Assembly: GCA_016839705.1 (NCBI GenBank)
Contig: JAEOTR010000060.1
Location: 32,001-96,000 of the forward strand
Origin: Promethearchaeota archaeon
GTDB lineage: Archaea; Asgardarchaeota; Lokiarchaeia; Sigyniarchaeales; SOKP01
DNA: 64,000 nucleotides
Direction: 5' to 3'
Below, one piece after another: positions 1 to 64,000 of this stretch. The translations under genes and the position numbers were made by a program. Positions within the stretch are counted from its first letter, which is position 1. The number at the start of each line of letters is the position of its first letter. The notes below the pieces were generated by a model, which saw only the letters and a list, made by a program, of their open reading frames with translations, did no database searches and was not told where the DNA came from.

Positions 1-5
1 ATTAG

Positions 6-1295
6 ATGAACTTAATTAAAAGTAACTATCTCGCGTATTTTGTTGTCTATTTTACTATTAACATAATGAATATTTATCTTCTAATTTATTTCCCTTTGTA
101 TTTTTTCGACGTTTTAAATATTAACCGGCAGGCTTTAGCGTTAACACAGTTCATTTCTAAAAGCACGTTGATACTAGCTATCTTTTTGGGCTATTTTTAT
201 GATAAATTTGCTCAAAAGAAGAAATTTATTATATCAATTTCTGGAGCTATCTTTTTTTTTAGTTTTCTTCTATTTATTCTGTTCCGTAATACTTTATTTT
301 GGTTTGGTGTCTTTCTATCAATAAGTTTGGTCACAAAAACGGTAATCCAAACAGGAATGAGTAAATTAATGTTTGAATTAGTTAAATCAAATGAAGACCT
401 TAAAAAGAATGTGATACTGATCTCTAACGCGAGTTCCTCCCTTGGAGCATTTATACCGACGATTTTTTTTAGTATAATTGTCTTAGACTTTTATTCATTT
501 TCTCTGTGGAATTCCTTCTTTCTAATCGGCTGGATAATTTCTTTTCCTCTTTTATTAACTTTCTTCCTGATTAAAGACACCAATCATGAGAGAATCAATA
601 CTCAAAATGAGATAAAGTTAGTACCTCAGAACCAAGAAATAGGTATAAGTTCTAAATCTAAACTTTGGTTGACAATCATAGTATACGTTTCTTATTTTCT
701 TTTTTGGGGCAGCTATTTGTTTGGATATCCATTAAGTTCTTGGATTACCTTTAAGTTTGGCCAGAATGCATTCAAATTTTATTCCTCCTTTTATATCATC
801 TTCTTCCTTTTTAACATGACTGGATTTTTTATTGCAAAGAAAATCCATAAAGAAGGAAACGAAACGAAAGTCATAATGATAGGAATTTTTAGTGTTGTAA
901 GTCTTTTTCTTATCTATCCATATATATCTTTTTTTCCAATTTTCTTCATTTTATACTCTTTTGAAGCTTTTATTTATGGCCTCGTGATATCCAACTTCTT
1001 ATATATTATTATTGATATTTCTAGAAGAGGAAAATATGAAAACCTAAAATACCAAATAATGCAGAGTTCCAGTTATTTAGGTAATGCAATTTTCACTTCA
1101 TTAGGTATATTTCTATCGAGCTATTTTTCTACAACATCATTGATGGTGATTTCAGCATTTTTTGTTCTGTTAGCTGCAGTTCCTTTGATAGTAAAAGAGA
1201 TATCATATTTTTCTACTAATAAAAATATGAAAATTAATCTACAGAATCAGAAAATCATGGTAGGATATAATAAAAGCTCCTTGAAAATGGATTGA
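6..1295 (+). CDS. MFS-type transporter
   Basis: 429 aa, about 12 hydrophobic segments in two halves separated by a hydrophilic loop; GYFYDKFAQKK resembles MFS motif A. Confidence 0.75.
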   Translation: MNLIKSNYLAYFVVYFTINIMNIYLLIYFPLYFFDVLNINRQALALTQFISKSTLILAIFLGYFYDKFAQKKKFIISISGAIFFFSFLLFILFRNTLFWFGVFLSISLVTKTVIQTGMSKLMFELVKSNEDLKKNVILISNASSSLGAFIPTIFFSIIVLDFYSFSLWNSFFLIGWIISFPLLLTFFLIKDTNHERINTQNEIKLVPQNQEIGISSKSKLWLTIIVYVSYFLFWGSYLFGYPLSSWITFKFGQNAFKFYSSFYIIFFLFNMTGFFIAKKIHKEGNETKVIMIGIFSVVSLFLIYPYISFFPIFFILYSFEAFIYGLVISNFLYIIIDISRRGKYENLKYQIMQSSSYLGNAIFTSLGIFLSSYFSTTSLMVISAFFVLLAAVPLIVKEISYFSTNKNMKINLQNQKIMVGYNKSSLKMD

Positions 1296-1423
1296 AGTTT
1301 AATGGTTACAGATTTAAAACTTCAAGCACATAACATTATTAATATATTAAACGAATTTTTATTCAAATACAAAAATTCGCTCAGGAATTAAGTTTTATTG
1401 TTTAATAAAAGAATGAGATTAAG

Positions 1424-1523
1424 CGGACCTGGCAGGAATCGAACCTGCGATCTTTGGATTAGAAGTCCAACGCCATATTTACCCAATTTTTAATAAAAAA
1501 CCACCAGGCTTGGCTACAGGTCC
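1424..1523 (-). tRNA. tRNA-Arg(TCT) with 25-nt D-loop intron (1479-1503)
   Basis: Minus strand GGACCTGTAGCCAAGCCTGG[TGGTTTTTTATTAAAAATTGGGTAA]ATATGGCGTTGGACTTCTAATCCAAAGATCGCAGGTTCGATTCCTGCCAGGTCCG; acceptor stem, anticodon stem TTGGA/TCCAA with TCT, T-loop GTTCGA; intron forms a bulge-helix-bulge. Confidence 0.93.
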
Positions 1524-1860
1524 ATGATGAAGTTATTTAATATTTAGAATACAATATTATCTTTAAATTTTTGCTAAGGGATTTCTAATCGATTTAGGAC
1601 ATGAAATAATAGATAGAAAAAAAGAATCAACTTAAAATAAATTTAATCTCAATTAATTGAATGAAGGTGATGGATTTTAGAAGGAGATTTATCTTGTATC
1701 CTTCATAAGTAATTACGTCGGTAAGAATTTCCTTAAGGGCATTTACTAAATTAATAATTTATTAATATATTTCCTTTAATAAATGAGATTCTTTAATTAA
1801 ATTTAAGATAAATGATGAATTTTGCAGTTTGAATTAGTAAGTTAAAGGAGAGTATCGAAT

Positions 1861-2592
1861 TTGTATATAAAGCTCAAAACCAAACTTTATATCCATCAAA
1901 ATATACCTTATTCTTTTAATTGGAATAAACAAAATCATAAAGACAAATACTCTCAGATAACTTCTAATCGAGAAGAATTAAATAAATTAAAAATGCACTT
2001 CAAAAGAGTATATGATGGGATAATCCCTAATAACTTATTTAATTCTCGAAACCTCCCGAGAATCTCACAATTTAAAATAAGGGGTATAAAAACTAGCTTT
2101 ATTAGGAGTTTTAGTAAAAAATTAATCAGATCCGATAAAATAAAATACCACGATTCAAATTCAAAATTACCCCTTCATGCTCAAAAAGTTTTTGAAATTT
2201 ATAGGGTAAATAGAATACCCGGAAACCCCGGACATGAACCAATTCTAAAAAATATCCTAATTAAGGATAAAAATTCAATAGCTATTGAAGTTCCAGTTTG
2301 GAATGAAGCAGAGGCCCAGCGGATTACTGGACATATAGATTTAATCCAAGTTGAAAACAATACAGTTAAGGTTATTGATTATAAACCAGAGGGCAATTTT
2401 CTCTTTTCTTTACCACAAGTGGCCATGTATGGATTTATATTAAAATCTAAATTGAATATTAAAAATCTTAAATGTATTTCCTTTAATAAAGAAGAAGCTT
2501 GGGAATATGACCCTAACATCTTATTGTCTGACATAAAAGATTATTTGGTTTCCCATCGAATTAATGAAAGACCCTGGGAAAATTATTTATGA
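1861..2592 (+). CDS. PD-(D/E)XK nuclease-family protein
   Basis: AIEVPV...GHIDLIQV...VIDYK...QVAMY motif pattern of RecB/Cas4-like nucleases; AGGAG upstream of the TTG start. Confidence 0.7.
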   Translation: MYIKLKTKLYIHQNIPYSFNWNKQNHKDKYSQITSNREELNKLKMHFKRVYDGIIPNNLFNSRNLPRISQFKIRGIKTSFIRSFSKKLIRSDKIKYHDSNSKLPLHAQKVFEIYRVNRIPGNPGHEPILKNILIKDKNSIAIEVPVWNEAEAQRITGHIDLIQVENNTVKVIDYKPEGNFLFSLPQVAMYGFILKSKLNIKNLKCISFNKEEAWEYDPNILLSDIKDYLVSHRINERPWENYL

Positions 2593-2613
2593 AATCTTAA
2601 AAAATTAAGGAGT

Positions 2614-2880
2614 TCATTCTTTCCCTTCTGATTTTCCTTGATCTACTTTAGATTTTAGGTATCCCTTCAATAGTAAATAACACAAAAATAAGGAAATAAA
2701 CTCAATAATTAAGCCAAAAAAAGTGATTACTGTTCCATTATACCCGAGATATCTTAATAATATTGCTATAACTAACCCTGAAGAGGCTAATGCAAAAATG
2801 ATAAAACTTTTTACAATTTCCTTAAACGAATCTTTAATGTAAACTATTTCTCTCTTAATCCAAGAAAATACTGAGGGCAT
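2614..2880 (-). CDS. small membrane protein (2 TM)
   Basis: 88-aa ORF with ATG start and two hydrophobic helices. Confidence 0.65.
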   Translation of the reverse strand: MPSVFSWIKREIVYIKDSFKEIVKSFIIFALASSGLVIAILLRYLGYNGTVITFFGLIIEFISLFLCYLLLKGYLKSKVDQGKSEGKE

Positions 2881-2988
2881 AAATAATAATCTGTGTTTTG
2901 TAATAATTTTTTAAATAAATTAAATAAAGAATATTTTAATATCTTTCTTATTTTGTAGGGAAGTCTGACAACACTATTATTCTATTTC

Positions 2989-5220
2989 TTACTTTTTTTT
3001 AAATTTAGAATATAACGCTTTATCTAATAAACGTCCGATTTTTTTAGCTAATTGTGTAGCAATTTCATACCTTTCACCATCAAGTAGGCCTGGTTTATCT
3101 TTTGGGATTTTATTTATACCTCCTCTTTTATTTAGAACATCTACGCCTAATTTACTTACCATATTCCTGATTTTTTCATAGTCAGGTAGATTTATTTTGG
3201 GATCAAAAGATCTGATTTTTTCTACAGCAAAATTAAAGAATTCGCTCATTAAATCTATTGGATCTCCTTTCAATTCGCTATGAAGTTTAATATTTTCAAT
3301 CGCTGTTTTAGAATCTTTTTCTTGCCAATAAAGTTGATTCGGATTAATACCAGGACTGTTAATTCTCATAAGTGAACCCGTAATTCTTCTTTCAATCCAA
3401 TTCAATGTACTAAGTTCTTGTATTTCACGTATTTTCTTAGCTTCTACTTCCTTTTCTTTTTCTTTTTCTTCAATTTTTTGTTCTACTTCGATTTTCCTTG
3501 CTCGCTCAACCTTTTCTAATCTTTTGACTAGGTCATACCCAATACAATAAGATATAGGTGATATTAAATCCGATTTTAATTTTAATGAAGCGATATCCTC
3601 ATAGATCGGGCTAACATCATTCTCTAATTCAGATATCCCCTCTTTTAAGGATGTTTCAATAAGTCGGGCTAAAATAAAGCCATTAACAAGGAACGGTTGA
3701 TTTGAAGCATTTAATACAATAACTAATTCCTCTTGTCGCTTGAATATACGGTCAATTATTAATTCTTCTAGCTTAATTCTTACCCATTCCTCTGATTCTG
3801 TAGTACCAAAAATCTTTTTCAAGGCTAGAAGGTATAAGGATCTATCATTAGAAACTTTAAAAAATAATTCAATTATTCGACTGAGTTGCCTTAAAATTTT
3901 AGATAAGATATAGAAAAAAATGTCCCTTGCGATTTCATTGATGATTTCATCAAATTCAAGAATGAATATTATATGAGAATAATTCATTAATTTTAATTCA
4001 TCAATAAACACTCTATCAATAATTTGCTTTTTTTTTTTATAATCTTGCCTATCAGTTTTATTAGGTTTTTGATCGTTTAACGCTAAGAGGTCAGGTTTTT
4101 TTAGATTGTACCTGATCATATTTCTTTTTACGTTTTCAGCTAAATCTTTATCTAAGTTTAATAAATAAGGAATGTTAAAAACTCCATACCTATTCAAAAT
4201 ATAAACAATTTCATCAAAGCTCGATTCATTTAAACATTGTAAATAATAAATAAAATCATTCGGATTCTCTTTCAATTTTCTTACTAAGACGAATTTTAAA
4301 TAATTAAGAATTTTATTTTCAAACTGCTCATAATTTATTTTTTCTTTAAGACCCTCCTCAATGTTCTTTATTAAATATTTTTTAATTTCATTAGCAGCTT
4401 TGAATGCTTTCATTCCGGGAATAGAAATAGGAAAACGGTCAAAATTATAATCCACGACACGCCTTTTAATCATTCTTACTGGCATAGCCTCAATTTGTAA
4501 TTCTTTATATGACTTAAACTCAAAATTTGAACGAAGTTTGTTTATAATTCTACTCAATGAGGCTAATTCGATAAATTTATCTTCTTTTTCCTCTGATTCC
4601 AGTTTTTTTTCAATATCAACAGAGATTTCCTTAAAAGCGGAACTTTCTTCCAATATATCTGTCTTAACTTTATTAACTAAACCTATAAGATCGCTAATTA
4701 AGTCATAAAAATAAAATGGTGGATAATTGATTATAATTTCTTGAATTTCTTGTTCAATTCGACCCTCAATATCTTTAATCATTTTTTCCCTTTCAATTTC
4801 TTGGAGTTCGGGTGATCTCTCTTCAATTAAAAGGGAAAGAAAATTATTTTCAAGGTCTATTATCTTATTGAGAAGGTTCACCTCTAAAGAAAGTGAATTT
4901 TTTAAAAGGGTCTCTACTTCCTCAAATAAATTTCTCTTTTCAAATGATTCTAAATTTCTTGTTGAATCGAAGGTAAACTTACTTGAGTCCAGGGCACTCT
5001 TTACTCTAATCCCTAAATTATGATATATATGAATTGTGGCAGTTGCAATTAATAAATCATTGAAGGTTGTGTCTTTGCTAACAAGTTCAAAGATTTTACT
5101 CATATCCGCTTCTCTTTTGAAATGTGAAATTATTAAATCAACTGTCTGAAAAAACCTAGATGTACTTTCAACTGCTGTTGTTTTTCTCTTTACACCACTT
5201 ATCATACCTACTTCATCCAC
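2989..5220 (-). CDS. large hypothetical alpha-helical protein
   Basis: 743-aa ORF overlapping the upstream gene's 3' end; no recognised motif. Confidence 0.8.
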   Translation of the reverse strand: MDEVGMISGVKRKTTAVESTSRFFQTVDLIISHFKREADMSKIFELVSKDTTFNDLLIATATIHIYHNLGIRVKSALDSSKFTFDSTRNLESFEKRNLFEEVETLLKNSLSLEVNLLNKIIDLENNFLSLLIEERSPELQEIEREKMIKDIEGRIEQEIQEIIINYPPFYFYDLISDLIGLVNKVKTDILEESSAFKEISVDIEKKLESEEKEDKFIELASLSRIINKLRSNFEFKSYKELQIEAMPVRMIKRRVVDYNFDRFPISIPGMKAFKAANEIKKYLIKNIEEGLKEKINYEQFENKILNYLKFVLVRKLKENPNDFIYYLQCLNESSFDEIVYILNRYGVFNIPYLLNLDKDLAENVKRNMIRYNLKKPDLLALNDQKPNKTDRQDYKKKKQIIDRVFIDELKLMNYSHIIFILEFDEIINEIARDIFFYILSKILRQLSRIIELFFKVSNDRSLYLLALKKIFGTTESEEWVRIKLEELIIDRIFKRQEELVIVLNASNQPFLVNGFILARLIETSLKEGISELENDVSPIYEDIASLKLKSDLISPISYCIGYDLVKRLEKVERARKIEVEQKIEEKEKEKEVEAKKIREIQELSTLNWIERRITGSLMRINSPGINPNQLYWQEKDSKTAIENIKLHSELKGDPIDLMSEFFNFAVEKIRSFDPKINLPDYEKIRNMVSKLGVDVLNKRGGINKIPKDKPGLLDGERYEIATQLAKKIGRLLDKALYSKFKKK

Positions 5221-7502
5221 TCCCTATAGACTTCTTTAAAATTATCTGATAACTCAAATCGAACATTATTATGCCAAAACTTAAAATCTATTACATGAAA
5301 TAGATCTCCCTTAAACAACTCTTTTTCTTCATTTGTTAAATTATGCTTTAAAATTAAAGAGAGGGGTCTTGGGATAAGTTTTGAAAAGTATTTTAGGTAG
5401 ATCTTTTCTATATATTCATTATAGGTATCAATATTGTTAATATTGAAGAAGTTAATCGGAACTCCTTGCTCAATTTGAAAATCTAATGTGCCAATAGCTT
5501 CTTTAATTTTTCGTTTAACATACTTTGGGAATTCTTCATTTATTCCTAAGCTTAATTCATATTGTTTATAAAATTCAATTAATTTCCTTTTTTCTTGGGC
5601 ATCGGAGATACCTGCGATATAATTATCCAAGAATTCTAAAAACTTGTTTAATTTCTGTTCATTAGTTTCTCGATTCTCAAAATATTCTAAGAAATTAGTA
5701 TAAATTTCGGTTAAAGTCCAATCTCTTCTTTCTTCAATTTTGAGGAATTTTTTAGAATAGTCATTTATCCACTGTAAAACATACGATTTCCATTCTAAGT
5801 TAATTCCACCGATCCTTTTCTCTAAAAAGCGATAGAATTTATTGGTAAAGCTAATAGGATCTTGTACTTCACTTCCGGATTCATCCTTAATAAACCGATT
5901 TATCGTTGAGTGCCTTAGAATGTAGCTCAATAAGTAGTCTAACTCACTCGAGAACTTTTTAAACTTATCTATATGAAATTTAATTAGATTAATGTTCTGA
6001 TCTATTTGGATTTCAGCAAAGGAAACTAGATCTTCTATTTTCAAACTAATCTTATCAAAAAAAGTGTCAATGTTATTATTAACTAGATTACGGAATTCTA
6101 AAATTAACTTGTTTTCTTCAAAAGTTTTTGATAATGTAGTTGATTCAACTTCTATTAGATTAAAAAGATGATCTATAAATTCCTGTATTAATTTTAATCC
6201 CAAAATCTTTGCTGGTTTTTTTTCCTTATTAAATTGAACCTTAAGATTTTCTGTTAATTCAATTGCTAGTGTTTTTAATCGACGGTGAGAAAGATATGCG
6301 GGAAAGGATCTTCTAATCATATCTAAGCTTCTTTTTACAATTTCTGAAAAATAATTAAATACTGATTTTAATTCTGAAATCCTTAAATTCTCCTTTTGAA
6401 TAACGGAATGATTAAGGAACTTAATAATAATTTCGCAAATTTCTTTAAAATCTTCATTTTCTAATTTTCCTTTATTTACAATGAAAAGGGAGTAATTTTC
6501 TACTAATACCGATAAATCTCCCATTTCTCCCGTTGCGAGAAAATCATGTGAATACTCTAAAAATTTGTTTAAATATCTTTCCAAGGCTAATAATATCTTG
6601 GAACTTTGAGAAATTAACCACTCTCCATTTTGAAGTTCTTTTGAATCAACAATCTCTTTTCTGATACTTTTTATTAAAAATTTAACTAATTCATCTTGAT
6701 ACTCATCCAACGTTCCCATATTTGCCAGGTTGATAAGACTTGTTCCCAGATTTAATGTCTTATCAACAATAAAGTTCGCACTTGGCTCAGATATCGAATA
6801 TTTAAGGTGTTCCAGTGCCTCTTGACCTTCAAAAGGCATCTTCACCTTTTCAAACCTACTATTTAATAAATTAATTTCAATAGGTTTTTTATACCATAAA
6901 ACTTCTACGTCTGATATAATTTTAGCATATGTAGTTAACATTTCCTTTTCTGTTGGTAGTGATGTGCTTAAACCAATTAGTCTTTTATTCCATTTTTCTT
7001 CGATTAAATCCCCAAAAATCTTTTTGCTAAACCTTGAAGCAAATTTATTATAAAACATCTGTCTACTTTTGTTAGAAAAGTCTGGGCGATCAGCAAATTC
7101 TTCAACTTCATAAAAGAGTTTGCTTATACTATTCATTGAAGCACTGGATTTGTGAACATCCAAATACCCAGTCTCTGGTTTTAAGGCAAGGAGCAAACTC
7201 TCACATTCCTTAAACTCTCCTGGAATAAATATCATCGATTTAGGATAAATCTGCGTTTTTGCAGCTTTTTCATCAAGATTATATAATTCAAACTCAATAC
7301 TAAACACTTCTGCTCCAGTATAGTCCCTTAATATAGCATTATACATCGCTAAATATTTTATAACCTCCTGTGAGAGCTCATTAACTTTTTCTCTTGTCAA
7401 TCTTCCGGGACCAATAACGTCACCAGCGATGAGATCATTTGGGGATGAGTATCCAAATATTAAAGAAAATTGGTAATTAATAGATTCTCGTGTGGTTATC
7501 AT
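5208..7502 (-). CDS. large hypothetical protein
   Basis: 764-aa ORF; alpha/beta-looking N- and C-terminal ends flank a long helical body; no recognised motif. Confidence 0.8.
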   Translation of the reverse strand: MITTRESINYQFSLIFGYSSPNDLIAGDVIGPGRLTREKVNELSQEVIKYLAMYNAILRDYTGAEVFSIEFELYNLDEKAAKTQIYPKSMIFIPGEFKECESLLLALKPETGYLDVHKSSASMNSISKLFYEVEEFADRPDFSNKSRQMFYNKFASRFSKKIFGDLIEEKWNKRLIGLSTSLPTEKEMLTTYAKIISDVEVLWYKKPIEINLLNSRFEKVKMPFEGQEALEHLKYSISEPSANFIVDKTLNLGTSLINLANMGTLDEYQDELVKFLIKSIRKEIVDSKELQNGEWLISQSSKILLALERYLNKFLEYSHDFLATGEMGDLSVLVENYSLFIVNKGKLENEDFKEICEIIIKFLNHSVIQKENLRISELKSVFNYFSEIVKRSLDMIRRSFPAYLSHRRLKTLAIELTENLKVQFNKEKKPAKILGLKLIQEFIDHLFNLIEVESTTLSKTFEENKLILEFRNLVNNNIDTFFDKISLKIEDLVSFAEIQIDQNINLIKFHIDKFKKFSSELDYLLSYILRHSTINRFIKDESGSEVQDPISFTNKFYRFLEKRIGGINLEWKSYVLQWINDYSKKFLKIEERRDWTLTEIYTNFLEYFENRETNEQKLNKFLEFLDNYIAGISDAQEKRKLIEFYKQYELSLGINEEFPKYVKRKIKEAIGTLDFQIEQGVPINFFNINNIDTYNEYIEKIYLKYFSKLIPRPLSLILKHNLTNEEKELFKGDLFHVIDFKFWHNNVRFELSDNFKEVYREWMK

Positions 7503-7793
7503 AATTTCTGTAAAGGCAAATGTTAGTTTCTTATTTTAAAAACTAATAGTAATTAATCCTTTTAAATGAATTTAAACAAAATTTAGGAATTGTTGTAAAT
7601 ATTTTTAAGTTTATATAATATTAAAATTTACTATTGATTGATATGTTGTTATAACACGTAGATCTCTTTAATGAATTCTTGTTTTTAATCTGCTTTTACA
7701 ACACAATATAAAAATAAAAATATAATAAGCAAAATAATTATTATAATTATAATATTTTATAAAAATTCCTTAAAGCACTAAAGGTGTAGGCTT

Positions 7794-8198
7794 ATACAGT
7801 TTGGATCCGATTTAGGTATAAATCAAGAAGATATAGAGAAAATTAGTCCACAAATTACCTTTATAACCTCTAATGCAGATATTGAAGCGATTGCGCTTGT
7901 CAGTTCTGAAGGTTACCAGATTGCATTTTCAGCATTACCCCAATATCATGTGGATGGGGACCAATTTTGCGGACTTGCAAGTGCATTATTAATGACAGGT
8001 AGATCTACTATTCAAACATTATTTCAGGAGGATTTAAGTGAAGTCATTGTTAGGGCAGAAAATGGTTATATTATCATAACCAACGCTGGAAGATTAGTAA
8101 TAGTTTGTGCGGGAACTATTATTGATACTTTGATGAAATCTGTAAAAGTCATGCGCATAGCGGCTAAAAACCTATATAAAATATTCGAGAATCGATAA
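7794..8198 (+). CDS. roadblock/LC7 domain protein (probable ATA start; ORF track starts at GTG 7950)
   Basis: Frame is open from 7782; the extension encodes IEAIALVSSEGYQIAFS, the roadblock beta1-beta2, completing the fold with EVIVRAENGYIIITNAG; AAGGTG upstream of ATA 7794. Confidence 0.85.
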   Translation: MQFGSDLGINQEDIEKISPQITFITSNADIEAIALVSSEGYQIAFSALPQYHVDGDQFCGLASALLMTGRSTIQTLFQEDLSEVIVRAENGYIIITNAGRLVIVCAGTIIDTLMKSVKVMRIAAKNLYKIFENR

Positions 8199-8201
8199 TA
8201 C

Positions 8202-8210
8202 TTTTTTTTT
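8202..8210 (+). terminator. oligo-T tract after roadblock gene
   Basis: T9 a few bases after the stop codon, typical of archaeal intrinsic termination. Confidence 0.5.
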
Positions 8211-8349
8211 GGTTATTTCCTATCAAGGGAAATCTGCTTTCAATTTTAACAAAAATGTAAAACCATATACCCATAGTTTAAAAATATTACAAAAATATCA
8301 AAAGGAAAGAGTTAACTTTTTAAGCCTTAAAATAAAATAATCAATAACA

Positions 8350-8357
8350 TTATAATA
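8350..8357 (+). promoter_or_regulatory. candidate TATA box for the trp leader transcript
   Basis: TTATAATA about 20-25 nt upstream of leader ATG 8376, compatible with a near-leaderless mRNA; the AT-rich context makes this weak. Confidence 0.35.
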
Positions 8358-8375
8358 ACTTTAAAATAATGTCTT

Positions 8376-8444
8376 ATGACGCTTGCTAAAAACCTTCTGT
8401 GGTGTTGGCAGTGGCCTTGGCGTGGCGATAACGCCTTTGCATAG
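8376..8444 (+). CDS. Trp-rich leader peptide MTLAKNLLWCWQWPWRGDNAFA (candidate attenuator upstream of trpB2)
   Basis: ATG..TAG, 22 aa, in-frame TGG at 8400, 8406, 8412 and 8418; GC-rich island in AT-rich intergenic DNA; ends 136 nt before trpB2. Confidence 0.75.
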   Translation: MTLAKNLLWCWQWPWRGDNAFA

Positions 8445-8518
8445 GACTTAATTTAATGAAAGCATCTCTCTTCTCTTGGTTTTACCCTTTCAAAAATTAA
8501 ATTTATATCTTTTATGCG

Positions 8519-8549
8519 CATTAATCTATTGGCATCCAATAAATTAATG
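8519..8549 (+). promoter_or_regulatory. inverted repeat/hairpin between leader peptide and trpB2
   Basis: CATTAAT-c-TATTGG cat CCAATA-a-ATTAATG, 13 of 14 positions paired. Confidence 0.5.
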
Positions 8550-8580
8550 ACACACATTTAATATAAAGAAACAATTATAT

Positions 8581-9996
8581 GTGGTAAAGAAAATGACAGA
8601 TTATTTTAAAGCAAGGATAAATTTAGAGCCCAGTGAGGTTCCAAAGGAATGGATAAATATTGTACCCGATTTACCAACTCCTATGACTCCTTTGGTTAAC
8701 CCAATGGATGGAAAACCTGCACCACCGGAAATGGCGTTTGCAATTTTTCCCAAAGAGTGTGTGTTGCAAGAAGTATCACAAGAAAGAACAATTCCTATCC
8801 CAAATGAGTTAAGAGAGATTTATGCTAAATCTTATAGACCTACACCTCTCCATCGCGCCTTAAGGTTGGAACGGGAGTTAGGAACAGAAGGAGATGACAT
8901 TAAAATTTTTTATAAGAATGAATCAACATCTCCTACAGGATCACATAAACCAAACACTGCTATAGCTCAAGCATATTATGCCAAGAAAGACGGACTAGAA
9001 GAGCTAGTTACAGAAACAGGTGCGGGACAATGGGGTTCAGGTTTAGCATACGGGTGTAATTTATTTGACATCAAATGTACTGTGTACATGGTAAGAGCAA
9101 GTTTTACACAAAAACCAGGAAGAAAAATCTTAATGAGATGCTATAATGCTGAAGTTCATGCAAGCCCTTCGAGATTTACAGAATCAGGAAAATTATTTTT
9201 AGAAAAAGATCCAGATCATCCTGGAAGCCTAGGAATTGCAATCTCTGAAGCTATTGAACATAGTATGAGTAGTGATAAAATAAGGTATTCTTTAGGAAGT
9301 GTTGTAAATTTTGTGCTTTTACATCAAACCGTTATTGGACAAGAAGCAAAGATACAATTAAATAAAGCGGGGATCAAAGATCCTGATATAGTCATTGGTT
9401 GTATGGGAGGCGGATCTAACTTCGCTGGGTTAATGATTCCTTTCGCCAGAGACAAATTAACTGGAGCTAATTCAGAAATAGAGATCATCGGAGTAGAGCC
9501 ACGAGCCTGTCCAAGTGTTTGCAAAGGACAATATCGTTGGGATTTTGGGGATACAGCAATGAAAGGACCTATAGCAAAAATGCATACTTTAGGTCATACA
9601 TTTATTCCTAGCCCAATACATGCAGGGGGATTAAGGTATCACGGAATGGCTCCGATTGTTTCAATTTTAAACAACAATAAGGTAATCTCAGCAACAATGC
9701 ATCATCAAACGGAAGTTATAAAAGCTGGAATTCAATTTGCTAAAACGGAAGGGATTCTTCCTGCTCCTGAAACTGCTCATGCCATAAAAGAAGTCATCGA
9801 TCAAGCCATAAAAGCCAAGGAAAACAACGAAAAGAAGGTAATACTCTTTAACTTTAGCGGTCATGGATATTTTGATTTACTAGCTTATAAAGAATATATG
9901 ACAGGTGCATTAGAAGATTACGAATTACCTACTGAAAGCATTAAAAAAGCTCTAGAGTCAGAAGAAATGCCAAAAATCGATGAATCACAGTTTTAA
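8581..9996 (+). CDS. trpB2: tryptophan synthase beta chain, TrpB2 type (stand-alone)
   Basis: YRPTPL, PLP lysine motif SPTGSHKPNTA, TETGAGQWG, GGGSNF, HAGGLRYHG, NFSGHG; long N-terminal extension; no trpA adjacent. Start may be ATG 8593. Confidence 0.95.
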   Translation: MVKKMTDYFKARINLEPSEVPKEWINIVPDLPTPMTPLVNPMDGKPAPPEMAFAIFPKECVLQEVSQERTIPIPNELREIYAKSYRPTPLHRALRLERELGTEGDDIKIFYKNESTSPTGSHKPNTAIAQAYYAKKDGLEELVTETGAGQWGSGLAYGCNLFDIKCTVYMVRASFTQKPGRKILMRCYNAEVHASPSRFTESGKLFLEKDPDHPGSLGIAISEAIEHSMSSDKIRYSLGSVVNFVLLHQTVIGQEAKIQLNKAGIKDPDIVIGCMGGGSNFAGLMIPFARDKLTGANSEIEIIGVEPRACPSVCKGQYRWDFGDTAMKGPIAKMHTLGHTFIPSPIHAGGLRYHGMAPIVSILNNNKVISATMHHQTEVIKAGIQFAKTEGILPAPETAHAIKEVIDQAIKAKENNEKKVILFNFSGHGYFDLLAYKEYMTGALEDYELPTESIKKALESEEMPKIDESQF

Positions 9997-10008
9997 TACA
10001 ATATTTAC

Positions 10009-10030
10009 TTTTTTTTTATTATTTTTATTA
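10009..10030 (+). terminator. T-rich terminator after trpB2
   Basis: T9 followed by further T runs just after the stop codon. Confidence 0.5.
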
Positions 10031-10099
10031 ATTCTTGATATAGAGAAAATCTTAAAATTTAGGGATGCTTTAAATATTAAAATTTTATGAGTTTGGTAA

Positions 10100-11170
10100 T
10101 TGATGAATATAACTTCGGTTATAATTATATGTTTACTCTATTTTTATGGCTTATTTCTGCTTTATGTCACTTATCTGACAAAAAAGAAAGGCGATAAAGG
10201 AGCTTTCATTAATAATGCAGCAAATTCTATAGTTTTCATTATTTCAATTACAATTAATTTAATTCTAATTAACATTATAAATCCCCTCAGTGCTTATTTT
10301 GTTGCTTTTCCGTTTGATTTTTTAATGCTAGGATTTGTTATTGTATATATTCCTATTTTTTATATTCTAGTAATTAAAGAAAAGAGGAACATAAATAAAG
10401 GAAAGAGCTCAGTAGAAGAATTTACTCCTAGAACGAAAGATCTCCCATTAAAATATGATATTTATCGAAAATTAACTCATTTAATCGTTCTTGGAATAAT
10501 TTTTTTCTATTTTACTCTCGGATTTTTAATTCAAAATTTTTTCATTTATATTTTAGATTTTTTACCAAGTTTCTTTATTGGAATGTTTGATATAGGTGAT
10601 GATATAATGGTTTTTACCCAAAACTTAGTTGTTTTCTTAGTTGGTGTATCTTTAATCGGATTATTAACAGCAGACTTTACCAGAATTTTAAAACCAACGT
10701 ACTACCCTTTAAAAGCTGTAAACCAAATATTGAAGAAAAAAGAATTACATATGAGATTGGGACCTCATATCTCTATGAGCATTGGTTGTTTTTCAATAAT
10801 TCTACTTTATGGATTGTTTCAACCTATTGGTCCGCTGATAATTTGTACATCAATGGCTATGGCGGTATTTGGAGATACTTCATCTAATTTGATTGGTAGG
10901 GTAATTGGAAGGAAAAAAATCCGCGATACAAGTAAAACATATGAAGGATTAATTGCTGGAATTATTGTTGCCTTCGTCTTCGGGGTGATAGTTTTAATCT
11001 TATTGCACAATTTTTATTTGCCTAGAAATTTAGGATTAATTTTTATTCCATTAATAGGTGCTATTATTATTGGTTTGATTGATTACTTAGATCTAGAAAT
11101 TGATGATAACCTCTCTTATACTTGTGTCCTTTCGATGTTATTATTTTTTAGTGCCATTTTGCTATTCTAA
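10100..11170 (+). CDS. CTP-dependent dolichol/phytol/diacylglycerol kinase family membrane protein
   Basis: YRKLTHL, FGDTSSNLIGRVIG..K..KTYEG and DDN motifs; multi-TM. Confidence 0.8.
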   Translation: MMNITSVIIICLLYFYGLFLLYVTYLTKKKGDKGAFINNAANSIVFIISITINLILINIINPLSAYFVAFPFDFLMLGFVIVYIPIFYILVIKEKRNINKGKSSVEEFTPRTKDLPLKYDIYRKLTHLIVLGIIFFYFTLGFLIQNFFIYILDFLPSFFIGMFDIGDDIMVFTQNLVVFLVGVSLIGLLTADFTRILKPTYYPLKAVNQILKKKELHMRLGPHISMSIGCFSIILLYGLFQPIGPLIICTSMAMAVFGDTSSNLIGRVIGRKKIRDTSKTYEGLIAGIIVAFVFGVIVLILLHNFYLPRNLGLIFIPLIGAIIIGLIDYLDLEIDDNLSYTCVLSMLLFFSAILLF

Positions 11171-11227
11171 ACCAATGTAATTAACTTCGAATTAACAAAA
11201 CCTTTTTCAATTAAGCTGATTTAAATT

Positions 11228-11740
11228 ATGAAAATGATGGAAGAAAAATTAAAAATAGTAAAAATTACCAAAGGAACCGTAATCGATCATATTGACGCGG
11301 GTTATGCTTTAACAATTCTAAATTTAACTGGTCTTGATGAGGTTAAAAATTTAATAACTATAGGAGTTAATGTCTCCTCTAAAAAATATAATACAAAAGA
11401 TATCATCAAGATCGAGAACGTTTTTTTAAATGAAACTCAAATGCAACAAATTTCAATACTCTCACCAAATGCTACTATATCTCTAATTGAAGAGAATAAT
11501 GTAATTGAAAAAAAAAAAGTAGAATTACCAAAAATAATTAAAAAACTGATACTATGTGTTAATCAAACCTGTATTTCAAATTCTGAAAAAGAACCGATCG
11601 ATACAGAATTTTTAGTTTTAGAAGAGAAACCATTAAAAATACAGTGTATCTATTGTGAACGTATTTATAAATTAGAAGAAATAGTATTTACATCCAAAGA
11701 AAAAAAGGAAAAAATTGTAAAACAGAGAATTCTCTTGTAA
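11228..11740 (+). CDS. pyrI: aspartate carbamoyltransferase regulatory chain
   Basis: GTVIDHI, KDIIKIE, Zn ligands CVNQTC and CIYC. Confidence 0.95.
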   Translation: MKMMEEKLKIVKITKGTVIDHIDAGYALTILNLTGLDEVKNLITIGVNVSSKKYNTKDIIKIENVFLNETQMQQISILSPNATISLIEENNVIEKKKVELPKIIKKLILCVNQTCISNSEKEPIDTEFLVLEEKPLKIQCIYCERIYKLEEIVFTSKEKKEKIVKQRILL

Positions 11741-11755
11741 TGAAATTCTTAGAGC

Positions 11756-12208
11756 TTAATAGATAAATAACTCTAATATTGAAGAGAAATCCTGGATAAA
11801 AAAAAGGATAGTGTGAGTAAAAACACCACAAATCATAAACATAAAGAAAAATATACCTATCCCCGGTAAAATAATCCTTTTCCAGTTCCATTCTTCTTTA
11901 TCATATTCATATTTTAAAATGAAAAAGCTTACGATAAAAGGAAAGAGAAACCACCATATTAACATCCATAAAAATAAAAACCATCCAATTAAACCAAAAA
12001 TCAATCTTCCAATAATAGCGCTTGAAGCACCAGTTATCGCTCTTATCCAGTAAAGTTTTGTTTCTTTTTCTAATCGGAGATCTAAATCTGTTGCAGGAGT
12101 TTTTACTGCTTTTTCGCCCGTAGCGTTTTTTTTTTTATATTCTTTCTCTTTTTCCTTTATTAATTTTTGCCTTCTTTTTCTAATATCCACTTTCCTACGC
12201 TTTCCCAT
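11756..12208 (-). CDS. EMC6/Rab5ip-like membrane protein
   Basis: Likely start ATG 12208 (MGKRRK), which avoids overlap with rqc2; basic N-terminus then YWIRAITGASSAIIG..FGLIG..F and W.R....GIGIFF.MF three-TM pattern resembling EMC6. Confidence 0.6.
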   Translation of the reverse strand: MGKRRKVDIRKRRQKLIKEKEKEYKKKNATGEKAVKTPATDLDLRLEKETKLYWIRAITGASSAIIGRLIFGLIGWFLFLWMLIWWFLFPFIVSFFILKYEYDKEEWNWKRIILPGIGIFFFMFMICGVFTHTILFFIQDFSSILELFIY

Positions 12209-12278
12209 ATTACTAATATAAATATTATTTACTATAAAAATAATTATATATCTTGATAAACTAAAAACTAGACAAATA

Positions 12279-14333
12279 ATGATGAAAATAGCTAAAGAAT
12301 TCTCTAATTTCGATGTTTTCGCCATAGTAAAAGAATTAGATACGATCCTAACAGACGGTTCGATTTCTAATATTTACGAAGTTAAAGATTTACTCATCTT
12401 AAAAATAAGTACAAATTTTGGGAAAAAAAATTTAATTATTAAAAAAGATTCTCGGATTAATTTAACTGAATTTGATTATCCGATACCAGATTATCCCAAC
12501 CAGTATATTAGAAGTTTAAGAAAGCTGCTCAAAAATAGAAGAATACTTAACGTCACTCAATATAAATTCGATAGAATTATAATAATAGAATTAACCAATA
12601 GAGAAGATGGATCATGGAAATTCATAATTGAATTGTTTAATAAAGGGAATTTTTTACTTTTAGATCAAAATAATTCCATCATTATCGCAAAAAGATATCG
12701 GAAATTTAAAGATCGAAGCATTCTTCCAAAAAAAGAGTACATTTTTCCTAAATCCAATGAAAAAGATTTCTTTACTTTAAATAAAGAAGATTTTAAAGCC
12801 TTTTTTGAAAATTCTGAAAATGAAATTGTAAGAGAAATATCAAGAAAATTAAAACTCTCTGGATTATATAGCGAGGAAATATGTTTTAGAGCAAACGTAA
12901 ACAAAAAAGAACTCGGTAAAAATCTGAACGATGATCACTTCACTAAATTATATGAATCATTTAAAAAAATAAGAAATGAAATGATGTTTGGTTTAGTTAA
13001 AGCTTATATAGTTTTTAACGAACAAGAAGATGAAGTTGCTGTTTTGCCATTCGAAATAGAGATTTTTAGAGATTACAAAAGAAAAGAATTTTCTTCCTTT
13101 AATGAAGCGGTTGATGAATTTTATTCTAAGATTGATTATGAATCAATAAAAAGCCCAAAAGATAAGAAGATTAAAAAAATGATTAAAGATCAGCAAAAAA
13201 TAATAGTAAATCAACAAGATTATCTCGAAGAACTTAAACTAAAAAAGAAGAAGTATTACGAATTAGGGGATTTTCTTTATAAAAATTTCAATAAGTTTGA
13301 AAAGTTACTTTCAGTAATACTAGATGCGAGAAATAAAGGATACCCTTGGAAAGAAATAAATGACAAATTGATAACAGCTAGGAATGAAAAATTAGATGAT
13401 GCAGAGTTTTTTGATAGAATTACCCCCTCTACAAACCAACTCTTAATTAATATAAATAATGATAAGGTAAATTTAGATTTAAGAAAATCGCTTGGAGAAA
13501 ATATAAATTTAATATATTCTAAGGGGAAAAAAGCTGAAAAGAAAATAAAAGGAACTGTTTCAGCAATCAAGAAAACCAATGATAAAATCATCAAACTTAC
13601 ACTTGAAAAGGAATCTTTGGAAATGGGGATTGATTTTCTTGTTAAAAAACCGAAGAAAAAATGGTATGAAAAATTTAGATCGTTTCACTCCTCAGAGGGA
13701 TTTCTAATTATAGGAGGGAGAGATGCTGCTACTAATGAAATTATTTTCAAGAAATATTTAGAACCTTCTGATTTAGTATTTCACACAAATTTTCCCGGTT
13801 CACCTTTGGTTGTAATTAAGAATCCTGAAAATAAAGAAATTACATCAATTACGATTAAAGAAACCGCAGAATTTGTAGCTAGTTTTTCCCGAGCTTGGAA
13901 AGAAAATTGGGGTGTGGTTGATACATTTTATGTGAATCCAGACCAAATTTCAAGATCACCCCCAACAGGGGAATATTTACAAAAAGGATCATTTATAATA
14001 ACCGGGAAAAAGAACTTTATAAAGAATGTAAAAACTGAACTTACTATTGGCTTACTTCTTGTTGAACTAAATGTAGGAGAAAGCAACCAAAATAAAGGCT
14101 ATTTTCCTACAATCATTTGTGGTCCAGAAACTGCAATCAAAAAACAAGCAAATAATACTATAACAATAGTACCCTCCAAATCTAATGGTTTAACAAAAGG
14201 AAAATTAGCTAAAGAATTAAAATCTCATTTTATTAGAGATATTGATAAAGATTTGAAGAAATGGTTAGAATTATTATCTCTAGATGAGTTATTATTATAC
14301 CTTCCGAATGGATTTTCTATGATTAAACCGTAA
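12279..14333 (+). CDS. rqcH: ribosome quality control protein Rqc2/NEMF (NFACT family)
   Basis: FSNFDV, LRK.L, FDRII, ELFNKGN, KWYEKF, GGRDAATNE, GEYL.KGSF. Confidence 0.92.
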   Translation: MMKIAKEFSNFDVFAIVKELDTILTDGSISNIYEVKDLLILKISTNFGKKNLIIKKDSRINLTEFDYPIPDYPNQYIRSLRKLLKNRRILNVTQYKFDRIIIIELTNREDGSWKFIIELFNKGNFLLLDQNNSIIIAKRYRKFKDRSILPKKEYIFPKSNEKDFFTLNKEDFKAFFENSENEIVREISRKLKLSGLYSEEICFRANVNKKELGKNLNDDHFTKLYESFKKIRNEMMFGLVKAYIVFNEQEDEVAVLPFEIEIFRDYKRKEFSSFNEAVDEFYSKIDYESIKSPKDKKIKKMIKDQQKIIVNQQDYLEELKLKKKKYYELGDFLYKNFNKFEKLLSVILDARNKGYPWKEINDKLITARNEKLDDAEFFDRITPSTNQLLININNDKVNLDLRKSLGENINLIYSKGKKAEKKIKGTVSAIKKTNDKIIKLTLEKESLEMGIDFLVKKPKKKWYEKFRSFHSSEGFLIIGGRDAATNEIIFKKYLEPSDLVFHTNFPGSPLVVIKNPENKEITSITIKETAEFVASFSRAWKENWGVVDTFYVNPDQISRSPPTGEYLQKGSFIITGKKNFIKNVKTELTIGLLLVELNVGESNQNKGYFPTIICGPETAIKKQANNTITIVPSKSNGLTKGKLAKELKSHFIRDIDKDLKKWLELLSLDELLLYLPNGFSMIKP

Positions 14334-14335
14334 AA

Positions 14336-15073
14336 TTAAGGAAAATTCTCTCTTATCTTCTTGATATTCTTATAATCATCAAATAAAATACCATCAATTC
14401 CTTGACTGATTAAGGACTTTATTTTGTTTAAAGGGTGTTCATAACTTAGAAATTCCCAAGATAGAACCAAAATTTCATTTGCATGGCATTTTTCAATGAA
14501 TTTCTCTGATACTAAATCCGACTTTAAATTTATCATATTAAATTTGAACCTTTTTTTAACCTCCAATCCCATTTTCAAAAATTCTGGTAAGGATAAACCG
14601 ATACCTTTTGTAATATTAAAGCAGATTTTAATTCGTGGATTTTCATTTTTTATCTTTAATAAAACATGCAAATGTCTTCCGCTAATAACCGTATCCTCCA
14701 ATAAATTTTTTTCTTTAATAACTTCTACAATATCATCTACCAAACCTTCTTCTTTTAAATCAATCATAAAATATGATTTACTTTTAAATTCGTTTAAAAT
14801 ATCTGTTAATAAAGGAATAGTGCTTCTATGAATAACCGTCTTAAAAGCGTTAATTTTCTTATAAGTAAAATCCTTTATGTACCCTGATCCATTAGTAGTT
14901 CTGTTTAAATTAGAATCATGGAATACTACTAACTTCCCATCTTTAGTTTTCCGAACATCAACCTCAATATAGTTTGCCCCATATTCTATAGCTTTTTTAA
15001 AAGCTAAAATCGTATTCTCATCAAAATCTCTTCTAGTTCCTCGATGTCCAATGAAAAGAAAGTTATTAATCAT
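14336..15073 (-). CDS. glycerophosphodiester phosphodiesterase
   Basis: IGHRG, ENTILAF, IEVDV..TKDG..VVFHD. Confidence 0.92.
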   Translation of the reverse strand: MINNFLFIGHRGTRRDFDENTILAFKKAIEYGANYIEVDVRKTKDGKLVVFHDSNLNRTTNGSGYIKDFTYKKINAFKTVIHRSTIPLLTDILNEFKSKSYFMIDLKEEGLVDDIVEVIKEKNLLEDTVISGRHLHVLLKIKNENPRIKICFNITKGIGLSLPEFLKMGLEVKKRFKFNMINLKSDLVSEKFIEKCHANEILVLSWEFLSYEHPLNKIKSLISQGIDGILFDDYKNIKKIRENFP

Positions 15074-15085
15074 TTTATTGATATA

Positions 15086-15502
15086 TTATATTTCCTGGAC
15101 CAGATATAAATAAATTAGAATTAATAAAAGTCCTAAAAAAGTAAAAATAAAAACTATGTAATTTAATATTGTCTGTCCTAAAGAAAGAATGAAAAGTAAC
15201 AGTAGTTCTTTCCAATCTAATGGTTTTCCTGCCATTTCCTTATAATTTCCAATGCTTATCATCATGAATAGGAAAAATAGGAGGATAACAATAACTTTTA
15301 TTAAAATATCTATAATATTAGAAAAGAGATTTATTCCTACAAAAATTGAAATTATTTCTAAATTAAATAAGATTGAAATTACAAAAAAGATTAAACCGAG
15401 AACACAAGAAATCACTACTGTTCTAAAGGCAAATTTATCCTCAGATATTCTTTTCGATTTTGATTTCTGGTCTTTAGTTTGAACCTTAGGGATTTTTGAC
15501 AT
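15086..15502 (-). CDS. hypothetical membrane protein
   Basis: 138 aa, 3-4 TM segments, abuts the upstream gene. Confidence 0.7.
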   Translation of the reverse strand: MSKIPKVQTKDQKSKSKRISEDKFAFRTVVISCVLGLIFFVISILFNLEIISIFVGINLFSNIIDILIKVIVILLFFLFMMISIGNYKEMAGKPLDWKELLLLFILSLGQTILNYIVFIFTFLGLLLILIYLYLVQEI

Positions 15503-15503
15503 A

Positions 15504-16304
15504 TTAAGTTCTTAATCTTTCCATTTTTTCTTTTAATTTGAATAATTTGTAGATATAATACCCAGAGAGAATTCCAATAATACTAAAAACGATGATTGAT
15601 AAAACTTTAAGGATAAGATCAATAAGTAATAGCTCTCCTATTGGGGGGTTAATTATGTTAATAATGATTATCTCACTTTTTATAATCCCATCGGGATATG
15701 AAGGTGTTTTCCCGTAAGTAATATTGAATGCGTAACTACTTTCATCCTCTAGTATTGCATCTTCTTCATATCCGTCTGCTATTGGTTGATTAATCATGAT
15801 AGAAAATTCATAAATAGAAACTTTTCCATTCAATTTCCCTGCTCCTTCACCATGATAAATAGTGTCGTTTAAAAATAAACTATTATTAATAAAATAATCA
15901 AGATAAATGAAATCGTTAGTATTTATATTTAAAAATTGAACTATTTTCGCATCGATAAAATCTTCTTGATTTTCCAAAGAACTATTGGAAATTAAAAGAC
16001 CAACAAATTCCGTGGAATTGTGAGCGCTTAATTCTAAATCAACTTGAATAGAGATAAAAAGATTTGATTTATCTTGCATAACCCATAGATCTATTGGTAA
16101 ATCTGTCAAATTGATCTGTGTTTTAAAGGCTTTTTTCCATTCACCAACAGAATCATCAATATCACCGTCAATAATCGGAGCTTTTCCATATTCCGCATCA
16201 ATTTCCTCAACAGCACCATAACTATTGATAATGAATAAAGATGAAATTAGTAAAAAATTAATTATTAAAATCCCGCTTAATATCGAATAACCTATTTTTT
16301 TCAA
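15504..16304 (-). CDS. surface protein with signal/TM anchor, CBM9/DOMON-like domain and C-terminal TM
   Basis: N-terminal hydrophobic segment, APIIDGDIDD...EW motif, several N-X-S/T sequons, C-terminal TM plus basic tail. Confidence 0.6.
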   Translation of the reverse strand: MKKIGYSILSGILIINFLLISSLFIINSYGAVEEIDAEYGKAPIIDGDIDDSVGEWKKAFKTQINLTDLPIDLWVMQDKSNLFISIQVDLELSAHNSTEFVGLLISNSSLENQEDFIDAKIVQFLNINTNDFIYLDYFINNSLFLNDTIYHGEGAGKLNGKVSIYEFSIMINQPIADGYEEDAILEDESSYAFNITYGKTPSYPDGIIKSEIIIINIINPPIGELLLIDLILKVLSIIVFSIIGILSGYYIYKLFKLKEKMERLRT

Positions 16305-16465
16305 AATAAATAATTATTGCTTGTATAGTTTTGTTGAATATTAAAAGTGATAATTAAAATTTAATTTAATATTTTTCCTTACTTTTTTCAATAAAAATTC
16401 AATATTTAACAAAATCCAAAGTAGGAAATAAGAAAAAAATAATATGAATCTAAATTTCCTTTGAA

Positions 16466-16915
16466 TCAATTTAGATCTTTAGGTAAGAAAACAATACAAT
16501 TGAACTTATTCAAATAAGTAATGATATAATTAACCAAACGCTTAATTTCCCGTTTTGCTTCAGTTAAATTTTTGTTGTTATATTCAGCAAAACTTTTTGG
16601 GCCTATTGCGATGAGCGCACCACTTAAATCTTTTTCCCTCTTGATAAAAAGCCAAAACGGCATCATTTTTTCATTATCTTTAATAATTAGGAGCATCCAA
16701 GGATTTAGAGTCCAATCAGTTTCATCCGGACCTAAAACCTTGTCTATTGCCTTATTCGTAAGATATTTTTTAGTCATCTTTATCGATTTAACAAGAGCAT
16801 TAAAAAAACCTCGTTTTATTTTTAAATACCCCCCAAAAAAAGGTTTCGCATCAAAAAGTTCAAGTTCTTTATCTGTCCCGTCTGAAAACTTTAAAAAAAC
16901 CTTCCAAATACTCAT
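16466..16915 (-). CDS. hypothetical protein
   Basis: 149-aa ORF with ATGA overlap to the upstream gene. Confidence 0.75.
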   Translation of the reverse strand: MSIWKVFLKFSDGTDKELELFDAKPFFGGYLKIKRGFFNALVKSIKMTKKYLTNKAIDKVLGPDETDWTLNPWMLLIIKDNEKMMPFWLFIKREKDLSGALIAIGPKSFAEYNNKNLTEAKREIKRLVNYIITYLNKFNCIVFLPKDLN

Positions 16916-17358
16916 GATTTAGATATTTTACTGCTTTGTAATCCAACTTCTTCAATTTTTACTTTTTTAAATATATTTTTTATCTTCTCAAACGAATTTT
17001 TTAATTCCTCACTTTTTTTCTCTGAAAATCTCAAATTTAAATAACACTCATAAACTAACTGGTTCTTTAACTTTAAAAATCCTGATGTGTGAATAATTTG
17101 AAATTTTTGTAGAATTTTCGAAATTTCTTTTAAAATCTTTTTTGATAGCTTTAAACTACACAAACTAACTTTAATAACTTTATCTTTATTTATTGGATAA
17201 ATTGCTAGTTTAATCGAATTTTCAATGAAAGATTGAACAATAAGGAGATATTCACAATCATTTATACTATTAAATGAAGTGATAGGAATTTCTAAATTTG
17301 CATAAGTAAATTCATTTATTTTTTGAATGTAAGCATTTGTTATGTTTGATTTCTCCAT
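16912..17358 (-). CDS. hypothetical protein (possible C-terminal ACT-like fold)
   Basis: 148-aa ORF; IIHTSGF...YECYL beta-alpha-beta pattern. Confidence 0.65.
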   Translation of the reverse strand: MEKSNITNAYIQKINEFTYANLEIPITSFNSINDCEYLLIVQSFIENSIKLAIYPINKDKVIKVSLCSLKLSKKILKEISKILQKFQIIHTSGFLKLKNQLVYECYLNLRFSEKKSEELKNSFEKIKNIFKKVKIEEVGLQSSKISKS

Positions 17359-17405
17359 TTTCTATTAAGCTGATATTTTTGATATTTTATTATTTTAGTC
17401 GTTTT

Positions 17406-17732
17406 TTATAAGAGTTTGTTTTCTTTTAAAGACTTAATTGTTCCAGAAGTCTTAATTGGGGATAAAATTACTCTTTTTCCATTAATTTCCTGTATGAGAG
17501 TTAAAGCAGTAATAATAATTTCTTTTGTTTCATGTGAACATCTAATAATCCCATAATTTTCCTCTAGATTGAGTTCTACTAGCCATAATCCAATTTTATT
17601 TGCACCTTTCATCCCAAAATACCTCCATATAGATTGCCATATAGTTTTTAAAATAATATTTTGATCAAAAAACAAATCTCTCTCTTTAATTATTTTAAAA
17701 TTAATATATCTCGATCTTTCATTTTTAACGAT
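17406..17732 (-). CDS. rnp2: RNase P protein Pop5/Rpp14 (probable ATC start)
   Basis: GIIRCSH and KTSGTIK motifs; the N-terminal ERSRYINF motif lies upstream of the ORF-track TTG; ATC 17732 follows a G6 SD-like run by 7 nt. Confidence 0.88.
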   Translation of the reverse strand: MVKNERSRYINFKIIKERDLFFDQNIILKTIWQSIWRYFGMKGANKIGLWLVELNLEENYGIIRCSHETKEIIITALTLIQEINGKRVILSPIKTSGTIKSLKENKLL

Positions 17733-17745
17733 TTTATATCCCCCC

Positions 17746-18453
17746 TTATACTAATTTTACTCCTGGTTCAATTAATCCAACATTTTGATTCCTAGTTTTT
17801 TCAACTAAGATTTTGGGATTTGAAATGTAGGCTTTTTTTGCAAGATTCATTGGGATTCCTAAGAGTGAATTACATATACTTAGTAGCGCTCTAGGATGTC
17901 TAAAATTAAATATATCAGTGAAATTTCCACTTATTATAAAATTTGCCTTTAATTTTCGTGCTAATTGTATGAACTTAAATAAATTTCTAAAATTCTTAGA
18001 TTGGGCTGCCTTATTTCTAACCATAATTGGTGCTAATGAAAATTCTATAAAAGAATTATTTTGTTTTGTTAAGGAGATAACTCCTGGGGTAATTGTTTTA
18101 ATTATTTCTGGATCAGAAAAGGAAATAATATCAACCCTTGAATCTTTCGCTGATTGTAATTGAACTTCCTTATTCAAAGATTCAATAGATAATATACCTG
18201 TAAAATTACCATATTTCTTAATCTTTGCCCTAAAATTCTCAAGTTTATTTATTCTTAAATTAATTCGGAAAAAAATATTAACTTTTGAACTATTTTGCAT
18301 TTTTTTTCTAAAGTCTGAAGGAATTATTTCTATCCCATTCTTTGGTTCAAGTATAATATTCTTTATGCCTAGGTCATTACAAATATCTATTTTTTTCTCA
18401 ATCTCGTTAAAATCATTGATATTCACAGGAATTCTCGATTCAAAGTATGTCAA
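17746..18453 (-). CDS. rnp3: RNase P protein Rpp30
   Basis: DSRVDII, IEFSLAP, FIISG, RHPR motifs; adjacent to Pop5. Confidence 0.88.
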   Translation of the reverse strand: MTYFESRIPVNINDFNEIEKKIDICNDLGIKNIILEPKNGIEIIPSDFRKKMQNSSKVNIFFRINLRINKLENFRAKIKKYGNFTGILSIESLNKEVQLQSAKDSRVDIISFSDPEIIKTITPGVISLTKQNNSFIEFSLAPIMVRNKAAQSKNFRNLFKFIQLARKLKANFIISGNFTDIFNFRHPRALLSICNSLLGIPMNLAKKAYISNPKILVEKTRNQNVGLIEPGVKLV

Positions 18454-18688
18454 AAAAGTAACTACCTCTCTAAGACAGCTTTATATTATTTAATCACAAA
18501 GTATTTTTTTAAAAAAAATAATTTTATTATACTAAATATTCAAAATATTAATTCCTTAAAAATGAGGGCTTTCGTAATTAAAAAATGAGATTTCCAAAAA
18601 CTTAGAATTTATCATTTTTTAATTAAGACAAAATTTTCCCTAATTGTTTGGTAATAAAGTTTATTTTAAATTTGCAATATGGATTAGT

Positions 18689-18784
18689 ATGTCTAAAAAA
18701 TTAATACCTGGTGGCGATTTGACAGTTATATGGCTTTTGAAAGAGGGTGTTTCAAAAATTTTTGGCTTAGTTGATATAATATAA
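18689..18784 (+). pseudogene. 31-aa remnant resembling the N-terminus of a thiamine-diphosphate enzyme (acetolactate synthase-like)
   Basis: MSKKLIPGGDLTVIWLLKEGVSKIFGLVDII* matches the TGG+.+V..L..EGV..+FG+.G pattern, then stops. Confidence 0.6.
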
Positions 18785-18815
18785 TTTAATTATATTATTT
18801 AGGTGAAATTAAGAA

Positions 18816-19610
18816 ATGAGTGAAAATTTTTTAGAAGGAAAAATAGCCTTAGTTACAGGAGCAGGTAGTGGATTTGGGCGGGAAATGGCGATAAATTTTG
18901 CAAAAAAGGGTGCAGATTTAGTTTTAAACGATATTGATCTAGAAAGCATAAAAGAAACTCGTGATATAATTCTAAACTCACATGAAGTTGAAATAATGTT
19001 AGCAGAAGCAGATATCTCTGATGAGGAACAAGTAAATCTCATGAGTAAAAAAGTTTTTCAGCAATTTGATAATGTTTTTGTACTAGTTAATAACGCCGGG
19101 ATAAGGGGAGGGTCATCATCTTTGAAGACTAAGATGATAGACTATGATATGGTCATGAATGTAAATGTGAAAGGTGCGTGGAATGTAACAAAAGCTTTTT
19201 ATAAAAAAATGAGAAGACAGAAATTCAGACCATTAGCAGGGAAAATTATAAATATTACATCATGCGCAGGCACAGAGTGCGGATTGAATCCATTTATTGG
19301 GATATACAGCGTGAGTAAAACTGCACTTATAGCTTTTACAAAACTTTGGGCTCTTGAATTAGGATCATCCAATATTTCTGTTAACGCAATTTGCCCTGGT
19401 ATCTTTCTCACCCCAATATATAATAATGATCCAAATTTCATTAGAGAATGGATAAAAATGAGGAATGTAAAAATTCCTTTAGATCAAATTGGGGAACCTA
19501 ATCAAGTTGCTGATGTGGCATTATTCTTAGCCTCACCAGCTTCAGATTATATTACAGGACAAAATATTATAATTGATGGCGGGATGACAATTTCAATAAA
19601 TAAAATATAA
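18816..19610 (+). CDS. short-chain dehydrogenase/reductase
   Basis: TGAGSGFG, NNAG, YSVSK, VNAICPG, YITGQ..DGG. Confidence 0.95.
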   Translation: MSENFLEGKIALVTGAGSGFGREMAINFAKKGADLVLNDIDLESIKETRDIILNSHEVEIMLAEADISDEEQVNLMSKKVFQQFDNVFVLVNNAGIRGGSSSLKTKMIDYDMVMNVNVKGAWNVTKAFYKKMRRQKFRPLAGKIINITSCAGTECGLNPFIGIYSVSKTALIAFTKLWALELGSSNISVNAICPGIFLTPIYNNDPNFIREWIKMRNVKIPLDQIGEPNQVADVALFLASPASDYITGQNIIIDGGMTISINKI

Positions 19611-19630
19611 TTCCGTCCGAGAAAAAAAAA

Positions 19631-20215
19631 TCATTTTCCTCGTCCTTTATTTGCTCGAATACTAGGTCGAGTTTTTTCAGATCCCCATCCTTTTTTATGT
19701 AAACCTCTCGATCTCTTTCCAGCAGATGTTAAACCCCGAGTTACTCTCTTCTTATGTTGAGATTCAATGATCCAATTTATCTTAGGGTCTGATTTAATCA
19801 CAGGATGCGATGGATCAACTAAAATAACTTCATAATACCAATGTCTTCCATCAGAGTATATTTTATAGCTATTAAGAACCTCCATATTAGGATACTTTCT
19901 TTGAACTCTCTCTTCAGCAATCCATTGCAGGTTTTTGCCCGTAGTGTATTTGGAAACACCCATCGCTCTAGGTTTTCTTCCTCTCTTTGGGCGAATTTTA
20001 TGCATTCCCCCTTTTCTAATTCTAGCCCTTACAACGATATATCCTTGTTTAGCTTTATATCCTAATTCTCTAGCACGGTAAATTTTAGTTGGTTTTTCGA
20101 CTCTTTGAATTGATTTACCCTTCCGATATTCAATACCACGATACCAATGTGGTGTTTGATACCCTTTTTCGTGTTTCTCAAAAGTTTCTTTGACATGGCT
20201 GTATCCAGACTTCAA
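19631..20215 (-). CDS. rpl15e: 50S ribosomal protein L15e
   Basis: ARELGYKAKQG, AEERV, VLNSY, EVILVDP.HP, RGLTSAG; likely start TTG 20215. Confidence 0.97.
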   Translation of the reverse strand: MKSGYSHVKETFEKHEKGYQTPHWYRGIEYRKGKSIQRVEKPTKIYRARELGYKAKQGYIVVRARIRKGGMHKIRPKRGRKPRAMGVSKYTTGKNLQWIAEERVQRKYPNMEVLNSYKIYSDGRHWYYEVILVDPSHPVIKSDPKINWIIESQHKKRVTRGLTSAGKRSRGLHKKGWGSEKTRPSIRANKGRGK

Positions 20216-20284
20216 GTTATACGAACACATCCCTAAACTAATATTAATTAAAAATAAGCATATTATATTATTTTTATGGTTATT

Positions 20285-21217
20285 CTATTCAGTTAAAAAA
20301 CTCATCAAATAATTTGTGATTTTTTCCGTAATCATTGTACTAGCTTGAATTTGCGTTTCTACTGTTTGACTCCCGATATGTGGTGTAAGAATTAAGTTAT
20401 CTTCACATGAACATAAATCCAAGTTAGTTAAGGGTTCTTGTTGATAAACATCTAATGCCGCACCACCTATCTCCTTTTTTTTTAACGCCTCGACTAAAGC
20501 GCCCTCATCAATCAAATTTCCTCTAGCTGTATTAATTAAAATGGTATTTTTATTCATTAAATTAAGTCGCTTTTCATTTATTGTATTTTCAGTTTCCTTA
20601 GTTGAGGGTAAATGTAATGAAATTATTTGTACATCTTTTATAAGATCATCTACATTACGATAAACGGTATAACCTAATTTTCTTGCTATATCTATAACCG
20701 ATTTATCTGTATCGTATATTCCGATTTTCATTCCAAAAGCAGAACATCTTTTTGCTACCTCCTGACCGATATTACCAAACCCGATTAGACCGATCTTCTT
20801 ATCCTTAATAGTATATCCCATATAGTGACCTTTGCACCACCTACCGCAATGCATTGTCTCATCCGCTTTTGAGATATGTCTAGCTAAGTTTAGGATTAAT
20901 GCTATTGTTAATTCTGCTACTGAAACAGATGGGGCTTCAGGAGTATTAAATACTTTAATGCCTAATTCTTCTGCCTTTTTAAGGTCGATGTTGTCAAGAC
21001 CAACACCAGCCCTTCCAATCACCTTTAATCTTTTACCATTTTCTAATATTTTAGCAGTCAGTTTTGTTCTGGATCTAACTATAATAGCATCATAATTCTG
21101 AATTTCTTTTTCTAATTCACTTGGGGTTAGATCATAAAATTCTCTATATTCGAGCTTATTTGCATTAAAAATCTTCAGAGATTCCTTCTGGATCTTATCT
21201 GTAATTAAAATCTTCAT
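20285..21217 (-). CDS. serA: D-3-phosphoglycerate / D-2-hydroxyacid dehydrogenase
   Basis: VRSRTK, RAGVGLDNID, GFGNIG, NTARG, TPHIG; no C-terminal regulatory domains. Confidence 0.85.
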   Translation of the reverse strand: MKILITDKIQKESLKIFNANKLEYREFYDLTPSELEKEIQNYDAIIVRSRTKLTAKILENGKRLKVIGRAGVGLDNIDLKKAEELGIKVFNTPEAPSVSVAELTIALILNLARHISKADETMHCGRWCKGHYMGYTIKDKKIGLIGFGNIGQEVAKRCSAFGMKIGIYDTDKSVIDIARKLGYTVYRNVDDLIKDVQIISLHLPSTKETENTINEKRLNLMNKNTILINTARGNLIDEGALVEALKKKEIGGAALDVYQQEPLTNLDLCSCEDNLILTPHIGSQTVETQIQASTMITEKITNYLMSFLTE

Positions 21218-21310
21218 GTAAATCTAAAAAAAATTATTTTTAATACCTAGAATAAATTATCCTAATCATTAATTGCTTAAAGATTTATTTCTTCTAAATT
21301 TTGTTAACTT

Positions 21311-21778
21311 ATGGAAAGAAAAAACAAGAGTAAAGAAACTCTCAGCAAAATAAAGGTTGAGAATCAAGAAGGGTTATCAGTATCGTATGATAGAGATGAA
21401 TTAAAGGAAAAATTCCCCCATTTAGTAACTGAAATTGCGGGAAAAAAGAAAATAGTAAAAATCGATTCAATTGAGAATAACTTTGATTTAAAGCAATTAA
21501 AGGATGAGATACCATATTCAGATGAATTAATAAACCCAGGTGCTATTGATTTTTTAAGAAGATGCACGAACAATGATGAGGCTCTAAATATCTTAGATTA
21601 TTTACTAAAACAAAAAGAAATCTCAGAAAAAGATTATAATACATATAAAGATCAGATTCTATCTGGGGAAGGACTAAAAAAATTCATTGATAAGCATGGG
21701 GGCTTTAAAGATCATGGTTATTATGAAAAGAAATATAGGAATTTGACTGGAAGCAAATTAAAACAAAGTAAAAATTAA
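21311..21778 (+). CDS. DUF2095-like archaeal protein
   Basis: FPHL..E, NPGAIDFLRRC..EA..ILDYL...EI, GYY. Confidence 0.75.
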   Translation: MERKNKSKETLSKIKVENQEGLSVSYDRDELKEKFPHLVTEIAGKKKIVKIDSIENNFDLKQLKDEIPYSDELINPGAIDFLRRCTNNDEALNILDYLLKQKEISEKDYNTYKDQILSGEGLKKFIDKHGGFKDHGYYEKKYRNLTGSKLKQSKN

Positions 21779-21831
21779 GTGAAAACAATACTATGCATAA
21801 AGAAGATAAGGCACCATAATTATTATATTAC

Positions 21832-21913
21832 GAGAAGAAAAATGATGAGCTTATGACAATAAGAACTAATGCTCTTAGTTATGATTCATGTCGCCCCAAT
21901 CTGATTTTTTCTC
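21832..21913 (+). ncRNA. C/D-box guide sRNA, predicted target 23S rRNA Gm2251 (E. coli numbering)
   Basis: Terminal stem GAGAAGAAA/TTTTTTCTC, box C ATGATGA 21842-21848, C'-like ATGATTC 21881-21887, guide TGTCGCCCCAAT, box D CTGA 21901-21904. Confidence 0.8.
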
Positions 21914-21947
21914 TTTAATTTTATAAGTTTGAGTTTCAGATCATGCA

Positions 21948-22271
21948 TCATGAAACATTTTCTAACTGAATTTTTAATTTTAATCCTTTTTCTGTTAAAA
22001 AATGCTCCTTTTTTACTACTTTAATAAGGTTTAGTTCAAGTAAAACAGGAATTCTCCCTTTAACACACGAGATTGGCAAACCTGAAAAGAGTTTAATTGT
22101 CTCATAATTCTTCGCACCTTTATCAATAGCAAATAAGATCTCAATTCCCATATAACCTAAGAGATTTTTTAAATCTTCTTTAGATTCTTCCCCATTAATC
22201 ATTCTATTCTTGCACCAATTTTTTATAAGAAAAACTATTTTCTGCCTTGTTATCTCAGGAATTACTCCCAC
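21948..22271 (-). CDS. small winged-helix protein
   Basis: EILFAID.G..YETIK..SGLP..CV..RI..L.ELNLI...LTEKG wHTH pattern. Confidence 0.65.
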   Translation of the reverse strand: MGVIPEITRQKIVFLIKNWCKNRMINGEESKEDLKNLLGYMGIEILFAIDKGAKNYETIKLFSGLPISCVKGRIPVLLELNLIKVVKKEHFLTEKGLKLKIQLENVS

Positions 22272-23475
22272 TATTATTTGATTTCATATCATCAATGCTT
22301 AATAATGGGGATTCCTCCTCCTCTTTATCTACATCTTTTACTTTTCGACTATATTTGTTGGTAACGACTGGTTCAGATTCTTTTGGTAAGAGTTTTCTCA
22401 TCCATTCAGGGAAAGCAGTGGTAATTTGCAAGTTTGTCTTTAAAACTATATATGTTTCCCCATTATTATTTAGTTCTTCAATCACATCATATTTCTTTAA
22501 AAATTCAATTGTTTCCATCAATGAATCTAATGACTTTTTTGTAACTAGTTTTGGTAGCATATCTTTTAAAATCAAACCGTTTCTTAATTCCCTAAGCACA
22601 CTATACTTTTTAGGATCAGCCATTATTTGAAATAGAGTAAAAGTATCTTCTTTTAATTCATAATCGCTTTTTTTCTCATATTTACTATAGTATTCTTGGA
22701 CCTTCGGTAAGAGCAAATCAATTAATTCAGGTTTATCATCAATATACTCAATAACTGTATCCGGGGGAATTCTTTCCGCATTAACTTCCTTTAATAATAG
22801 GACATATTTTTCTACCAAACCAATTTGATTAATAAATATAAATTGCTTTTCAACTAAACTATTAATTATTTCCTCAAAATCTTTATCTGGAAACTTTTTG
22901 AAAAACCATTCACGTAACCACTCTAAAGTTATCGGACCCTTGGATAGCATTTCTAAAGTATCAAACATATGTTTCTCATTTAGTAAAATTGCAATTTTCT
23001 GTTCTTCCGTTTTCTCCCTTGTTTCTTCGTCGATAGTCTTGTATAAGTTTTTTAACCATGCCTTTACAAATGCCTCATTCTTTAATATTATCTCTTTTTC
23101 ATTTTCATGATAATTTAAATCATTTATATAGAACGCAGTATAAATCTCTTCATTTGATTGCAACTGCTCTGAGAATTCGATACATAGATCCGAAATTTTT
23201 TCCTCAATTTCTGGTAATATTTGTTGGTCCACGACTGTAGAAACCATCAACATTTCTTTATTTCCACGAGCCCAGTCTGAGTGAATTTCAAAATAATAAT
23301 TCATTGATTTTAGATTTTCAAAAGAGTGAGTGAAAAAACCTTCATTAAATTGTTGATCCATGATATTAGCTAACTTTACTGCTAAATCTTTGTCTAAAGC
23401 GTTTTTTGGATACGAATTAAAAACTAATGGTCCGATCTTGCGATGAAAATATGATATGGCTACAATAGTCTTCAA
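22255..23475 (-). CDS. longin/uDENN (NPRL2-like) domain protein with C-terminal winged-helix-like repeats
   Basis: N-terminal ISYFHRKIGPLVFNSYP (F-H-x-x-x-G-P motif), YFEI.S..ARG..E; two later wHTH-like segments. Confidence 0.65.
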   Translation of the reverse strand: MKTIVAISYFHRKIGPLVFNSYPKNALDKDLAVKLANIMDQQFNEGFFTHSFENLKSMNYYFEIHSDWARGNKEMLMVSTVVDQQILPEIEEKISDLCIEFSEQLQSNEEIYTAFYINDLNYHENEKEIILKNEAFVKAWLKNLYKTIDEETREKTEEQKIAILLNEKHMFDTLEMLSKGPITLEWLREWFFKKFPDKDFEEIINSLVEKQFIFINQIGLVEKYVLLLKEVNAERIPPDTVIEYIDDKPELIDLLLPKVQEYYSKYEKKSDYELKEDTFTLFQIMADPKKYSVLRELRNGLILKDMLPKLVTKKSLDSLMETIEFLKKYDVIEELNNNGETYIVLKTNLQITTAFPEWMRKLLPKESEPVVTNKYSRKVKDVDKEEEESPLLSIDDMKSNNSGSNS

Positions 23476-23683
23476 TTAATGAATCTCCATTAGGATTTTT
23501 TTAATAATTAAGCACTGCAGCTATTTTTTGATGTTTAACCTAAAATAAATTAATATTAAAGATTATATATTATTAAAGATAAATAAATATATCTTAACTC
23601 AACCTCTAATATCTTTAGACTAATAAAATACGCAGTTAATTTATTTTACTCTTTTAATTCTAATAAAAAGATAAGCATTAACA

Positions 23684-24421
23684 ATGTGCCCTATAAAACT
23701 AGTTGGTTTCGATCTTGATGATTGTTTGTTTGACTCCACAGGATTATCTGATAGAGCAAGAATCAAAGGGATTGATGCAATGATTAATTTAGGTTTAAGA
23801 ATTGATAGAAATGAAGCTATCCGGATAATTTATGATATAGTTCAAGAATACGGCTCGAATTTTTCTAAACATTTTAATCTCTTCATTAGAAGATTAAACC
23901 AATTAAATGAAAATGTAGAATTTATCCGTTATAATGATCGATATAAATTTATTGCCGCAGCAGTTATGGCATATCATGAAGAAAAAGTTAATTCAATTAG
24001 ATTGTATGATGATGTTGAAATATGTCTTAAAAAATTAAGAGAATTGAAAATTAAAACCGCAATTATTACAGATGGATTACCAATAAAACAATATGAGAAA
24101 ATATTAAGACTGAAAATTGATGAACTTTTCGATTTGATCATCATATCAGATGAGATTGGTATAAAAAAGCCAAATCCTGAGTTATTCAATTATGGATTAA
24201 AAAAATTTGGTATTAAGGGTGAAGAGGCTATATATATAGGAGATCGTCTTGATAAAGATATTCTTCCTGCAAATATAAACAATATTCATAGTGTCTATCT
24301 TCACAGGGGGGGAAAGTATGATAAATATGATGCAAGCTTAAAAAATGAAGGATATATCAAGCCGGATTATGAAATCACCAACTTATATGAATTATTTGAC
24401 ATAATTGATGAAATTCAATAA
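23684..24421 (+). CDS. HAD-superfamily hydrolase
   Basis: FDLDDCL, IITDG, KKP.P, YIGD..DKDI. Confidence 0.93.
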   Translation: MCPIKLVGFDLDDCLFDSTGLSDRARIKGIDAMINLGLRIDRNEAIRIIYDIVQEYGSNFSKHFNLFIRRLNQLNENVEFIRYNDRYKFIAAAVMAYHEEKVNSIRLYDDVEICLKKLRELKIKTAIITDGLPIKQYEKILRLKIDELFDLIIISDEIGIKKPNPELFNYGLKKFGIKGEEAIYIGDRLDKDILPANINNIHSVYLHRGGKYDKYDASLKNEGYIKPDYEITNLYELFDIIDEIQ

Positions 24422-24447
24422 TAAAGAAATAAAAAAGTAGGTTAATA

Positions 24448-25260
24448 ATGAAAGTAGCATGTATTCAACCTCAAATATTGCAGGAGAGAAATCAATGTTA
24501 CCTCGAAGTTGAAAAAATTTTAAAAAACCTGCTCGAAAAACACAAAAAAAATGAAATAATTTGTCTACCAGAAAGGTGGGTTCCATTTTCTAAGAATTTA
24601 TTGGAAAATCTTCAAGAGGAGAGAGGAGATGACTATAAATTTGCTAAAAATTTATCAAAGAAATATAACATAAAAATAATATCTGGAGCAATTTGGGAAA
24701 AAAGATCTAGTTCTGAAAAGCCAGTAATTACTAGCTATTTTTTTAATGAAAATGGTGAAGAGATTGGGAGACAAGACAAGATCCACTTATATGCATATGA
24801 ACAAGAACAGTTCGAACCAGGAAAGGTGTTAAACCTATTCGAAATTGACAGATCATACTATTTTGCGATTTTAATATGTTTTGATATAGCTTTTTTTGAA
24901 ACTCCTCGTGTTGCTGTTGAGAATGGTGCAGATCTTTTATTTTCACCGACTCAAATAAGAGAAGATGGAATGTTTAATTGGGACGTTTATTTAAAAGCGA
25001 GAGCTCTTGAAAATCGTGTACCCATTGTAGCATGTAATACTTATGGTAAGTATCTTCGAAGAAAATTTATCGGAGAGAGTAAAATTATTTCATTTCGAAA
25101 AGGGAGTGTATCCCCATCAAAACTTAAGATATTAGAAGGTCCTAGTAGTTCTAGTGGGTTTATCTCTGATGACATTGATTTAGATTTTCCTCGAAAACTA
25201 AGAAAAATCCGATTGAATGAAAAAATCGATAAAAATAATATAATTGTGAAGAAAATATAG
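24448..25260 (+). CDS. carbon-nitrogen hydrolase (nitrilase family)
   Basis: E-K-C triad: LPE, DKIHL, ICFD; ARALEN. Confidence 0.92.
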   Translation: MKVACIQPQILQERNQCYLEVEKILKNLLEKHKKNEIICLPERWVPFSKNLLENLQEERGDDYKFAKNLSKKYNIKIISGAIWEKRSSSEKPVITSYFFNENGEEIGRQDKIHLYAYEQEQFEPGKVLNLFEIDRSYYFAILICFDIAFFETPRVAVENGADLLFSPTQIREDGMFNWDVYLKARALENRVPIVACNTYGKYLRRKFIGESKIISFRKGSVSPSKLKILEGPSSSSGFISDDIDLDFPRKLRKIRLNEKIDKNNIIVKKI

Positions 25261-25283
25261 ATTTGGGATAATAGAAGAAGATT

Positions 25284-26240
25284 ATGAAAAATTCTGCAGA
25301 ATTACAGAAGATTTTATTTACAGGTTTAGAAGATGGAGGAAAAACCTCAATTTTATTACTATTAGATAAAAAATTCAGTTTACTGCCCGCAGTTAAACCT
25401 ACAATTAAAGCTAAGAGAACTTTCTATACTAACTCATTATTAGGAATCCAAATTACCCGTTGGGATTTAGGAGGTCAGAAAATATATAGGAAAATATATA
25501 TTAATGAGAAAAGCAAATACTTTACAGAGACACAAACTATTTTTTATATAATTGATATCCAATCCCAAAGTAAGTTTGATGAAGCTTTAACTTATCTCAA
25601 AGATATCACTAACATTGTTTCAGAAACTCACATTGAAAATTTTCAACTTCTAATATTACTCCATAAATTTGATCCCGATATAAGAGATAACAGTACCATT
25701 ATTGAGAATCAAAGATTTCTAGAGTCGCAAATCACTAAAATTATTGGAAATCTAAAACATTCGATTTATAAAACTTCAATTTATGATGTAGCAACATTAT
25801 TAAGAGCTTTTTCCGATGGAGTTTTTTATGCCACCCCTAAGTCTAAAATGCTTCAGGGACTTTTAAAGGATTACATGGGAAAAACATTCAATAGTGCCAC
25901 ACTCTTATTAGATCAGAACTGTTTCATTATAGCAAGCAGGTCTACAAATGAAGATTACCAAAGAATTTGTGAAGAGATTGCCCCAAGACTAACTCGTGCT
26001 CTTGAGAAGCTTGAAGAATGGGCAATAAATACTGTTGATATAGTTACAACTATCGAATTTCCAGAAAAACACTCAGATTTCCAAAAAGAAGGCATTATTT
26101 TTCTTAGGAAATTAGATATTACCAACACAAGACTCTATCTTATTGCTCTATGTTTAAATAAAAATGTTAAGCTCAAGTCTTATGAATATCTACCAATATT
26201 AGCGGATAATTTAAAGAATTTATTAGAAAGTTTTAAGTAA
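25284..26240 (+). CDS. Rag/Arf-like small GTPase with C-terminal roadblock domain
   Basis: GLEDGGKTS, PT, WDLGGQ, HKFD, TSIY; C-terminal TLLLDQNCFIIAS roadblock-like region. Confidence 0.85.
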   Translation: MKNSAELQKILFTGLEDGGKTSILLLLDKKFSLLPAVKPTIKAKRTFYTNSLLGIQITRWDLGGQKIYRKIYINEKSKYFTETQTIFYIIDIQSQSKFDEALTYLKDITNIVSETHIENFQLLILLHKFDPDIRDNSTIIENQRFLESQITKIIGNLKHSIYKTSIYDVATLLRAFSDGVFYATPKSKMLQGLLKDYMGKTFNSATLLLDQNCFIIASRSTNEDYQRICEEIAPRLTRALEKLEEWAINTVDIVTTIEFPEKHSDFQKEGIIFLRKLDITNTRLYLIALCLNKNVKLKSYEYLPILADNLKNLLESFK

Positions 26241-26358
26241 TTGTTTTCCCTTTAGTCTAAAATCAAATTCTTACTTATTTTTATTTTTAGTGACCCGTCT
26301 CTGAGGGGGTTTAAATACTTTAATTTTAAAAAAATTAAAAAAAGAATTATTTTATAAG

Positions 26359-27552
26359 ATGACTTTTAAACTCGATATTAATAATCATTTTGTAGGACCT
26401 AAGGCAATTTTTGACCCAAATTTCATACCTCCTCGAATCCTTTTTAGAAGGAGAGAAGTAAAATCCTTATCCTCTATTTTAACTGATTCCCTTTCTGATG
26501 AATTTTGCCTTAATATTCTCTATCAAGGGATTAATGGTATAGGGAAAAAAGTAATAATAAATAAAGTTATAGATGATCTTTCAAGAAAAAATAACGGATT
26601 CAATAACATTCATAAAGTACATATTGATTGTAAAGAAAAAGATTTTGAGGAATTGACATTTTCGGTGTTAAACGACTTAATTAAGATTTCTCAGCTCAAT
26701 ATTAATTTTGAATCTCTCTTAAACTCAAATCTGTCTCATTTATGGAACGTTTTTAATCTAATTTGTAAAAAGACTGATTGTAACCTATTCTTTATTTTTA
26801 CTAATGTCGAACATTTAAAACCAGTTATATTTAAAAAATTTCTCCATCTCGGTAAGGAAAATAATATCACCTCTATCTACACTATAAACAAAATATTTCG
26901 ACCGACAACAATCGATATACTATCTGAATTTGATTTAAAAAAAAAGTTGAGTTATTTTTCCTACAAGGAACTATTTTCTATCTTAAAACAAAGGATGTTA
27001 CAAACATTTTCACATGAGGTGGATCAAGAACTAATTAAATACATAACAGATTTAGTTTGTGAACAATATGTTCCAGTTCCAGGAAAAGGAATCGAAATAT
27101 TTAGAGATCTCTATCCTCTATTAAAAGATAACCAAAGTATGAGGAATTTTAAATTAATAGAACTTTGCCAGAATCATTTTGATCAAATGCAAATTAATGA
27201 TGAATTTTCTATGTTAGATTATATTTCTGAAGAGGATTTGTTACATTTATTGTTTTTAGACAATCTATCGAATTATTTTTTAAGCAGTATGAATTACTAC
27301 ATCAAATTAAATGAACTCAAGGAGATTTATAATATTTCTTGTGAAACTTTAGAATATAAAAAAAATATAATTGAATTTCAGAATATAATTAAAGAGCTGT
27401 TAAATATTGGAATAGTAAGACCTTCGAAGAATTCTCAAAGAGAAAATAGACCATATTTTTTTGACGATGCTGCAACTACAGATTCTTTCTTTATGGTAAT
27501 ATCTCCAAATCAGTTAAAAGCTATTATAGATACTTTATTTGAAAGATATTAA
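26359..27552 (+). CDS. divergent Orc1/Cdc6 paralog
   Basis: IFDPNFIPPRILFRRREV, LYQGINGIGKK, HIDC, FSYKELFSILKQR, C-terminal wHTH; Walker A/B degenerate. Confidence 0.8.
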   Translation: MTFKLDINNHFVGPKAIFDPNFIPPRILFRRREVKSLSSILTDSLSDEFCLNILYQGINGIGKKVIINKVIDDLSRKNNGFNNIHKVHIDCKEKDFEELTFSVLNDLIKISQLNINFESLLNSNLSHLWNVFNLICKKTDCNLFFIFTNVEHLKPVIFKKFLHLGKENNITSIYTINKIFRPTTIDILSEFDLKKKLSYFSYKELFSILKQRMLQTFSHEVDQELIKYITDLVCEQYVPVPGKGIEIFRDLYPLLKDNQSMRNFKLIELCQNHFDQMQINDEFSMLDYISEEDLLHLLFLDNLSNYFLSSMNYYIKLNELKEIYNISCETLEYKKNIIEFQNIIKELLNIGIVRPSKNSQRENRPYFFDDAATTDSFFMVISPNQLKAIIDTLFERY

Positions 27553-27667
27553 ATTTAGTAGACGTAAAATTGATTCTATTGAATTCAAGACAGAGATTCC
27601 AAGCGGGAAATTGTGCCAAAAATCGAAAGGAACATTAATTTTTTTTATATATTTGACATGCCTATTA

Positions 27668-27724
27668 TATATATAGTGGTAATAACTCTATTTTATATAT
27701 AGTGGTAATAACTCTATTTTATAT
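27668..27724. repeat. 26-bp tandem repeat (2.2 copies) upstream of smc
   Basis: TATATATAGTGGTAATAACTCTATTT at 27668 and 27694, identical. Confidence 0.9.
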
Positions 27725-27751
27725 TACAAACGAAGTAAATGGAGAATAATT

Positions 27752-30700
27752 TTGACTTACATTAAAAAAATATCTATGACTGGTTTCAAATCATTTGGAG
27801 ACCGAACAGTAACGATAAAACTTTCAAGTGGGTTTACTTGCATAGTGGGGCCTAATGGGGCAGGGAAATCCAATATTATAGATGCCCTGTGCTTCGCCTT
27901 AGGAAGGTTAAGTAAAAAAACAATGAGAGCTAAAAGTCTTGAAGATTTAATTTTTGCTGGATCTCGTGGTAAAAATCCGTCTCAAAGAGCCTCAGTCACA
28001 ATGTATTTTGATAACTCTGATAATGTGTTTCCAGGGGGCACGGATACTTTTGAAATCACACGTACAATAAAAAGAGGAGGGGGTGGCGGTTATAAGATGA
28101 ATGGAGCAAAAACCACCCGTCAACAAATTCTGAACGCATTAGCCGCAGCAAATATTGATCCTGATGGTAGCAATCAATTTGTCTTACAAGGAAAGATTGT
28201 TGAACTTACACATATGGATACTGAAAACAGAAGATTATTCATTGAAGACCTTATAGGACTTCAAAAATACGATGAGATGAAAGATTCTACCTTAAAGGAA
28301 TTAGAAAAAGCAGAAAGAGATTTGGGACAATTTGAAGCAATTTTCAAAGAAGTATCCTCTCAACTTAAGAAAGTTGAAAAAGAGAAAAATGATGCATTGC
28401 TTTGGAAGGAGTTTGATGAACAAATAAACTTTTTAAATTCTCAATTGATTGCGCTAAAGATTTCAAAACTGAGAGAAGAAGAGGATGAATTAGAAAAGAA
28501 AATTGAATCTACTTTAAAAATCATTGAAGAATTAAAGGAAAAAATTAATAGGCAAGAGGATGTACTTACACAAGAATCACTTGTTATGGATAATATTCAA
28601 AAAGCAATAAGCGAGAAGGAAAAAGAAAGAGAAGAAATAAATGAGGTTATTACTCAATTAAAAACAAAAATTTCCTCTAACAACACAACCACAAATTACG
28701 CCAAAAAGTCAATAGAAAAACTGAACACTGAAATAGAGTCCCTATCAAGTTTACAGATGAAGCTTGAAGAAGGCCAAACTATTAATACCTTAATTGAAGG
28801 GGTCGTAAATGAAATTAGTGAATCCGAAAATAAAATCGAAGAAGCTAAAAAAGAAATAGAAAAAAGACAACAAACCCAATCAGAATTAGATATTAAAATT
28901 AAAGACAATGAAGAAGGAAAATCATCATTTAATAGTGAAATCTCTAAAATACAACAGAAGATTTCATCAAATAATGCTCAAATTAAAGTTCTTAAAGATA
29001 ATATTAAGAAAAATGAAGATAAGAAGATTAAGTTAGAAACAGAATTGAATAAGCTAAAAAAAGATGCTGAGAGTATAGATGAAGCCATTGATGATGCAAA
29101 AAAGGTAGAAAATGCAATAAGATCACAGATAGATAATTTAAAGACTCAAGTCGTTGAGGAAAATCAAAAGCAAAAAGATCTGGAAAATAAAATAAATAGT
29201 TTTCAAGAAAGTAAAAACAATTTAAATACAAAGTTAACAAATTTACAATCTAATTTATCTTCTCTTACTACAGAGATAAGTATGAATAATGGGAGTATTC
29301 AAGATTTAAATAATAAAAAGATAGAAACTGAAACAAAGATCCAGGAATTGAGCGATGGTAAGGATACAGAAATAGTAGTAAAAGGTTTATTAACTGAAAA
29401 TGAAAAAATCAATAAGGAAATAAAAGAATTAAAGGGAAAATTAAAAGAAGAAAACTCAACCTATAAAAAAAATGAACAAGACCTAGAATTACTAAAAGTG
29501 AAAAAAGATTCATTCGGATCTGAAATTAATGATAATAGAGGAAAAATTGATACTAGAAACACAGAATTAAAAATTTATACAAAAGAATTAACTACACTTG
29601 AACGGGAAAAAAATAGCTTAGAATTACAAGTAAACACTTTAAACAATAATATTTCAAAAATAGGAGACGAAATAGAAAAATTTAGCGTGAAAAAAGATAA
29701 CATTCAAGGTCGTTTAGAAGACCTTACAAAAGAGAAAGATAATGTATTAAAGAAAATTGAATCTTCCGAAATGGAATATGAGAAGAGCACTAGAGATATT
29801 ACCGGAATTCTACAGATATTAAACATGCTTACTCAAAACATTAATATCTCTGTTGAATCAATAAAAGGCAATATACAACAATCAAACGCAGAGGCAATCG
29901 AGACCTCTGCTGAAGACTTTAAGAAATATGTTCTTGATGTTGTAGATATAATGAAAACTGTTGAAGAAATTGGCAGTGATACAGAACTAGCAACTGAAAT
30001 GTCATTAATGCTTAAATCCATTATGAAAACTCTTAAGTTATTTACTGATAATGCAGATGATACAATTGAACAGTTGATAGAGAAGGTTAAAGAATCAGCG
30101 GACATCGAAATTCAATCCTCAACATTAACATTTGATAATTTCGTTCAAGATTTAATGGAAATCCTTGAAAATGTCTATCTTTCTTTAAGAAAATTAACAA
30201 TGTCGAAGAGTCAAGAATTATATAAACAATTGGAGGAGATATCTGAAAATATAAACTCCCAAACTGATGATTTTAATAATATCGAAAAGAAATTAACAGA
30301 AAATAATATTCAGAACAAGCATGATACTGAAAATGTCTCGTCATTTAATCGCAGACTTGATGAAATTAATAAAAGGAATCAAGAATTAAACGAGAGAATG
30401 AAAAAATCAAATCAAGAAATAAATGAAAGAAATGGAATCATTAATGAGAGGCAAAAGGAGTCAGCAAATATTGACCAAGAAATACAACAATTAGAGGGAG
30501 TTAAAGAGACTTATTGGGAAAATATTTCAAAAATTCAAGATAATATCGAGAAAAAACAAATAGATTTAGAAAATTTGAGAAATAAAATACAAGAATTGCA
30601 TGGAATCCAAAATTTGTTTGAAAATATAGTGGAAATAGAGGAAAATATTCAAAAATTAAATAGCATAATTGATGAAAAGAAAAATTTAATTATTAATTCA

Positions 30701-32206
30701 CAAGAAGGTATAGAAAAGAATCAGGAAGAACAAAATTCTTTACAAAAAGAAATTGATGCTCTCGTTTTACAAAAAGAAAATTTTTGGGAAATAACAAGCA
30801 ATATACAAAAACAGATAGAAGATAAAAATAAAGAACTAGAAGAAAATATGGATCGATTGAGAGCACTTGAAAATGTTATGAGGATCATTAATACAATTGA
30901 AGATATAAAAAATGAAAATAATGAGGCAAAGGATAATATTGAAGCTTGTTTAAGCCAAACAAATGGGTTCAATTCACAAGTAGATGAGATTCAAATCAAA
31001 GTAGATCAAGCCCAAAAAATAATAGATTCATTCAGAAGTGATAAAACTAAAGAATTAGAATCACAAAAAACAGCCCAAAAAGAATTAAATAAATTTAATA
31101 AAGATTTACAAAAACAACAAAAAAAATTAAATGAGTTAAATAAGAATAAAGAAAGAGAGCAAAAAATTGATGAATTGAACCAAGAAATAAAAGATACTCA
31201 AAAGCAAATTGAATCGGTATTAAAAGAATTGGAAACATTTAAAGGTGATTTAGACTCAGAAAATGAGAAAAAAGATGCTAAACAAGAGGAAATTGATAAA
31301 CTAGCTAAAGAAAAGGATGAGTCTTGGAAGAAACAGAAGCAACACCAAAAAATGATTACGGACTTAAAGTCAGATCTCTCAATGGAGAATTCAAAGAAGA
31401 ATAACTTTGAATCTAAAAAAATTATCTGTGCTGATCAAATAGAAACTTTATTCCAAAGGTCTAAGGATTATGGCTCTTTACCACCAGTTACAGAAACTCT
31501 TTCAGAAAGCGATTTACAATCTGATATTGTAGAAGCTGCAAATAAGAAAAAAGTCCTTGAACCTGTTAACTTAAAAGCAATCGAACAGTATGATACTGTA
31601 AAAGAAAGATTTGATGAAATTGATATGCGTAGACAAACAATTCAGAGAGAAAGAAAATCGATTTTAGACGCTATAGATAAAATCGAGTTGGAAAAAACAC
31701 GTACATTTATGAAAGCTTATCATGAAATTAATCGTGAATTTTCGCATGTATTCCAGAAATTATCTCCCGGGGGTTCAGCAAAAATGATATTAGATCGTCC
31801 GGATAAACCATTTGAAGGGGGAATTAGTATAGAAGCGAGACCAAGAGGAAAAAAAATAAGTTCATTAGAAATTTTAAGTGGCGGTGAGAAAACACTCGTG
31901 GCGCTCTCGTTTATCTTTGCCGTCCAGGAGTTCTATCCCGCGCCTTTTTACGTTTTAGATGAGATCGATGCAGCCCTTGATGGTCCTAATGTACATCGAA
32001 CCTCTGAGGTTATTAGAGAATTTTCTCAACAAGCACAATTTTTAGTAATCAGCCACCGTGAAGAAAATATTGTAAATTCAGACAGAATTTATGGCGTATC
32101 CATGCAACAGTCTGGTGTAACCGATATTTTTAGCGTTGATTTAGAAGAAGAGGCTAAAAGGCTTTTAGAACTTGAAGATATCGAACCAACAATTACAGAA
32201 AATTAA
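27752..32206 (+). CDS. smc: SMC protein, elongated, canonical hinge not recognisable
   Basis: GFKSF, GPNGAGKSN, QG Q-loop, PVNLKA, LSGGEK, LDEIDAALD, ISH; followed by scpA and scpB. Confidence 0.95.
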   Translation: MTYIKKISMTGFKSFGDRTVTIKLSSGFTCIVGPNGAGKSNIIDALCFALGRLSKKTMRAKSLEDLIFAGSRGKNPSQRASVTMYFDNSDNVFPGGTDTFEITRTIKRGGGGGYKMNGAKTTRQQILNALAAANIDPDGSNQFVLQGKIVELTHMDTENRRLFIEDLIGLQKYDEMKDSTLKELEKAERDLGQFEAIFKEVSSQLKKVEKEKNDALLWKEFDEQINFLNSQLIALKISKLREEEDELEKKIESTLKIIEELKEKINRQEDVLTQESLVMDNIQKAISEKEKEREEINEVITQLKTKISSNNTTTNYAKKSIEKLNTEIESLSSLQMKLEEGQTINTLIEGVVNEISESENKIEEAKKEIEKRQQTQSELDIKIKDNEEGKSSFNSEISKIQQKISSNNAQIKVLKDNIKKNEDKKIKLETELNKLKKDAESIDEAIDDAKKVENAIRSQIDNLKTQVVEENQKQKDLENKINSFQESKNNLNTKLTNLQSNLSSLTTEISMNNGSIQDLNNKKIETETKIQELSDGKDTEIVVKGLLTENEKINKEIKELKGKLKEENSTYKKNEQDLELLKVKKDSFGSEINDNRGKIDTRNTELKIYTKELTTLEREKNSLELQVNTLNNNISKIGDEIEKFSVKKDNIQGRLEDLTKEKDNVLKKIESSEMEYEKSTRDITGILQILNMLTQNINISVESIKGNIQQSNAEAIETSAEDFKKYVLDVVDIMKTVEEIGSDTELATEMSLMLKSIMKTLKLFTDNADDTIEQLIEKVKESADIEIQSSTLTFDNFVQDLMEILENVYLSLRKLTMSKSQELYKQLEEISENINSQTDDFNNIEKKLTENNIQNKHDTENVSSFNRRLDEINKRNQELNERMKKSNQEINERNGIINERQKESANIDQEIQQLEGVKETYWENISKIQDNIEKKQIDLENLRNKIQELHGIQNLFENIVEIEENIQKLNSIIDEKKNLIINSQEGIEKNQEEQNSLQKEIDALVLQKENFWEITSNIQKQIEDKNKELEENMDRLRALENVMRIINTIEDIKNENNEAKDNIEACLSQTNGFNSQVDEIQIKVDQAQKIIDSFRSDKTKELESQKTAQKELNKFNKDLQKQQKKLNELNKNKEREQKIDELNQEIKDTQKQIESVLKELETFKGDLDSENEKKDAKQEEIDKLAKEKDESWKKQKQHQKMITDLKSDLSMENSKKNNFESKKIICADQIETLFQRSKDYGSLPPVTETLSESDLQSDIVEAANKKKVLEPVNLKAIEQYDTVKERFDEIDMRRQTIQRERKSILDAIDKIELEKTRTFMKAYHEINREFSHVFQKLSPGGSAKMILDRPDKPFEGGISIEARPRGKKISSLEILSGGEKTLVALSFIFAVQEFYPAPFYVLDEIDAALDGPNVHRTSEVIREFSQQAQFLVISHREENIVNSDRIYGVSMQQSGVTDIFSVDLEEEAKRLLELEDIEPTITEN

Positions 32207-32230
32207 AAAACTAAGCTTGAGTGAATTATA

Positions 32231-33232
32231 ATGTCTGAAAAAAAGAATTTGGCCAAACTCTATAATTTTAATGATTGGACTGTAAAAGAATTAAGGGAAT
32301 TTGCTGCAAAAAACAATATCAAAATTCCATCAAAGTCAAAAAAACAGGATATCATTATTTTACTTCAGAAAGTTGTATCCCATGAGGAATTCATAGATAG
32401 AACTCAAGAAGTTGAAGAGCTTGAAGAAGAATTAATTGCAGGTTTTGAAGATGATGAAGATTTTGCTTTATTGAGAAAAGAAAAAATGGAATTGAAATTT
32501 TGGCAAAAACCACCCTTTTCAAGTCTATTAGATCCGGAATTGGCTAAAGAGTCTGAAATTGCGTTTTATGACTTAGCAAGTCTAGTAGACGAATTTTTTG
32601 GCAAAATGCTTCATGAAGATTTAATAAATTATAAGATCTCCGGAATCGCACTTAAAACTTCAGCCTCATTGCACCATTATAAAATATCGAGTATAATACG
32701 CGAAGAAGAACAAATTCAAATGAAAGAAGAGCTTGAAAAATTTCGACAGAGACATTCAAGGTCAATTCCAAAAGCTCTACCCCAACCTATTCAACCCAAA
32801 ATGCAAATTGCTACAAAAGATGAATTATTTGACGCAATGAGATCTGCAATAATCGAAACTATGCAAAATAAGGAGAAATTAAAAAGAAGAAGAATACGAC
32901 GAGAAGAATTGAAACAACAAAAAATACAAATGAAATCCAAAGCCCAATTACCAAAAGAGCTTTTAAGACATATTAGTGGCAAAGAACAAACAGTACAGGA
33001 GTTACATGATTCCTGGTATAATCGAATAAAGGGTACCATCAACTTAAACAATAAGGAAACTAGCTTTTTTGACTTAACAAGCATTATAAAAGGTGAAGAA
33101 GAGAGTAGTGTTGGGCGGAAATTTTCCCTAGTAAGAATGTTTTTAGCTTTAATGTTTTTGTCTACAGGGAATAAACTAAATTTAACTCAAGATGAAGATT
33201 TCAAAGATATTTCTATAGATATTAAAAAATAA
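32231..33232 (+). CDS. scpA: kleisin ScpA with extra N-terminal Rho_N/HeH-like domain
   Basis: YDLASLVDEF..INYKISGIAL..SA N-helical domain; RMFLALMFL..G..L.Q.E.F.DI C-terminal wH; lies between smc and scpB. Confidence 0.85.
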   Translation: MSEKKNLAKLYNFNDWTVKELREFAAKNNIKIPSKSKKQDIIILLQKVVSHEEFIDRTQEVEELEEELIAGFEDDEDFALLRKEKMELKFWQKPPFSSLLDPELAKESEIAFYDLASLVDEFFGKMLHEDLINYKISGIALKTSASLHHYKISSIIREEEQIQMKEELEKFRQRHSRSIPKALPQPIQPKMQIATKDELFDAMRSAIIETMQNKEKLKRRRIRREELKQQKIQMKSKAQLPKELLRHISGKEQTVQELHDSWYNRIKGTINLNNKETSFFDLTSIIKGEEESSVGRKFSLVRMFLALMFLSTGNKLNLTQDEDFKDISIDIKK

Positions 33233-33252
33233 GAACTGTTATTAATGAAATT

Positions 33253-34188
33253 ATGAATGATTCTAATGAAAATTTAGAAAAGGATTCAACGGAAGAGTTA
33301 AAGGAAGAGAATAGTAAAAACCCCGATGCCCTACTCGACAAAGAGATTGGGTCAGATGATGTAATGGAAAAACAAGACGACAATGAGATCAATACAAACA
33401 TAACAAATATTGAAAACCCCCAAATAGAGAATTTAAATTCAATAAATGGAACAACAGAGGAAGCCCTTTCCACTCAAGAGATTGGGTCAGATGATGTAAT
33501 GGAAAAACAAGACGACTATGAGATCAATATAAACATAATAAATATTGAAAACCCTCAAATAGAGAATTTAAATTCAATGAATGGAACAACAGAGGAAACC
33601 CTTTCCACTCAAGAGATTGAAAAAGAATTAGTAGAAAAACAATTGAGAGATTTCCATAGAAATTTGATTGAAGCCTCATTATATGCAGCAGGTAGACCTT
33701 TAACAGTGGAAGAGATATCAAATAAATTAGAACTACCAAAAAAAGAAGTTGAAGAACTTACCAATGAGGTCGCATTTGAGTATCTTGAGCGTCCTACAGC
33801 ATTAATAATTGCTCAAATAGGAGACAGATTTCAGATGCAGATAAGACCAGAATATACGGAAAAAGTATCTAAATTTGCTAAAGGGGGGGCTATAGCAGAG
33901 AGATACTTGAGGACTTTAACAATTATTGCTTTAAAGCAACCAATTCTAAAATCAATGGTAATAAAATTAAGGGGAACTGGAGCTTATGAGCATGTTAAAT
34001 ATCTTGTAGATAACGGATTTATTGATACTGTGAAAAAAGGACGCTCTCAAGAATTAACTACTACAGATAAATATGCTGATATGTTTGGATTACCTAAAGA
34101 TAAAACTGAGTTGAAACGTGCTATGGTTACTCAATTAGGAATAAGTGATAACGGAGATCAGATACAGTCCAATGAGGGTGAAGATTAA
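33253..34188 (+). CDS. scpB: SMC-Scp complex subunit ScpB with acidic repeated N-terminus
   Basis: IEASLYAAGRPL, LRTLTIIALKQPI, RG..AY.HV, TTDK..D.FGL. Confidence 0.93.
   Translation: MNDSNENLEKDSTEELKEENSKNPDALLDKEIGSDDVMEKQDDNEINTNITNIENPQIENLNSINGTTEEALSTQEIGSDDVMEKQDDYEININIINIENPQIENLNSMNGTTEETLSTQEIEKELVEKQLRDFHRNLIEASLYAAGRPLTVEEISNKLELPKKEVEELTNEVAFEYLERPTALIIAQIGDRFQMQIRPEYTEKVSKFAKGGAIAERYLRTLTIIALKQPILKSMVIKLRGTGAYEHVKYLVDNGFIDTVKKGRSQELTTTDKYADMFGLPKDKTELKRAMVTQLGISDNGDQIQSNEGED
33341..33619 (+). repeat. 135-bp (45-aa) in-frame tandem duplication in scpB
   Basis: AAGAGATTG at 33341, 33476 and 33611; two near-identical EIGSDDVMEKQDD...LSTQ units. Confidence 0.95.
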
Positions 34189-34201
34189 AAAAAAAGAAGA
34201 T

Positions 34202-36811
34202 TTATTTCTGTGAGTTATAAATATAAATTTTAATCTCTAGATCTTCAATTTTTTGTTTTAAATCTGGATTTTCTTCTAATCCATTTTCCTCTGAAATCTT
34301 GATTATATCTAAATTTTCAATTCGAATAGTATTTTTAATGTCATCTCTTAATTTTTCAATTTTTTTCAATTGATTTTCTTCTGTTAGGATGACCACTTTT
34401 GATATTTCTTGATTTAATGGTATTTGAAGCTTTGATTTATTCATTCTTAACAATTTTATTATTTCAATCCCGATTTTTCCAATATCCGTTAAATCTTCAG
34501 AAACTTTTAGGTATTGACCTGGCCATCTTTCTTGATGTATTGACTTCAAATTTGTGAATCTTTTATAAATAATCGAATTTATTTCTTCAGATATAAAGGG
34601 CATTGTTACAGCAGAAAGAATTAACATCTTATAAAATAAATTCAATGCATTTTTTAAAGAAATTTCTCTAATATGATGGTCATTAGAATAGAATTTATGC
34701 TTTATTGCTTCAATATAATTATCACATAAATCATTCCAAAAAAAGGAACGCAAGCTAAGAGTAGCTCCATGCCAATTATATTCATCAAAATATTTACCAA
34801 TTATTTCTAAATTTTTGTTAAATTCAGAATAATAGAAACAATCTATTACCGATAAATCCTCAGTTTTAATATTCAGATTAGAAGTTTCGATCTTATTCAA
34901 ATTTAAGAATAAGAACCTGAAGGCATTCCAAATTTTCGTGATAAATCTGGATGTACCCACTAGCTGATCACATCTTATCCCGAATTTTTTGTTAAATTTA
35001 TCTTCTGGAAGTTTTACTCTTTCTTCCGCGATAACAGAATCAGAAATTGGTTGCTTAGTTTGAAGACTTATCCACGAAAATTCAAATGGATAATCGTCTC
35101 CTAAAGATCCCATAGCAGCCCATTGTCTAATCGCATCTGCACCATATAAAGGTAGAATCTCATCTGGTGAAATTGAATTTCCAAGACTTTTTGACATATG
35201 ACGGCCATCTGGACCTGCAACCATCCCGTTTATCATAACTTCATAAAAGGGGTCTTTTCCTGTCAATTTTTTGCATCGGAATAAGGTATAAAACAACCAT
35301 GTTCGGATAATCTCATATCCTTGGGGCCTATGAACTTTAGCTTTAAGATAAGTTTTCTCAAAAAAGTCTTCATCCTCCTTCCATTTTGCAATTTCTAATG
35401 GGGTTATACTAGAATCAATCCAACAATCACATACATCTTTTTCTCCGATGAGCTTTTCACTTTTACATTTCGAGCATTTTTTAATCGGAGGGTTAGTTTT
35501 TACAGGATCTAAAGGTAAATCTTCATTATTTGGGGCAATAATTTCACCACATTCTGCACAATACCAAAATGGGATTGGAGTGCCAAAAACTCTTTGGCGT
35601 GAAATAACCCAGTTCCAACCTAAACCTTCTGTCCAATCTAATAATCTTTGCTTCTGTTTTTCAGGATACCAATTCATTTTTTCTGCAGATTGAATAATTT
35701 CCTGGGTAAAATCCTTTACGTTGATAAACCATTGAAAAACAGGTAAATATTCTATTGGTTTTCGGCATGATGGCCTTTCAGAATGAACAATAATAGTGTG
35801 TTCATAATCTTCTATTTTTTCGACAAGTCCCATTTCTTTTAGATCTTTTACAATTTCCTCTCGAGCTTCATGAATTGTAAGACCTTGGTATTTGGAATTT
35901 TCATTCATATGGCCATCTTCCGTGAAAATCTGAATTTCATCAAGATTATATTGTATTTTCCAATTAATATCCATTTCATCTCCATAAGTACAAACATAAA
36001 CAACTCCTGTACCAAAATTCATATCCACTATGCTATCCATATAAATTCGAACAGTTCGGTCGGTAAAAGGAATCTTTATTTCCGCAGCAGAGAGATCGTA
36101 ATACCTATTATCATTTGGATGAACCATTACGGCGACACAGGCTTCCATATATTCAGGTCGTGTGGTTGCAATCGTGATAAATTCATTTTCTCTTCCTACA
36201 ATTGGTAATTTTATATACCATAATTTTCCTTGTTCTTCTTGATAACCTACTTCTGCTTTCGCAACAGATGTCTCACAGTTAACGCAAAAATGTGTTGGAA
36301 ATTTTTCACGATATAACCATCCCTTCTCATAAAAATATAACAGTGATAATTGAACTTTATACTTATAATCATCATTCATGGTTCGATATGTGTATTCCCA
36401 ATCAGCAGAATATCCTAAATCATCATATTGTCTTCTCATATTTTTTATATTATTATCAACCCATTCGACACATTTTTCGAGGAATTCATCTCTTTGATGT
36501 TGTGAGATTCCGTACTCTTTTTGCACGGCAAGTTCCACTGGTAATCCATGACAATCGAAGCCTTGTGGAAAATAGACATTATCTCCTTTCATCTTATGAT
36601 ATCTTGCAACAAAATCTATCCATGAGTGATTTAAAATATGTCCCATATGTAGGTTTCCACTTACAAAAGGAGGAGGGGTATCAATTGAAAATATTTCACC
36701 TTTTTGATTGATATCAAAAGAGTAAATTTTTTCCTCACGCCAGTACTTCATCCATTTGTTTTGAACTTCCTTAAAGTTAAACCGTTTTGGATATAATGCT
36801 TCTTTCGACAT
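34202..36811 (-). CDS. valS: valyl-tRNA synthetase (archaeal type)
   Basis: SIDTPPP, HMGH, ATTRPE, ISRQR, MSKS. Confidence 0.95.
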   Translation of the reverse strand: MSKEALYPKRFNFKEVQNKWMKYWREEKIYSFDINQKGEIFSIDTPPPFVSGNLHMGHILNHSWIDFVARYHKMKGDNVYFPQGFDCHGLPVELAVQKEYGISQHQRDEFLEKCVEWVDNNIKNMRRQYDDLGYSADWEYTYRTMNDDYKYKVQLSLLYFYEKGWLYREKFPTHFCVNCETSVAKAEVGYQEEQGKLWYIKLPIVGRENEFITIATTRPEYMEACVAVMVHPNDNRYYDLSAAEIKIPFTDRTVRIYMDSIVDMNFGTGVVYVCTYGDEMDINWKIQYNLDEIQIFTEDGHMNENSKYQGLTIHEAREEIVKDLKEMGLVEKIEDYEHTIIVHSERPSCRKPIEYLPVFQWFINVKDFTQEIIQSAEKMNWYPEKQKQRLLDWTEGLGWNWVISRQRVFGTPIPFWYCAECGEIIAPNNEDLPLDPVKTNPPIKKCSKCKSEKLIGEKDVCDCWIDSSITPLEIAKWKEDEDFFEKTYLKAKVHRPQGYEIIRTWLFYTLFRCKKLTGKDPFYEVMINGMVAGPDGRHMSKSLGNSISPDEILPLYGADAIRQWAAMGSLGDDYPFEFSWISLQTKQPISDSVIAEERVKLPEDKFNKKFGIRCDQLVGTSRFITKIWNAFRFLFLNLNKIETSNLNIKTEDLSVIDCFYYSEFNKNLEIIGKYFDEYNWHGATLSLRSFFWNDLCDNYIEAIKHKFYSNDHHIREISLKNALNLFYKMLILSAVTMPFISEEINSIIYKRFTNLKSIHQERWPGQYLKVSEDLTDIGKIGIEIIKLLRMNKSKLQIPLNQEISKVVILTEENQLKKIEKLRDDIKNTIRIENLDIIKISEENGLEENPDLKQKIEDLEIKIYIYNSQK

Positions 36812-36927
36812 TTCAAATTCTCTTAAGATGGGCTATTAATATAAAGTTGTATAATATTTGATAATTTAATAAGATTTATTCAACCCTAAGCTATTTCTGT
36901 TTATTTTTATGAATTGATGATTATTAA

Positions 36928-37029
36928 TGGACCTGACGGGAATTGAACCCGTGACCTCTTGAATGCGAATCAGGTAGTTAAGCGTTCTGCTTAATTAAAT
37001 CAAGCGATCTTCCACTGATCTACAGGCCC
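36928..37029 (-). tRNA. tRNA-Ala(CGC) with 30-nt intron 5' of the anticodon
   Basis: Minus strand GGGCCTGTAGATCAGTGGAAGATCGCTTGATT[30 nt]CGCATTCAAGAGGTCACGGGTTCAATTCCCGTCAGGTCCA; G3:U70 Ala identity pair; splice register ambiguous within 36968-37002 because TGATT is repeated. Confidence 0.88.
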
Positions 37030-37116
37030 AAATATAATTATTTGTTTTTATATTTTAAAAATCAAATTACCTAAAATTTTTTATTATTTTTATGAGATTT
37101 TGAAATAAAAAAGAAG

Positions 37117-39495
37117 TTAGTATTCTGTTCGAACAATAATATCATCTTGTGCGCTTTTTGATAATTCTGTGAAATATACTGAATATCCAGCGATTCTAAC
37201 TACTAATCCTCTAAAATTATCAGGATTTTTTTGAGCTTCGTATAAAGTTTCTTTTCCCACAATATTAAATTGGACTTGATAACCACCTTCAGGTTCAAAG
37301 TAAGTTCTAATTAATGGTATTAGAAGATCCAATTTCAATGTATTCGGATGGAAGGATAAAATTAACGAATTACCGTTTGTCATCAATTCATTTTTTAACT
37401 TTTTAACAGAGTTAAGAATGGCTGTAGGTCCTTTTTCATCCATGGCACTTGTAGGGCAAAGACCATTCGAAAGTGGATCCGATTTTCTCCTACCATCTGC
37501 AGAAGCACCTGTAAAAACACCAAATGCTAAATGAAAAGTTGTGGAATAAATCCCAGGATTAAACTTCCCCCCGCGATAATTGGAATGCTTAGAAATTTCT
37601 TCACAATATAATTTTGCGATATCAACGGCAATTTCGTCGACATAATCGTTGTCATTCCCAAATTTAGGTATTTTATTTATAAAAAACTCCCGCCATTCTG
37701 TGCCTTTTTTTCCTTGATAAATACCCCTATAATTTTTAGTAAGCATTTGAACTATTTCTCCAAACGAGAGGATTTTTTCTTCAAAAACAACTTTTTTAAT
37801 TACCGCAAGACTATCTGAGACGGTGGCTAAACCAACCAGCTGAGGACCAGTAAAATTATAGATAGCACCGCCATTAGTTATATCTAATCCTCGGTCTATA
37901 CAATCATCTATAGTTGCTGATAAAAATGGTTGAGGTGTAAGTTCAGCTATTGATTTATCAAGAAAAAACATAGTCTTTACCATATAATCAATGAAAAATT
38001 TTACCTGATCCTTAAAAACTTTCCAGAGATCTTCATATGACTTGATTTTCTTTTCACTTTTAATTCCATATTCTTTTCGAGATACCATATCAATCCCGTT
38101 ATTTAATGTCAACTCTAAGCATTTCACAATATTGAATTGATTTGCATTTGTTGATCCGAATGATTTATATGGGTGCTGAGGTTCAACACATCCTATTGGC
38201 GCATATTCTCTAGCATCCTCCCGACTAAAACCCTGATTGATAAGACCAGGTATCATTACCTGATCATTAAGTAAAGCAATGCTAGTACCACTTTTTATTG
38301 ATTCCCCAACTTTAATAAGAAAATCTTCTGAAGTGTCTTTATGTATTCTAACGCAAAAAGTAGGTTGTACAGATTTTATATGGGTATAAGCATCTAAAAT
38401 TACCAGAGATAATTCATTTAAAGCATCCTTTCCTTCACGATCTAATCCTCCAATTACTACATTTTCAGCAATAGGTGGACCCTCAACGGCTACAACTCCT
38501 TTTGAAATAACATAATTCCATAAGGTCGAGAGCTTAATAAAAAAACATTCTATTAGAAATTGTGCTTTATCTCTTGTAACCTTTCCTTCTTTTAAATCTG
38601 CCAAATAATATGGATATAAATATTGATCTAATCGTCCTATTGAAATAGCAAAACCACCATCTTCTAAACCACATATTAAATGAGTAAAATATATTAATTG
38701 TAAGGCTTCTTCATAATTTTCTGGAGGTTTTCCAGAGATGTTATTACAAGCCTTAGAGATATCATAAAGTTCTTTTCTACGGACGGGGTTTCCTTCTTTT
38801 TCTGCCATATTTTTTGCCAAACTTGAGAACCTCTGTATGAATTTTCTAGCAGCTTTCAATAGAATGATTACTGATTCTAAAAATGTCTTTTTATTTCTAT
38901 CTTTAAAATATCTCCCCAAACTTCTTTCTGTTTTTTGAATCAATCCATTGATTCCAATCTTTAATAAATTTTCATGACCTGGAAAAAAATGACCAATTCC
39001 ACTAGAGAGTTCAACATCTACAGCAAATACAAGCTTTTCCATAATATTTTTAATATCTTGGTTTAAATAAGATTGAAATCGCTCTTGTACTGTGATTTCC
39101 TCGTTTTTCCAATAAGGTATTAGTTTTTCTCTTATATAGTGCTTTTCTGGATCTGCTAAAAAAAGCTTTTGAACAGGACGAGTATCATAACTATCAATAT
39201 CTTGTTCTATTGTATCTATTCGCGCTTCAGGAAATAAAGGTGTTCCCACGTATTTTGTACATCTGTTTCCAATAATAAATTCATCTTGCCATATTTTAAG
39301 TGTCATATTTGTTAAATAAAAATCCATGGCTTTTGCAAATCTAATGATTGGGTCTTCGCCTTTCGTTTTTTTGTAAGATTCTGTAAACAACTTAGCCCTT
39401 TCTATACAAATACCATGTGGTGAGGTTATTAGCTCATCCTTCATTCTCCGTGTCCGTTCTTTATAATTGGAAATCGAATTTTGTGTTAATTGCAT
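37117..39495 (-). CDS. glycyl radical enzyme (PFL-like, single-Cys type)
   Basis: GRLDQYLYP, IGCVEP, PKFGND, VVRIAGYS glycyl radical motif. Confidence 0.93.
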   Translation of the reverse strand: MQLTQNSISNYKERTRRMKDELITSPHGICIERAKLFTESYKKTKGEDPIIRFAKAMDFYLTNMTLKIWQDEFIIGNRCTKYVGTPLFPEARIDTIEQDIDSYDTRPVQKLFLADPEKHYIREKLIPYWKNEEITVQERFQSYLNQDIKNIMEKLVFAVDVELSSGIGHFFPGHENLLKIGINGLIQKTERSLGRYFKDRNKKTFLESVIILLKAARKFIQRFSSLAKNMAEKEGNPVRRKELYDISKACNNISGKPPENYEEALQLIYFTHLICGLEDGGFAISIGRLDQYLYPYYLADLKEGKVTRDKAQFLIECFFIKLSTLWNYVISKGVVAVEGPPIAENVVIGGLDREGKDALNELSLVILDAYTHIKSVQPTFCVRIHKDTSEDFLIKVGESIKSGTSIALLNDQVMIPGLINQGFSREDAREYAPIGCVEPQHPYKSFGSTNANQFNIVKCLELTLNNGIDMVSRKEYGIKSEKKIKSYEDLWKVFKDQVKFFIDYMVKTMFFLDKSIAELTPQPFLSATIDDCIDRGLDITNGGAIYNFTGPQLVGLATVSDSLAVIKKVVFEEKILSFGEIVQMLTKNYRGIYQGKKGTEWREFFINKIPKFGNDNDYVDEIAVDIAKLYCEEISKHSNYRGGKFNPGIYSTTFHLAFGVFTGASADGRRKSDPLSNGLCPTSAMDEKGPTAILNSVKKLKNELMTNGNSLILSFHPNTLKLDLLIPLIRTYFEPEGGYQVQFNIVGKETLYEAQKNPDNFRGLVVRIAGYSVYFTELSKSAQDDIIVRTEY

Positions 39496-39599
39496 TTATA
39501 TCCCTAAATATTATTTATAATTTAGATTAATTAAAAGTATAAAATATCAGTTTAATATAGGTTTTCATTTTATTAAAGAAATTCTGGCACTTATAAGAT

Positions 39600-40436
39600 T
39601 TAGATATATTTCATTAAATGATTTTGGTCTTCAGGAGAAAATAATAGTTCGGATTTTCTTATATCTTTAAACCTTTTAATTGCTACGTCTAAATATTCTT
39701 TATTTGAATCTATTCCAATAAATTCACGTTTCAAAATACTACACACTATTCCTGTCGTGCCAGATCCTGTAAAAGGATCTAATATTAAATCTCCTTCATT
39801 TGATGAAGCAGAAATTATTCTGTTTAAAAGCTCTAAAGGTTTTTGAGTTGGGTGTTTACCAAATTTTTTTTCATTATTTGGGATTAATGGGATAGACCAT
39901 ACACTTCTCATTTGTTTGTCTGTATTTTTTAATTTATCCTTAGGATTATTCCATTTTTTCATTTTTTCATAATTATATATATGTTGAGAAATTTTCGATT
40001 TTCTTGCCCATAAAACAACCTCATGACTATGTGTGAAATATTTACATGATAGATTAGGTGGGGCATTAGGTTTAAACCAAATTATATCATTAATTATGTG
40101 GAAGTCATTTTTTTCCAATAAATATCCTACCTTATATATGTTATGCAGTGTACCAGAAACCCAAATACTCCCATCCTCCTTTAAGACTCTTTTACAACCT
40201 TTTAGCCAAGAATCTATAAAGGATATATCTTCATTAAAACCCTTCGATTTATCCCAATCACCCTTGTTAACAGAAACCATTTTTCCAGATTTGCAAGTAA
40301 CTCCATCATTGCTTAAAAAATAGGGAGGATCTGCGAAGATTAAATCAAATTTGTTGTTTTCCATTTGATTTAGGATATTTAAAGCATCTCCGTGATATAA
40401 AATAAAATTTTCTTCTTGAAAATAAGGTTTTATCAT
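39600..40436 (-). CDS. beta-class N6-adenine/N4-cytosine DNA methyltransferase (resembles GATC-type DpnA/M.MboIB)
   Basis: FADPPYFLSN.G..C..GKMVSVNKG.WD, HPTQKP, DPFTGSGTT; no cognate restriction gene adjacent. Confidence 0.9.
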   Translation of the reverse strand: MIKPYFQEENFILYHGDALNILNQMENNKFDLIFADPPYFLSNDGVTCKSGKMVSVNKGDWDKSKGFNEDISFIDSWLKGCKRVLKEDGSIWVSGTLHNIYKVGYLLEKNDFHIINDIIWFKPNAPPNLSCKYFTHSHEVVLWARKSKISQHIYNYEKMKKWNNPKDKLKNTDKQMRSVWSIPLIPNNEKKFGKHPTQKPLELLNRIISASSNEGDLILDPFTGSGTTGIVCSILKREFIGIDSNKEYLDVAIKRFKDIRKSELLFSPEDQNHLMKYI

Positions 40437-40591
40437 ATTTTAAAAGAAATATGTGAATTATATACAATTTGATAGAACAGATTAAGAAATTATAATACCT
40501 TTTAATTATTAACTTTAAAGTTTAATATTATCTAGTAATTAATATATACGAAGAGTCTCAAAATTTTAACTTTAACAAAAGAGAATTAAGA

Positions 40592-41533
40592 ATGATAAAT
40601 AAACAACAGTTTGAGGAGTTATTTAATCAACACCTTATTAAAGAAATTTCGGAAGAACATATTGAAATCGTTCTTTCAGGGCAATATGGTAAAGCACTTG
40701 AATTATTAAGGGATGCCGAAGCAACTGGTTTATTTCCCGCATTAGTGGGGCCACCTGGGGTCGGAAAAACTATTTTATGTCGATATTTCGCTAGTCTTAG
40801 AGCTAAAGAAAATAAAAATAAGAGTTTCAATTGGATGACGATGGACGAAAGTATTAAACCATCACATTTTCTTGGATCATTTGATCCAGCAATCACCTTG
40901 AAAAAAGGTTTTGTGTTAGAAGCATTTAATCCGGGACCTTTATTGAACGCTATGTTAGAGGGTGGAACATTCCTAGCAAACGAAATTAACAGGGCAACAG
41001 AATACTCTCAAAATACGTTATTAGAACCTTTGGAAGAAGCTTCAATTGGAATAGCTCATTTGGGAAGGATAAAAGCTGATAAGGATTTCTTTTTTATATG
41101 CGCAATGAATCCTGAAGAACTCTCGGGGACTCATAGATTATCTGAAGCATTAAAAGATAGGATAAAAGTGTGGATAAAATTAACATACCCTGATAAATCA
41201 ACTGAGTTAGACATTATAAGGATTAATTTACCCGAACATTTTCTTATAGAAGAATCAGAATTAGAATTAATATATTCAATCATTAAAGAAACTAGACAGA
41301 ATAAAGTTGATATTGAAATCCCTGCCTCTATAAGGGCTGGAATTGCTATAGCAAAATTAATGGGGAGGAGAAGGCTTATTGAAAAGGAGAAAAAAATGCA
41401 AGAAAAAGAATCTGCGTATGTACTTCTCTCTGAGATCTCTAGAAATGTTTTACTAGGAAGCATTAAACCAAAACCCGGGGTAAAAGTAGATAATGTTATA
41501 GAAAGTATTATCCATAAAACTTTAGGGGGATAA
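40592..41533 (+). CDS. MoxR-family AAA+ ATPase
   Basis: GPPGVGKT, GPLL.AM, FLANEINRA, AMNP, LSEALKDR. Confidence 0.9.
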   Translation: MINKQQFEELFNQHLIKEISEEHIEIVLSGQYGKALELLRDAEATGLFPALVGPPGVGKTILCRYFASLRAKENKNKSFNWMTMDESIKPSHFLGSFDPAITLKKGFVLEAFNPGPLLNAMLEGGTFLANEINRATEYSQNTLLEPLEEASIGIAHLGRIKADKDFFFICAMNPEELSGTHRLSEALKDRIKVWIKLTYPDKSTELDIIRINLPEHFLIEESELELIYSIIKETRQNKVDIEIPASIRAGIAIAKLMGRRRLIEKEKKMQEKESAYVLLSEISRNVLLGSIKPKPGVKVDNVIESIIHKTLGG

Positions 41534-41537
41534 TCAC

Positions 41538-44027
41538 TTGGGGGTTTTTCCTGAAAATCCATGTGAGTTTGCCGTTGAGTTTATAAGAAGGATGAGAAAC
41601 CATCCAGATACGGTTCAAATTCCATCTTCAAGACAAGTTTTATCAATTCCAAAATTAATCGTCTCAAGATATTACCGTAAGGGTTCTGTAACTCCAAATG
41701 ATTTTATTGAAATTAGTACAGTTACGTCGTTTCCAGATAATCAAAATTTAGCAAAGGATATCGCATTTGAAGTTTTATTTCCGAATTATAAGAAAAATAT
41801 TATGAATTCTTTTTTTAATGATGGGGAAATAACTGAACTCGAAACCAAAAGTATCAGTACTGAAATAAAATCTGAATTAGACCAATTACAGGAATTAATT
41901 GATGAAATTGAAATGTCTCAATCAATAGATACAAATTTTATCCAACAAATGGAACAGTTTATGGAGACTCTGAACAAAAAAAGGGACGAAGATCTTATTA
42001 AAGCCGCAATGAACTTTTTTAATGATGATTCTGAATTATATAAGGAAGAGATAAATTCTTTTGATAAGTTACTTGAGGAAGCGAAAAAAAGGTTAATTCA
42101 AAGAATTAATTCGTTAGATCCTGATGATTTGAAAGCAAGTCATTCATTAGGATTAGATGATTTAATTCAAGAAAAATCAAAACGAACCTGGGAAAAATTA
42201 GCAACTAAAGCTCTTAATGATAAAGATATAACGCAAGATTTAGCGGATTTAATTAAATCTGGGAAAATTGAAGATTTAATACAATCTATCAAATATCTAG
42301 GTAAAACTAAAGCAGTTTCTAATGACATTCTACAAAATCTTAAGAATAACTTGCAAAATCATATTGATAATTTAGATCAATTGTTTAATGCCGCTAAAAC
42401 TTTAGGAGAAACTCCTAATTTTAATTTAGATGATATCTTAAATAATTCTCTACAATCTACCTCATTTGAACATAACTTTAATTTAGCAAATTCACTAGAT
42501 CAATTCTATGGAACTAACTTAAGAACCTCATTACTCGATAAGTTTAATCAACAAAATCCTAATTCTAAAATGAATCTTTCACTTGAATCATTAACTAAAA
42601 CAGCTTTTGCAAATAAATCGTGGAATAGTCTTTTCAATCAGGCACTCCAAAATGCTATAAAAGAAGCAATGCGTCAAAACAAAAAGTTTGAGGCTTTCAA
42701 ATCTCTTTCTCACCAACTACAGCAATTAGCAAATAGCTGTCAAAATTTACACTGTAGTCAAAAAATGGCTCAAAACCTTCCAAACCTTACATCTCTAACT
42801 TTAGAATCAAGTGAATCAGCGAATCAATTAAAAAACGTGACTGAATTCTTAAGAAAGATAGGTTTAAATCCCCAATCCGATGATATCAAAAGGATTGGTG
42901 AGAAACTTAATATGCCAGAGGAAGAAATTTATGAATTAATTGAACCAAATTATCAATTATTAAAAAAATTAGTTGAGAAAAAGACAGCAGATTTTCAGCG
43001 ATTAAGTAATTTGTTGAATCAAGTCAAGGATCAGTTAAACCCCGAAAGAGTTAATGAATTAATCGCTAGCGCATTAGCTTCTGATAACAGAGATGCTTTA
43101 GGTGCTTTAGGAAACTTCAATTTAAGTGAAGCCTTAAAAGGAGCCCAACAAGTTGGGGGTAAAGAGGCTCAGGATAAGATGATTTCCTGCTTATCAGCAG
43201 GAAGTGGGGAAAATTTACTTAAACAATGGTTTATGCATCGAGAGAAATTACCACAGAATGCAAAGCAAAAAGTAAAAGAATTAGCAAAGAAAGTATTAAT
43301 TGATCTCGGTATATACTATTCGCGTGCTCGTTTAGGTAGCTCTACAACTGGACCAATCCCGATAAATGTAGTAAGGCCTTATTCAATAGGGGATGATTTT
43401 GAAAATATAGACCTTGAAGAAACTATTTATAATATATTAGAAAAAGGGAAAAAACTAGATCATATAAAATATGATGATTTTTTCGTTTTTGAGACAGCTA
43501 AAGGTCTCAGAACAGCATGTTTTGAACTAGACATCTCAGGAAGTATGACTGGTGAAAAACTTGCCTATATGAGTATCTGTGTGACTATGCTTTGTTATGG
43601 AATGCGTAAGGATGAACTTGGAATCTCTTTCTTTGAATCTAATACGCATGTACTTAAAGATTTAAATCAAAAAATCGATTTAGAAAAATTAGCAGACGAT
43701 CTACTTTCTGTTTCTGCTCGAGGAGGTACAAAAATGCAAAGTGCTCTAGAATGGGCGAATAAGCAATTTAAAGAACATTCCTATTCACGTGAAAAATTAA
43801 ATGTACTGTTTACTGACGCAGAAATTTATGATCTTAAAGAAGCTCTGCAAGAATTTAGAATAATGCGTTCTCTAGGAGTAGACTTTATCTTAGTTTGCCC
43901 TGAAACCTCCTATAACCTAAAAGAAGCTAAAAAAATGGTTAAAGTTGCAGGAGGACAATTACTCACAATAAACAATTGGGATGAATTTCCAAAACTAATC
44001 TCTGAAATAATTAAATCAAGATTTTAA
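41538..44027 (+). CDS. VWA domain protein, MoxR partner
   Basis: RPY..GDD..IDLEET, MIDAS DISGSM, GGT, FTDAE. Confidence 0.88.
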   Translation: MGVFPENPCEFAVEFIRRMRNHPDTVQIPSSRQVLSIPKLIVSRYYRKGSVTPNDFIEISTVTSFPDNQNLAKDIAFEVLFPNYKKNIMNSFFNDGEITELETKSISTEIKSELDQLQELIDEIEMSQSIDTNFIQQMEQFMETLNKKRDEDLIKAAMNFFNDDSELYKEEINSFDKLLEEAKKRLIQRINSLDPDDLKASHSLGLDDLIQEKSKRTWEKLATKALNDKDITQDLADLIKSGKIEDLIQSIKYLGKTKAVSNDILQNLKNNLQNHIDNLDQLFNAAKTLGETPNFNLDDILNNSLQSTSFEHNFNLANSLDQFYGTNLRTSLLDKFNQQNPNSKMNLSLESLTKTAFANKSWNSLFNQALQNAIKEAMRQNKKFEAFKSLSHQLQQLANSCQNLHCSQKMAQNLPNLTSLTLESSESANQLKNVTEFLRKIGLNPQSDDIKRIGEKLNMPEEEIYELIEPNYQLLKKLVEKKTADFQRLSNLLNQVKDQLNPERVNELIASALASDNRDALGALGNFNLSEALKGAQQVGGKEAQDKMISCLSAGSGENLLKQWFMHREKLPQNAKQKVKELAKKVLIDLGIYYSRARLGSSTTGPIPINVVRPYSIGDDFENIDLEETIYNILEKGKKLDHIKYDDFFVFETAKGLRTACFELDISGSMTGEKLAYMSICVTMLCYGMRKDELGISFFESNTHVLKDLNQKIDLEKLADDLLSVSARGGTKMQSALEWANKQFKEHSYSREKLNVLFTDAEIYDLKEALQEFRIMRSLGVDFILVCPETSYNLKEAKKMVKVAGGQLLTINNWDEFPKLISEIIKSRF

Positions 44028-44035
44028 AGAAAAAA

Positions 44036-46384
44036 ATGACTGAAAAACCTATTTCAAGTTTAATAATTGAAAAGTTTGGTCTAGAATTTTATCAAAAATC
44101 TCTTAAATTCCCTAGTAATAAAATAAATATTTTTTTCATACGAGATGAACCATTAAAGATTAGAAGTGTCATTTTGGATAATGATCGTGAATATCATCTT
44201 ATCATCGATGAGAAAAACAATGAAATTTATCACGATTGCCCATTGTTTTTAATCCACTCAGAAAGAGATAAAAAGATTTGTGTGCATTTCATCAAATTGC
44301 TAATGAGTGTTAAAGTAAAATATTCAAACAAAATTTTATTAAAGTTAGATAAATATAGGCTATCTTCTGACGACTTAGGCTCTAAAAGAAAAGGAAAAAA
44401 CTTTCAAATATTGGCTAATAATTGCTACGATGCTAACAATTGTGTTGAGGCACTTAATTATTTGAATAAGGCAATAGTAAACCAATATAGCAATAAAGTT
44501 CTAATAAAACAGTTTCTAAATTTAGCAATTATTAATAATCTATTCATTGAGTTTTTTGAATTCTTGGAATACGGTTATGAGGATGGATTAAATGACTATT
44601 TCCTTCAGTATAATGATTATATTGAAGAAGGATTTAAAAAATTCCTCAATGTTATTCAAAAATATTCATTTTATAATTTACTAAAAATTGTTGAATCAAT
44701 AGATAGCATTATAGAATTTAATGGTGTTTCATTAGTAGCCTCTCTCATTAACAAATTAAAGAAACTCATAAATAGTGAACATTTTAATGACAATTATTTC
44801 TCTATATATATTATAATGAAATATAAAAGGGATTTGGTTGAATATAATTCTGAGTTTAAGGATATAATTACTCAAGATAGACTAAATAGACTTAAAGATA
44901 AATTGATTGATTATTTTAAATCTGAAATTGATAATTTTTGTTTAATCGACAAACTAAAACTATTAAAAAAACATTTTAGTATAATAGGAATTCCCAAAGT
45001 AATATTTAATCGTAACTATAAAAACTACAAGCAAGAAATAAAACAACTGGAGAAAAAATTATATTTAAAAAAATTTGCATTTATGAAATTATTGATAGAA
45101 AAGTACAACATAAACATTATTAAAGGTGATTTCAAAAAAAAAAGAAACGCCTATATTGTAAAACATGATGAAGAAAATTTAACGAATCCTGTTTATCACT
45201 ACATAATCACACGCATTGGGTTCTTTGGGTTAAATGATCAAACAATTAAGTCTTCAGAAATTGGATTTAACTATTTTTTTATAAAAGAATTATTCTTAGA
45301 TGATTTAAGGGCTTTTCAGGATGTTAATTACTATAAAACACAATTCTGGGGTGAAAATGATTATAGTATTAATTCAGTTGACGGATTTTCTTTATTAAGT
45401 AAAAATGTGGAATACAGTTATGAGGGTGAACAAAAATATTCTGATGATGTGAACATTATTGAATGGGATTTAGCCAGTAAACCAATCCAAGGAAGTATTG
45501 TTAGTGCTTATGGTTCTCAGATAATAATCCCTGATCAGAATAATTCCTTATTTCATGATTTAAAACCTTTTGATCTTTGTTATTGTAAAAAAACTCCAGT
45601 TAAAATTGAGAGTAACTTAATTAAAACTGTTAACGTGATTGCAAAATGCTCATTTAAGGATGTGATAAAAAGTGTTTCTTTAGGAATGACTTTTATTGAG
45701 GGATATTTTCCACTTTCTCTTGTCAAAGCAGTATTAGATAAAGAAATAAATCCATTTCAAGCAAACCAATTAGTAGTCGAAAACCCTAACAAAACATTTA
45801 TCCCAAATTATACTCAATTCGTTCAATCGTTTAGAGAGTTTCTATTTAGTTTTGTTTTTAAAGAAAAGAAATTTGTTTATGAAGAATTAAAATCTGATTT
45901 TGCTTCAAAAATAGATCAATTACTTCTATTATTAGATTTAACAAATGAATTAAACGGCTTGAATTTACCTTTTATCGAAATCATAAATGACCTACTATCT
46001 CTAGATCTCAATTTAAATGATATGAGATCTAAAATTTTAAGTGAAACTCATAGATATATAAAAAATATTTTAGATAAGCGAATTCGCGGAAGTACTGAGC
46101 TATTTGAACTGAAAAAGTTAAAGAATTCCCCGTTCATAAAATATACGAATGAGATTTTAAAAATAAGAAAAGAAGAATTTGAAGCAACAAACGTTTTAAA
46201 ATATTATGAAGATGGTGAACTAAAATATGATCTTACTGAAATAAGTAAAACATATTATGGTAAAAAATTCTTGGGGATTCTTCAATGTAGATATTTGACC
46301 CTGAAACCAGATGAATTCAAAAAATTCCAAAAATATTCTTTAAAATTGAACTTTCAATTGAATATTATCGAAAATCACACTTAA
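44036..46384 (+). CDS. large protein with N-terminal SWIM-like Zn finger
   Basis: YHL.ID...HDCPLF...ICVH; co-oriented with moxR/VWA. Confidence 0.7.
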   Translation: MTEKPISSLIIEKFGLEFYQKSLKFPSNKINIFFIRDEPLKIRSVILDNDREYHLIIDEKNNEIYHDCPLFLIHSERDKKICVHFIKLLMSVKVKYSNKILLKLDKYRLSSDDLGSKRKGKNFQILANNCYDANNCVEALNYLNKAIVNQYSNKVLIKQFLNLAIINNLFIEFFEFLEYGYEDGLNDYFLQYNDYIEEGFKKFLNVIQKYSFYNLLKIVESIDSIIEFNGVSLVASLINKLKKLINSEHFNDNYFSIYIIMKYKRDLVEYNSEFKDIITQDRLNRLKDKLIDYFKSEIDNFCLIDKLKLLKKHFSIIGIPKVIFNRNYKNYKQEIKQLEKKLYLKKFAFMKLLIEKYNINIIKGDFKKKRNAYIVKHDEENLTNPVYHYIITRIGFFGLNDQTIKSSEIGFNYFFIKELFLDDLRAFQDVNYYKTQFWGENDYSINSVDGFSLLSKNVEYSYEGEQKYSDDVNIIEWDLASKPIQGSIVSAYGSQIIIPDQNNSLFHDLKPFDLCYCKKTPVKIESNLIKTVNVIAKCSFKDVIKSVSLGMTFIEGYFPLSLVKAVLDKEINPFQANQLVVENPNKTFIPNYTQFVQSFREFLFSFVFKEKKFVYEELKSDFASKIDQLLLLLDLTNELNGLNLPFIEIINDLLSLDLNLNDMRSKILSETHRYIKNILDKRIRGSTELFELKKLKNSPFIKYTNEILKIRKEEFEATNVLKYYEDGELKYDLTEISKTYYGKKFLGILQCRYLTLKPDEFKKFQKYSLKLNFQLNIIENHT

Positions 46385-46386
46385 CA

Positions 46387-46713
46387 TTAATTCATTGAAT
46401 TAAATCTCAATTTTCCATAATTTACTTCATAACCTGGCATATACAAATAATTTCCTGTTCTTATATTTGTAATTGCATAAATTAAATTCTCGGGTAATCC
46501 TTCAAAATTGCTGTTTCCTTCCCATATATTAAATTCACCTCTATTATTAGATATGAGTGTATTATAGATTGTTAAATTTATTTTAGAATACTCTGTATCT
46601 CCTAATATTTTAGCTATTGAATGCAGAAGTGGGACAATATATTGAAATTTTTGATTAATTGGAGTTTTCTGATCACTTAATTTATATACTTGAGAAATCA
46701 ATCCTTTTGTCAA
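46387..46713 (-). CDS. hypothetical protein (frame extends upstream through a CPYC motif)
   Basis: 108-aa ORF; in-frame upstream codons read KCPYCFKDL. Confidence 0.5.
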   Translation of the reverse strand: MTKGLISQVYKLSDQKTPINQKFQYIVPLLHSIAKILGDTEYSKINLTIYNTLISNNRGEFNIWEGNSNFEGLPENLIYAITNIRTGNYLYMPGYEVNYGKLRFNSMN

Positions 46714-46885
46714 GTCTTTAAAGCAATAAGGACATTTATTAATGTTGAGTTTAGGACTACATTTTGAAATAAGAATTAATAAATTTTAGAAATTGAGATA
46801 TGAATATGTTTTTATTTTGCATAAATTTTATTCTAAATAGAAACTGAAAGTTAAATTTAAAAATAGTAAATATAACCCTCTAAAA

Positions 46886-48172
46886 ATGAAAAATAGTAAT
46901 CTCCAACATCCCTCTAAAGATATTATTGAAAGTAAAGGAACAATTCTTAGCGGAAAGACTATCTGTTTGTGTTTAACTGGCTCTGTGGCAGTCGTTTCTT
47001 CTCCTATTGTTGCACGAGAACTTATGAGGCTAGGTGCCGAAGTAATTTCTGTTATGTCTAAAGCTGCTACTGAATTAATTAACCCTGCTTTAATGGAATG
47101 GGCAACGGGAAATAAAGTTATCACTAAATTAACTGGGGCTGTTGAACATATATATTTAGCTGGAGATAGACCAGGAGCTAAGGGGAAAGCGGATTTAATT
47201 TTGATTTGTCCTGCTACTGCAAATACCATATCTAAAATTGCGTGTGGAATTGATGACACCCCTGTAACCACTGTAGCTACCACATCGTTTGGTTCATCCA
47301 TCCCAATTGTTATTGTACCTGCAATGCATGAAAGCATGTACAAACATCCAATATTGCAGGAAAATGAAACTAAATTAAAAGAATGTGGAATTGATATATT
47401 AGTTCCAAGAATTACAGAAGGAAAAGCAAAAATTGCTCGAATTGATGACATTATTGATAGAGTTATTGATATATTAGTCTCTAAAAAAGATTTAGATGGA
47501 AAAAAGGTATTAATTACTGCTGGACCAACTAGAGAAGCAATAGATTCAGTTCGATTTGTTTCAAATAAGTCCTCTGGAAAAATGGGAGTGGAAATTGCTA
47601 AAGAAGCAGCAGCTAGAGGAGCGGAAGTATTACTAATTGCGGGAAAATGTAATGTTAAGTTGCCGGAGTATATAGAGACTATTCACGTGGTTTCAACTGA
47701 TGATTTTATTAAAGCAGTCAAGGATGAAATCTCATATAAAAACTACGATCTTTTTATCTCTGCGGCTGCTATTAGTGACTATAAACCAATCGAATGTATT
47801 GAGGGTAAAATCTCTTCTGATAATATTGAAGAAATACATCTCAATATGAAATTAACACCCAAAATAATAAATGTCGCAAGGAAAAAAGATTATAACTTAT
47901 TTATTGTTGCATTTAAAGCAGAAACAAATGTATCTAGAACAGAATTGATTAATAGAGCATATAATAGGCTAGTTAAATCTGAAGTTGATTTGATTGTGGC
48001 AAATGATATCGGGAGGGATGATATAGGATTTGCTAGTAAACATAATGAAGTTTATATTATCGATAAAAAGAAACATATAACTCACGTGGAGAGAAATACT
48101 AAACGATATATTGCATCCAAAATTCTTGATGTTGCTTTAGAGGTATATAAAGCAAAAGAAATTAAACATTAG
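46886..48172 (+). CDS. coaBC: bifunctional phosphopantothenoylcysteine decarboxylase/ligase
   Basis: TGSVA, PATANT, PAMH, TAGPTRE.ID.VR, SSGKMG, AAISDY, FKAET, VAND. Confidence 0.96.
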   Translation: MKNSNLQHPSKDIIESKGTILSGKTICLCLTGSVAVVSSPIVARELMRLGAEVISVMSKAATELINPALMEWATGNKVITKLTGAVEHIYLAGDRPGAKGKADLILICPATANTISKIACGIDDTPVTTVATTSFGSSIPIVIVPAMHESMYKHPILQENETKLKECGIDILVPRITEGKAKIARIDDIIDRVIDILVSKKDLDGKKVLITAGPTREAIDSVRFVSNKSSGKMGVEIAKEAAARGAEVLLIAGKCNVKLPEYIETIHVVSTDDFIKAVKDEISYKNYDLFISAAAISDYKPIECIEGKISSDNIEEIHLNMKLTPKIINVARKKDYNLFIVAFKAETNVSRTELINRAYNRLVKSEVDLIVANDIGRDDIGFASKHNEVYIIDKKKHITHVERNTKRYIASKILDVALEVYKAKEIKH

Positions 48173-48487
48173 TTCAATCCAGAATAGAATTTTTACGTCT
48201 TCTCTTGAAATTAAAATTTTTTTATACTTTTTTCAGTAAGGTAAATATTTAAATACTAAATTAATTACAGTAAGAAGTGAAGAAACAAGTAAATTTAATG
48301 CAAAAACAAAACAATTATAATATTAGTTTTTCAATCTGAGAAACTAAATCTTCTTAAAAATCTGGAAAAAAAAGAATTTATATTCTTATTTTATTTTAAA
48401 GATTAATGAGTAAAAAAGTAAAAGAGTGCGTTTAAAATTTCATCAAAAGAAGAAGGAAAGATAAAACAAGGTACGATCGCAGAATAT

Positions 48488-51400
48488 ATGCGAAAGAGAA
48501 CCCAATTAGTTGGATTTGAATACGGTTATTGGAAACATGTTCAATACTGTGCTGAATTTATTGATAATGCACTTGATGCAATAGAAAGCTTCCAATGGAA
48601 AGAATTAAGAAAACCAGATTCAAAAGTTAAATTTTCTCTTGACCAAGAACTATTTTTGGAGAAGTTCTCGATTGTAGAAGCTGCAAAAGAGGAAAAAAGG
48701 ACTCAACACTTAAATAATGAGGCAAAACATACTCTAATGCGAGAATTAGGGATAGAAACATCTAAATCAGAGCAAAATTCTGTTTTGAATTTAGAAGTAA
48801 AAGATGAGGAATCTGGGGAGATTATTGACAAAGAAGAATTAGAAGTGGAAGAAGAAGTAAAAAGGATTATTGATGACATGCAAGAAATCATTAAACCCGT
48901 AGAAAATATAATTGACGTGGAACCGATAGTTATTGTTCGAATTAGAGAATATGAAGCACCATCATTTTTAACGTCTGAAATAAGTCAAAAAAATGTTATG
49001 AGCTTTATTTTTGAGATATTTGATAATGGAACTGGAATGTCGAAAATTGATTTAAGAAAATTTGGGAAATATCTTGCTTCATCAAAATCACTGGAATTAA
49101 AACAAACAAGAGGTAGTCAAGGTTTTGGATCTCCAAGCGCCTTTAGCGATGCACAAAACACAACTGGAAAGCCAATTGTAGCTGTTTCGAAGTCTGCGGA
49201 AAATGTTTATGCCACCGTTAGTGAATTTTTTACTACCTCTAAAAATGAGAAGAAATATTTAATTCACCCATCCGATATAGATAGTCCATTTTTACATGGA
49301 ACATACATTAAATTAAATTATTTAAATGTTAAATATGTTAGAGGGTATGTTGAGAAGTATATTGAAGAAACCGCCTTTATGAACCCTCATATTACTGTTA
49401 TTTATATTGATCCATACGGAAAAGAAAAAATTTATCGCCGATTGGCGTCTTATTTTCCAAACGAGCCTAGATATGCAAAACCTCATCCCTCATCGGTTAA
49501 TATTGGTGATCTCCAGGATTTAATCTCAAAATCTGAAAACAAATCAATCTCAGCATTCTTAAAAGAAAATTTTGTAAGGATTACGTCAAAAACAGCTAAG
49601 GAAATTATTGATCTAGCTGAAAAAAACCTTCAGGATAAATTTAATCTTTTGATTCTTAAAGAGGGATTTGTTAATAAGATTCAAAAAAAAGGAGAAAAAA
49701 TCCAGTTTTTAAAATTTGAAAAAAGAGTGTTTGGGCGTTCAACTAAACCAAGAGATAAACTAATAATTTATGAACTTAATTCTGAGGAACTTATTGAAAA
49801 TTATTGGAATATAATACAAAAGTACATAAAAATTGATAAGGATCAAGAAAAAATCAATAAAGAAATCAAAAAAGTCAATATACGAATAGAACAAGTTGAA
49901 ACTCAAAAGGATAAAAAGAATCTGGAAAAGGAACTAAAAGTATTATTTAAAAAAATTGATGAAATTAAATCTGGAAAGGAAAAAATTAAACTAGAATTGG
50001 ATAATTTATTTAAAACGAATAAATCGGGATTAATTGAATTAAAAAAACTCACAAATCGAAGTGATTTTGAAGATTTAATAAGAGAAGTAGATTTATCTAA
50101 AGCGAAACCAAGCGATATTACAAAAGAGCAATTTAATTCACTTTTCTTTGCATTTAAATCAATTAAATACATGGCACCGCCAACCGATACGGCCATTCCT
50201 GTTGGAGAATTGATTTTGGAAAATACTTTAATAAAAGAAATCGGGCTTAAAATATCCGTAGATATTGATAATTTTGATATACCAATAGAAAATATTAATA
50301 AAACTATTGATATTATATCTGAAGAGAAGAAAAAAATTTTAAATGATGAAGATTCCAAGAGGGATTCTGAAACTAGTAAAAGTATTACTGTTCAATCAGA
50401 AGAAATCATTAATCTTAATTCTGACATATTAAGAGATGTTAATATAATCGATGAGAGGATAGAAGATCAACAGATAAAACAAATATTCGAAGATCTTATA
50501 GGAATTTCTGAAGTTGAATCAGTTGATAATTATGGGGATGTATTTGAATATTTTATTGAAAATTATACAAAAGATGATGATTTTGTCTCAGCAGAGACAA
50601 GAACACCTACTAGTGGAAAGGGATTAGCATATGTTGTTGAAGCTGTTTTGGCTTACTCAAGAAATATTGAAGTTCCAAAACGTTCAAGAGATGTATTGTC
50701 TAGATTTGTGAATAGAACACCCAAGTTAAGAGATAGTGCTGATTGTGCAATCACAAAAGCAGTTCAATCAGTAAACTGGAAAAATTACAATCTTGAGAGC
50801 TATGATAATGGTTTACCAAAAGGTCCTATAAAATTACTCGTAAACGTTTCTGGGCCATTTGTACATTTAATGTTTAAATCTCAATCAAAAAATGCTTTAG
50901 CTGATGATGAAGATTTAATAAAAGAAATGAAATATTGCCTCGAGGCAATAGGAAGAAGACTTCGAGTTTACATTAATCGAAAAGCGAATATTCATAGAAG
51001 TGAAAAGAGATCTAGTTTAATCGAAAAGTATATCCCCCGGTTCGCTGAAACCGTGTATAATATCGCCTCTAAGGGAGAGAGTAAATTTAAAGCAAGGCTT
51101 GATCTTAAAGAAATTGAAACATTAATGAGGGAGGCAATTGGGAAGAAATATATTCCACCTATTAAAAGAGATTTGAAACCCGAAAAACCTGAAATAGAAG
51201 AAGTTAAAGAGATACAAGAAGTTAAAGAAAAAGAAAAAGTACCAGAAGAAACAAAAATAATAGAGAAAGAAAAACCAGCAGAAAAAGAACAAATCTCTAA
51301 AATAGAAAAACGAGAACCCTTGATAGATGTAAAAAAAGAAGTTAAAACCCAAATTTCAAAACCGACAATTAAAAAAGCACCCAAAAAACCTATCACAAAA

Positions 51401-51634
51401 CCACCAGCTTCAAAACCAACATCTACTCAAATGACTCTACCAGTTATAACTACTGATGCGATTTTAAAAGTTTTATCCAATGATTGGCAAACAATTAAGC
51501 ATCTGATTTTTAAACTAAAAATTAAAGATATGATGGATGCAAGATATCTCCAACTGAAACTCAAAGAATTAGAACGTAAAGGAGAAGTGTTAGTAGAACT
51601 AAAAATGGGAAGAAAGCATTGGAAATTGAAATAG
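48488..51634 (+). CDS. top6B: DNA topoisomerase VI subunit B with large insertions (true start likely upstream)
   Basis: EFIDNALDA, DNGTG, QTRGSQGFG, HGT, KPHP, RFVNRTP; conserved TIAEY lies upstream of ATG 48488. Confidence 0.93.
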   Translation: MRKRTQLVGFEYGYWKHVQYCAEFIDNALDAIESFQWKELRKPDSKVKFSLDQELFLEKFSIVEAAKEEKRTQHLNNEAKHTLMRELGIETSKSEQNSVLNLEVKDEESGEIIDKEELEVEEEVKRIIDDMQEIIKPVENIIDVEPIVIVRIREYEAPSFLTSEISQKNVMSFIFEIFDNGTGMSKIDLRKFGKYLASSKSLELKQTRGSQGFGSPSAFSDAQNTTGKPIVAVSKSAENVYATVSEFFTTSKNEKKYLIHPSDIDSPFLHGTYIKLNYLNVKYVRGYVEKYIEETAFMNPHITVIYIDPYGKEKIYRRLASYFPNEPRYAKPHPSSVNIGDLQDLISKSENKSISAFLKENFVRITSKTAKEIIDLAEKNLQDKFNLLILKEGFVNKIQKKGEKIQFLKFEKRVFGRSTKPRDKLIIYELNSEELIENYWNIIQKYIKIDKDQEKINKEIKKVNIRIEQVETQKDKKNLEKELKVLFKKIDEIKSGKEKIKLELDNLFKTNKSGLIELKKLTNRSDFEDLIREVDLSKAKPSDITKEQFNSLFFAFKSIKYMAPPTDTAIPVGELILENTLIKEIGLKISVDIDNFDIPIENINKTIDIISEEKKKILNDEDSKRDSETSKSITVQSEEIINLNSDILRDVNIIDERIEDQQIKQIFEDLIGISEVESVDNYGDVFEYFIENYTKDDDFVSAETRTPTSGKGLAYVVEAVLAYSRNIEVPKRSRDVLSRFVNRTPKLRDSADCAITKAVQSVNWKNYNLESYDNGLPKGPIKLLVNVSGPFVHLMFKSQSKNALADDEDLIKEMKYCLEAIGRRLRVYINRKANIHRSEKRSSLIEKYIPRFAETVYNIASKGESKFKARLDLKEIETLMREAIGKKYIPPIKRDLKPEKPEIEEVKEIQEVKEKEKVPEETKIIEKEKPAEKEQISKIEKREPLIDVKKEVKTQISKPTIKKAPKKPITKPPASKPTSTQMTLPVITTDAILKVLSNDWQTIKHLIFKLKIKDMMDARYLQLKLKELERKGEVLVELKMGRKHWKLK

Positions 51635-51635
51635 G

Positions 51636-52835
51636 GTGAACAATTTAATGGCAAAAAAGCAAAATAGTAAAGAATTAGACTTACGGGCAGCAAAGGAACT
51701 TTATATTGAATATTTAGAAAAGGGAAGAGTAAAAAAAGATATCACTCTTCCTCCTGAAACTGTAAAAATTGATGATCTTAATAGGAGAGAAACTCTCAAC
51801 AGATTATATAAATTGGTTGACGATGTTCTTGAAAAAATTTATAATACTGGAAGACCTTCAATCGAGTTACCTTCTAGATCAGGAGCGAATATAATATGGG
51901 ATGAAGAAAATGATTTGTTACTCCTTGGTAGACAAATTATGGAAAAACAATTCCATACTTTAACAAGCGTTGCGGACATAACAAGATTAATGCGTGTACT
52001 AGAAGTTGTAAATGAATTACTTAATGAAGATATTCATGCTACAAAAAGGGAGGTTTTCTATACTGATGTAAATTTATTTCAAGAACAAAAAAATAGCGAT
52101 AAAAGTATTGAAGATGTAGCAACAATGCTATATACAACAAGAAACTCTACCCATATAGTAGCGGCTCCAAAAGGTACTTGTGTAGGTAGATTAAGAATTC
52201 GGGATAGAAATGATATAATCGACTTAGAAGGACTGGGGAGTGGAGGATGGACAATCTCACCAATGTTAGACAACATTGATATAATTGAATCAGACGCAGA
52301 ATTCATACTTGTAATAGAGAAAGATGCAGCAATGATGCGTTTAGCAGAAGCAAGATTTTGGAGGAAATATCCTTGTATACTCTTAACAGCTCAAGGAGTT
52401 GGAAATGTAGCCGTTCGAATGTTTTTAAAAAGGTTAAGTAAAGAATTAAACCTTCCAGTATTCAGTTTAGTTGATAGTGATCCCTATGGTCATTACATTC
52501 ATTCAGTCTATTTGAGGGGATCTAAAAGATTGAGTTATGAATCTCCATTTCTTGCAACCCCAAATATAAAACTATTAGGAGTGTTAACGAGAGATTTAGA
52601 TGAGTATAAAATTCCTCAAGAAGTGAGGATAAAAATGAATAAACAGGATGAAAAACGTACTAAAGATTTGCTAAGCGAGGATTTTGTCAAGAAGAATAGA
52701 GCTTGGGAAACTGATCTTAAACTTGCACTTAAACTTAAAATAAAAGCAGAAATACAAGCATTTGCTTCTCATGGATTTAAATTTTTAACTGACAGGTACC
52801 TACCTGAAAAACTTACAACAGGTGATTGGATATAA
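51636..52835 (+). CDS. top6A: DNA topoisomerase VI subunit A (Spo11 family)
   Basis: TKREVFY catalytic Tyr, VIEKDA, LVDSDPYG, KAEIQA. Confidence 0.96.
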   Translation: MNNLMAKKQNSKELDLRAAKELYIEYLEKGRVKKDITLPPETVKIDDLNRRETLNRLYKLVDDVLEKIYNTGRPSIELPSRSGANIIWDEENDLLLLGRQIMEKQFHTLTSVADITRLMRVLEVVNELLNEDIHATKREVFYTDVNLFQEQKNSDKSIEDVATMLYTTRNSTHIVAAPKGTCVGRLRIRDRNDIIDLEGLGSGGWTISPMLDNIDIIESDAEFILVIEKDAAMMRLAEARFWRKYPCILLTAQGVGNVAVRMFLKRLSKELNLPVFSLVDSDPYGHYIHSVYLRGSKRLSYESPFLATPNIKLLGVLTRDLDEYKIPQEVRIKMNKQDEKRTKDLLSEDFVKKNRAWETDLKLALKLKIKAEIQAFASHGFKFLTDRYLPEKLTTGDWI

Positions 52836-53344
52836 AGGTTTTTAAATTGAAAAATGGTGGAGTAGTACAATTAGCTGATAAGGAAAAAATGCAAGAATGG
52901 CCAATTGAATTACCGTTACTTTTTATTGAATATATAAAAAGTAAACAAATAGATAGTTATGGGAGTGCGAAAAGGGAGGTTGAGAAATATCTCGATGAAA
53001 TTTTAAAAGACGTTGCCATTCCTAGATTAATAGCTGTTTTGAGGGGAGATGATAATGAAGAAATTGTATTAGCTTTAACTCGTATTGAAGAAATTTCAAG
53101 AAAAAATGTAGACATGGCTAAACCAATAAGCAAATATCTTGGCGATCTCTTAAAGAAAAATGATAAAAATATAGTAAAACTAGCCAAAACTATTTCAGAC
53201 AATTTTGCTAAAGCAGAAAGAAAAGAAGAATTGGCGAAAAAAAGGAAAATAATGCGCGATAAAGAGAAACTGTTTTTGGAAGGAAAAATTAATGGGGAAG
53301 AATACGCTAAAGCTAGAAGAGAATATTTAACTTTAAAAGATTAA
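52826..53344 (+). CDS. hypothetical protein (HEAT-like helices, SHOCT-like C-terminus)
   Basis: AIPRLIAVL..ALTRIEEI; LFLEGKINGEEYAKARREYL. Confidence 0.7.
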   Translation: MDIKVFKLKNGGVVQLADKEKMQEWPIELPLLFIEYIKSKQIDSYGSAKREVEKYLDEILKDVAIPRLIAVLRGDDNEEIVLALTRIEEISRKNVDMAKPISKYLGDLLKKNDKNIVKLAKTISDNFAKAERKEELAKKRKIMRDKEKLFLEGKINGEEYAKARREYLTLKD

Positions 53345-53355
53345 TTTTAATTCTT

Positions 53356-54036
53356 ATGAACGGGGAATTTGATAAGGATAATTTTTATCAGTTTATATTT
53401 AAAAACAAAATAATTGGATTTTTTGAAGAACCGATTAAATTAAAATCTGGTAGACTCTCATATTGGTATGTAAATTGGAGAAATATATCAGAAGATGTAT
53501 TCTTACTCGATAAGTTATGTGATTACATCTTACAGTTTATCAATCATCTAGATTTATCCCCAGATTGTTTTTATGGGGTACCAGAGGGTGCTACTAAATT
53601 GGGTATAATTACGCAATTTAAATGGGCTAAAAGTCAGGAACATTATAACTCTGGAAGATTTAGATTATCAATGGGAAGAGGGAGACCAAAAGAACATGGG
53701 GATCCAAAAGACAGGTACTTTCTTGGTCAACCACAGGGAAAAGTAATAATTTTAGAGGATGTCATTACCACAGGTACATCTTTAATTGATAGTATTAAAA
53801 AATTAAAAGAATTAAATATAAATGTAATAGCTGCTATTGGTTTAACAAATCGAAACGAGTTGCGAAATGACGGTAAAAGTGTTGAAGAGGTCATTCTAAA
53901 AGTAGGTGTTAAGTTCTATACAATGAGCAATGCAATAGATCTCTTACCAGCTCTTAAACCAAATAAAAATATTGCTTCAAAAATTGAAGCCTACTTTAAG
54001 AAGTATGGGACTAAAGATATCAAAATGTCCTATTGA
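53356..54036 (+). CDS. pyrE: orotate phosphoribosyltransferase
   Basis: LKSGRLS.WYVN, R.KEHG, PRPP motif ILEDVITTGTS. Confidence 0.88.
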   Translation: MNGEFDKDNFYQFIFKNKIIGFFEEPIKLKSGRLSYWYVNWRNISEDVFLLDKLCDYILQFINHLDLSPDCFYGVPEGATKLGIITQFKWAKSQEHYNSGRFRLSMGRGRPKEHGDPKDRYFLGQPQGKVIILEDVITTGTSLIDSIKKLKELNINVIAAIGLTNRNELRNDGKSVEEVILKVGVKFYTMSNAIDLLPALKPNKNIASKIEAYFKKYGTKDIKMSY

Positions 54037-54071
54037 TTTAAAGGATTAAAGATCTAAAAGGATACTTATTC

Positions 54072-54644
54072 TTATTCACTATTTATAAAAAAATCTCTCC
54101 AATTTTTAATAATTTTAAAAAATATGTCAAATAATAACTTCTCGGATATCGTAAGTCGTCTTTCATCATCTAAAGATAATTCTGTTTTTGCTAATTTTAA
54201 TAACTTAAATAGTCGATTATCAACTATACTTGTTGAATAAGAATTATACCTATCTAAATTAATTTGAGGTATATTCTTGTTTTTAATATCATTCTTCATG
54301 AATTGCTTGAATACTTTAATCTTATTCAAGAAAAAGTTATCCTCAGTTTGGATTAATTTCTGATCATCTCTTTCACTTATAGCATACCTCTGCACGTCAA
54401 CATTATCACATTTTTCAGATTGGCTAATTTCTAAAACTTCATTAATAATAAAGGGAATTGCAGAAAACAACTTAATCTTATATTTTTTTCCCTTCTCATA
54501 AGGCCCAAAAGATTCACCTAACAATGTAAATCCATCATAACTCTTTACACATTCAGTAGTAATTTTTTCATTTTTAAACATAAAATTTATTCTTTTAAGG
54601 GAATAGGTTAACTGTCCTCCTAGGTCTTCCATTATTTTTCTCAC
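54072..54644 (-). CDS. GINS subunit (Gins23/Psf2-like B-A arrangement)
   Basis: FGPYEKG...LFSA beta domain, then ER..L..NF+, R..KLLKLA, LT.SE. Confidence 0.75.
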   Translation of the reverse strand: MRKIMEDLGGQLTYSLKRINFMFKNEKITTECVKSYDGFTLLGESFGPYEKGKKYKIKLFSAIPFIINEVLEISQSEKCDNVDVQRYAISERDDQKLIQTEDNFFLNKIKVFKQFMKNDIKNKNIPQINLDRYNSYSTSIVDNRLFKLLKLAKTELSLDDERRLTISEKLLFDIFFKIIKNWRDFFINSE

Positions 54645-54739
54645 CAGATTTATTAAACTATAAAAACTTTATATATTATACAAACGTACTACAAGAGAAA
54701 TAAACTTAATATTAATTTATTAATATTTTAAAAAAGTTT

Positions 54740-57700
54740 GTGAAGATTTTGATTATAGAAATTATCCTACTAATAATTTTCCTAATATTTTTCGCAATTG
54801 GATTCTATATTATTTATAGACAAGTTGCTCTAGTAAAAAAAGGGGAATTCAGTAACAAAGATCGGCTTCAGTGTGTTATTTACGGTTTCATTTTTAGTTT
54901 AGCTATAATGGTAGTCATCGCTGTAGCATTTATTTTTGCTGTAGAATTATGGGGTACAACACCCATAGAAGTTAATCCTTTGATTTTGCTAATACCTTTT
55001 GTTTTTAGTTTAATATATATCTCATTCTATCCTCTTATAGATTTTCTTTTTATTGCTTTGAGTAAAGAATCCGACGAAGGATTAACTCCATTTCACAAAT
55101 TCATTAGTATTAAAATAATTAATAGACTCGAAAAGACACCATTGAAAATATTGATCGCTATTACTTTTTATGTTTTTGTATTCTTTCTGCCACCTTTTCT
55201 CCTATCTATTATTGGTTTACCTTTTATAATGATTTGGGTAACTTGGGTGTTATTTTATCCTTTAATGATTTTAACTTTCTATGGCTCAAAAGGATATATT
55301 GCAGGAATATCAAATGCTTTTTATCACATCCCAAATATAAATAGATCAATATTTATTAATTTTGAAGATCCGAAAAGAGGAGTAAAACAATTTCTTTCAG
55401 ATCCCGGTCCTTATATTATTTTAGGATTAATGATATTCGTGTTTGTATGGGCATGGATTTCCCTCTTTCAGACAATTGCCTTTTTTTTTACCGGGAAATT
55501 AGCTATTTCAACAATGTCTTCCTATTTTGTTTTTGTAACATTAATATTCGGAATACTGGGATATTTTACTCGTTTTTGGGGGAGAAAAATAAAATATCGC
55601 GGAATAGATATTTACTTTGCAGCCTACCTTATGGCTTCGATTGTTATTAATGTGCTTGTTAACTTTTTGATTGTCAATCGTGAAAACTTATCTGAGGCTT
55701 TTAGCATATGGATTGTAACAAGCCAAATAGTTCCCAACTATTTAAAATTTGCATTCGCAGCGGTAATTGAAGAAATTGTATTAATAATTTTTACATCTTA
55801 TTTCTTTTTAGCAAGAAATAATAAATTTCTAAAAAATATTCGATATTCCAAAATTACAGAATGTGGTCAAACATTTGATCCAATTCCTTTGTTTAATTTT
55901 ATAAAAAACCGTGATCCTGACATAAGGAAACATGCAGAAGATACTTTGTTTTTTATGTTTGAAAGAATTCCTCTTAAACCTGAAATAGATCTTAATAATT
56001 GGAAATATAGAAATGCAATAATGGATGGTTTGTGTGATCAAAATCCCAAATCAAAAAGAATTTGTTATAAGATTTTAGTTCAATTAGAAGAAGATGTTCC
56101 AGAAATAACCTTACCTTGGATAATCGAATCACTTAATTCCCCGAATTATGATAGAAATATTCCCATCCTAAAATCCCTTCTAGAGATAAAAATCGACGTT
56201 CTTGATGAATTACCATATTATCTATATATAAATCTATTGAATGACGCAGATTGGAGAATAAAATTGTTGGGATTGAAATTATTAACACGTTTATTAAAAA
56301 AAAATAGTGCAATTGCTTCAAAAATAAATTTTGATAACTTAGTAAATGACCCTAATTATCAAATTCAGGTAGAACTCCTTAATATCTTTTCAGAAATTCC
56401 TCGTAAACTCCCTGAAGAGATAATTTTGGAGAAAATATTTCATAGCAATAAAGAAATAAGTGCTGCGGCTATAAAAAACTTGAAATTTCTAAAAAATATT
56501 GATTTTAATAGTAAATTTGTATCAAAAATCATTCATTTAATGGAAGATCCATCAAGTTTAGTAAGAGCTTCAATTTTTGAAATTTTGGGAAGGATAGGGA
56601 ATTTTAAGAAAAGTAAAATTCCAATCTTGCCTCTCCTCGAGGGATTGATTGATCTTGATGAGAATGTGAGAAAATCCGCAGCAAATGCACTAGAAAAATA
56701 TTATAATGAAGAACCTAAATTGTTAGATTTAGATGGCATTATAAGTAAAATTGACCCAAACAATGTTGAAATATTAAATAGTATATTATCTTTACTGGGG
56801 AGATTATGGGAAAAAAATCCCGAAAAAATCTTAACAACATTACTAGTTTTTATAAAATTCGAAAATACTCAATTAAAACAACTTATCTCAGATATTTTAA
56901 TAGAGAAATATAAAGAATATCCAGATTTAATACTTCAAAATTTAATAAAAATTCCTGATGACTCTGGATATATAACAAAAGGGATTGTTGCTAAAACACT
57001 TATCAATATTGGTAAAAATGATCCAAAGAATATTATTCAGAAATTAATACTTTTTCTTGAAAATGAGAATAATGAGATTAAACTCAATTCAATTATTTCT
57101 TTAGATGGATTAGTAGAAGAATTTCAGGATGGTCTTAATGTTAAACCTATTATTAATTTAATCCAAAGTAATGAAAGCAATCAAATAAAAAAGGAAGCTT
57201 CGAAACTTACTTCAAGAATTGCTAATAAAGATCCCAGACTGATACAACCATTAATACCTGAACTTATTAATTCATTAACTGAACAGGAATCATCTGTAAG
57301 AATCGTTCTGTTTAAATCAATATTAGAGATCTCAAAATCTTCACCTGATATAATCCCGATTCAGACAATTTCTAATTTCCTTTCAGATTCTGATTCATTC
57401 ATACGTGAAATAAGTACAAAAATACTAGGTAATATAGGATATAAAAGACCTATGATTGTAGCCGATAATATTATTAAGATTGCGTTAGTAGATGAGGATT
57501 GGATTGTTAGGGAGGCAGCGGTTTCGAGTCTGGGAGCTATTATTGATCATTTAGAAGATAAGAAAAGAATTATTGAAAAACTCACAGTCTTACTCGATGG
57601 TGAACAGGGTTGGGTTAGGCGATCAGCTCTTATGATATTATCAAAAATTGAGGAAGTAGATGAAACTTATGTACCTTTCAATAAACTTCTAAATTGTTTA

Positions 57701-58078
57701 ATTAATGAAGATCCTAAGGTAAGGGAAGCAGCAGTTGGGTTGTTAAAGATTTATAGTAGCAATATTGAAGAAATCTTTGATAACATTGTAGAATTATTAG
57801 GTGATCATGAAAAGGAAGTAAGAACAGGCATAATCAATAGTATAGTAAATATAATACAAGAAGTAGGACTAAACCAAATTTTATCAAAGCTTTTAAAGAA
57901 TTTAAGTGATACAGGATCTATTGAGATTCAGCGTTCGATATCATTGATTTTAGGAAGAACAGCAAAATATGAAAATGAAAAAATAAAGAAACGTGTGATA
58001 TCAGTCTTGAAAATTAGATGTGAGATGAGCCAAGATCCAATAATATGTGGTACCCTTCAACAATTGAAAGAAAGTTAA
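54740..58078 (+). CDS. polytopic membrane protein fused to HEAT repeats
   Basis: About 360 aa of multi-TM sequence followed by many L..D....VR..A...LG repeats. Confidence 0.85.
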   Translation: MKILIIEIILLIIFLIFFAIGFYIIYRQVALVKKGEFSNKDRLQCVIYGFIFSLAIMVVIAVAFIFAVELWGTTPIEVNPLILLIPFVFSLIYISFYPLIDFLFIALSKESDEGLTPFHKFISIKIINRLEKTPLKILIAITFYVFVFFLPPFLLSIIGLPFIMIWVTWVLFYPLMILTFYGSKGYIAGISNAFYHIPNINRSIFINFEDPKRGVKQFLSDPGPYIILGLMIFVFVWAWISLFQTIAFFFTGKLAISTMSSYFVFVTLIFGILGYFTRFWGRKIKYRGIDIYFAAYLMASIVINVLVNFLIVNRENLSEAFSIWIVTSQIVPNYLKFAFAAVIEEIVLIIFTSYFFLARNNKFLKNIRYSKITECGQTFDPIPLFNFIKNRDPDIRKHAEDTLFFMFERIPLKPEIDLNNWKYRNAIMDGLCDQNPKSKRICYKILVQLEEDVPEITLPWIIESLNSPNYDRNIPILKSLLEIKIDVLDELPYYLYINLLNDADWRIKLLGLKLLTRLLKKNSAIASKINFDNLVNDPNYQIQVELLNIFSEIPRKLPEEIILEKIFHSNKEISAAAIKNLKFLKNIDFNSKFVSKIIHLMEDPSSLVRASIFEILGRIGNFKKSKIPILPLLEGLIDLDENVRKSAANALEKYYNEEPKLLDLDGIISKIDPNNVEILNSILSLLGRLWEKNPEKILTTLLVFIKFENTQLKQLISDILIEKYKEYPDLILQNLIKIPDDSGYITKGIVAKTLINIGKNDPKNIIQKLILFLENENNEIKLNSIISLDGLVEEFQDGLNVKPIINLIQSNESNQIKKEASKLTSRIANKDPRLIQPLIPELINSLTEQESSVRIVLFKSILEISKSSPDIIPIQTISNFLSDSDSFIREISTKILGNIGYKRPMIVADNIIKIALVDEDWIVREAAVSSLGAIIDHLEDKKRIIEKLTVLLDGEQGWVRRSALMILSKIEEVDETYVPFNKLLNCLINEDPKVREAAVGLLKIYSSNIEEIFDNIVELLGDHEKEVRTGIINSIVNIIQEVGLNQILSKLLKNLSDTGSIEIQRSISLILGRTAKYENEKIKKRVISVLKIRCEMSQDPIICGTLQQLKES

Positions 58079-58239
58079 GAAATAAGTATAACTACTAAGT
58101 CTATTACTAAATCTTTTCTCTCACTCAATTTTTAAATTTGGAGTTTTATTCACTGTTTAATAACCTATCCCTTAATATTCATCATTAAAATAGCATAAAA
58201 TAAATTATTAAAATATTCGATTTATAAAAATAAGAGTGA

Positions 58240-61200
58240 TTTGACACGACAACCCCACTTTCTAACCCGACAATTCCAATAAATAGAATCCAAAAGTTTG
58301 AAGATTTTTATCGACTGTTTCAAGAAAAACCTGGTGTATATAAATACTTAGACCAAATTAACAATATAACCTCAAAGGGGGGAAATACGTTAATAGTTTT
58401 TTATGAGGATTTATTAGCATTTGATCCCCAGATTGCAGATAAATTAAAAACTGATCCCGAATCGGTGCTAGAAGATGCTATTGAAGCATTTACAAACATT
58501 CTAAAATTTCAAGGAATAGTAGTAAGTAATCTTAATTACTTTGTTAGGGTTACAACTAATGACAAAAAATGCCCATTGTATATACTCCTAAGAGGTCTTA
58601 GAGCAAAAAATATAGACAATTTTATTTGGTCAAATGGGATTCTAATTAGAAGTTCAACAATTAGACCAAAGTTAATAAAAGCTACTTTTGAATGTACGCT
58701 ATGTGGAAGCAAATTTGAGGTAATTCAGCTGACATCGAGAATTAAATGGCCTAATTTCTGCAGTAATCAACGATGTAAAGCCAAAACTCAATCAGATTTT
58801 AGGCTTATCTCAAAAAGTTCAGAATTTATTGATTGGCAAAGTATTATGATCCAAGAAATTCCTGAAGATTTACCCCCAGGAAGAATTCCCAGATCAGTTC
58901 AAGCAATACTAACACATGATTTAGTTGATACAGTTAAACCCGGAGATAGAATAAAGATAATGGGCATTTATAAATCCGTTTTAGCTCAATCAACCCAAAG
59001 TTATAACTCTACGCTATTTAAAACCTTTATTGATGTTAATTTTATTGATCCTGAAGATAAAAGCGAACAGATTGTCGATCTTTCAAAGGAAGATAAAAAA
59101 ATAATAGAAGAAATGTCAAAAGAACCGATGATCCAAAAAAAAATTGCTCGTTCAATTAGCCCTAGTATTTATGGTCGGGATCAATTAAAAATGGCATGTG
59201 CTTTGAGTTTATTTGGAGGGACAAGGAGAAAAAAACCAGGTGGTGGATATAAAAGAGGGGATCTTCACTTTCTTGTCGTAGGCGACCCCGGTACTGGAAA
59301 ATCAGAAATTTTAAAAGGAGCGGTTGATATCTCCCCCCGAGGATTATATACCTCTGGTAAAGGATCAACAGGCGTTGGGCTTACCGCTGCTGTAATAAAA
59401 GAAGGCGACACAGGACAAATGAATCTTGAAGCGGGTGTTGTAGTACTAGCCAATGGAGGGATTGCAGCTATCGATGAGTTTGATAAAATGGACACCACAG
59501 ATCGCTCAGCTTTACATGAGGCGATGGAACAACAATCTTACCATTATAATACTGAAATTCTAAGTGTAGATGGTAGACGAATTGTTATTGGAGAATTTAT
59601 CAATAATTTAATGGATCAAAATAAAGATAAAATAATATTTGGTAAAGATTGTGAAATTTTACCATTTAATGATTTAAAAATTTACACCAGTGACTTTAAG
59701 AAAATATTTAAGACTAATGTAGATCGAGTAAGTCGTCATAAAGCACCTAACAGTTTTTATAAAATTACATTTACTAATGGGAGATCAATAATAATTACAC
59801 CCGAACATCCAATATTCGTGTTTCGAGAAGGTATTTTATGTTGTATTAGTGCAAAAGATTGTATTAAAGATGACTTCATCCCTATCCCTAAATATTTACC
59901 AAATTCAAGTGATATTATTGAACTACATGATAATCATGGTTCAAATCATCCGCTAGCTAAGGAATTAACCATGCCAAGACGTCTAACTCCTAAATTAGGA
60001 AGTTTGCTTGGATATATAGTTACTGAAGGCCATAGCTATAAAGACTCTGGAGCAGAAATAGGATTTTCAAATATGGATGACATTTTGCTTAAAGATTTTT
60101 ATAAATTGATGAAAGGTGAATTCAATATTGAACCTTCTATAAATGAAAGGGATGATGGATTAAAAACACTCAGATATATATCAGTTAATTTGTATGAATG
60201 GATGCTAGAGAATTTTCCAGAAGTTATGACAATATCAAAATTTAAACGTATACCAAATAAAATATTATCCAGCAGTCGTAAGATAAACAAGGAATTCTTG
60301 ATTAGTGCTTTTAAAGGTGATGGAAGTGTAGAATCTACAGCAATATGTTATCGAACGGCTTCTAAAGGTTTATGTGTTGATTATCAAGATTTACTATTGA
60401 AATTAGGAATTCACTCTCGAATTACTTATGATAAGTATAATGATTCCTATAAAGTCTACATTCGGGTCCAATCTTTAATTCAATTTTATGAAGAAATTAT
60501 TCAAGATAATGATCATAGAATTGAAAAAATCAGAAATTTAATTAAACCTGATGTATCCAAAACCCATCATCATGATATATTTCCAAATTCAATAATAGAC
60601 ATGATTATTAATCTTAAGCATAAATTAGCTATTTCATACGATGGATATTTCCATGAACATTTAAAAGAAAATCATGGAATTACTCGTAATGTCTTTCAAA
60701 AAGAGCTAGTTCTAATCAAACATAAATTCTTAAAAATTAAAAAAATTTTTGATAAAAATATTGACATTAAAGAAATCAGAAATAAAACGGGGTATTCTCA
60801 GGAAAATTTAGCTCAAATGGCTGGTCTTAATCGAAGTAATATTGATTATTATGAAAGAGGAGGATATGATAAAAAACAGAAGGAAAAATTAATATTAAAG
60901 ATCGTTTCCTCTCTTAAAACCAAAATAAAAGAAGCTGAAGAGGAAATCGACTACTTAGACTCTTTATTAGAATCAGACATTTGTTGGGATAGAATTAAGA
61001 AAATTGAGTGTATCCAAAATAAGAAAAAGAATTATACACCATGGGTCTATGATATAACTGTAGAACCGAATCATACATTTATTAGCCAAGGAATTGTTCT
61101 TCATAACACTGTAAGTATTGCCAAAGCAGGAATAGTGGCTACTTTAAAAGCTCAAACCGCTATTATTGCGGCAGCTAATCCATATTCAGGAAGATATGAT

Positions 61201-61947
61201 AGATATAAAACACCTACACAAAACATTCGTCTGCCACCATCTCTTTTATCTCGTTTTGATCTAATCTTCGTAGTAGTAGACCGACCTAATCCCTCTGAAG
61301 ATGCCCAAATGGCAGAATTTATTTTGAAAAACGCTATGGTAAAGCCAGAAGAGGACTTTGATGATCAAGGTGAAAGTATTGCCCCAATTCCTAAGGAGCT
61401 TCTTAAAAAATACATTAAACATGCGAAGAGAACATGTCACCCTGTTCTGTCAGATGAAGCTAAAGAAAAAATAAAAGAATTTTATTTAGAATTAAGAGGT
61501 CAATATGATAGTGAAGATGCAATCATTTCGATCTTAGCAAGAAATTTAGATGCTCTTGTAAGGTTGTGTGAAGCTTATGCAAAAATGGCTTTAAGAGACA
61601 AAGTTATTAAAGAAGATGTTGAAGAAGTTATGAAATTATTTAAAAGATACCTTAAAGATACTGGCTATGACGAAACTTCTGGGAAAATTGATATGGATAG
61701 AATCTTTGTTGGGCAATCTAGAAGTAATCTGAACAGACTTGAGTCATTAATGAACAGACTTAAAGAAATATTCGAGGAAAATAGTTGGAAACCTTTAGAG
61801 AGGATTAATGTAATTCAAATCTTAGATTTAGAAGAGAAACTAGATAAGAAATTCATTGAAAATGCGCTTGAAGAATTGATAAAAGAAGGAACTCTTTATG
61901 AGCCAAAAAGTGGATTTATCAAGTTCACTAACAAAGAATCAGTCTAA
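58240..61947 (+). CDS. mcm: MCM replicative helicase with one intein (start uncertain; frame open from 58240, ORF track starts at 58465)
   Basis: N-terminal KFEDFY..YKY..YEDL..FD; Zn finger; GDPGTGKS, IDEFDKM, AAANP, LSRFDL, RNLDALVRL. Confidence 0.95.
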   Translation, partial: FDTTTPLSNPTIPINRIQKFEDFYRLFQEKPGVYKYLDQINNITSKGGNTLIVFYEDLLAFDPQIADKLKTDPESVLEDAIEAFTNILKFQGIVVSNLNYFVRVTTNDKKCPLYILLRGLRAKNIDNFIWSNGILIRSSTIRPKLIKATFECTLCGSKFEVIQLTSRIKWPNFCSNQRCKAKTQSDFRLISKSSEFIDWQSIMIQEIPEDLPPGRIPRSVQAILTHDLVDTVKPGDRIKIMGIYKSVLAQSTQSYNSTLFKTFIDVNFIDPEDKSEQIVDLSKEDKKIIEEMSKEPMIQKKIARSISPSIYGRDQLKMACALSLFGGTRRKKPGGGYKRGDLHFLVVGDPGTGKSEILKGAVDISPRGLYTSGKGSTGVGLTAAVIKEGDTGQMNLEAGVVVLANGGIAAIDEFDKMDTTDRSALHEAMEQQSYHYNTEILSVDGRRIVIGEFINNLMDQNKDKIIFGKDCEILPFNDLKIYTSDFKKIFKTNVDRVSRHKAPNSFYKITFTNGRSIIITPEHPIFVFREGILCCISAKDCIKDDFIPIPKYLPNSSDIIELHDNHGSNHPLAKELTMPRRLTPKLGSLLGYIVTEGHSYKDSGAEIGFSNMDDILLKDFYKLMKGEFNIEPSINERDDGLKTLRYISVNLYEWMLENFPEVMTISKFKRIPNKILSSSRKINKEFLISAFKGDGSVESTAICYRTASKGLCVDYQDLLLKLGIHSRITYDKYNDSYKVYIRVQSLIQFYEEIIQDNDHRIEKIRNLIKPDVSKTHHHDIFPNSIIDMIINLKHKLAISYDGYFHEHLKENHGITRNVFQKELVLIKHKFLKIKKIFDKNIDIKEIRNKTGYSQENLAQMAGLNRSNIDYYERGGYDKKQKEKLILKIVSSLKTKIKEAEEEIDYLDSLLESDICWDRIKKIECIQNKKKNYTPWVYDITVEPNHTFISQGIVLHNTVSIAKAGIVATLKAQTAIIAAANPYSGRYDRYKTPTQNIRLPPSLLSRFDLIFVVVDRPNPSEDAQMAEFILKNAMVKPEEDFDDQGESIAPIPKELLKKYIKHAKRTCHPVLSDEAKEKIKEFYLELRGQYDSEDAIISILARNLDALVRLCEAYAKMALRDKVIKEDVEEVMKLFKRYLKDTGYDETSGKIDMDRIFVGQSRSNLNRLESLMNRLKEIFEENSWKPLERINVIQILDLEEKLDKKFIENALEELIKEGTLYEPKSGFIKFTNKESV
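59536..61107 (+). mobile_element. intein in MCM (524 aa) with LAGLIDADG endonuclease and HTH insertion
   Basis: Splits AMEQQ|TVSIAKAG; begins SYHYNTE, block B ITPEHP, LLGYIVTEG and FLISAFKGDG motifs, ends VYDITV...VLHN|T. Confidence 0.95.
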
Positions 61948-61989
61948 TTTTTTTTAAATATCTTATTTTTTCGTTATAATCTGAACAAT

Positions 61990-62514
61990 CTATTGAAGAT
62001 AGTTAATCGCCTGTTTAGCTATCAACTTGAATGCCAACTCTACGTTATCACCTGATTTTGCTGAAGTAAAAATAATTGTCCTAGTATTAATTCGCTCCCC
62101 TAATGAATCGATGTATTGTTTTTCTATTTCATATAACAAATCACTTTTATTCGCAATCAAAATGATTGGTATTAGAGAACAATATTGATCTAAATCGGGT
62201 ACCCAAAATTTTTCAATCTGATCAAATGTGTTACTTCTTGTCAAGTCCCCTACAATTATTACTCCTTTAGCACCTGAATAATATGGACGTCTCATACTTA
62301 TCCATCTTTCTTGTCCGGCAATATCCCAAAGTTGAAGAGTTGTTTCTGTTTCATTTTCTAAAACGATCTTTTTTGTAAAGATATTTGTTCCGATACTGGA
62401 ACGGTAATCTGTAGTAAATCGTCCCGATACAAATTTCTTGACTAGACTGGTCTTGCCAACTGCCGGTTCTCCGATTACAATAATTTTAAGAGTAATTCTC
62501 TTGGTATTGTCCAT
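61990..62514 (-). CDS. Rab-like small GTPase
   Basis: GEPAVGKTS, WDIAGQE, YYSGA.G, NKSD, TSAK. Confidence 0.93.
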   Translation of the reverse strand: MDNTKRITLKIIVIGEPAVGKTSLVKKFVSGRFTTDYRSSIGTNIFTKKIVLENETETTLQLWDIAGQERWISMRRPYYSGAKGVIIVGDLTRSNTFDQIEKFWVPDLDQYCSLIPIILIANKSDLLYEIEKQYIDSLGERINTRTIIFTSAKSGDNVELAFKLIAKQAINYLQ

Positions 62515-62615
62515 ATATAATTATTTTTATGAAGAAACTTTTTTAAGTTTATATATAAATATTAAAATAATCAAATCCTAAAATAACGAAAATTAAAAGA
62601 TAGCAATATAACATT

Positions 62616-63707
62616 ATGGTCACCGGTATAGTGTATGATGAAATTTACCTAGAACATAAAACTGGAAACCATCCAGAAAGCCCCTCTAGATTAATTGCTA
62701 TAATGGATTTCTTAAAAGAAACAAAATTGCTAGAAGATCCAAACTTTAAAATCATTAAGCCGAGAAAGGCTACTCTAGACCAAATAAGATATGTCCATAG
62801 AGAAAGATTAATAAAAGAAATCCAAGAAATTTGTGAGTTAAGTGCTAAAACGCGTCGTCTTCAAGAAATAGATTGGGATACTGTAGCATCCCCTAAAACT
62901 TATGAGGCATCCTTATACTCAGTCGGTGGTAATTTACAAGCAATAGATAAGATAATAAATGGTAATATAAAGAATGCATTCGCTTTGGTTAGACCTCCTG
63001 GACACCACTCTAATTCACATCGATTCGCTGGATTTTGTATTTTCAACAACATTGCTATCGCAGCAGAATATCTTTTTAAAGAAAAAGGAATAAAAAGAGC
63101 AGTTATAATTGATTGGGATTGTCATCATGGAAATGGTACACAAGATATTTTTTATCACGGTTCTAAGTCAGAATCAGGTGAATTAGTAATGTTTAATTCA
63201 CATCAATATGGTAATTTTTATCCAGGTACAGGTAACTATGATGAAATTGGCACAGATAAAGGAATAGGCAAGATTATTAATTATCCAATGCCCGCTGGCT
63301 CTACTGATGATGCTATTCCTATTTATTTTGATGAAATAATTGTACCTATATGTGAAGAGTTTAAACCAGAATTTATCCTAATTTCTGCTGGTTTTGATAC
63401 CCATTGGACAGATAGAAATACAGATATGAATTGGACATACCAAGCACCAGCAAATTATTTAAAAAAAATTAAAACAATCGCACAGAAATATGCAAATAAT
63501 AGGATTCTCATAACATTAGAAGGTGGATATGAATTGGATAAACAAGCTCGAGCTGTTTATAACTGTTTAAAAGTACTTAATGATGAGGATGATAGTTTAA
63601 TACAAGAAGAACCAAGAAAATCTAGATCTGAATTGTTAAATTATTTTAAAAAAAGATTAATCCCTGCCTTAAAGGAAAAATTAAAACCTTATTGGGCTTG
63701 CTTCTAA
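62616..63707 (+). CDS. histone deacetylase family protein
   Basis: HPESPSR, RPPGHH, GFCIFNN, DWDCHHGNGTQ, SAGFD, LEGGY. Confidence 0.95.
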   Translation: MVTGIVYDEIYLEHKTGNHPESPSRLIAIMDFLKETKLLEDPNFKIIKPRKATLDQIRYVHRERLIKEIQEICELSAKTRRLQEIDWDTVASPKTYEASLYSVGGNLQAIDKIINGNIKNAFALVRPPGHHSNSHRFAGFCIFNNIAIAAEYLFKEKGIKRAVIIDWDCHHGNGTQDIFYHGSKSESGELVMFNSHQYGNFYPGTGNYDEIGTDKGIGKIINYPMPAGSTDDAIPIYFDEIIVPICEEFKPEFILISAGFDTHWTDRNTDMNWTYQAPANYLKKIKTIAQKYANNRILITLEGGYELDKQARAVYNCLKVLNDEDDSLIQEEPRKSRSELLNYFKKRLIPALKEKLKPYWACF

Positions 63708-63822
63708 AGTTCTTCACTAAGAATAATACATATAACAATTATGCATTAATTTATAAACTTGAATACTATATTAAAAATAAATAACCAATTATTATTTCAT
63801 AAAAATACCTAAGGAGATTATT

Positions 63823-64000
63823 TTGTCGTACGAATATGAAAGAGAAGAGGAAGAAGAAAAAAAAAAAAAATCTATTTCGCCACCTCCCTCAATGCCACCC
63901 CCTTCAATAACTCCTGCAATGCCACCTCCCTCAATGCCACCCCCACCATTAAGACCTTCACCGGAACAACCATTAACCCCGCCTCCCTTTGAAACACCTC
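63823..64000 (+). CDS. 5' part of a proline-rich protein (runs off window)
   Basis: AAGGAG SD, TTG start, MSYEYEREEEEEKKKKSISPPPSMPPPSITPAMPPPSMPPPPLRP... open to the window end. Confidence 0.75.
   Translation, partial: MSYEYEREEEEEKKKKSISPPPSMPPPSITPAMPPPSMPPPPLRPSPEQPLTPPPFETP

What the first reader, a model, noticed from the sequence alone, without database searches (positions are those of the whole stretch)
8340..8600. Candidate tryptophan-sensing leader-peptide attenuator in an archaeon, upstream of trpB2
Seen: a 22-codon ORF (8376-8444) encodes MTLAKNLLWCWQWPWRGDNAFA, with four in-frame TGG codons in seven positions, directly upstream of a tryptophan synthase beta gene in a genome where G-rich codons are scarce. 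The RNA can form GUCUUAUG(8371-8378)/CAUAGGAC(8440-8447), which pairs the start codon with the stop region. It can also form a hairpin at 8384-8410 over the first Trp codons. GGCGU(8419-8423) can pair with either 8379-8383 or 8431-8435, the latter competing with the GGCG-AUAA-CGCC hairpin. A C/U-rich tract (8463-8491) follows. Established: Trp-codon leader peptides (TrpL) drive attenuation in bacteria; the archaeal trp control I know of is the TrpY repressor; archaea couple transcription and translation and terminate at U-tracts or via FttA/aCPSF1. Inference: ribosome speed over the Trp codons controls termination or trpB2 translation. I am not aware of such a system being described for Asgard archaea.
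Basis: partly seen in the sequence, partly recalled or inferred. Interest (0 to 1): 0.95.

Follow-up and report, generated by a model that had tools for sequence, protein, structure and literature searches.

The report
Tryptophan-sensing leader peptide, Asgard archaeon
A tiny gene with four tryptophan codons, folded into a conserved RNA hairpin, precedes the only tryptophan-synthesis gene found in this Asgard archaeon and the tryptophan genes of over a hundred relatives; it very probably lets the ribosome gauge tryptophan supply, a control known from bacteria for which I found no paper in archaea.

Summary
Confirmed. ORF 8376-8444 is a conserved leader: 114 of 135 close trpB2 loci have an ATG-started Trp-rich ORF (ATG in frame 114 times, against 4 and 9 in the other frames). 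So do all 12 distant-family loci with upstream DNA, five trp operons and 6 of 20 loci from other Asgard groups. Only 1 of 2,398 genes here has a four-Trp leader: trpB2. This genome also has Ile, Leu and Cys leaders before ileS, leuS, leuA and a cysteine-synthase-like gene, which points to sensing of charged tRNA. The shared design is sensing codons next to the stop and a hairpin overlapping them that a stalled ribosome would melt. No antiterminator or SD switch was found, so this is not an E. coli-type attenuator. The output is unproven; termination at the U/C tract, probably via aCPSF1, is my best guess. A second covarying hairpin (8509-8562) survives loss of the ORF. No RNA data were available. 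The scan found the same Trp leader, and Ile/Leu leaders, before on other genomes.

The parts
8305..8324 (+). Candidate promoter: purine-rich BRE-like stretch and T5-A-A-G TATA-like box; implies a start near 8346 and an A/U-rich 5' leader of about 30 nt
   Evidence: T-run recurs about 58 nt before the leader ATG in relatives. Start site inferred from archaeal promoter spacing, not mapped.
8376..8444 (+). Leader ORF, 22 codons, Trp at codons 9, 11, 13 and 15
   Evidence: in-frame ATG 114/118; all three stop codons used; first Trp at codon 9 in 81/107.
8384..8410 (+).
   Evidence: Better than shuffles in 92% of 77 leaders but equal to a synonymous-codon control: inconclusive.
8409..8445 (+). H1: interrupted hairpin pairing two successive Trp codons with the segment after them; upper stem 8419-23/8431-35, lower stem 8409-13 with the conserved CANNGG at 8440-45
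   Evidence: Upper stem averages 5.3 bp against 3.1 in shuffles; CA pairs with the UG of the Trp codon 6 nt upstream in 89-97%; -14.9 kcal/mol free, about -0.5 with a ribosome on the last Trp.
8463..8500 (+). Pyrimidine/U-rich tract, partly in a weak, variable A/U hairpin (H2); candidate termination or cleavage signal
   Evidence: U peaks at 70% about 30 nt after CANNGG; a U4 run within 50 nt in 99% of leaders (the background is also U-rich). Function inferred.
8509..8562 (+). H3: covarying stem-loop with a five-base loop ending in UC and a three-base A-N-A bulge; function unexplained, looks like a protein-binding site
   Evidence: 33 two-sided changes against 11.6 in shuffles, 0/500; the only strong copy in the genome; kept in loci that lost the ORF and in a trp-operon leader; not found outside the family.
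8583..8586 (+). Shine-Dalgarno-like GGUA of trpB2
8593..9996 (+). trpB2, stand-alone tryptophan synthase beta type 2; no trpA, trpE or trpB1 found in this 93% complete assembly

Best explanation
A ribosome-occupancy attenuator. A transcript starting about 30 nt before 8376 is translated through the short ORF (translation shown by comparative evidence; start site inferred). When charged tRNA-Trp is scarce the ribosome waits on the W-x-W codons, which form the 5' arm of hairpin H1, so H1 cannot fold (shown in silico) and RNA polymerase reads on into trpB2 (inferred). When Trp is plentiful the ribosome finishes and leaves, H1 folds, the RNA behind the polymerase is free of ribosomes, and transcription ends in the U/C-rich tract, most likely with help from aCPSF1/FttA (inferred). 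The signal is ribosome present versus ribosome gone, not a 2:3 versus 3:4 refolding. I put the sensor at about 0.9 and the termination output, given the sensor, at about 0.6.
For: Sensor: conservation, frame, uniqueness; same leader before trpD operons; other Asgard groups; Ile leader before ileS 14/14 in the genus, Leu leader before leuS 15/15 and before leuA 7/11, Cys leader before a cysK-like gene 3/4; none seen before trpS/tyrS. Occupancy logic: the last Trp is 0-3 codons from the stop in 110 of 128; the stop has moved by frameshift in several clades without loss of the element; in all five leader types a hairpin overlaps or starts at the ORF end. Output: U/C tract follows H1. In ileS the hairpin alternative to the stop-proximal one hides the pyrimidine tract; in leuS the tract is the loop of the stop-proximal hairpin. 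Full aCPSF1 in 35/41 genomes searched. Lokiarchaeal aCPSF1 works with U-tracts (PMC8716108).
Against: Ribosome position does not change the predicted accessibility of the tract (0.66 to 0.70) or of the SD (0.52 to 0.55). H1 ends about 17 nt before the tract, so it is not a bacterial intrinsic terminator, and a stalled ribosome would not cover the RNA that FttA binds (-1 to -36, PMC11616081). Archaeal terminators generally lack hairpins. The leuA and leuS hairpins are not followed by clear U-runs. H3 is unexplained. Full aCPSF1 is missing from this assembly. H1 chimeras fold almost as well as native sequences (-12.0 against -12.9), so covariation in H1 is modest.
Confidence: 0.55

Rival explanations
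1. Same sensor, translational output: the stalled ribosome opens structure that otherwise hides the trpB2 ribosome-binding site, as in mycobacterial polycysteine leaders; H3 and the helices next to the SD would be the switch.
For: H3 and further helices lie between the tract and the SD; leaders in two other Asgard groups are only 64-83 nt from trpB2; in ileS the downstream segment could pair weakly with the ileS SD (my reading).
Against: SD accessibility is unchanged by ribosome position; no covarying partner links the freed segment to H3 or its flanks; stop-to-gene distances run up to about 450 nt in distant families.
Confidence: 0.2
2. Same sensor, output by RNA cleavage and decay: after ribosome release a nuclease cuts in the tract and the trpB2 mRNA is degraded, with H3 as a stability or protein-binding element.
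For: aCPSF1 is an endo- and 5'-3' exonuclease; H3 has conserved loop and bulge bases and persists without the ORF.
Against: No direct evidence; hard to separate from termination by sequence alone.
Confidence: 0.1
3. Nascent-peptide arrest of the TnaC kind: the peptide stalls the ribosome in response to free Trp or indole.
For: First Trp at codon 9 in 81/107 family members; alternating W-x-W pattern; TrpB2 probably uses indole (own knowledge).
Against: N-terminal residues and leader length vary freely; spacer codons are fixed as nucleotides, such as CAG 98 against CAA 5, opposite to genome usage; parallel Ile, Leu and Cys leaders fit tRNA-charging sensing.
Confidence: 0.06
4. Eukaryote-like uORF control: ribosomes that translate the SD-poor leader re-initiate, or fail to re-initiate, at trpB2.
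For: Canonical SD before the leader in only 3%; Asgard host.
Against: trpB2 has its own SD-like motif; about 150 nt of structured RNA lie between; a weak GGU occurs before the leader ATG in 43/107; slow Trp decoding would lower, not raise, re-initiation.
Confidence: 0.05
5. Not translated or not regulatory: a DNA repeat or RNA-binding site made of UGGC units that happens to read as Trp.
For: Six-base periodic UGGC repeats; nucleotide-level conservation.
Against: In-frame ATG 114 against 4 and 9; interchange of three stop codons; amino-acid-matched leaders for four amino acids.
Confidence: 0.04

Closest known systems
Enterobacterial trpL transcription attenuator (Rfam Trp_leader; own knowledge)
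   Same: Short ORF with Trp codons before trp genes; the sensing codons lie in a 1:2 hairpin; parallel leaders for other amino acids and synthetases.
   Different: Archaeal host; W-x-W spacing instead of WW; codons next to the stop; no 2:3 antiterminator or hairpin-plus-U-run terminator found; no Rfam match.
Mycobacterial polycysteine leader attenuators (bioRxiv 10.1101/834739)
   Same: Cognate codons at the ORF end; a stalled ribosome blocks an overlapping structure directly.
   Different: There the structure hides the downstream SD; here no SD switch is predicted.
E. coli tnaC and other Rho-dependent leaders (own knowledge; examples in PMC13675443)
   Same: A parked ribosome decides whether a factor terminates in a pyrimidine-rich leader.
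   Different: tnaC senses free Trp through the peptide and induces catabolism; here tRNA shortage should induce synthesis, and the factor would be aCPSF1.
TrpY repressor of Methanothermobacter (cited in PMC1854888; details from own knowledge)
   Same: Archaeal Trp control, including trpB2.
   Different: A DNA-binding protein acting at initiation; its TGTACA box occurs in only 5 of 152 upstream regions.

Membership tests
Classical leader-peptide transcription attenuator (trpL type) | Short translated ORF with cognate codons upstream of the regulated genes | tested here: met
   (comparative evidence of translation; no footprints).
Classical leader-peptide transcription attenuator (trpL type) | 1:2 hairpin containing the sensing codons | tested here: met
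Classical leader-peptide transcription attenuator (trpL type) | Mutually exclusive 2:3 antiterminator | tested here: not met
   No conserved or covarying partner for the freed segment.
Classical leader-peptide transcription attenuator (trpL type) | Intrinsic terminator: stable hairpin directly followed by a U run | tested here: not met
   Tract starts about 17 nt after H1 here and peaks about 30 nt after CANNGG in the family; closer in some distant families.
Classical leader-peptide transcription attenuator (trpL type) | Trp-dependent read-through that needs the ATG and TGG codons | not testable with these tools
   Needs experiments.
Rfam Trp_leader or any Rfam family | Covariance-model match | tested here: not met
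   nothing near a gathering score.
Translational attenuator (mycobacterial polyCys type) | Stalled ribosome frees the downstream SD | tested here: not met
   Unpaired probability 0.52 free, 0.55 stalled (folding model only).
TnaC-type arrest peptide | Conserved tunnel-contacting residues at fixed distance from the stall site | tested here: inconclusive
   Only W-x-W is shared; other residues and length vary.
aCPSF1/FttA-dependent terminator | Single-stranded U-rich tract and full-length aCPSF1 in the cell | tested here: inconclusive
   Tract present and about 0.66 unpaired; gene in 35/41 genomes but not in this assembly.
TrpY regulon | trpY gene in the genome | not tested
   No model accession at hand; only the TRP-box count was made.

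The most novel reading that the evidence does not exclude
Lokiarchaeia and some other Asgard groups run a genome-wide set of amino-acid gauges (Trp, Ile, Leu, Cys) in which a ribosome parked at the end of a leader ORF keeps the CPSF73-type nuclease aCPSF1 from terminating transcription: attenuation built on archaeal/eukaryote-type termination machinery, without an antiterminator.
Probability: 0.4. Interest if true: 0.92.

Novelty: new variant of a known kind. Interest (0 to 1): 0.8.

Why it matters
Leader-peptide attenuation is textbook for bacteria, and ten searches of the open literature gave no archaeal case. It requires ribosomes to act on nascent RNA, so it bears on transcription-translation coupling in the closest relatives of eukaryotes. 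It also offers a natural, portable reporter for the untested idea that ribosome and FttA exclude each other on archaeal polymerase (stated as a hypothesis in PMC11616081). The layout, without an antiterminator and with a movable stop, differs from the E. coli model. The cultured Lokiarchaeum ossiferum carries a version (L263), so the claim is directly testable.

Tried and rejected
Rfam scan: no match. Sequencing runs: asked for RNA holders of a single-contig relative's locus (L027); no RNA holder was listed, so no reads were laid; this is no evidence either way. Mutual-information scan of the whole leader was dominated by relatedness and alignment gaps and gave nothing usable. Antiterminator candidates (CANNGG with the H3 loop, the H3 arms, or the segment before H3) failed permutation tests, p 0.25-0.95. 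The start-stop pairing is clade-specific. Assembly error as the source of the peptide tail was rejected: seven other loci share the deletion. An upstream out-of-frame ATG as an essential part was rejected: present within 30 nt in 61/107, with varying frame and length. Two papers (PMC7103508, PMC1236654) were not held; TrpY details rest on my own knowledge. Ten literature searches found no archaeal leader-peptide attenuator; the library lacks most subscription papers.

Full report
Observation. The gene behind it is TrpB2. It is the only tryptophan-pathway gene found in this 93% complete Lokiarchaeia-type assembly; trpB1, trpA and trpE were not found. Four Trp codons in seven positions would be expected about 0.27 times in all intergenic DNA, so the count alone is not decisive. 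However, the single gene out of 2,398 with such a leader is trpB2.

The ORF is conserved as a reading frame. I collected 152 distinct trpB2 upstream regions. Among 135 close loci with full upstream DNA, 114 have an ATG-started ORF with two to seven Trp. Where a W-x-W motif is present, an ATG precedes it in frame without a stop in 114 of 118 cases, against 4 and 9 in the other frames, and TAA, TAG and TGA all serve as stop. These sequences are related, so the counts are not independent, but unrelated N-termini occur in all 12 loci from three other families that have upstream DNA and in Lokiarchaeum ossiferum (L263). Most other genera of the family have it. Six of 20 loci outside the order have it, one of them weakly, including a family of 1.4 Mb genomes that I take, from size alone, to be Odinarchaeia. 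Trp leaders also precede trpD in five complete trp operons, one without an ATG start. About 16 close loci show no Trp cluster.

It is one of a set. A scan of this genome found an Ile run before ileS, Leu runs before leuS and leuA, and a Cys run before a cysteine-synthase-like gene (annotations). They recur in relatives: 14/14, 15/15, 7/11 and 3/4. Matching each leader to the amino acid of the downstream enzyme is the signature of sensing through charged tRNA and argues against a Trp-specific arrest peptide.

RNA anatomy. H1 pairs two successive Trp codons with the segment behind them; the register slides by one W-x repeat between clades, which may explain the six-base period. The upper stem is longer than in shuffles (5.3 against 3.1 bp) and shows some two-sided changes, though chimeras fold nearly as well. 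Spacer codons run against genome usage, indicating selection on the RNA. A ribosome on the last Trp removes essentially all of H1. A U/C-rich tract follows. H3 covaries clearly, is unique in the genome, travels with the leader to a trp operon, and persists where the ORF is lost, so it has a role of its own that I cannot name. The last six residues come from a one-base deletion shared by a small clade, which moves the stop 13 nt downstream.

What was not found. Ribosome position leaves the predicted accessibility of the tract and of the trpB2 SD unchanged, and the freed segment has no covarying partner. The element therefore fails two defining tests of the E. coli trpL family. That lowers the claim of membership, not the claim that it works as an attenuator.

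Mechanism. In all five leader types the sensing codons sit at the end of the ORF and a hairpin overlaps or starts at that end, and in the Trp leader the stop can move. Stalling and normal arrival at the stop put the ribosome in nearly the same place, so the distinction must be between a ribosome that stays and one that leaves. In ileS two exclusive hairpins expose or hide a pyrimidine tract, with hiding favoured when the ribosome sits on the last Ile codons in two of four sequences folded. In leuS the tract is the loop of the stop-proximal hairpin. This fits termination by aCPSF1, which binds U-tracts and whose Lokiarchaeal form is active (PMC8716108) and is present in 35 of 41 genomes. Against this, the gene is missing from this assembly, and the geometry does not let a stalled ribosome cover FttA's 36-nt footprint (PMC11616081). 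Supported by tool results: ORF, H1, H3, tract, parallel leaders. Inferred: start site, stalling, direction and output.

Novelty. No Rfam family matches and no paper on archaeal leader-peptide attenuation turned up. A 2007 survey lists only the Methanothermobacter and Thermococcus trp systems, and Haloferax ribosome profiling reports uORFs without this role in the passages I read. Earlier notes of this scan describe the same Trp leader and Ile/Leu leaders in other genomes; they agree but are not independent support. Verdict: real, a new variant of a known kind, interest 0.8.

Noticed in passing
L031:3968-4075 (-), G000 contig C73: Cys-rich leader ORF ending in four Cys, stop in a hairpin loop, 113 nt before a cysteine-synthase-like gene; conserved in 3 of 4 close orthologues.
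   Followed up: partly
L032 upstream of 5062 (-); L074-L087: Ile leader before ileS; an invariant SD-containing segment can pair either inside the ORF or with a downstream segment, and two exclusive hairpins follow the stop.
   Followed up: partly
L076, L077, L079, L081-L087: ileS appears to start at ATT or ATA, an Ile codon, where this genome has ATG, right after the SD.
   Followed up: no
L314 upstream of 471 (+); L315-L329; L331-L336, L339: Leu leaders before leuS (15/15 in the genus, hairpin starting at the stop with a 29-nt pyrimidine loop) and before leuA (7/11).
   Followed up: partly
L035:10114-10221 and 10549-10620 (-): Two Trp leader ORFs in tandem before one trp operon.
   Followed up: no
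L033:5319-5396 (+): Trp leader placed after trpG, in front of a GNAT-methyltransferase fusion gene rather than a trp gene.
   Followed up: partly
L113, L120, L125, L195, L256: Loci that lost the Trp ORF but keep hairpin H3, with compensatory changes.
   Followed up: partly
G000 whole assembly; L304: No full-length aCPSF1 in this assembly, only a paralogue without KH domains; also not found in three other well-assembled genus members (G008, G012, G017), probably assembly gaps.
   Followed up: partly
window 8369-8389 (+): Six-codon out-of-frame ORF overlapping the leader start; an upstream ATG at -13 occurs in 31 of 107 relatives.
   Followed up: partly
window 7800-8198, 11228-11740, 12279-14333: Neighbours: a Roadblock/LC7 gene upstream; pyrI and an NFACT (Rqc2-like) gene downstream on the same strand.
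   Followed up: no
window 34202-36811 (-): Class I tRNA synthetase, probably valS, with a 305-nt upstream gap and no ATG-started short ORF found there.
   Followed up: no

Follow-up and report, generated by a model that had tools for sequence, protein, structure and literature searches.

We propose that positions 21832-21913 (plus strand) of the window, the whole 64,000-nucleotide stretch of DNA that was analysed, encode a dual-guide archaeal box C/D sRNA made of two K-turn modules, in which the D guide is directed to the P-loop and the D´ guide to helix 89 of 23S rRNA. We put the probability of this reading at roughly 85%, and most likely the sRNA guides sugar methylation of two nucleotides at the ribosomal catalytic centre. 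The core of this result is ordinary, another archaeal C/D guide for a near-universal modification. What is new is a conserved hairpin loop with a candidate third, eukaryote-style contact with rRNA.

An intergenic box C/D sRNA with two K-turns

The sRNA is flanked by a DUF2095 gene on one side and by a convergent winged-helix gene on the other, and inspection of the sequence placed every element at the positions listed in Table 1. The first-pass annotation had reported a terminal stem, a box C, a box D and a guide directly before box D, all of which are where it had put them, the guide being 12 nt long and spanning 21889-21900. The terminal boxes are in K-turn register with their closing stem, for which the pair probabilities in the host fold are 0.69-0.99. 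The spacers from C to D´ and from C´ to D are 12 and 13 nt, respectively, and about 12 nt is the norm for archaeal C/D sRNAs (PMC7229835). The internal inverted repeat that had also been reported is present (21864-69/21875-80). The D´/C´ half that contains it had been called degenerate, a description that does not hold, as box D´, a 5-bp stem, a 3-nt bulge and box C´ form an orderly K-turn that carries a second guide. Both of these boxes are non-consensus, yet the GA/GA core and the 3-nt bulge are retained, and the motif is closed by a stem (K-turn) rather than by the usual K-loop.

Table 1. Elements of the sRNA and flanking genes, in window coordinates
Feature	Position	Strand	Description
Terminal stem, 5´ arm	21832-21840	+	Closes the C/D K-turn; two-sided changes at all 5 counted pairs
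Box C	21842-21848	+	Consensus RUGAUGA; invariant in 40 aligned homologs
D´ guide, 12 nt	21849-21860	+	Predicted to pair with 23S helix 89, E. coli 2456-2467
D´+5 base of the D´ guide	A21856		Selects U2460 (predicted); best 23S+16S site in G137
Box D´	21861-21864	+	AAGA, non-consensus; CUGA, UUGA or CAGA in some homologs
Internal hairpin	21865-21879	+	5-bp stem 21865-69/21875-79 closing the C´/D´ K-turn
Hairpin loop UGCUC	21870-21874	+	Putative third antisense element, 23S ~2329-2333 (helix 85)
Box C´	21881-21887	+	Non-consensus; K-turn bulge, 3 nt, 21880-21882
D spacer/guide	21888-21900	+	21890-21898 predicted to pair with P-loop 2249-2257; D+5 = C21896, selecting G2251
Box D	21901-21904	+	CUGA; invariant in aligned homologs
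Terminal stem, 3´ arm	21905-21913	+	Pairs with 21832-21840
Upstream DUF2095 gene	21311-21778	+	Pfam PF09868; possible host transcript (from context)
Small neighbouring winged-helix gene	21948-22271	-	Adjoins the sRNA in three families

A pattern of box C, guide and box D had a single match in the window and no match in 100 shuffles, and a genome-wide C/D scan with decoy rRNAs ranked the locus first among 767 candidates. No sRNA family reached its gathering threshold in an Rfam scan of the window; 13 C/D snoRNA models matched weakly below threshold, all on the same strand. Judged by every feature of the sequence that was examined, this is a real, conserved box C/D sRNA and a member of the known class.

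Conservation and covariation across a Lokiarchaeia order

Across most of one Lokiarchaeia order, the sRNA is single-copy and syntenic; about 100 species carry it, among them Ca. Lokiarchaeum ossiferum, Promethearchaeum syntrophicum MK-D1 and Ca. Harpocratesius repetitus. The host genome (3.36 Mb, 31% G+C, 93% complete) is of Lokiarchaeia type. An exact pattern was present in 44 of 61 genomes (the host and relatives), with no match for a reversed control, and in 46 of the 53 genomes of the host genus. A covariance model, which gave one copy in the host genome, recovered the RNA from 29/32 further genomes of the same family and 5/5 of a sister family, most of them missed by the exact pattern; four genomes of another, fourth family, 63-88% complete, gave no match. 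A collection-wide scan brought together 101 stretches with the sRNA.

Box C, box D and the cores of both guides do not vary among 40 aligned homologs, and the terminal and internal stems have two-sided changes at all 10 pairs. This covariation amounts to 96 two-sided cells, compared with 29.7 in shuffles and 6-31 in slid controls. The internal stem is paired in 91.8% of cells, with two-sided changes at all five of its pairs.

The DUF2095 gene lies upstream of the sRNA in nearly all of the same-family loci examined, and the winged-helix gene is found next to it in three families. Within the family, the winged-helix gene and a 406-aa gene assigned to no Pfam family (together 21948-23475) stay beside the sRNA. 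In other Asgard families, guides to the P-loop turn up here and there, combined with different D´ arms. Several records that contain this RNA are titled Nanopelagicaceae bacterium or Thor, Hermod, Odin or Hod archaea (L237, L193, L195, L196, L198); some of them match genomes placed in the host's family, so these depositor labels look unreliable.

The D guide and G2251 of the P-loop

The host assembly contains no 23S gene, and only the 3´ end of 16S rRNA is present. Pairing was therefore read from relatives, chiefly G137, the closest one, in which the sRNA core differs from that of the host by a single base. A search of five relatives with Rfam models found no 23S rRNA, and the relatives' genes were recovered with a DNA query instead. 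In the G137 23S gene (L119), helix 69 and the neighbourhood of helix 91 contain short insertions of ~40-60 nt that may be archaeal rRNA introns.

In 30 same-family 23S sequences, all with an identical P-loop, the D guide can form a 9-bp duplex with one G-U from D+3 to D+11, with an A-C mismatch at D+2. The first-pass annotation was right about the site of pairing and overstated its extent, which is these 9 bp and not 12-13. It had also predicted a U at the 2248 equivalent. The base is C in all 30 same-family sequences and U in no relative, so U2248 in the host is unlikely; in the sister family, G2248 is matched by a C at D+2. The D+5 register, which it had placed on the G2251 equivalent, was borne out and is kept in 70 of 73 parsed rows.

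The P-loop is the best site for the D guide in the 23S and 16S rRNAs of G137, but shuffled guides scored equally well in 51/500 trials. A single duplex is thus not significant, and it is conservation and register that carry the case. Archaeal C/D RNPs work with 9-10 pairs (PMC7229835), and Dennis et al. (2015) required nine consecutive Watson-Crick pairs (PMC4644070), a length below which the host duplex, as read from the relatives, falls. The sRNA is very probably a guide for Gm2251, a prediction in which we have high confidence.

Three divergent homologs (G049, G042 and G046; L176, L177 and L178), all with a UGCCC loop, have a D guide with a G-U and a G-A mismatch beside the G2251 pair and longer distal pairing.

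A conserved hairpin loop and helix 85

The hairpin between boxes D´ and C´ ends in the loop UGCUC in 80 of 91 long-hairpin homologs, although its stem varies. For each of 20 genomes, the Watson-Crick match between the genome's own loop and domain V was scored over 642 five-base windows, in a sample that excludes G046, G049, G051, G053 and G012, from which 23S domain V was not recovered. Only one window (1/642), at 23S ~2329-2333 in helix 85, fits all 20 cognate pairs. Two genomes carry compensatory changes: the loop is UACUC and the site GAGUA in G090, and the loop is UGCCC and the site GGGCA in G042; the background rates of these two changes are 0.031 and 0.076, respectively. The chance of a coincidental match would be roughly 1%, an estimate from two events only, made without a tree and with three or four conserved candidate sites. 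In the host, opening of the stem would lengthen the match to 9 bp.

Other candidate partners, just upstream of the P-loop, in helix 81, helix 89 and the 2170 region, and at two sites in domain II, fail in one or both of the variant genomes. A loose loop pattern applied phylum-wide gave only noise outside the order.

From these comparisons, we give slightly better than even odds that the loop pairs with 23S ~2329-2333 as a putative third contact. The alternative, to which we assign odds a little short of even, is that UGCUC is kept for structure, for protein binding or through shared ancestry, and that its match to helix 85 is coincidental. The match is only 5-6 nt, with seven identical 5-mers in the G137 23S rRNA, and the contact depends on two change events; moreover, five loops fit less well (AGCUC in four, UUCUC in one). 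The site is also ~80 nt downstream of G2251, not adjacent to the methylated position and thus farther away than the sites in yeast. A loop without a partner would not explain why the stem is free to vary while the loop is not, the two background rates are low for changes that both had to occur, and two other invariant candidate sites are unchanged in G090. The loop is absent from P. syntrophicum, L. ossiferum and H. repetitus, which counts towards this alternative; however, species with a third sequence at ~2329-2333, the cultured ones among them, have short hairpins that lack the loop, such that the loop-less species also differ at the helix 85 site. These loop-less cultured species are the natural comparison for the proposed contact.

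The D´ guide and U2460 of helix 89

In G137, 11 of the 12 positions of the D´ guide can pair with the 5´ strand of helix 89, with a C-A mismatch at 2463 and with D´+5 at U2460, a number that was verified against the E. coli row in the alignment of Dennis et al. (2015). Helix 89 is the best site for this guide in the 23S and 16S rRNAs of G137, and shuffled guides scored equally well in 98/500 trials. The energies of cognate guide and helix 89 pairs sum to -173, compared with a mean of -138 when the partners are permuted (0/20000 permutations reached the cognate value), a result that overstates the case because the genomes are kin. The guide of G133 pairs at 12/12 positions with its own helix 89, and the divergent guide of G042 gives -12.3 kcal/mol at its own site and -5.0 kcal/mol at the host-type site. 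The switch in G042 involves all three elements at once, each changing along with its own 23S site. Since the D´ guide variants follow their own helix 89, the RNA appears to be double-guide. The first-pass annotation had described it as single-guide and eukaryote-like, and the single-guide part is contradicted by a D´ guide that is 12 nt long, conserved and covarying with helix 89. What may survive of the eukaryote-like trait is that the D´-C´ insert is a hairpin with a conserved loop that apparently pairs with rRNA, as in yeast snoRNAs.

The register of the D´ guide is less constant. Among 99 distinct homologs, the base pairing with U2460 is at +5 in 68, at +8 to +10 in 29 and at +4 in two, and in the ~30% of homologs with a register slipped by 3-5 nt, U2460 is not at D´+5. 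Methylation of U2460 would thus not be universal even if the pairing is. In genera g18, g20, g21 and g24 (L138-L164), the spacing from the helix 89 guide to box D´ is longer by 3-5 bases, which places D´+5 at ~2455-2457 with the helix 89 complementarity retained. The host and those homologs of its genus that were aligned keep the +5 register and have a Watson-Crick pair at the target, U2460, which is the position where uL16 contacts helix 89 in yeast (PMC2577338). We consider it probable, with somewhat less assurance than for G2251, that the sRNA directs Um2460.

This variation in register is also the main argument for an RNA that is functionally single-guide, in which the D guide methylates G2251 and the D´ arm is a helix 89 tether or folding chaperone that leaves U2460 unmethylated. 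The helix 89 pairing persists even in genera whose D´ register no longer predicts Um2460; indeed, departures from the +5 register leave the complementarity intact or better, the D register almost never shifts, and both D´ and C´ are non-consensus. We nevertheless regard this possibility as unlikely, given the +5 register and the Watson-Crick pair at U2460 in the host's genus. The GA/GA core and stem of the inner K-turn are intact, divergent C´/D´ motifs are active in yeast (PMC3116282), and U2460 is a predicted target in other archaea.

Decidedly less probable is that the D´ guide aims elsewhere, at helix 71 near 1946, 16S rRNA or a tRNA such as tRNA-Met, or that pairing with the D-spacer 5´ end accounts for its conservation. 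Helix 71 offers an 8-bp match of similar energy in one family, but in the host's family the host guide gives -8.2 kcal/mol there versus -13.1 kcal/mol, and helix 71 does not track the guide variants; covariation led us to reject U1946 as the target. No better site was found in 16S rRNA or tRNA; the best duplexes with real tRNAs are weaker, and elongator tRNA-Met offers only 6 bp. As for pairing between the guides, the D´ guide contains an invariant GAC and the D spacer an invariant GUC that could pair with it, but these pairs have a probability of only 0.02-0.04 in the host fold and carry no covariation because they never vary.

More precisely, the D´ guide core at 21854-21858 is complementary to the D-spacer 5´ end at 21889-21893, both invariant in 40 homologs, including those in which the rRNA base opposite the D-spacer U does not match it. 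That the locus is no RNA gene at all, and is a chance or terminator-like intergenic motif, is scarcely credible: no Rfam family reaches threshold, but the boxes are invariant, two stems covary, the D+5 register is fixed and the RNA is present in ~100 species.

Modification machinery and other RNAs of the host

The genes for fibrillarin and Nop5 are adjacent on contig C25 of the host, which also has two L7Ae-family genes, a family taken here to cover both L7Ae and L30e. No RlmB ortholog was found in the host genome, where the RlmB model scored ~40 bits against a cut-off of 160; as the genome is 93% complete, this means not found rather than absent. The sole SpoU-family protein of the host is TrmJ-like.

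The C/D scan of the host gave one other candidate with perfect boxes and a long terminal stem, and the rest scored like decoys, in a scan that would miss degenerate or gene-overlapping sRNAs. With only two strong C/D candidates in the genome, the guide described here may be one of very few kept. The second sRNA (G000:C81:89409-89469, plus strand; L130) has a 13-bp terminal stem, an internal hairpin and a D guide that matches 16S rRNA near E. coli 1383, and it occurs in 10/61 genomes.

Other features of the genome were observed along the way. Aragorn gave only 18 tRNA genes in the host, and a partial tRNA match at the Rfam threshold that aragorn missed, possibly intron-split, lies at 1432-1485 (minus strand) of the window. 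An elongator-type tRNA-Met lies at G000:C37:25127-25244 and has its anticodon arm interrupted by a 44-nt intron. The window also contains a very long SMC-type ORF of 1484 aa (27752-32206), preceded by an Orc1/Cdc6-like gene.

A model for the sRNA

In the mechanism we propose, which follows the established action of C/D RNPs, L7Ae would bind both K-turns and recruit Nop5-fibrillarin, and fibrillarin would 2´-O-methylate G2251, at D+5, and U2460, at D´+5, on nascent 23S rRNA. The sRNA would thereby take the place of the stand-alone bacterial enzyme RlmB. Judging from its position, the sRNA is probably released from the DUF2095 transcript at its 3´ end. With less confidence, we suggest that the hairpin loop may pair with 23S ~2329-2333 and dock the RNP on domain V, and such docking might make up for two short, imperfect guide duplexes.

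Two methylation guides and a K-turn hairpin loop on helix 85 would together make a three-armed clamp on domain V, an arrangement that we judge to have an even chance of being correct. Such a clamp could serve as an assembly chaperone for the peptidyl-transferase region, and it would be an archaeal (Asgard) example of the extra base-pairing known from eukaryotic snoRNAs.

Our literature searches found no catalogue of C/D RNAs for this archaeal group. The exact sRNA loci are now known in two Asgard species that are in culture, so that Gm2251 and Um2460 are testable there: P. syntrophicum MK-D1 (NZ_CP042905.2, about 252950-253005, minus strand) and L. ossiferum B35 (CP104013.1, about 3324173-3324228, minus strand). 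A search of sequencing runs with the homolog from H. repetitus (G044) listed no RNA dataset containing it, an outcome that is neutral as to expression.

Comparison with known guide RNAs

G2251 and U2460 are not new as sRNA targets, as both were already predicted in other archaea: Dennis et al. (2015) predicted methylation of G2251 in three of seven archaea and of U2460 in two (PMC4644070). In their alignment, G2520 (equivalent to G2251) is assigned, for example, to Mka sR13/sR45 and an sR7, and U2734 (equivalent to U2460) to an sR17 and an sR132 (PMC4644070). These sRNAs share with the Loki sRNA the target nucleotides, the D+5 rule and the dual-guide layout (PMC4644070). Their targets are predictions, from thermophiles, and their second guides hit nearby sites, such as U2544 and G2768, whereas the two sites of the Loki sRNA are 209 nt apart. 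The same authors suggest that sRNAs whose targets are distant act as chaperones (PMC4644070).

The closest parallel is Sac-sR110, a Sulfolobus acidocaldarius C/D sRNA that was identified by RNA-seq and for which the authors list no target prediction (PMC4644070, Additional file 1). When we paired it to S. acidocaldarius 23S rRNA, its two guides selected G2251 and U2460, such that this guide pair is common to the Loki sRNA and S. acidocaldarius. In Sac-sR110, however, the guides are swapped, with the P-loop on D´ and helix 89 on D, and a 3-nt D´-C´ linker (K-loop) replaces the internal hairpin, a layout that either circular permutation of a homolog or convergence might have produced.

Beyond archaea, the bacterial enzyme RlmB makes the same Gm2251 modification as a stand-alone, protein-only enzyme. 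In yeast, the corresponding Gm2619 is guided by snR67 (PMC11121408), and the plant and human counterparts (Gm2620, Gm4196) likewise reflect RNA-guided methylation of the same P-loop guanosine (PMC11121408, PMC11542601). The Rfam model for snR67/SNORD31-type RNAs (RF01177) scores 16.2 bits at the Loki sRNA against a threshold of 55, on the shared guide. The likeness is that of a common target site, and orthology is not implied. snR67 is itself double-guide, with its second site at Um2724 and not in helix 89.

The hairpin loop has its parallel in yeast, where conserved elements of 4-11 nt between D´ and C´ base-pair with rRNA and increase methylation by as much as five-fold, an effect that is strongest where guides are short (van Nues et al., 2011; PMC3116282). 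A literature search found no archaeal report of such extra base-pairing by C/D RNAs. The Loki sRNA resembles the yeast and human examples, such as the snR70 loop, in having an antisense element in a stem-loop between D´ and C´ together with short guide duplexes. In yeast, the partner lies beside the methylation site and the effect has been measured, whereas the partner proposed for the Loki loop comes from covariation and is more distant. If the loop contact is true, an Asgard lineage has a feature that was described for the snoRNAs of yeast and human.

Follow-up and report, generated by a model that had tools for sequence, protein, structure and literature searches.

The hinge counts as a defining element of all SMC-kleisin complexes, and it is a long-running question whether it serves as a DNA gate, as the DNA-binding foot of loop extrusion or as a mere clasp. 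The systems closest to the one described here are the Smc-ScpAB complexes of B. subtilis, Pyrococcus and canonical Asgard archaea. An engineered B. subtilis Smc that carries the Rad50 zinc hook in place of the hinge grows normally, so that a swap of this kind is tolerated and the fold of the hinge would seem irrelevant in this bacterium; the same study found a functional period of 91 aa in the B. subtilis Smc arms and natural Smc arm-length modes of 238, 341 and 515 aa (Burmann et al. 2017, PMC5344682). Rad50/SbcC and the ASRP proteins ClsN and Sph (PMC9389158) possess no globular hinge and use a CxxC zinc hook where the coiled coil turns back. RecN has neither hinge nor hook and dimerises via interlocking coiled-coil tips. 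For Asgard archaea, Van Hooff et al. cite an SMC-kleisin-kite operon of P. syntrophicum as an example related to condensin and cohesin; their supplements do not contain the word hinge (bioRxiv 2024.01.07.573240).

Here we describe an Smc from a Promethearchaeota archaeon that possesses a helical apex instead of a hinge. This apex is real, conserved and apparently undescribed, as no description of it was found in the literature searched, with most subscription papers lying outside that search. The gene is located in a window of 64,000 nucleotides, which is the whole stretch of DNA that was analysed, and its features are collected in Table 1. In its head motifs, head phylogeny, kleisin and kite gene order and arm period of about 90 aa the system resembles Smc-ScpAB, and it shares with it a long intramolecular antiparallel coiled coil, as supported by a model of aa 630-880 and by a paired 97/90-aa deletion in a relative. 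It differs from Smc-ScpAB in the absence of PF06470, in its acidic helical hairpin apex, in a length that exceeds the usual one by about 290 aa, and in an additional N-terminal HeH-like or Lys-rich segment of ScpA. With the engineered zinc-hook Smc it has in common that the arm periodicity is kept and, by inference, that dimerisation relies on a domain other than the hinge, but that protein is artificial and contains a known hook, whereas the module described here is natural, order-wide and undescribed. Like Rad50/SbcC and the ASRP proteins it is an SMC-superfamily ATPase in which the coiled coil reverses its direction without a globular hinge; unlike these it lacks CxxC and keeps scpA-scpB. 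The likeness to RecN consists in the lack of hinge and hook and in an inferred dimerisation through helical tips, but RecN is short, bacterial, kleisin-free and arranged tail-to-tail. The Smc5/6-related archaeal SMC is a different protein, and the source genome encodes its Smc5/6-like representative in a separate locus (contig C73) with a putative kleisin and kite of its own.

Table 1. Features of the hingeless smc operon; positions refer to the window, aa to the encoded protein.
Feature	Position	Strand	Evidence
smc gene, 1484 aa, condensin-type heads, without hinge	27752..32206	+	ORF, HMM scores, head tree
ATPase head, N-terminal half (Walker A aa 33, Q-loop aa 143)	27752..28276	+	Pfam, motifs
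Outgoing arm (aa 292-680), made of four ~97-98-aa modules, with a short helix break at the end of each of the first three	28625..29791	+	Lag 195, z 4.0; shorter relative
Apex unit 1 (aa 681-735), an amphipathic helix with aa 681-720 almost invariant	29792..29956	+	Repeat comparison, conservation
Hairpin turn (aa 741-745), variable, acidic, protein midpoint	29972..29986	+	Conservation, model
Apex unit 2 (aa 752-806), repeats unit 1 at 71-aa offset, antiparallel to unit 1 in model	30005..30169	+	Profile comparison, model
Returning arm, four 90-aa modules (aa 833-1192)	30248..31327	+	Lags 90 and 180; shorter relative
ATPase head, C-terminal half (signature, Walker B, D- and H-loops)	31649..32146	+	HMM, motifs
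scpA kleisin, orthologous to Asgard ScpA, with additional N-terminal HeH/Rho_N-like segment	32231..33232	+	Pfam, alignment
scpB kite, acidic N-terminal extension	33253..34188	+	PF04079, E 3.7e-32

A complete operon with intact ATPase heads

All head motifs of the Smc are kept, with the signature at aa 1375, Walker B and D-loop at aa 1402 and the H-loop at aa 1432 in addition to the N-terminal Walker A and Q-loop. The protein scores 600 bits against TIGR02168, above the cut-off of 567, and 602 bits against TIGR02169, below the cut-off of 729. The ASRP model gives 147 against a cut-off of 300, the Rad50 models 42-107 against 700-1087, and TIGR00634 (RecN) 27 bits against 408. ScpA matches PF02616 only weakly (E 0.0045), but it aligns well with ScpA from hinged Asgard operons. 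At its N-terminus (aa 13-47, 32267-32371) matches to Ish1, Rho_N and HeH fall slightly below the Pfam cut-offs, and elsewhere in the order this segment is replaced by a Lys-rich tail or a CxxC start. The genes scpA and scpB follow directly 3' of the hingeless smc in 44 of 53 loci.

Some observations on the surroundings of the gene can be added. Immediately 5' of smc lies a divergent orc1/cdc6-like gene (26359-27552), preceded by a Rag/Arf-like small GTPase gene (25284-26240). In the closed genome G270 the hingeless smc is broken into two frames 3' of the apex (L132:3393-7841), which may be a sequencing error or a true frameshift. RNA-library contigs from one study span an L. ossiferum-like operon; such contigs prove neither transcription nor its level.

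Loss of hinge and hook

No Pfam match of the Smc to SMC_hinge (PF06470) was obtained at E<=10; canonical Asgard SMCs, used as control, gave E 1e-32 to 1e-38. A six-frame search of the whole genome with PF06470 returned a single match, which is the separate Smc5/6-like SMC on contig C73. This speaks against a hinge that is supplied in trans, and a tblastn search for remnants of a hinged paralog in the source genome (93% complete) found none. Neither CxxC nor GX6GX3GG is present in the Smc or in the central 600 aa of 103 full-length homologs. PF06470 is missing from all 120 listed homologs, of which the named ones belong largely to Promethearchaeota/Lokiarchaeia, and an all-helical centre that is nearly free of Gly and Pro is common to 170 homologs and three closed genomes.

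As an alternative explanation, the missing hinge could be an assembly artefact, or the hinge could have diverged past recognition. Degenerate hinges that escape PF06470 do exist in another Asgard family (L111, P0248, P0270). However, those proteins still show hinge motifs, which the centre of the hingeless Smc does not; moreover, the homologs and the closed genomes share the helical centre, and the structural model contains no beta-strand. We consider this alternative all but excluded, and conclude that hinge and hook have been lost from this Smc.

An earlier note, made from the sequence alone, had claimed intact SMC heads in an smc-scpA-scpB operon and a midpoint without canonical hinge motifs or CxxC hook. 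Both claims held, the first by motifs, ORFs and HMM scores, the second by the Pfam, genome and homolog searches, and the two checks that had been preset as refuting, a PF06470 search and a hinge-fold prediction, gave no match and no alpha/beta fold. Sph and ClsN, named there as hinge-deviant precedents, are not close parallels, since they possess the zinc hook (PMC9389158).

The Smc5/6-like gene on contig C73 (L002:6562-12526) encodes a weak hinge and is followed by genes for a putative kleisin (216 aa) and kite (175 aa), while an AAA-like gene precedes it.

An internally repeated apex, predicted as a helical hairpin

The apex comprises 135 residues (aa 681-815), in which a unit of 55 aa occurs twice, 71 aa apart. 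The two units are identical at 12 of 55 positions when aligned without gaps, and BLASTP of one against the other gives no match, but a profile comparison relates them with P about 1e-6. Among 331 window pairs within the Smc this pair ranks second, behind an arm repeat, and 71 is the top self-similarity lag of the whole protein (z=4.1). The repeat is thus genuine but old. An AlphaFold2 model of aa 630-880 shows a single helix up to aa 740, from which the chain reverses in a turn of five residues and runs back as a second helix, without any strands (pLDDT 83 overall, 93-95 in the arms and about 75 in the apex). According to this model the centre of the Smc is predicted to be a hairpin that prolongs the coiled coil and not a separate globular domain. 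As the two repeats run antiparallel, the tip is pseudo-two-fold symmetric. The earlier note had placed two similar helical units at 29780-30220 (aa 677-823) and had interpreted them as an internally duplicated helical domain; units and duplication held, and the domain is refined to the hairpin.

Conservation in this region is pronounced. The entropy of aa 681-720 is 0.27, compared with 1.2-1.9 for the arms on either side and 0.1-0.55 for the heads, and the fraction of conserved large hydrophobic positions is 0.36-0.39 in the apex versus 0.20-0.28 in the arm modules. In the roughly 60 residues on either side of the turn the hydrophobic positions exceed what a two-stranded coil needs. The apex is also acidic, with a net charge of -13.

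Neither Pfam, PDB sequences nor the ESM Atlas yielded more than generic amphipathic-helix matches for the apex, and Foldseek and VIA structure searches returned generic hairpins only. The apex hence matches no known family, which is not proof of a new fold. The top Foldseek match and second VIA match of the apex model is the chemoreceptor (MCP) hairpin of PDB 2ch7, likewise a long helical hairpin, which in MCPs dimerises with the tips together as a four-helix bundle. This resemblance is one of shape only (rmsd 8.3, 6% identity, sequence E 4-8, MCP absent from the Pfam matches), and no homology is shown. Covariation by mutual information on an alignment of 189 sequences (Neff 38) was mostly noise, and a complex prediction for two apex copies scored 0.02 and allows no verdict.

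Paired modules in the arms

Without the apex the arms measure roughly 500 aa, as estimated from the spans. The arms are modular and consist of paired 97/90-aa units. Relatives from the deepest-branching family are 1296-1299 aa long, lacking 97-98 aa in one arm and 90 aa (77+13) in the other, and this paired absence fixes the antiparallel register and places the apex at the centre. The natural variant that is shorter by one module makes the arm-length periodicity visible in the sequence.

Distribution and ancestry

In a survey of 251 Asgard genomes the apex was essentially confined to one order of Lokiarchaeia, where it occurs in 54 of 61 genomes (49/56 in the source family and 5/5 in a sister family). 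A third family of the order has it as well, and so do the closed genomes G255 and G252, which we take to be P. syntrophicum and L. ossiferum, respectively. The hingeless operon thus occurs in cultured Asgard archaea, and both cultured Lokiarchaeia species are covered. Among about 190 Asgard genomes outside the order only one has it; the contig concerned, 8.6 kb long, resembles the copy of the sister family and is probably misbinned. The SMCs of the remaining Asgard families are ordinary proteins of about 1190 aa, and those tested have a hinge.

In a tree of the heads the apex proteins form one clade (93/100) among hinged canonical SMCs, with the deeper order unresolved, and apex clade and canonical SMCs together are split from the Smc5/6-like rows with 100/100. 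The tree took in no Rad50, bacterial or eukaryotic rows and omitted 11 rows, mostly thaumarchaeal, in which the signature was missed by the pattern. The operon was most likely inherited, because its ScpA aligns with that of hinged operons and scpA-scpB adjoin so regularly. Head tree, kleisin alignment and synteny (44/53) also support the condensin part of the earlier claim, in that the lineage is of condensin type. Since the hingeless operon is the only adjoining condensin-type trio found in G255, the operon cited by Van Hooff et al. is probably the same locus; in work on eukaryogenesis it has apparently been taken as an example of a condensin/cohesin precursor, although it is a derived form.

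A hinged SMC paralog was found in 18 of 116 genomes of the order, in two of them as stand-alone hinge ORFs, but in none of the 45 genomes of the source genus (g1) and none of the 34 of genus g4. In both genera the hingeless Smc is the only condensin-type SMC found, and the same applies to most genomes of one family. The presence of such a paralog permits the interpretation that the hingeless Smc is neofunctionalised, for example for a structural or repair task, and that its condensin role has moved to the hinged paralog or to a Smc5/6-like complex. This is supported by the closed genomes G255, G252 and G207, which have three SMCs each, one of them strongly hinged. However, the ancestral scpA-scpB operon stays with the hingeless gene, the conservation of whose heads is very high, and the hinged paralog has only a divergent ScpB-like neighbour, no adjoining scpA, and is not found in g1 and g4. 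We think that this possibility is very unlikely.

The retention of the hinged paralog is patchy, and the divergent ScpB-like gene near it, again without adjoining scpA, was seen in six loci (L095, L097, L123, L124, L125, L130). A stand-alone ORF of about 245 aa in genus g66, and also in G261, is essentially an SMC hinge (L131:5024-5758) and is likely a remnant of this paralog.

A tandem-apex protein as lead to the pairing

An apex profile search of 1.84 billion proteins returned, beside SMCs, a non-SMC family of about 1000 aa (e.g. DSAG12_01461 and WKT22_04228; P0140-P0165; L128:3984-6746; L129:4688-8041; L088:5181-8255). Its members contain the apex twice (HHalign 99.6% and 97.6%), with the copies flanking a conserved Gly turn, followed towards the C-terminus by a further region without known family and a Lys-rich tail. 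The protein is present in P. syntrophicum and L. ossiferum and, altogether, in 6 of 9 genomes of the Promethearchaeum family, and in that family only. It was found in none of the 105 genomes of the source Smc's own family and therefore is not an obligatory partner of the apex. A 914-aa gene located 5' of smc in G207 and G087 was considered as a tandem-apex protein and ruled out.

The AlphaFold model of the tandem-apex protein (pLDDT 88, pTM 0.57) rests on an alignment of 16 sequences only. It aligns with the up-down four-helix bundle 2lff over aa 86-388 (rmsd 2.2, 109/115), with 4uos over aa 47-436 (rmsd 3.6, 187/188) and with cytochrome b562 over aa 91-387, and these alignments draw residues from both hairpin tips. 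From the alignment ranges we infer that in the model the two apices lie alongside each other, with both tips at one end. The Z-scores of 12-14 for helical bundles are near background, the covalent link forces a tips-together geometry and thereby biases the result, and the alignment is shallow. We consider the model the best, but indirect, lead to the pairing in the Smc; it is not proof.

It could also be envisaged that the apex does not self-associate but binds another protein, which might be a loader, an anchor to membrane or cytoskeleton, or the tandem-apex protein itself, and that only ATP-engaged heads and kleisin hold the dimer together. The conserved amphipathic surface indicates an interface without specifying the partner, and the non-SMC protein with the same domain in family f2 could pair with the apex. 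Yet the apex is highly conserved in the source family, where the tandem-apex protein is missing, and no further candidate partner gene travels with the operon, so that we regard this option as unlikely.

Proposed mechanism

The mechanism that we favour, although by a modest margin, starts from an Asgard Smc-ScpA(-ScpB) condensin that was inherited vertically and whose alpha/beta hinge would have been swapped for the pseudo-two-fold helical hairpin. Each Smc is predicted to fold back at aa 741-745, and two hairpins would lie next to each other, both tips pointing the same way, giving a four-helix bundle that runs straight into the arms, comparable to chemoreceptor tips. At the other end, ATP-engaged heads and ScpA would close the ring, which is inferred from the intact motifs and the operon, and the four paired 97/90-aa modules would hold the super-helical phase of about 91 aa that Smc arms require. 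Because the acidic apex is unlikely to bind DNA or to act as an opening gate, DNA would be handled at the head/kleisin side, where any loading and loop extrusion might be aided by the N-terminal HeH-like or Lys-rich extension of ScpA. Dimerisation, ring closure and loading are inferred, without any experiment on this Smc. It is likely that the apex serves as a homodimer interface, whatever its geometry; this rests on the conservation, the surplus hydrophobic positions and the tandem-apex model, and on the same grounds the different dimerisation module proposed in the earlier note stays an inference.

Some points speak against the mechanism. The archaeal ScpA-ScpB pairs tested to date do not bind each other (PMC7055376), which leaves the place of ScpB in the complex open, and a hinged paralog, where it coexists, could perform the condensin job. 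The pseudo-two-fold symmetry, furthermore, permits the opposite orientation equally well. In that case the apex would homodimerise tail-to-tail, with the tips at opposite ends in a RecN-like or ROP-like manner, resulting in a rod of great length, with one head at either end, that might bridge DNA, polymerise by head-head contacts or bend at breaks in the arms to reach the kleisin. The 71-aa repeat would allow a D2-like bundle in either orientation, RecN provides a precedent for such tips, and the regular breaks in the outgoing arm are possible elbows. Against this, the sole structural lead, the tandem-apex model, sets the tips together, a kleisin that bridges two heads is retained beside smc, and the paired gain or loss of modules suits aligned arms in which phase matters. 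The tail-to-tail rod is hence unlikely in our view, and we retain the parallel bundle.

A bolder reading would be that this is a natural, working Smc-kleisin-kite condensin that dimerises via an undescribed four-helix-bundle apex which cannot open. It occurs in both cultured Lokiarchaeia, and in most members of a large Asgard family no other condensin-type SMC was found beside it; for this reading as a whole we see the arguments as slightly in favour. If true, chromosome organisation in nature can do without the hinge, whether this acts as DNA-binding site or as entry gate. Beside the engineered chimera of B. subtilis, the hingeless Smc represents a natural experiment that is fixed order-wide, usually without a hinged condensin as back-up.

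Apparent further replacements of the hinge in archaea

Hinge replacement seems to be recurrent in archaea, which makes the present case less unique and the general point stronger; if true, the hinge was replaced several times independently. An SMC family of about 770 aa (P0204-P0240; L134:5001-7319) contains neither PF06470 nor CxxC, has a short helical apex and scpA-scpB directly 3', and is nested among hinged SMCs; one member is labelled Hodarchaeaceae, but the lineage is not established. Homology of its helical centre to the apex described here was considered and rejected, as the HHalign probability of 0.8% is no better than that of arm controls. Pacearchaeota-type SMCs of about 1000 aa (P0262, P0263, P0271, P0282, P0285; L136:5001-7982) combine canonical-type heads with a CxxC (CPLC, aa 480) in place of the hinge, and they are a possible natural counterpart of the zinc-hook chimera, with no scpA adjoining in the locus seen. 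In the SMCs with a degenerate hinge (L111:6378-9875, P0248, P0270) this domain is shortened, and scpA and two ScpB-like genes come after the SMC gene in L111.
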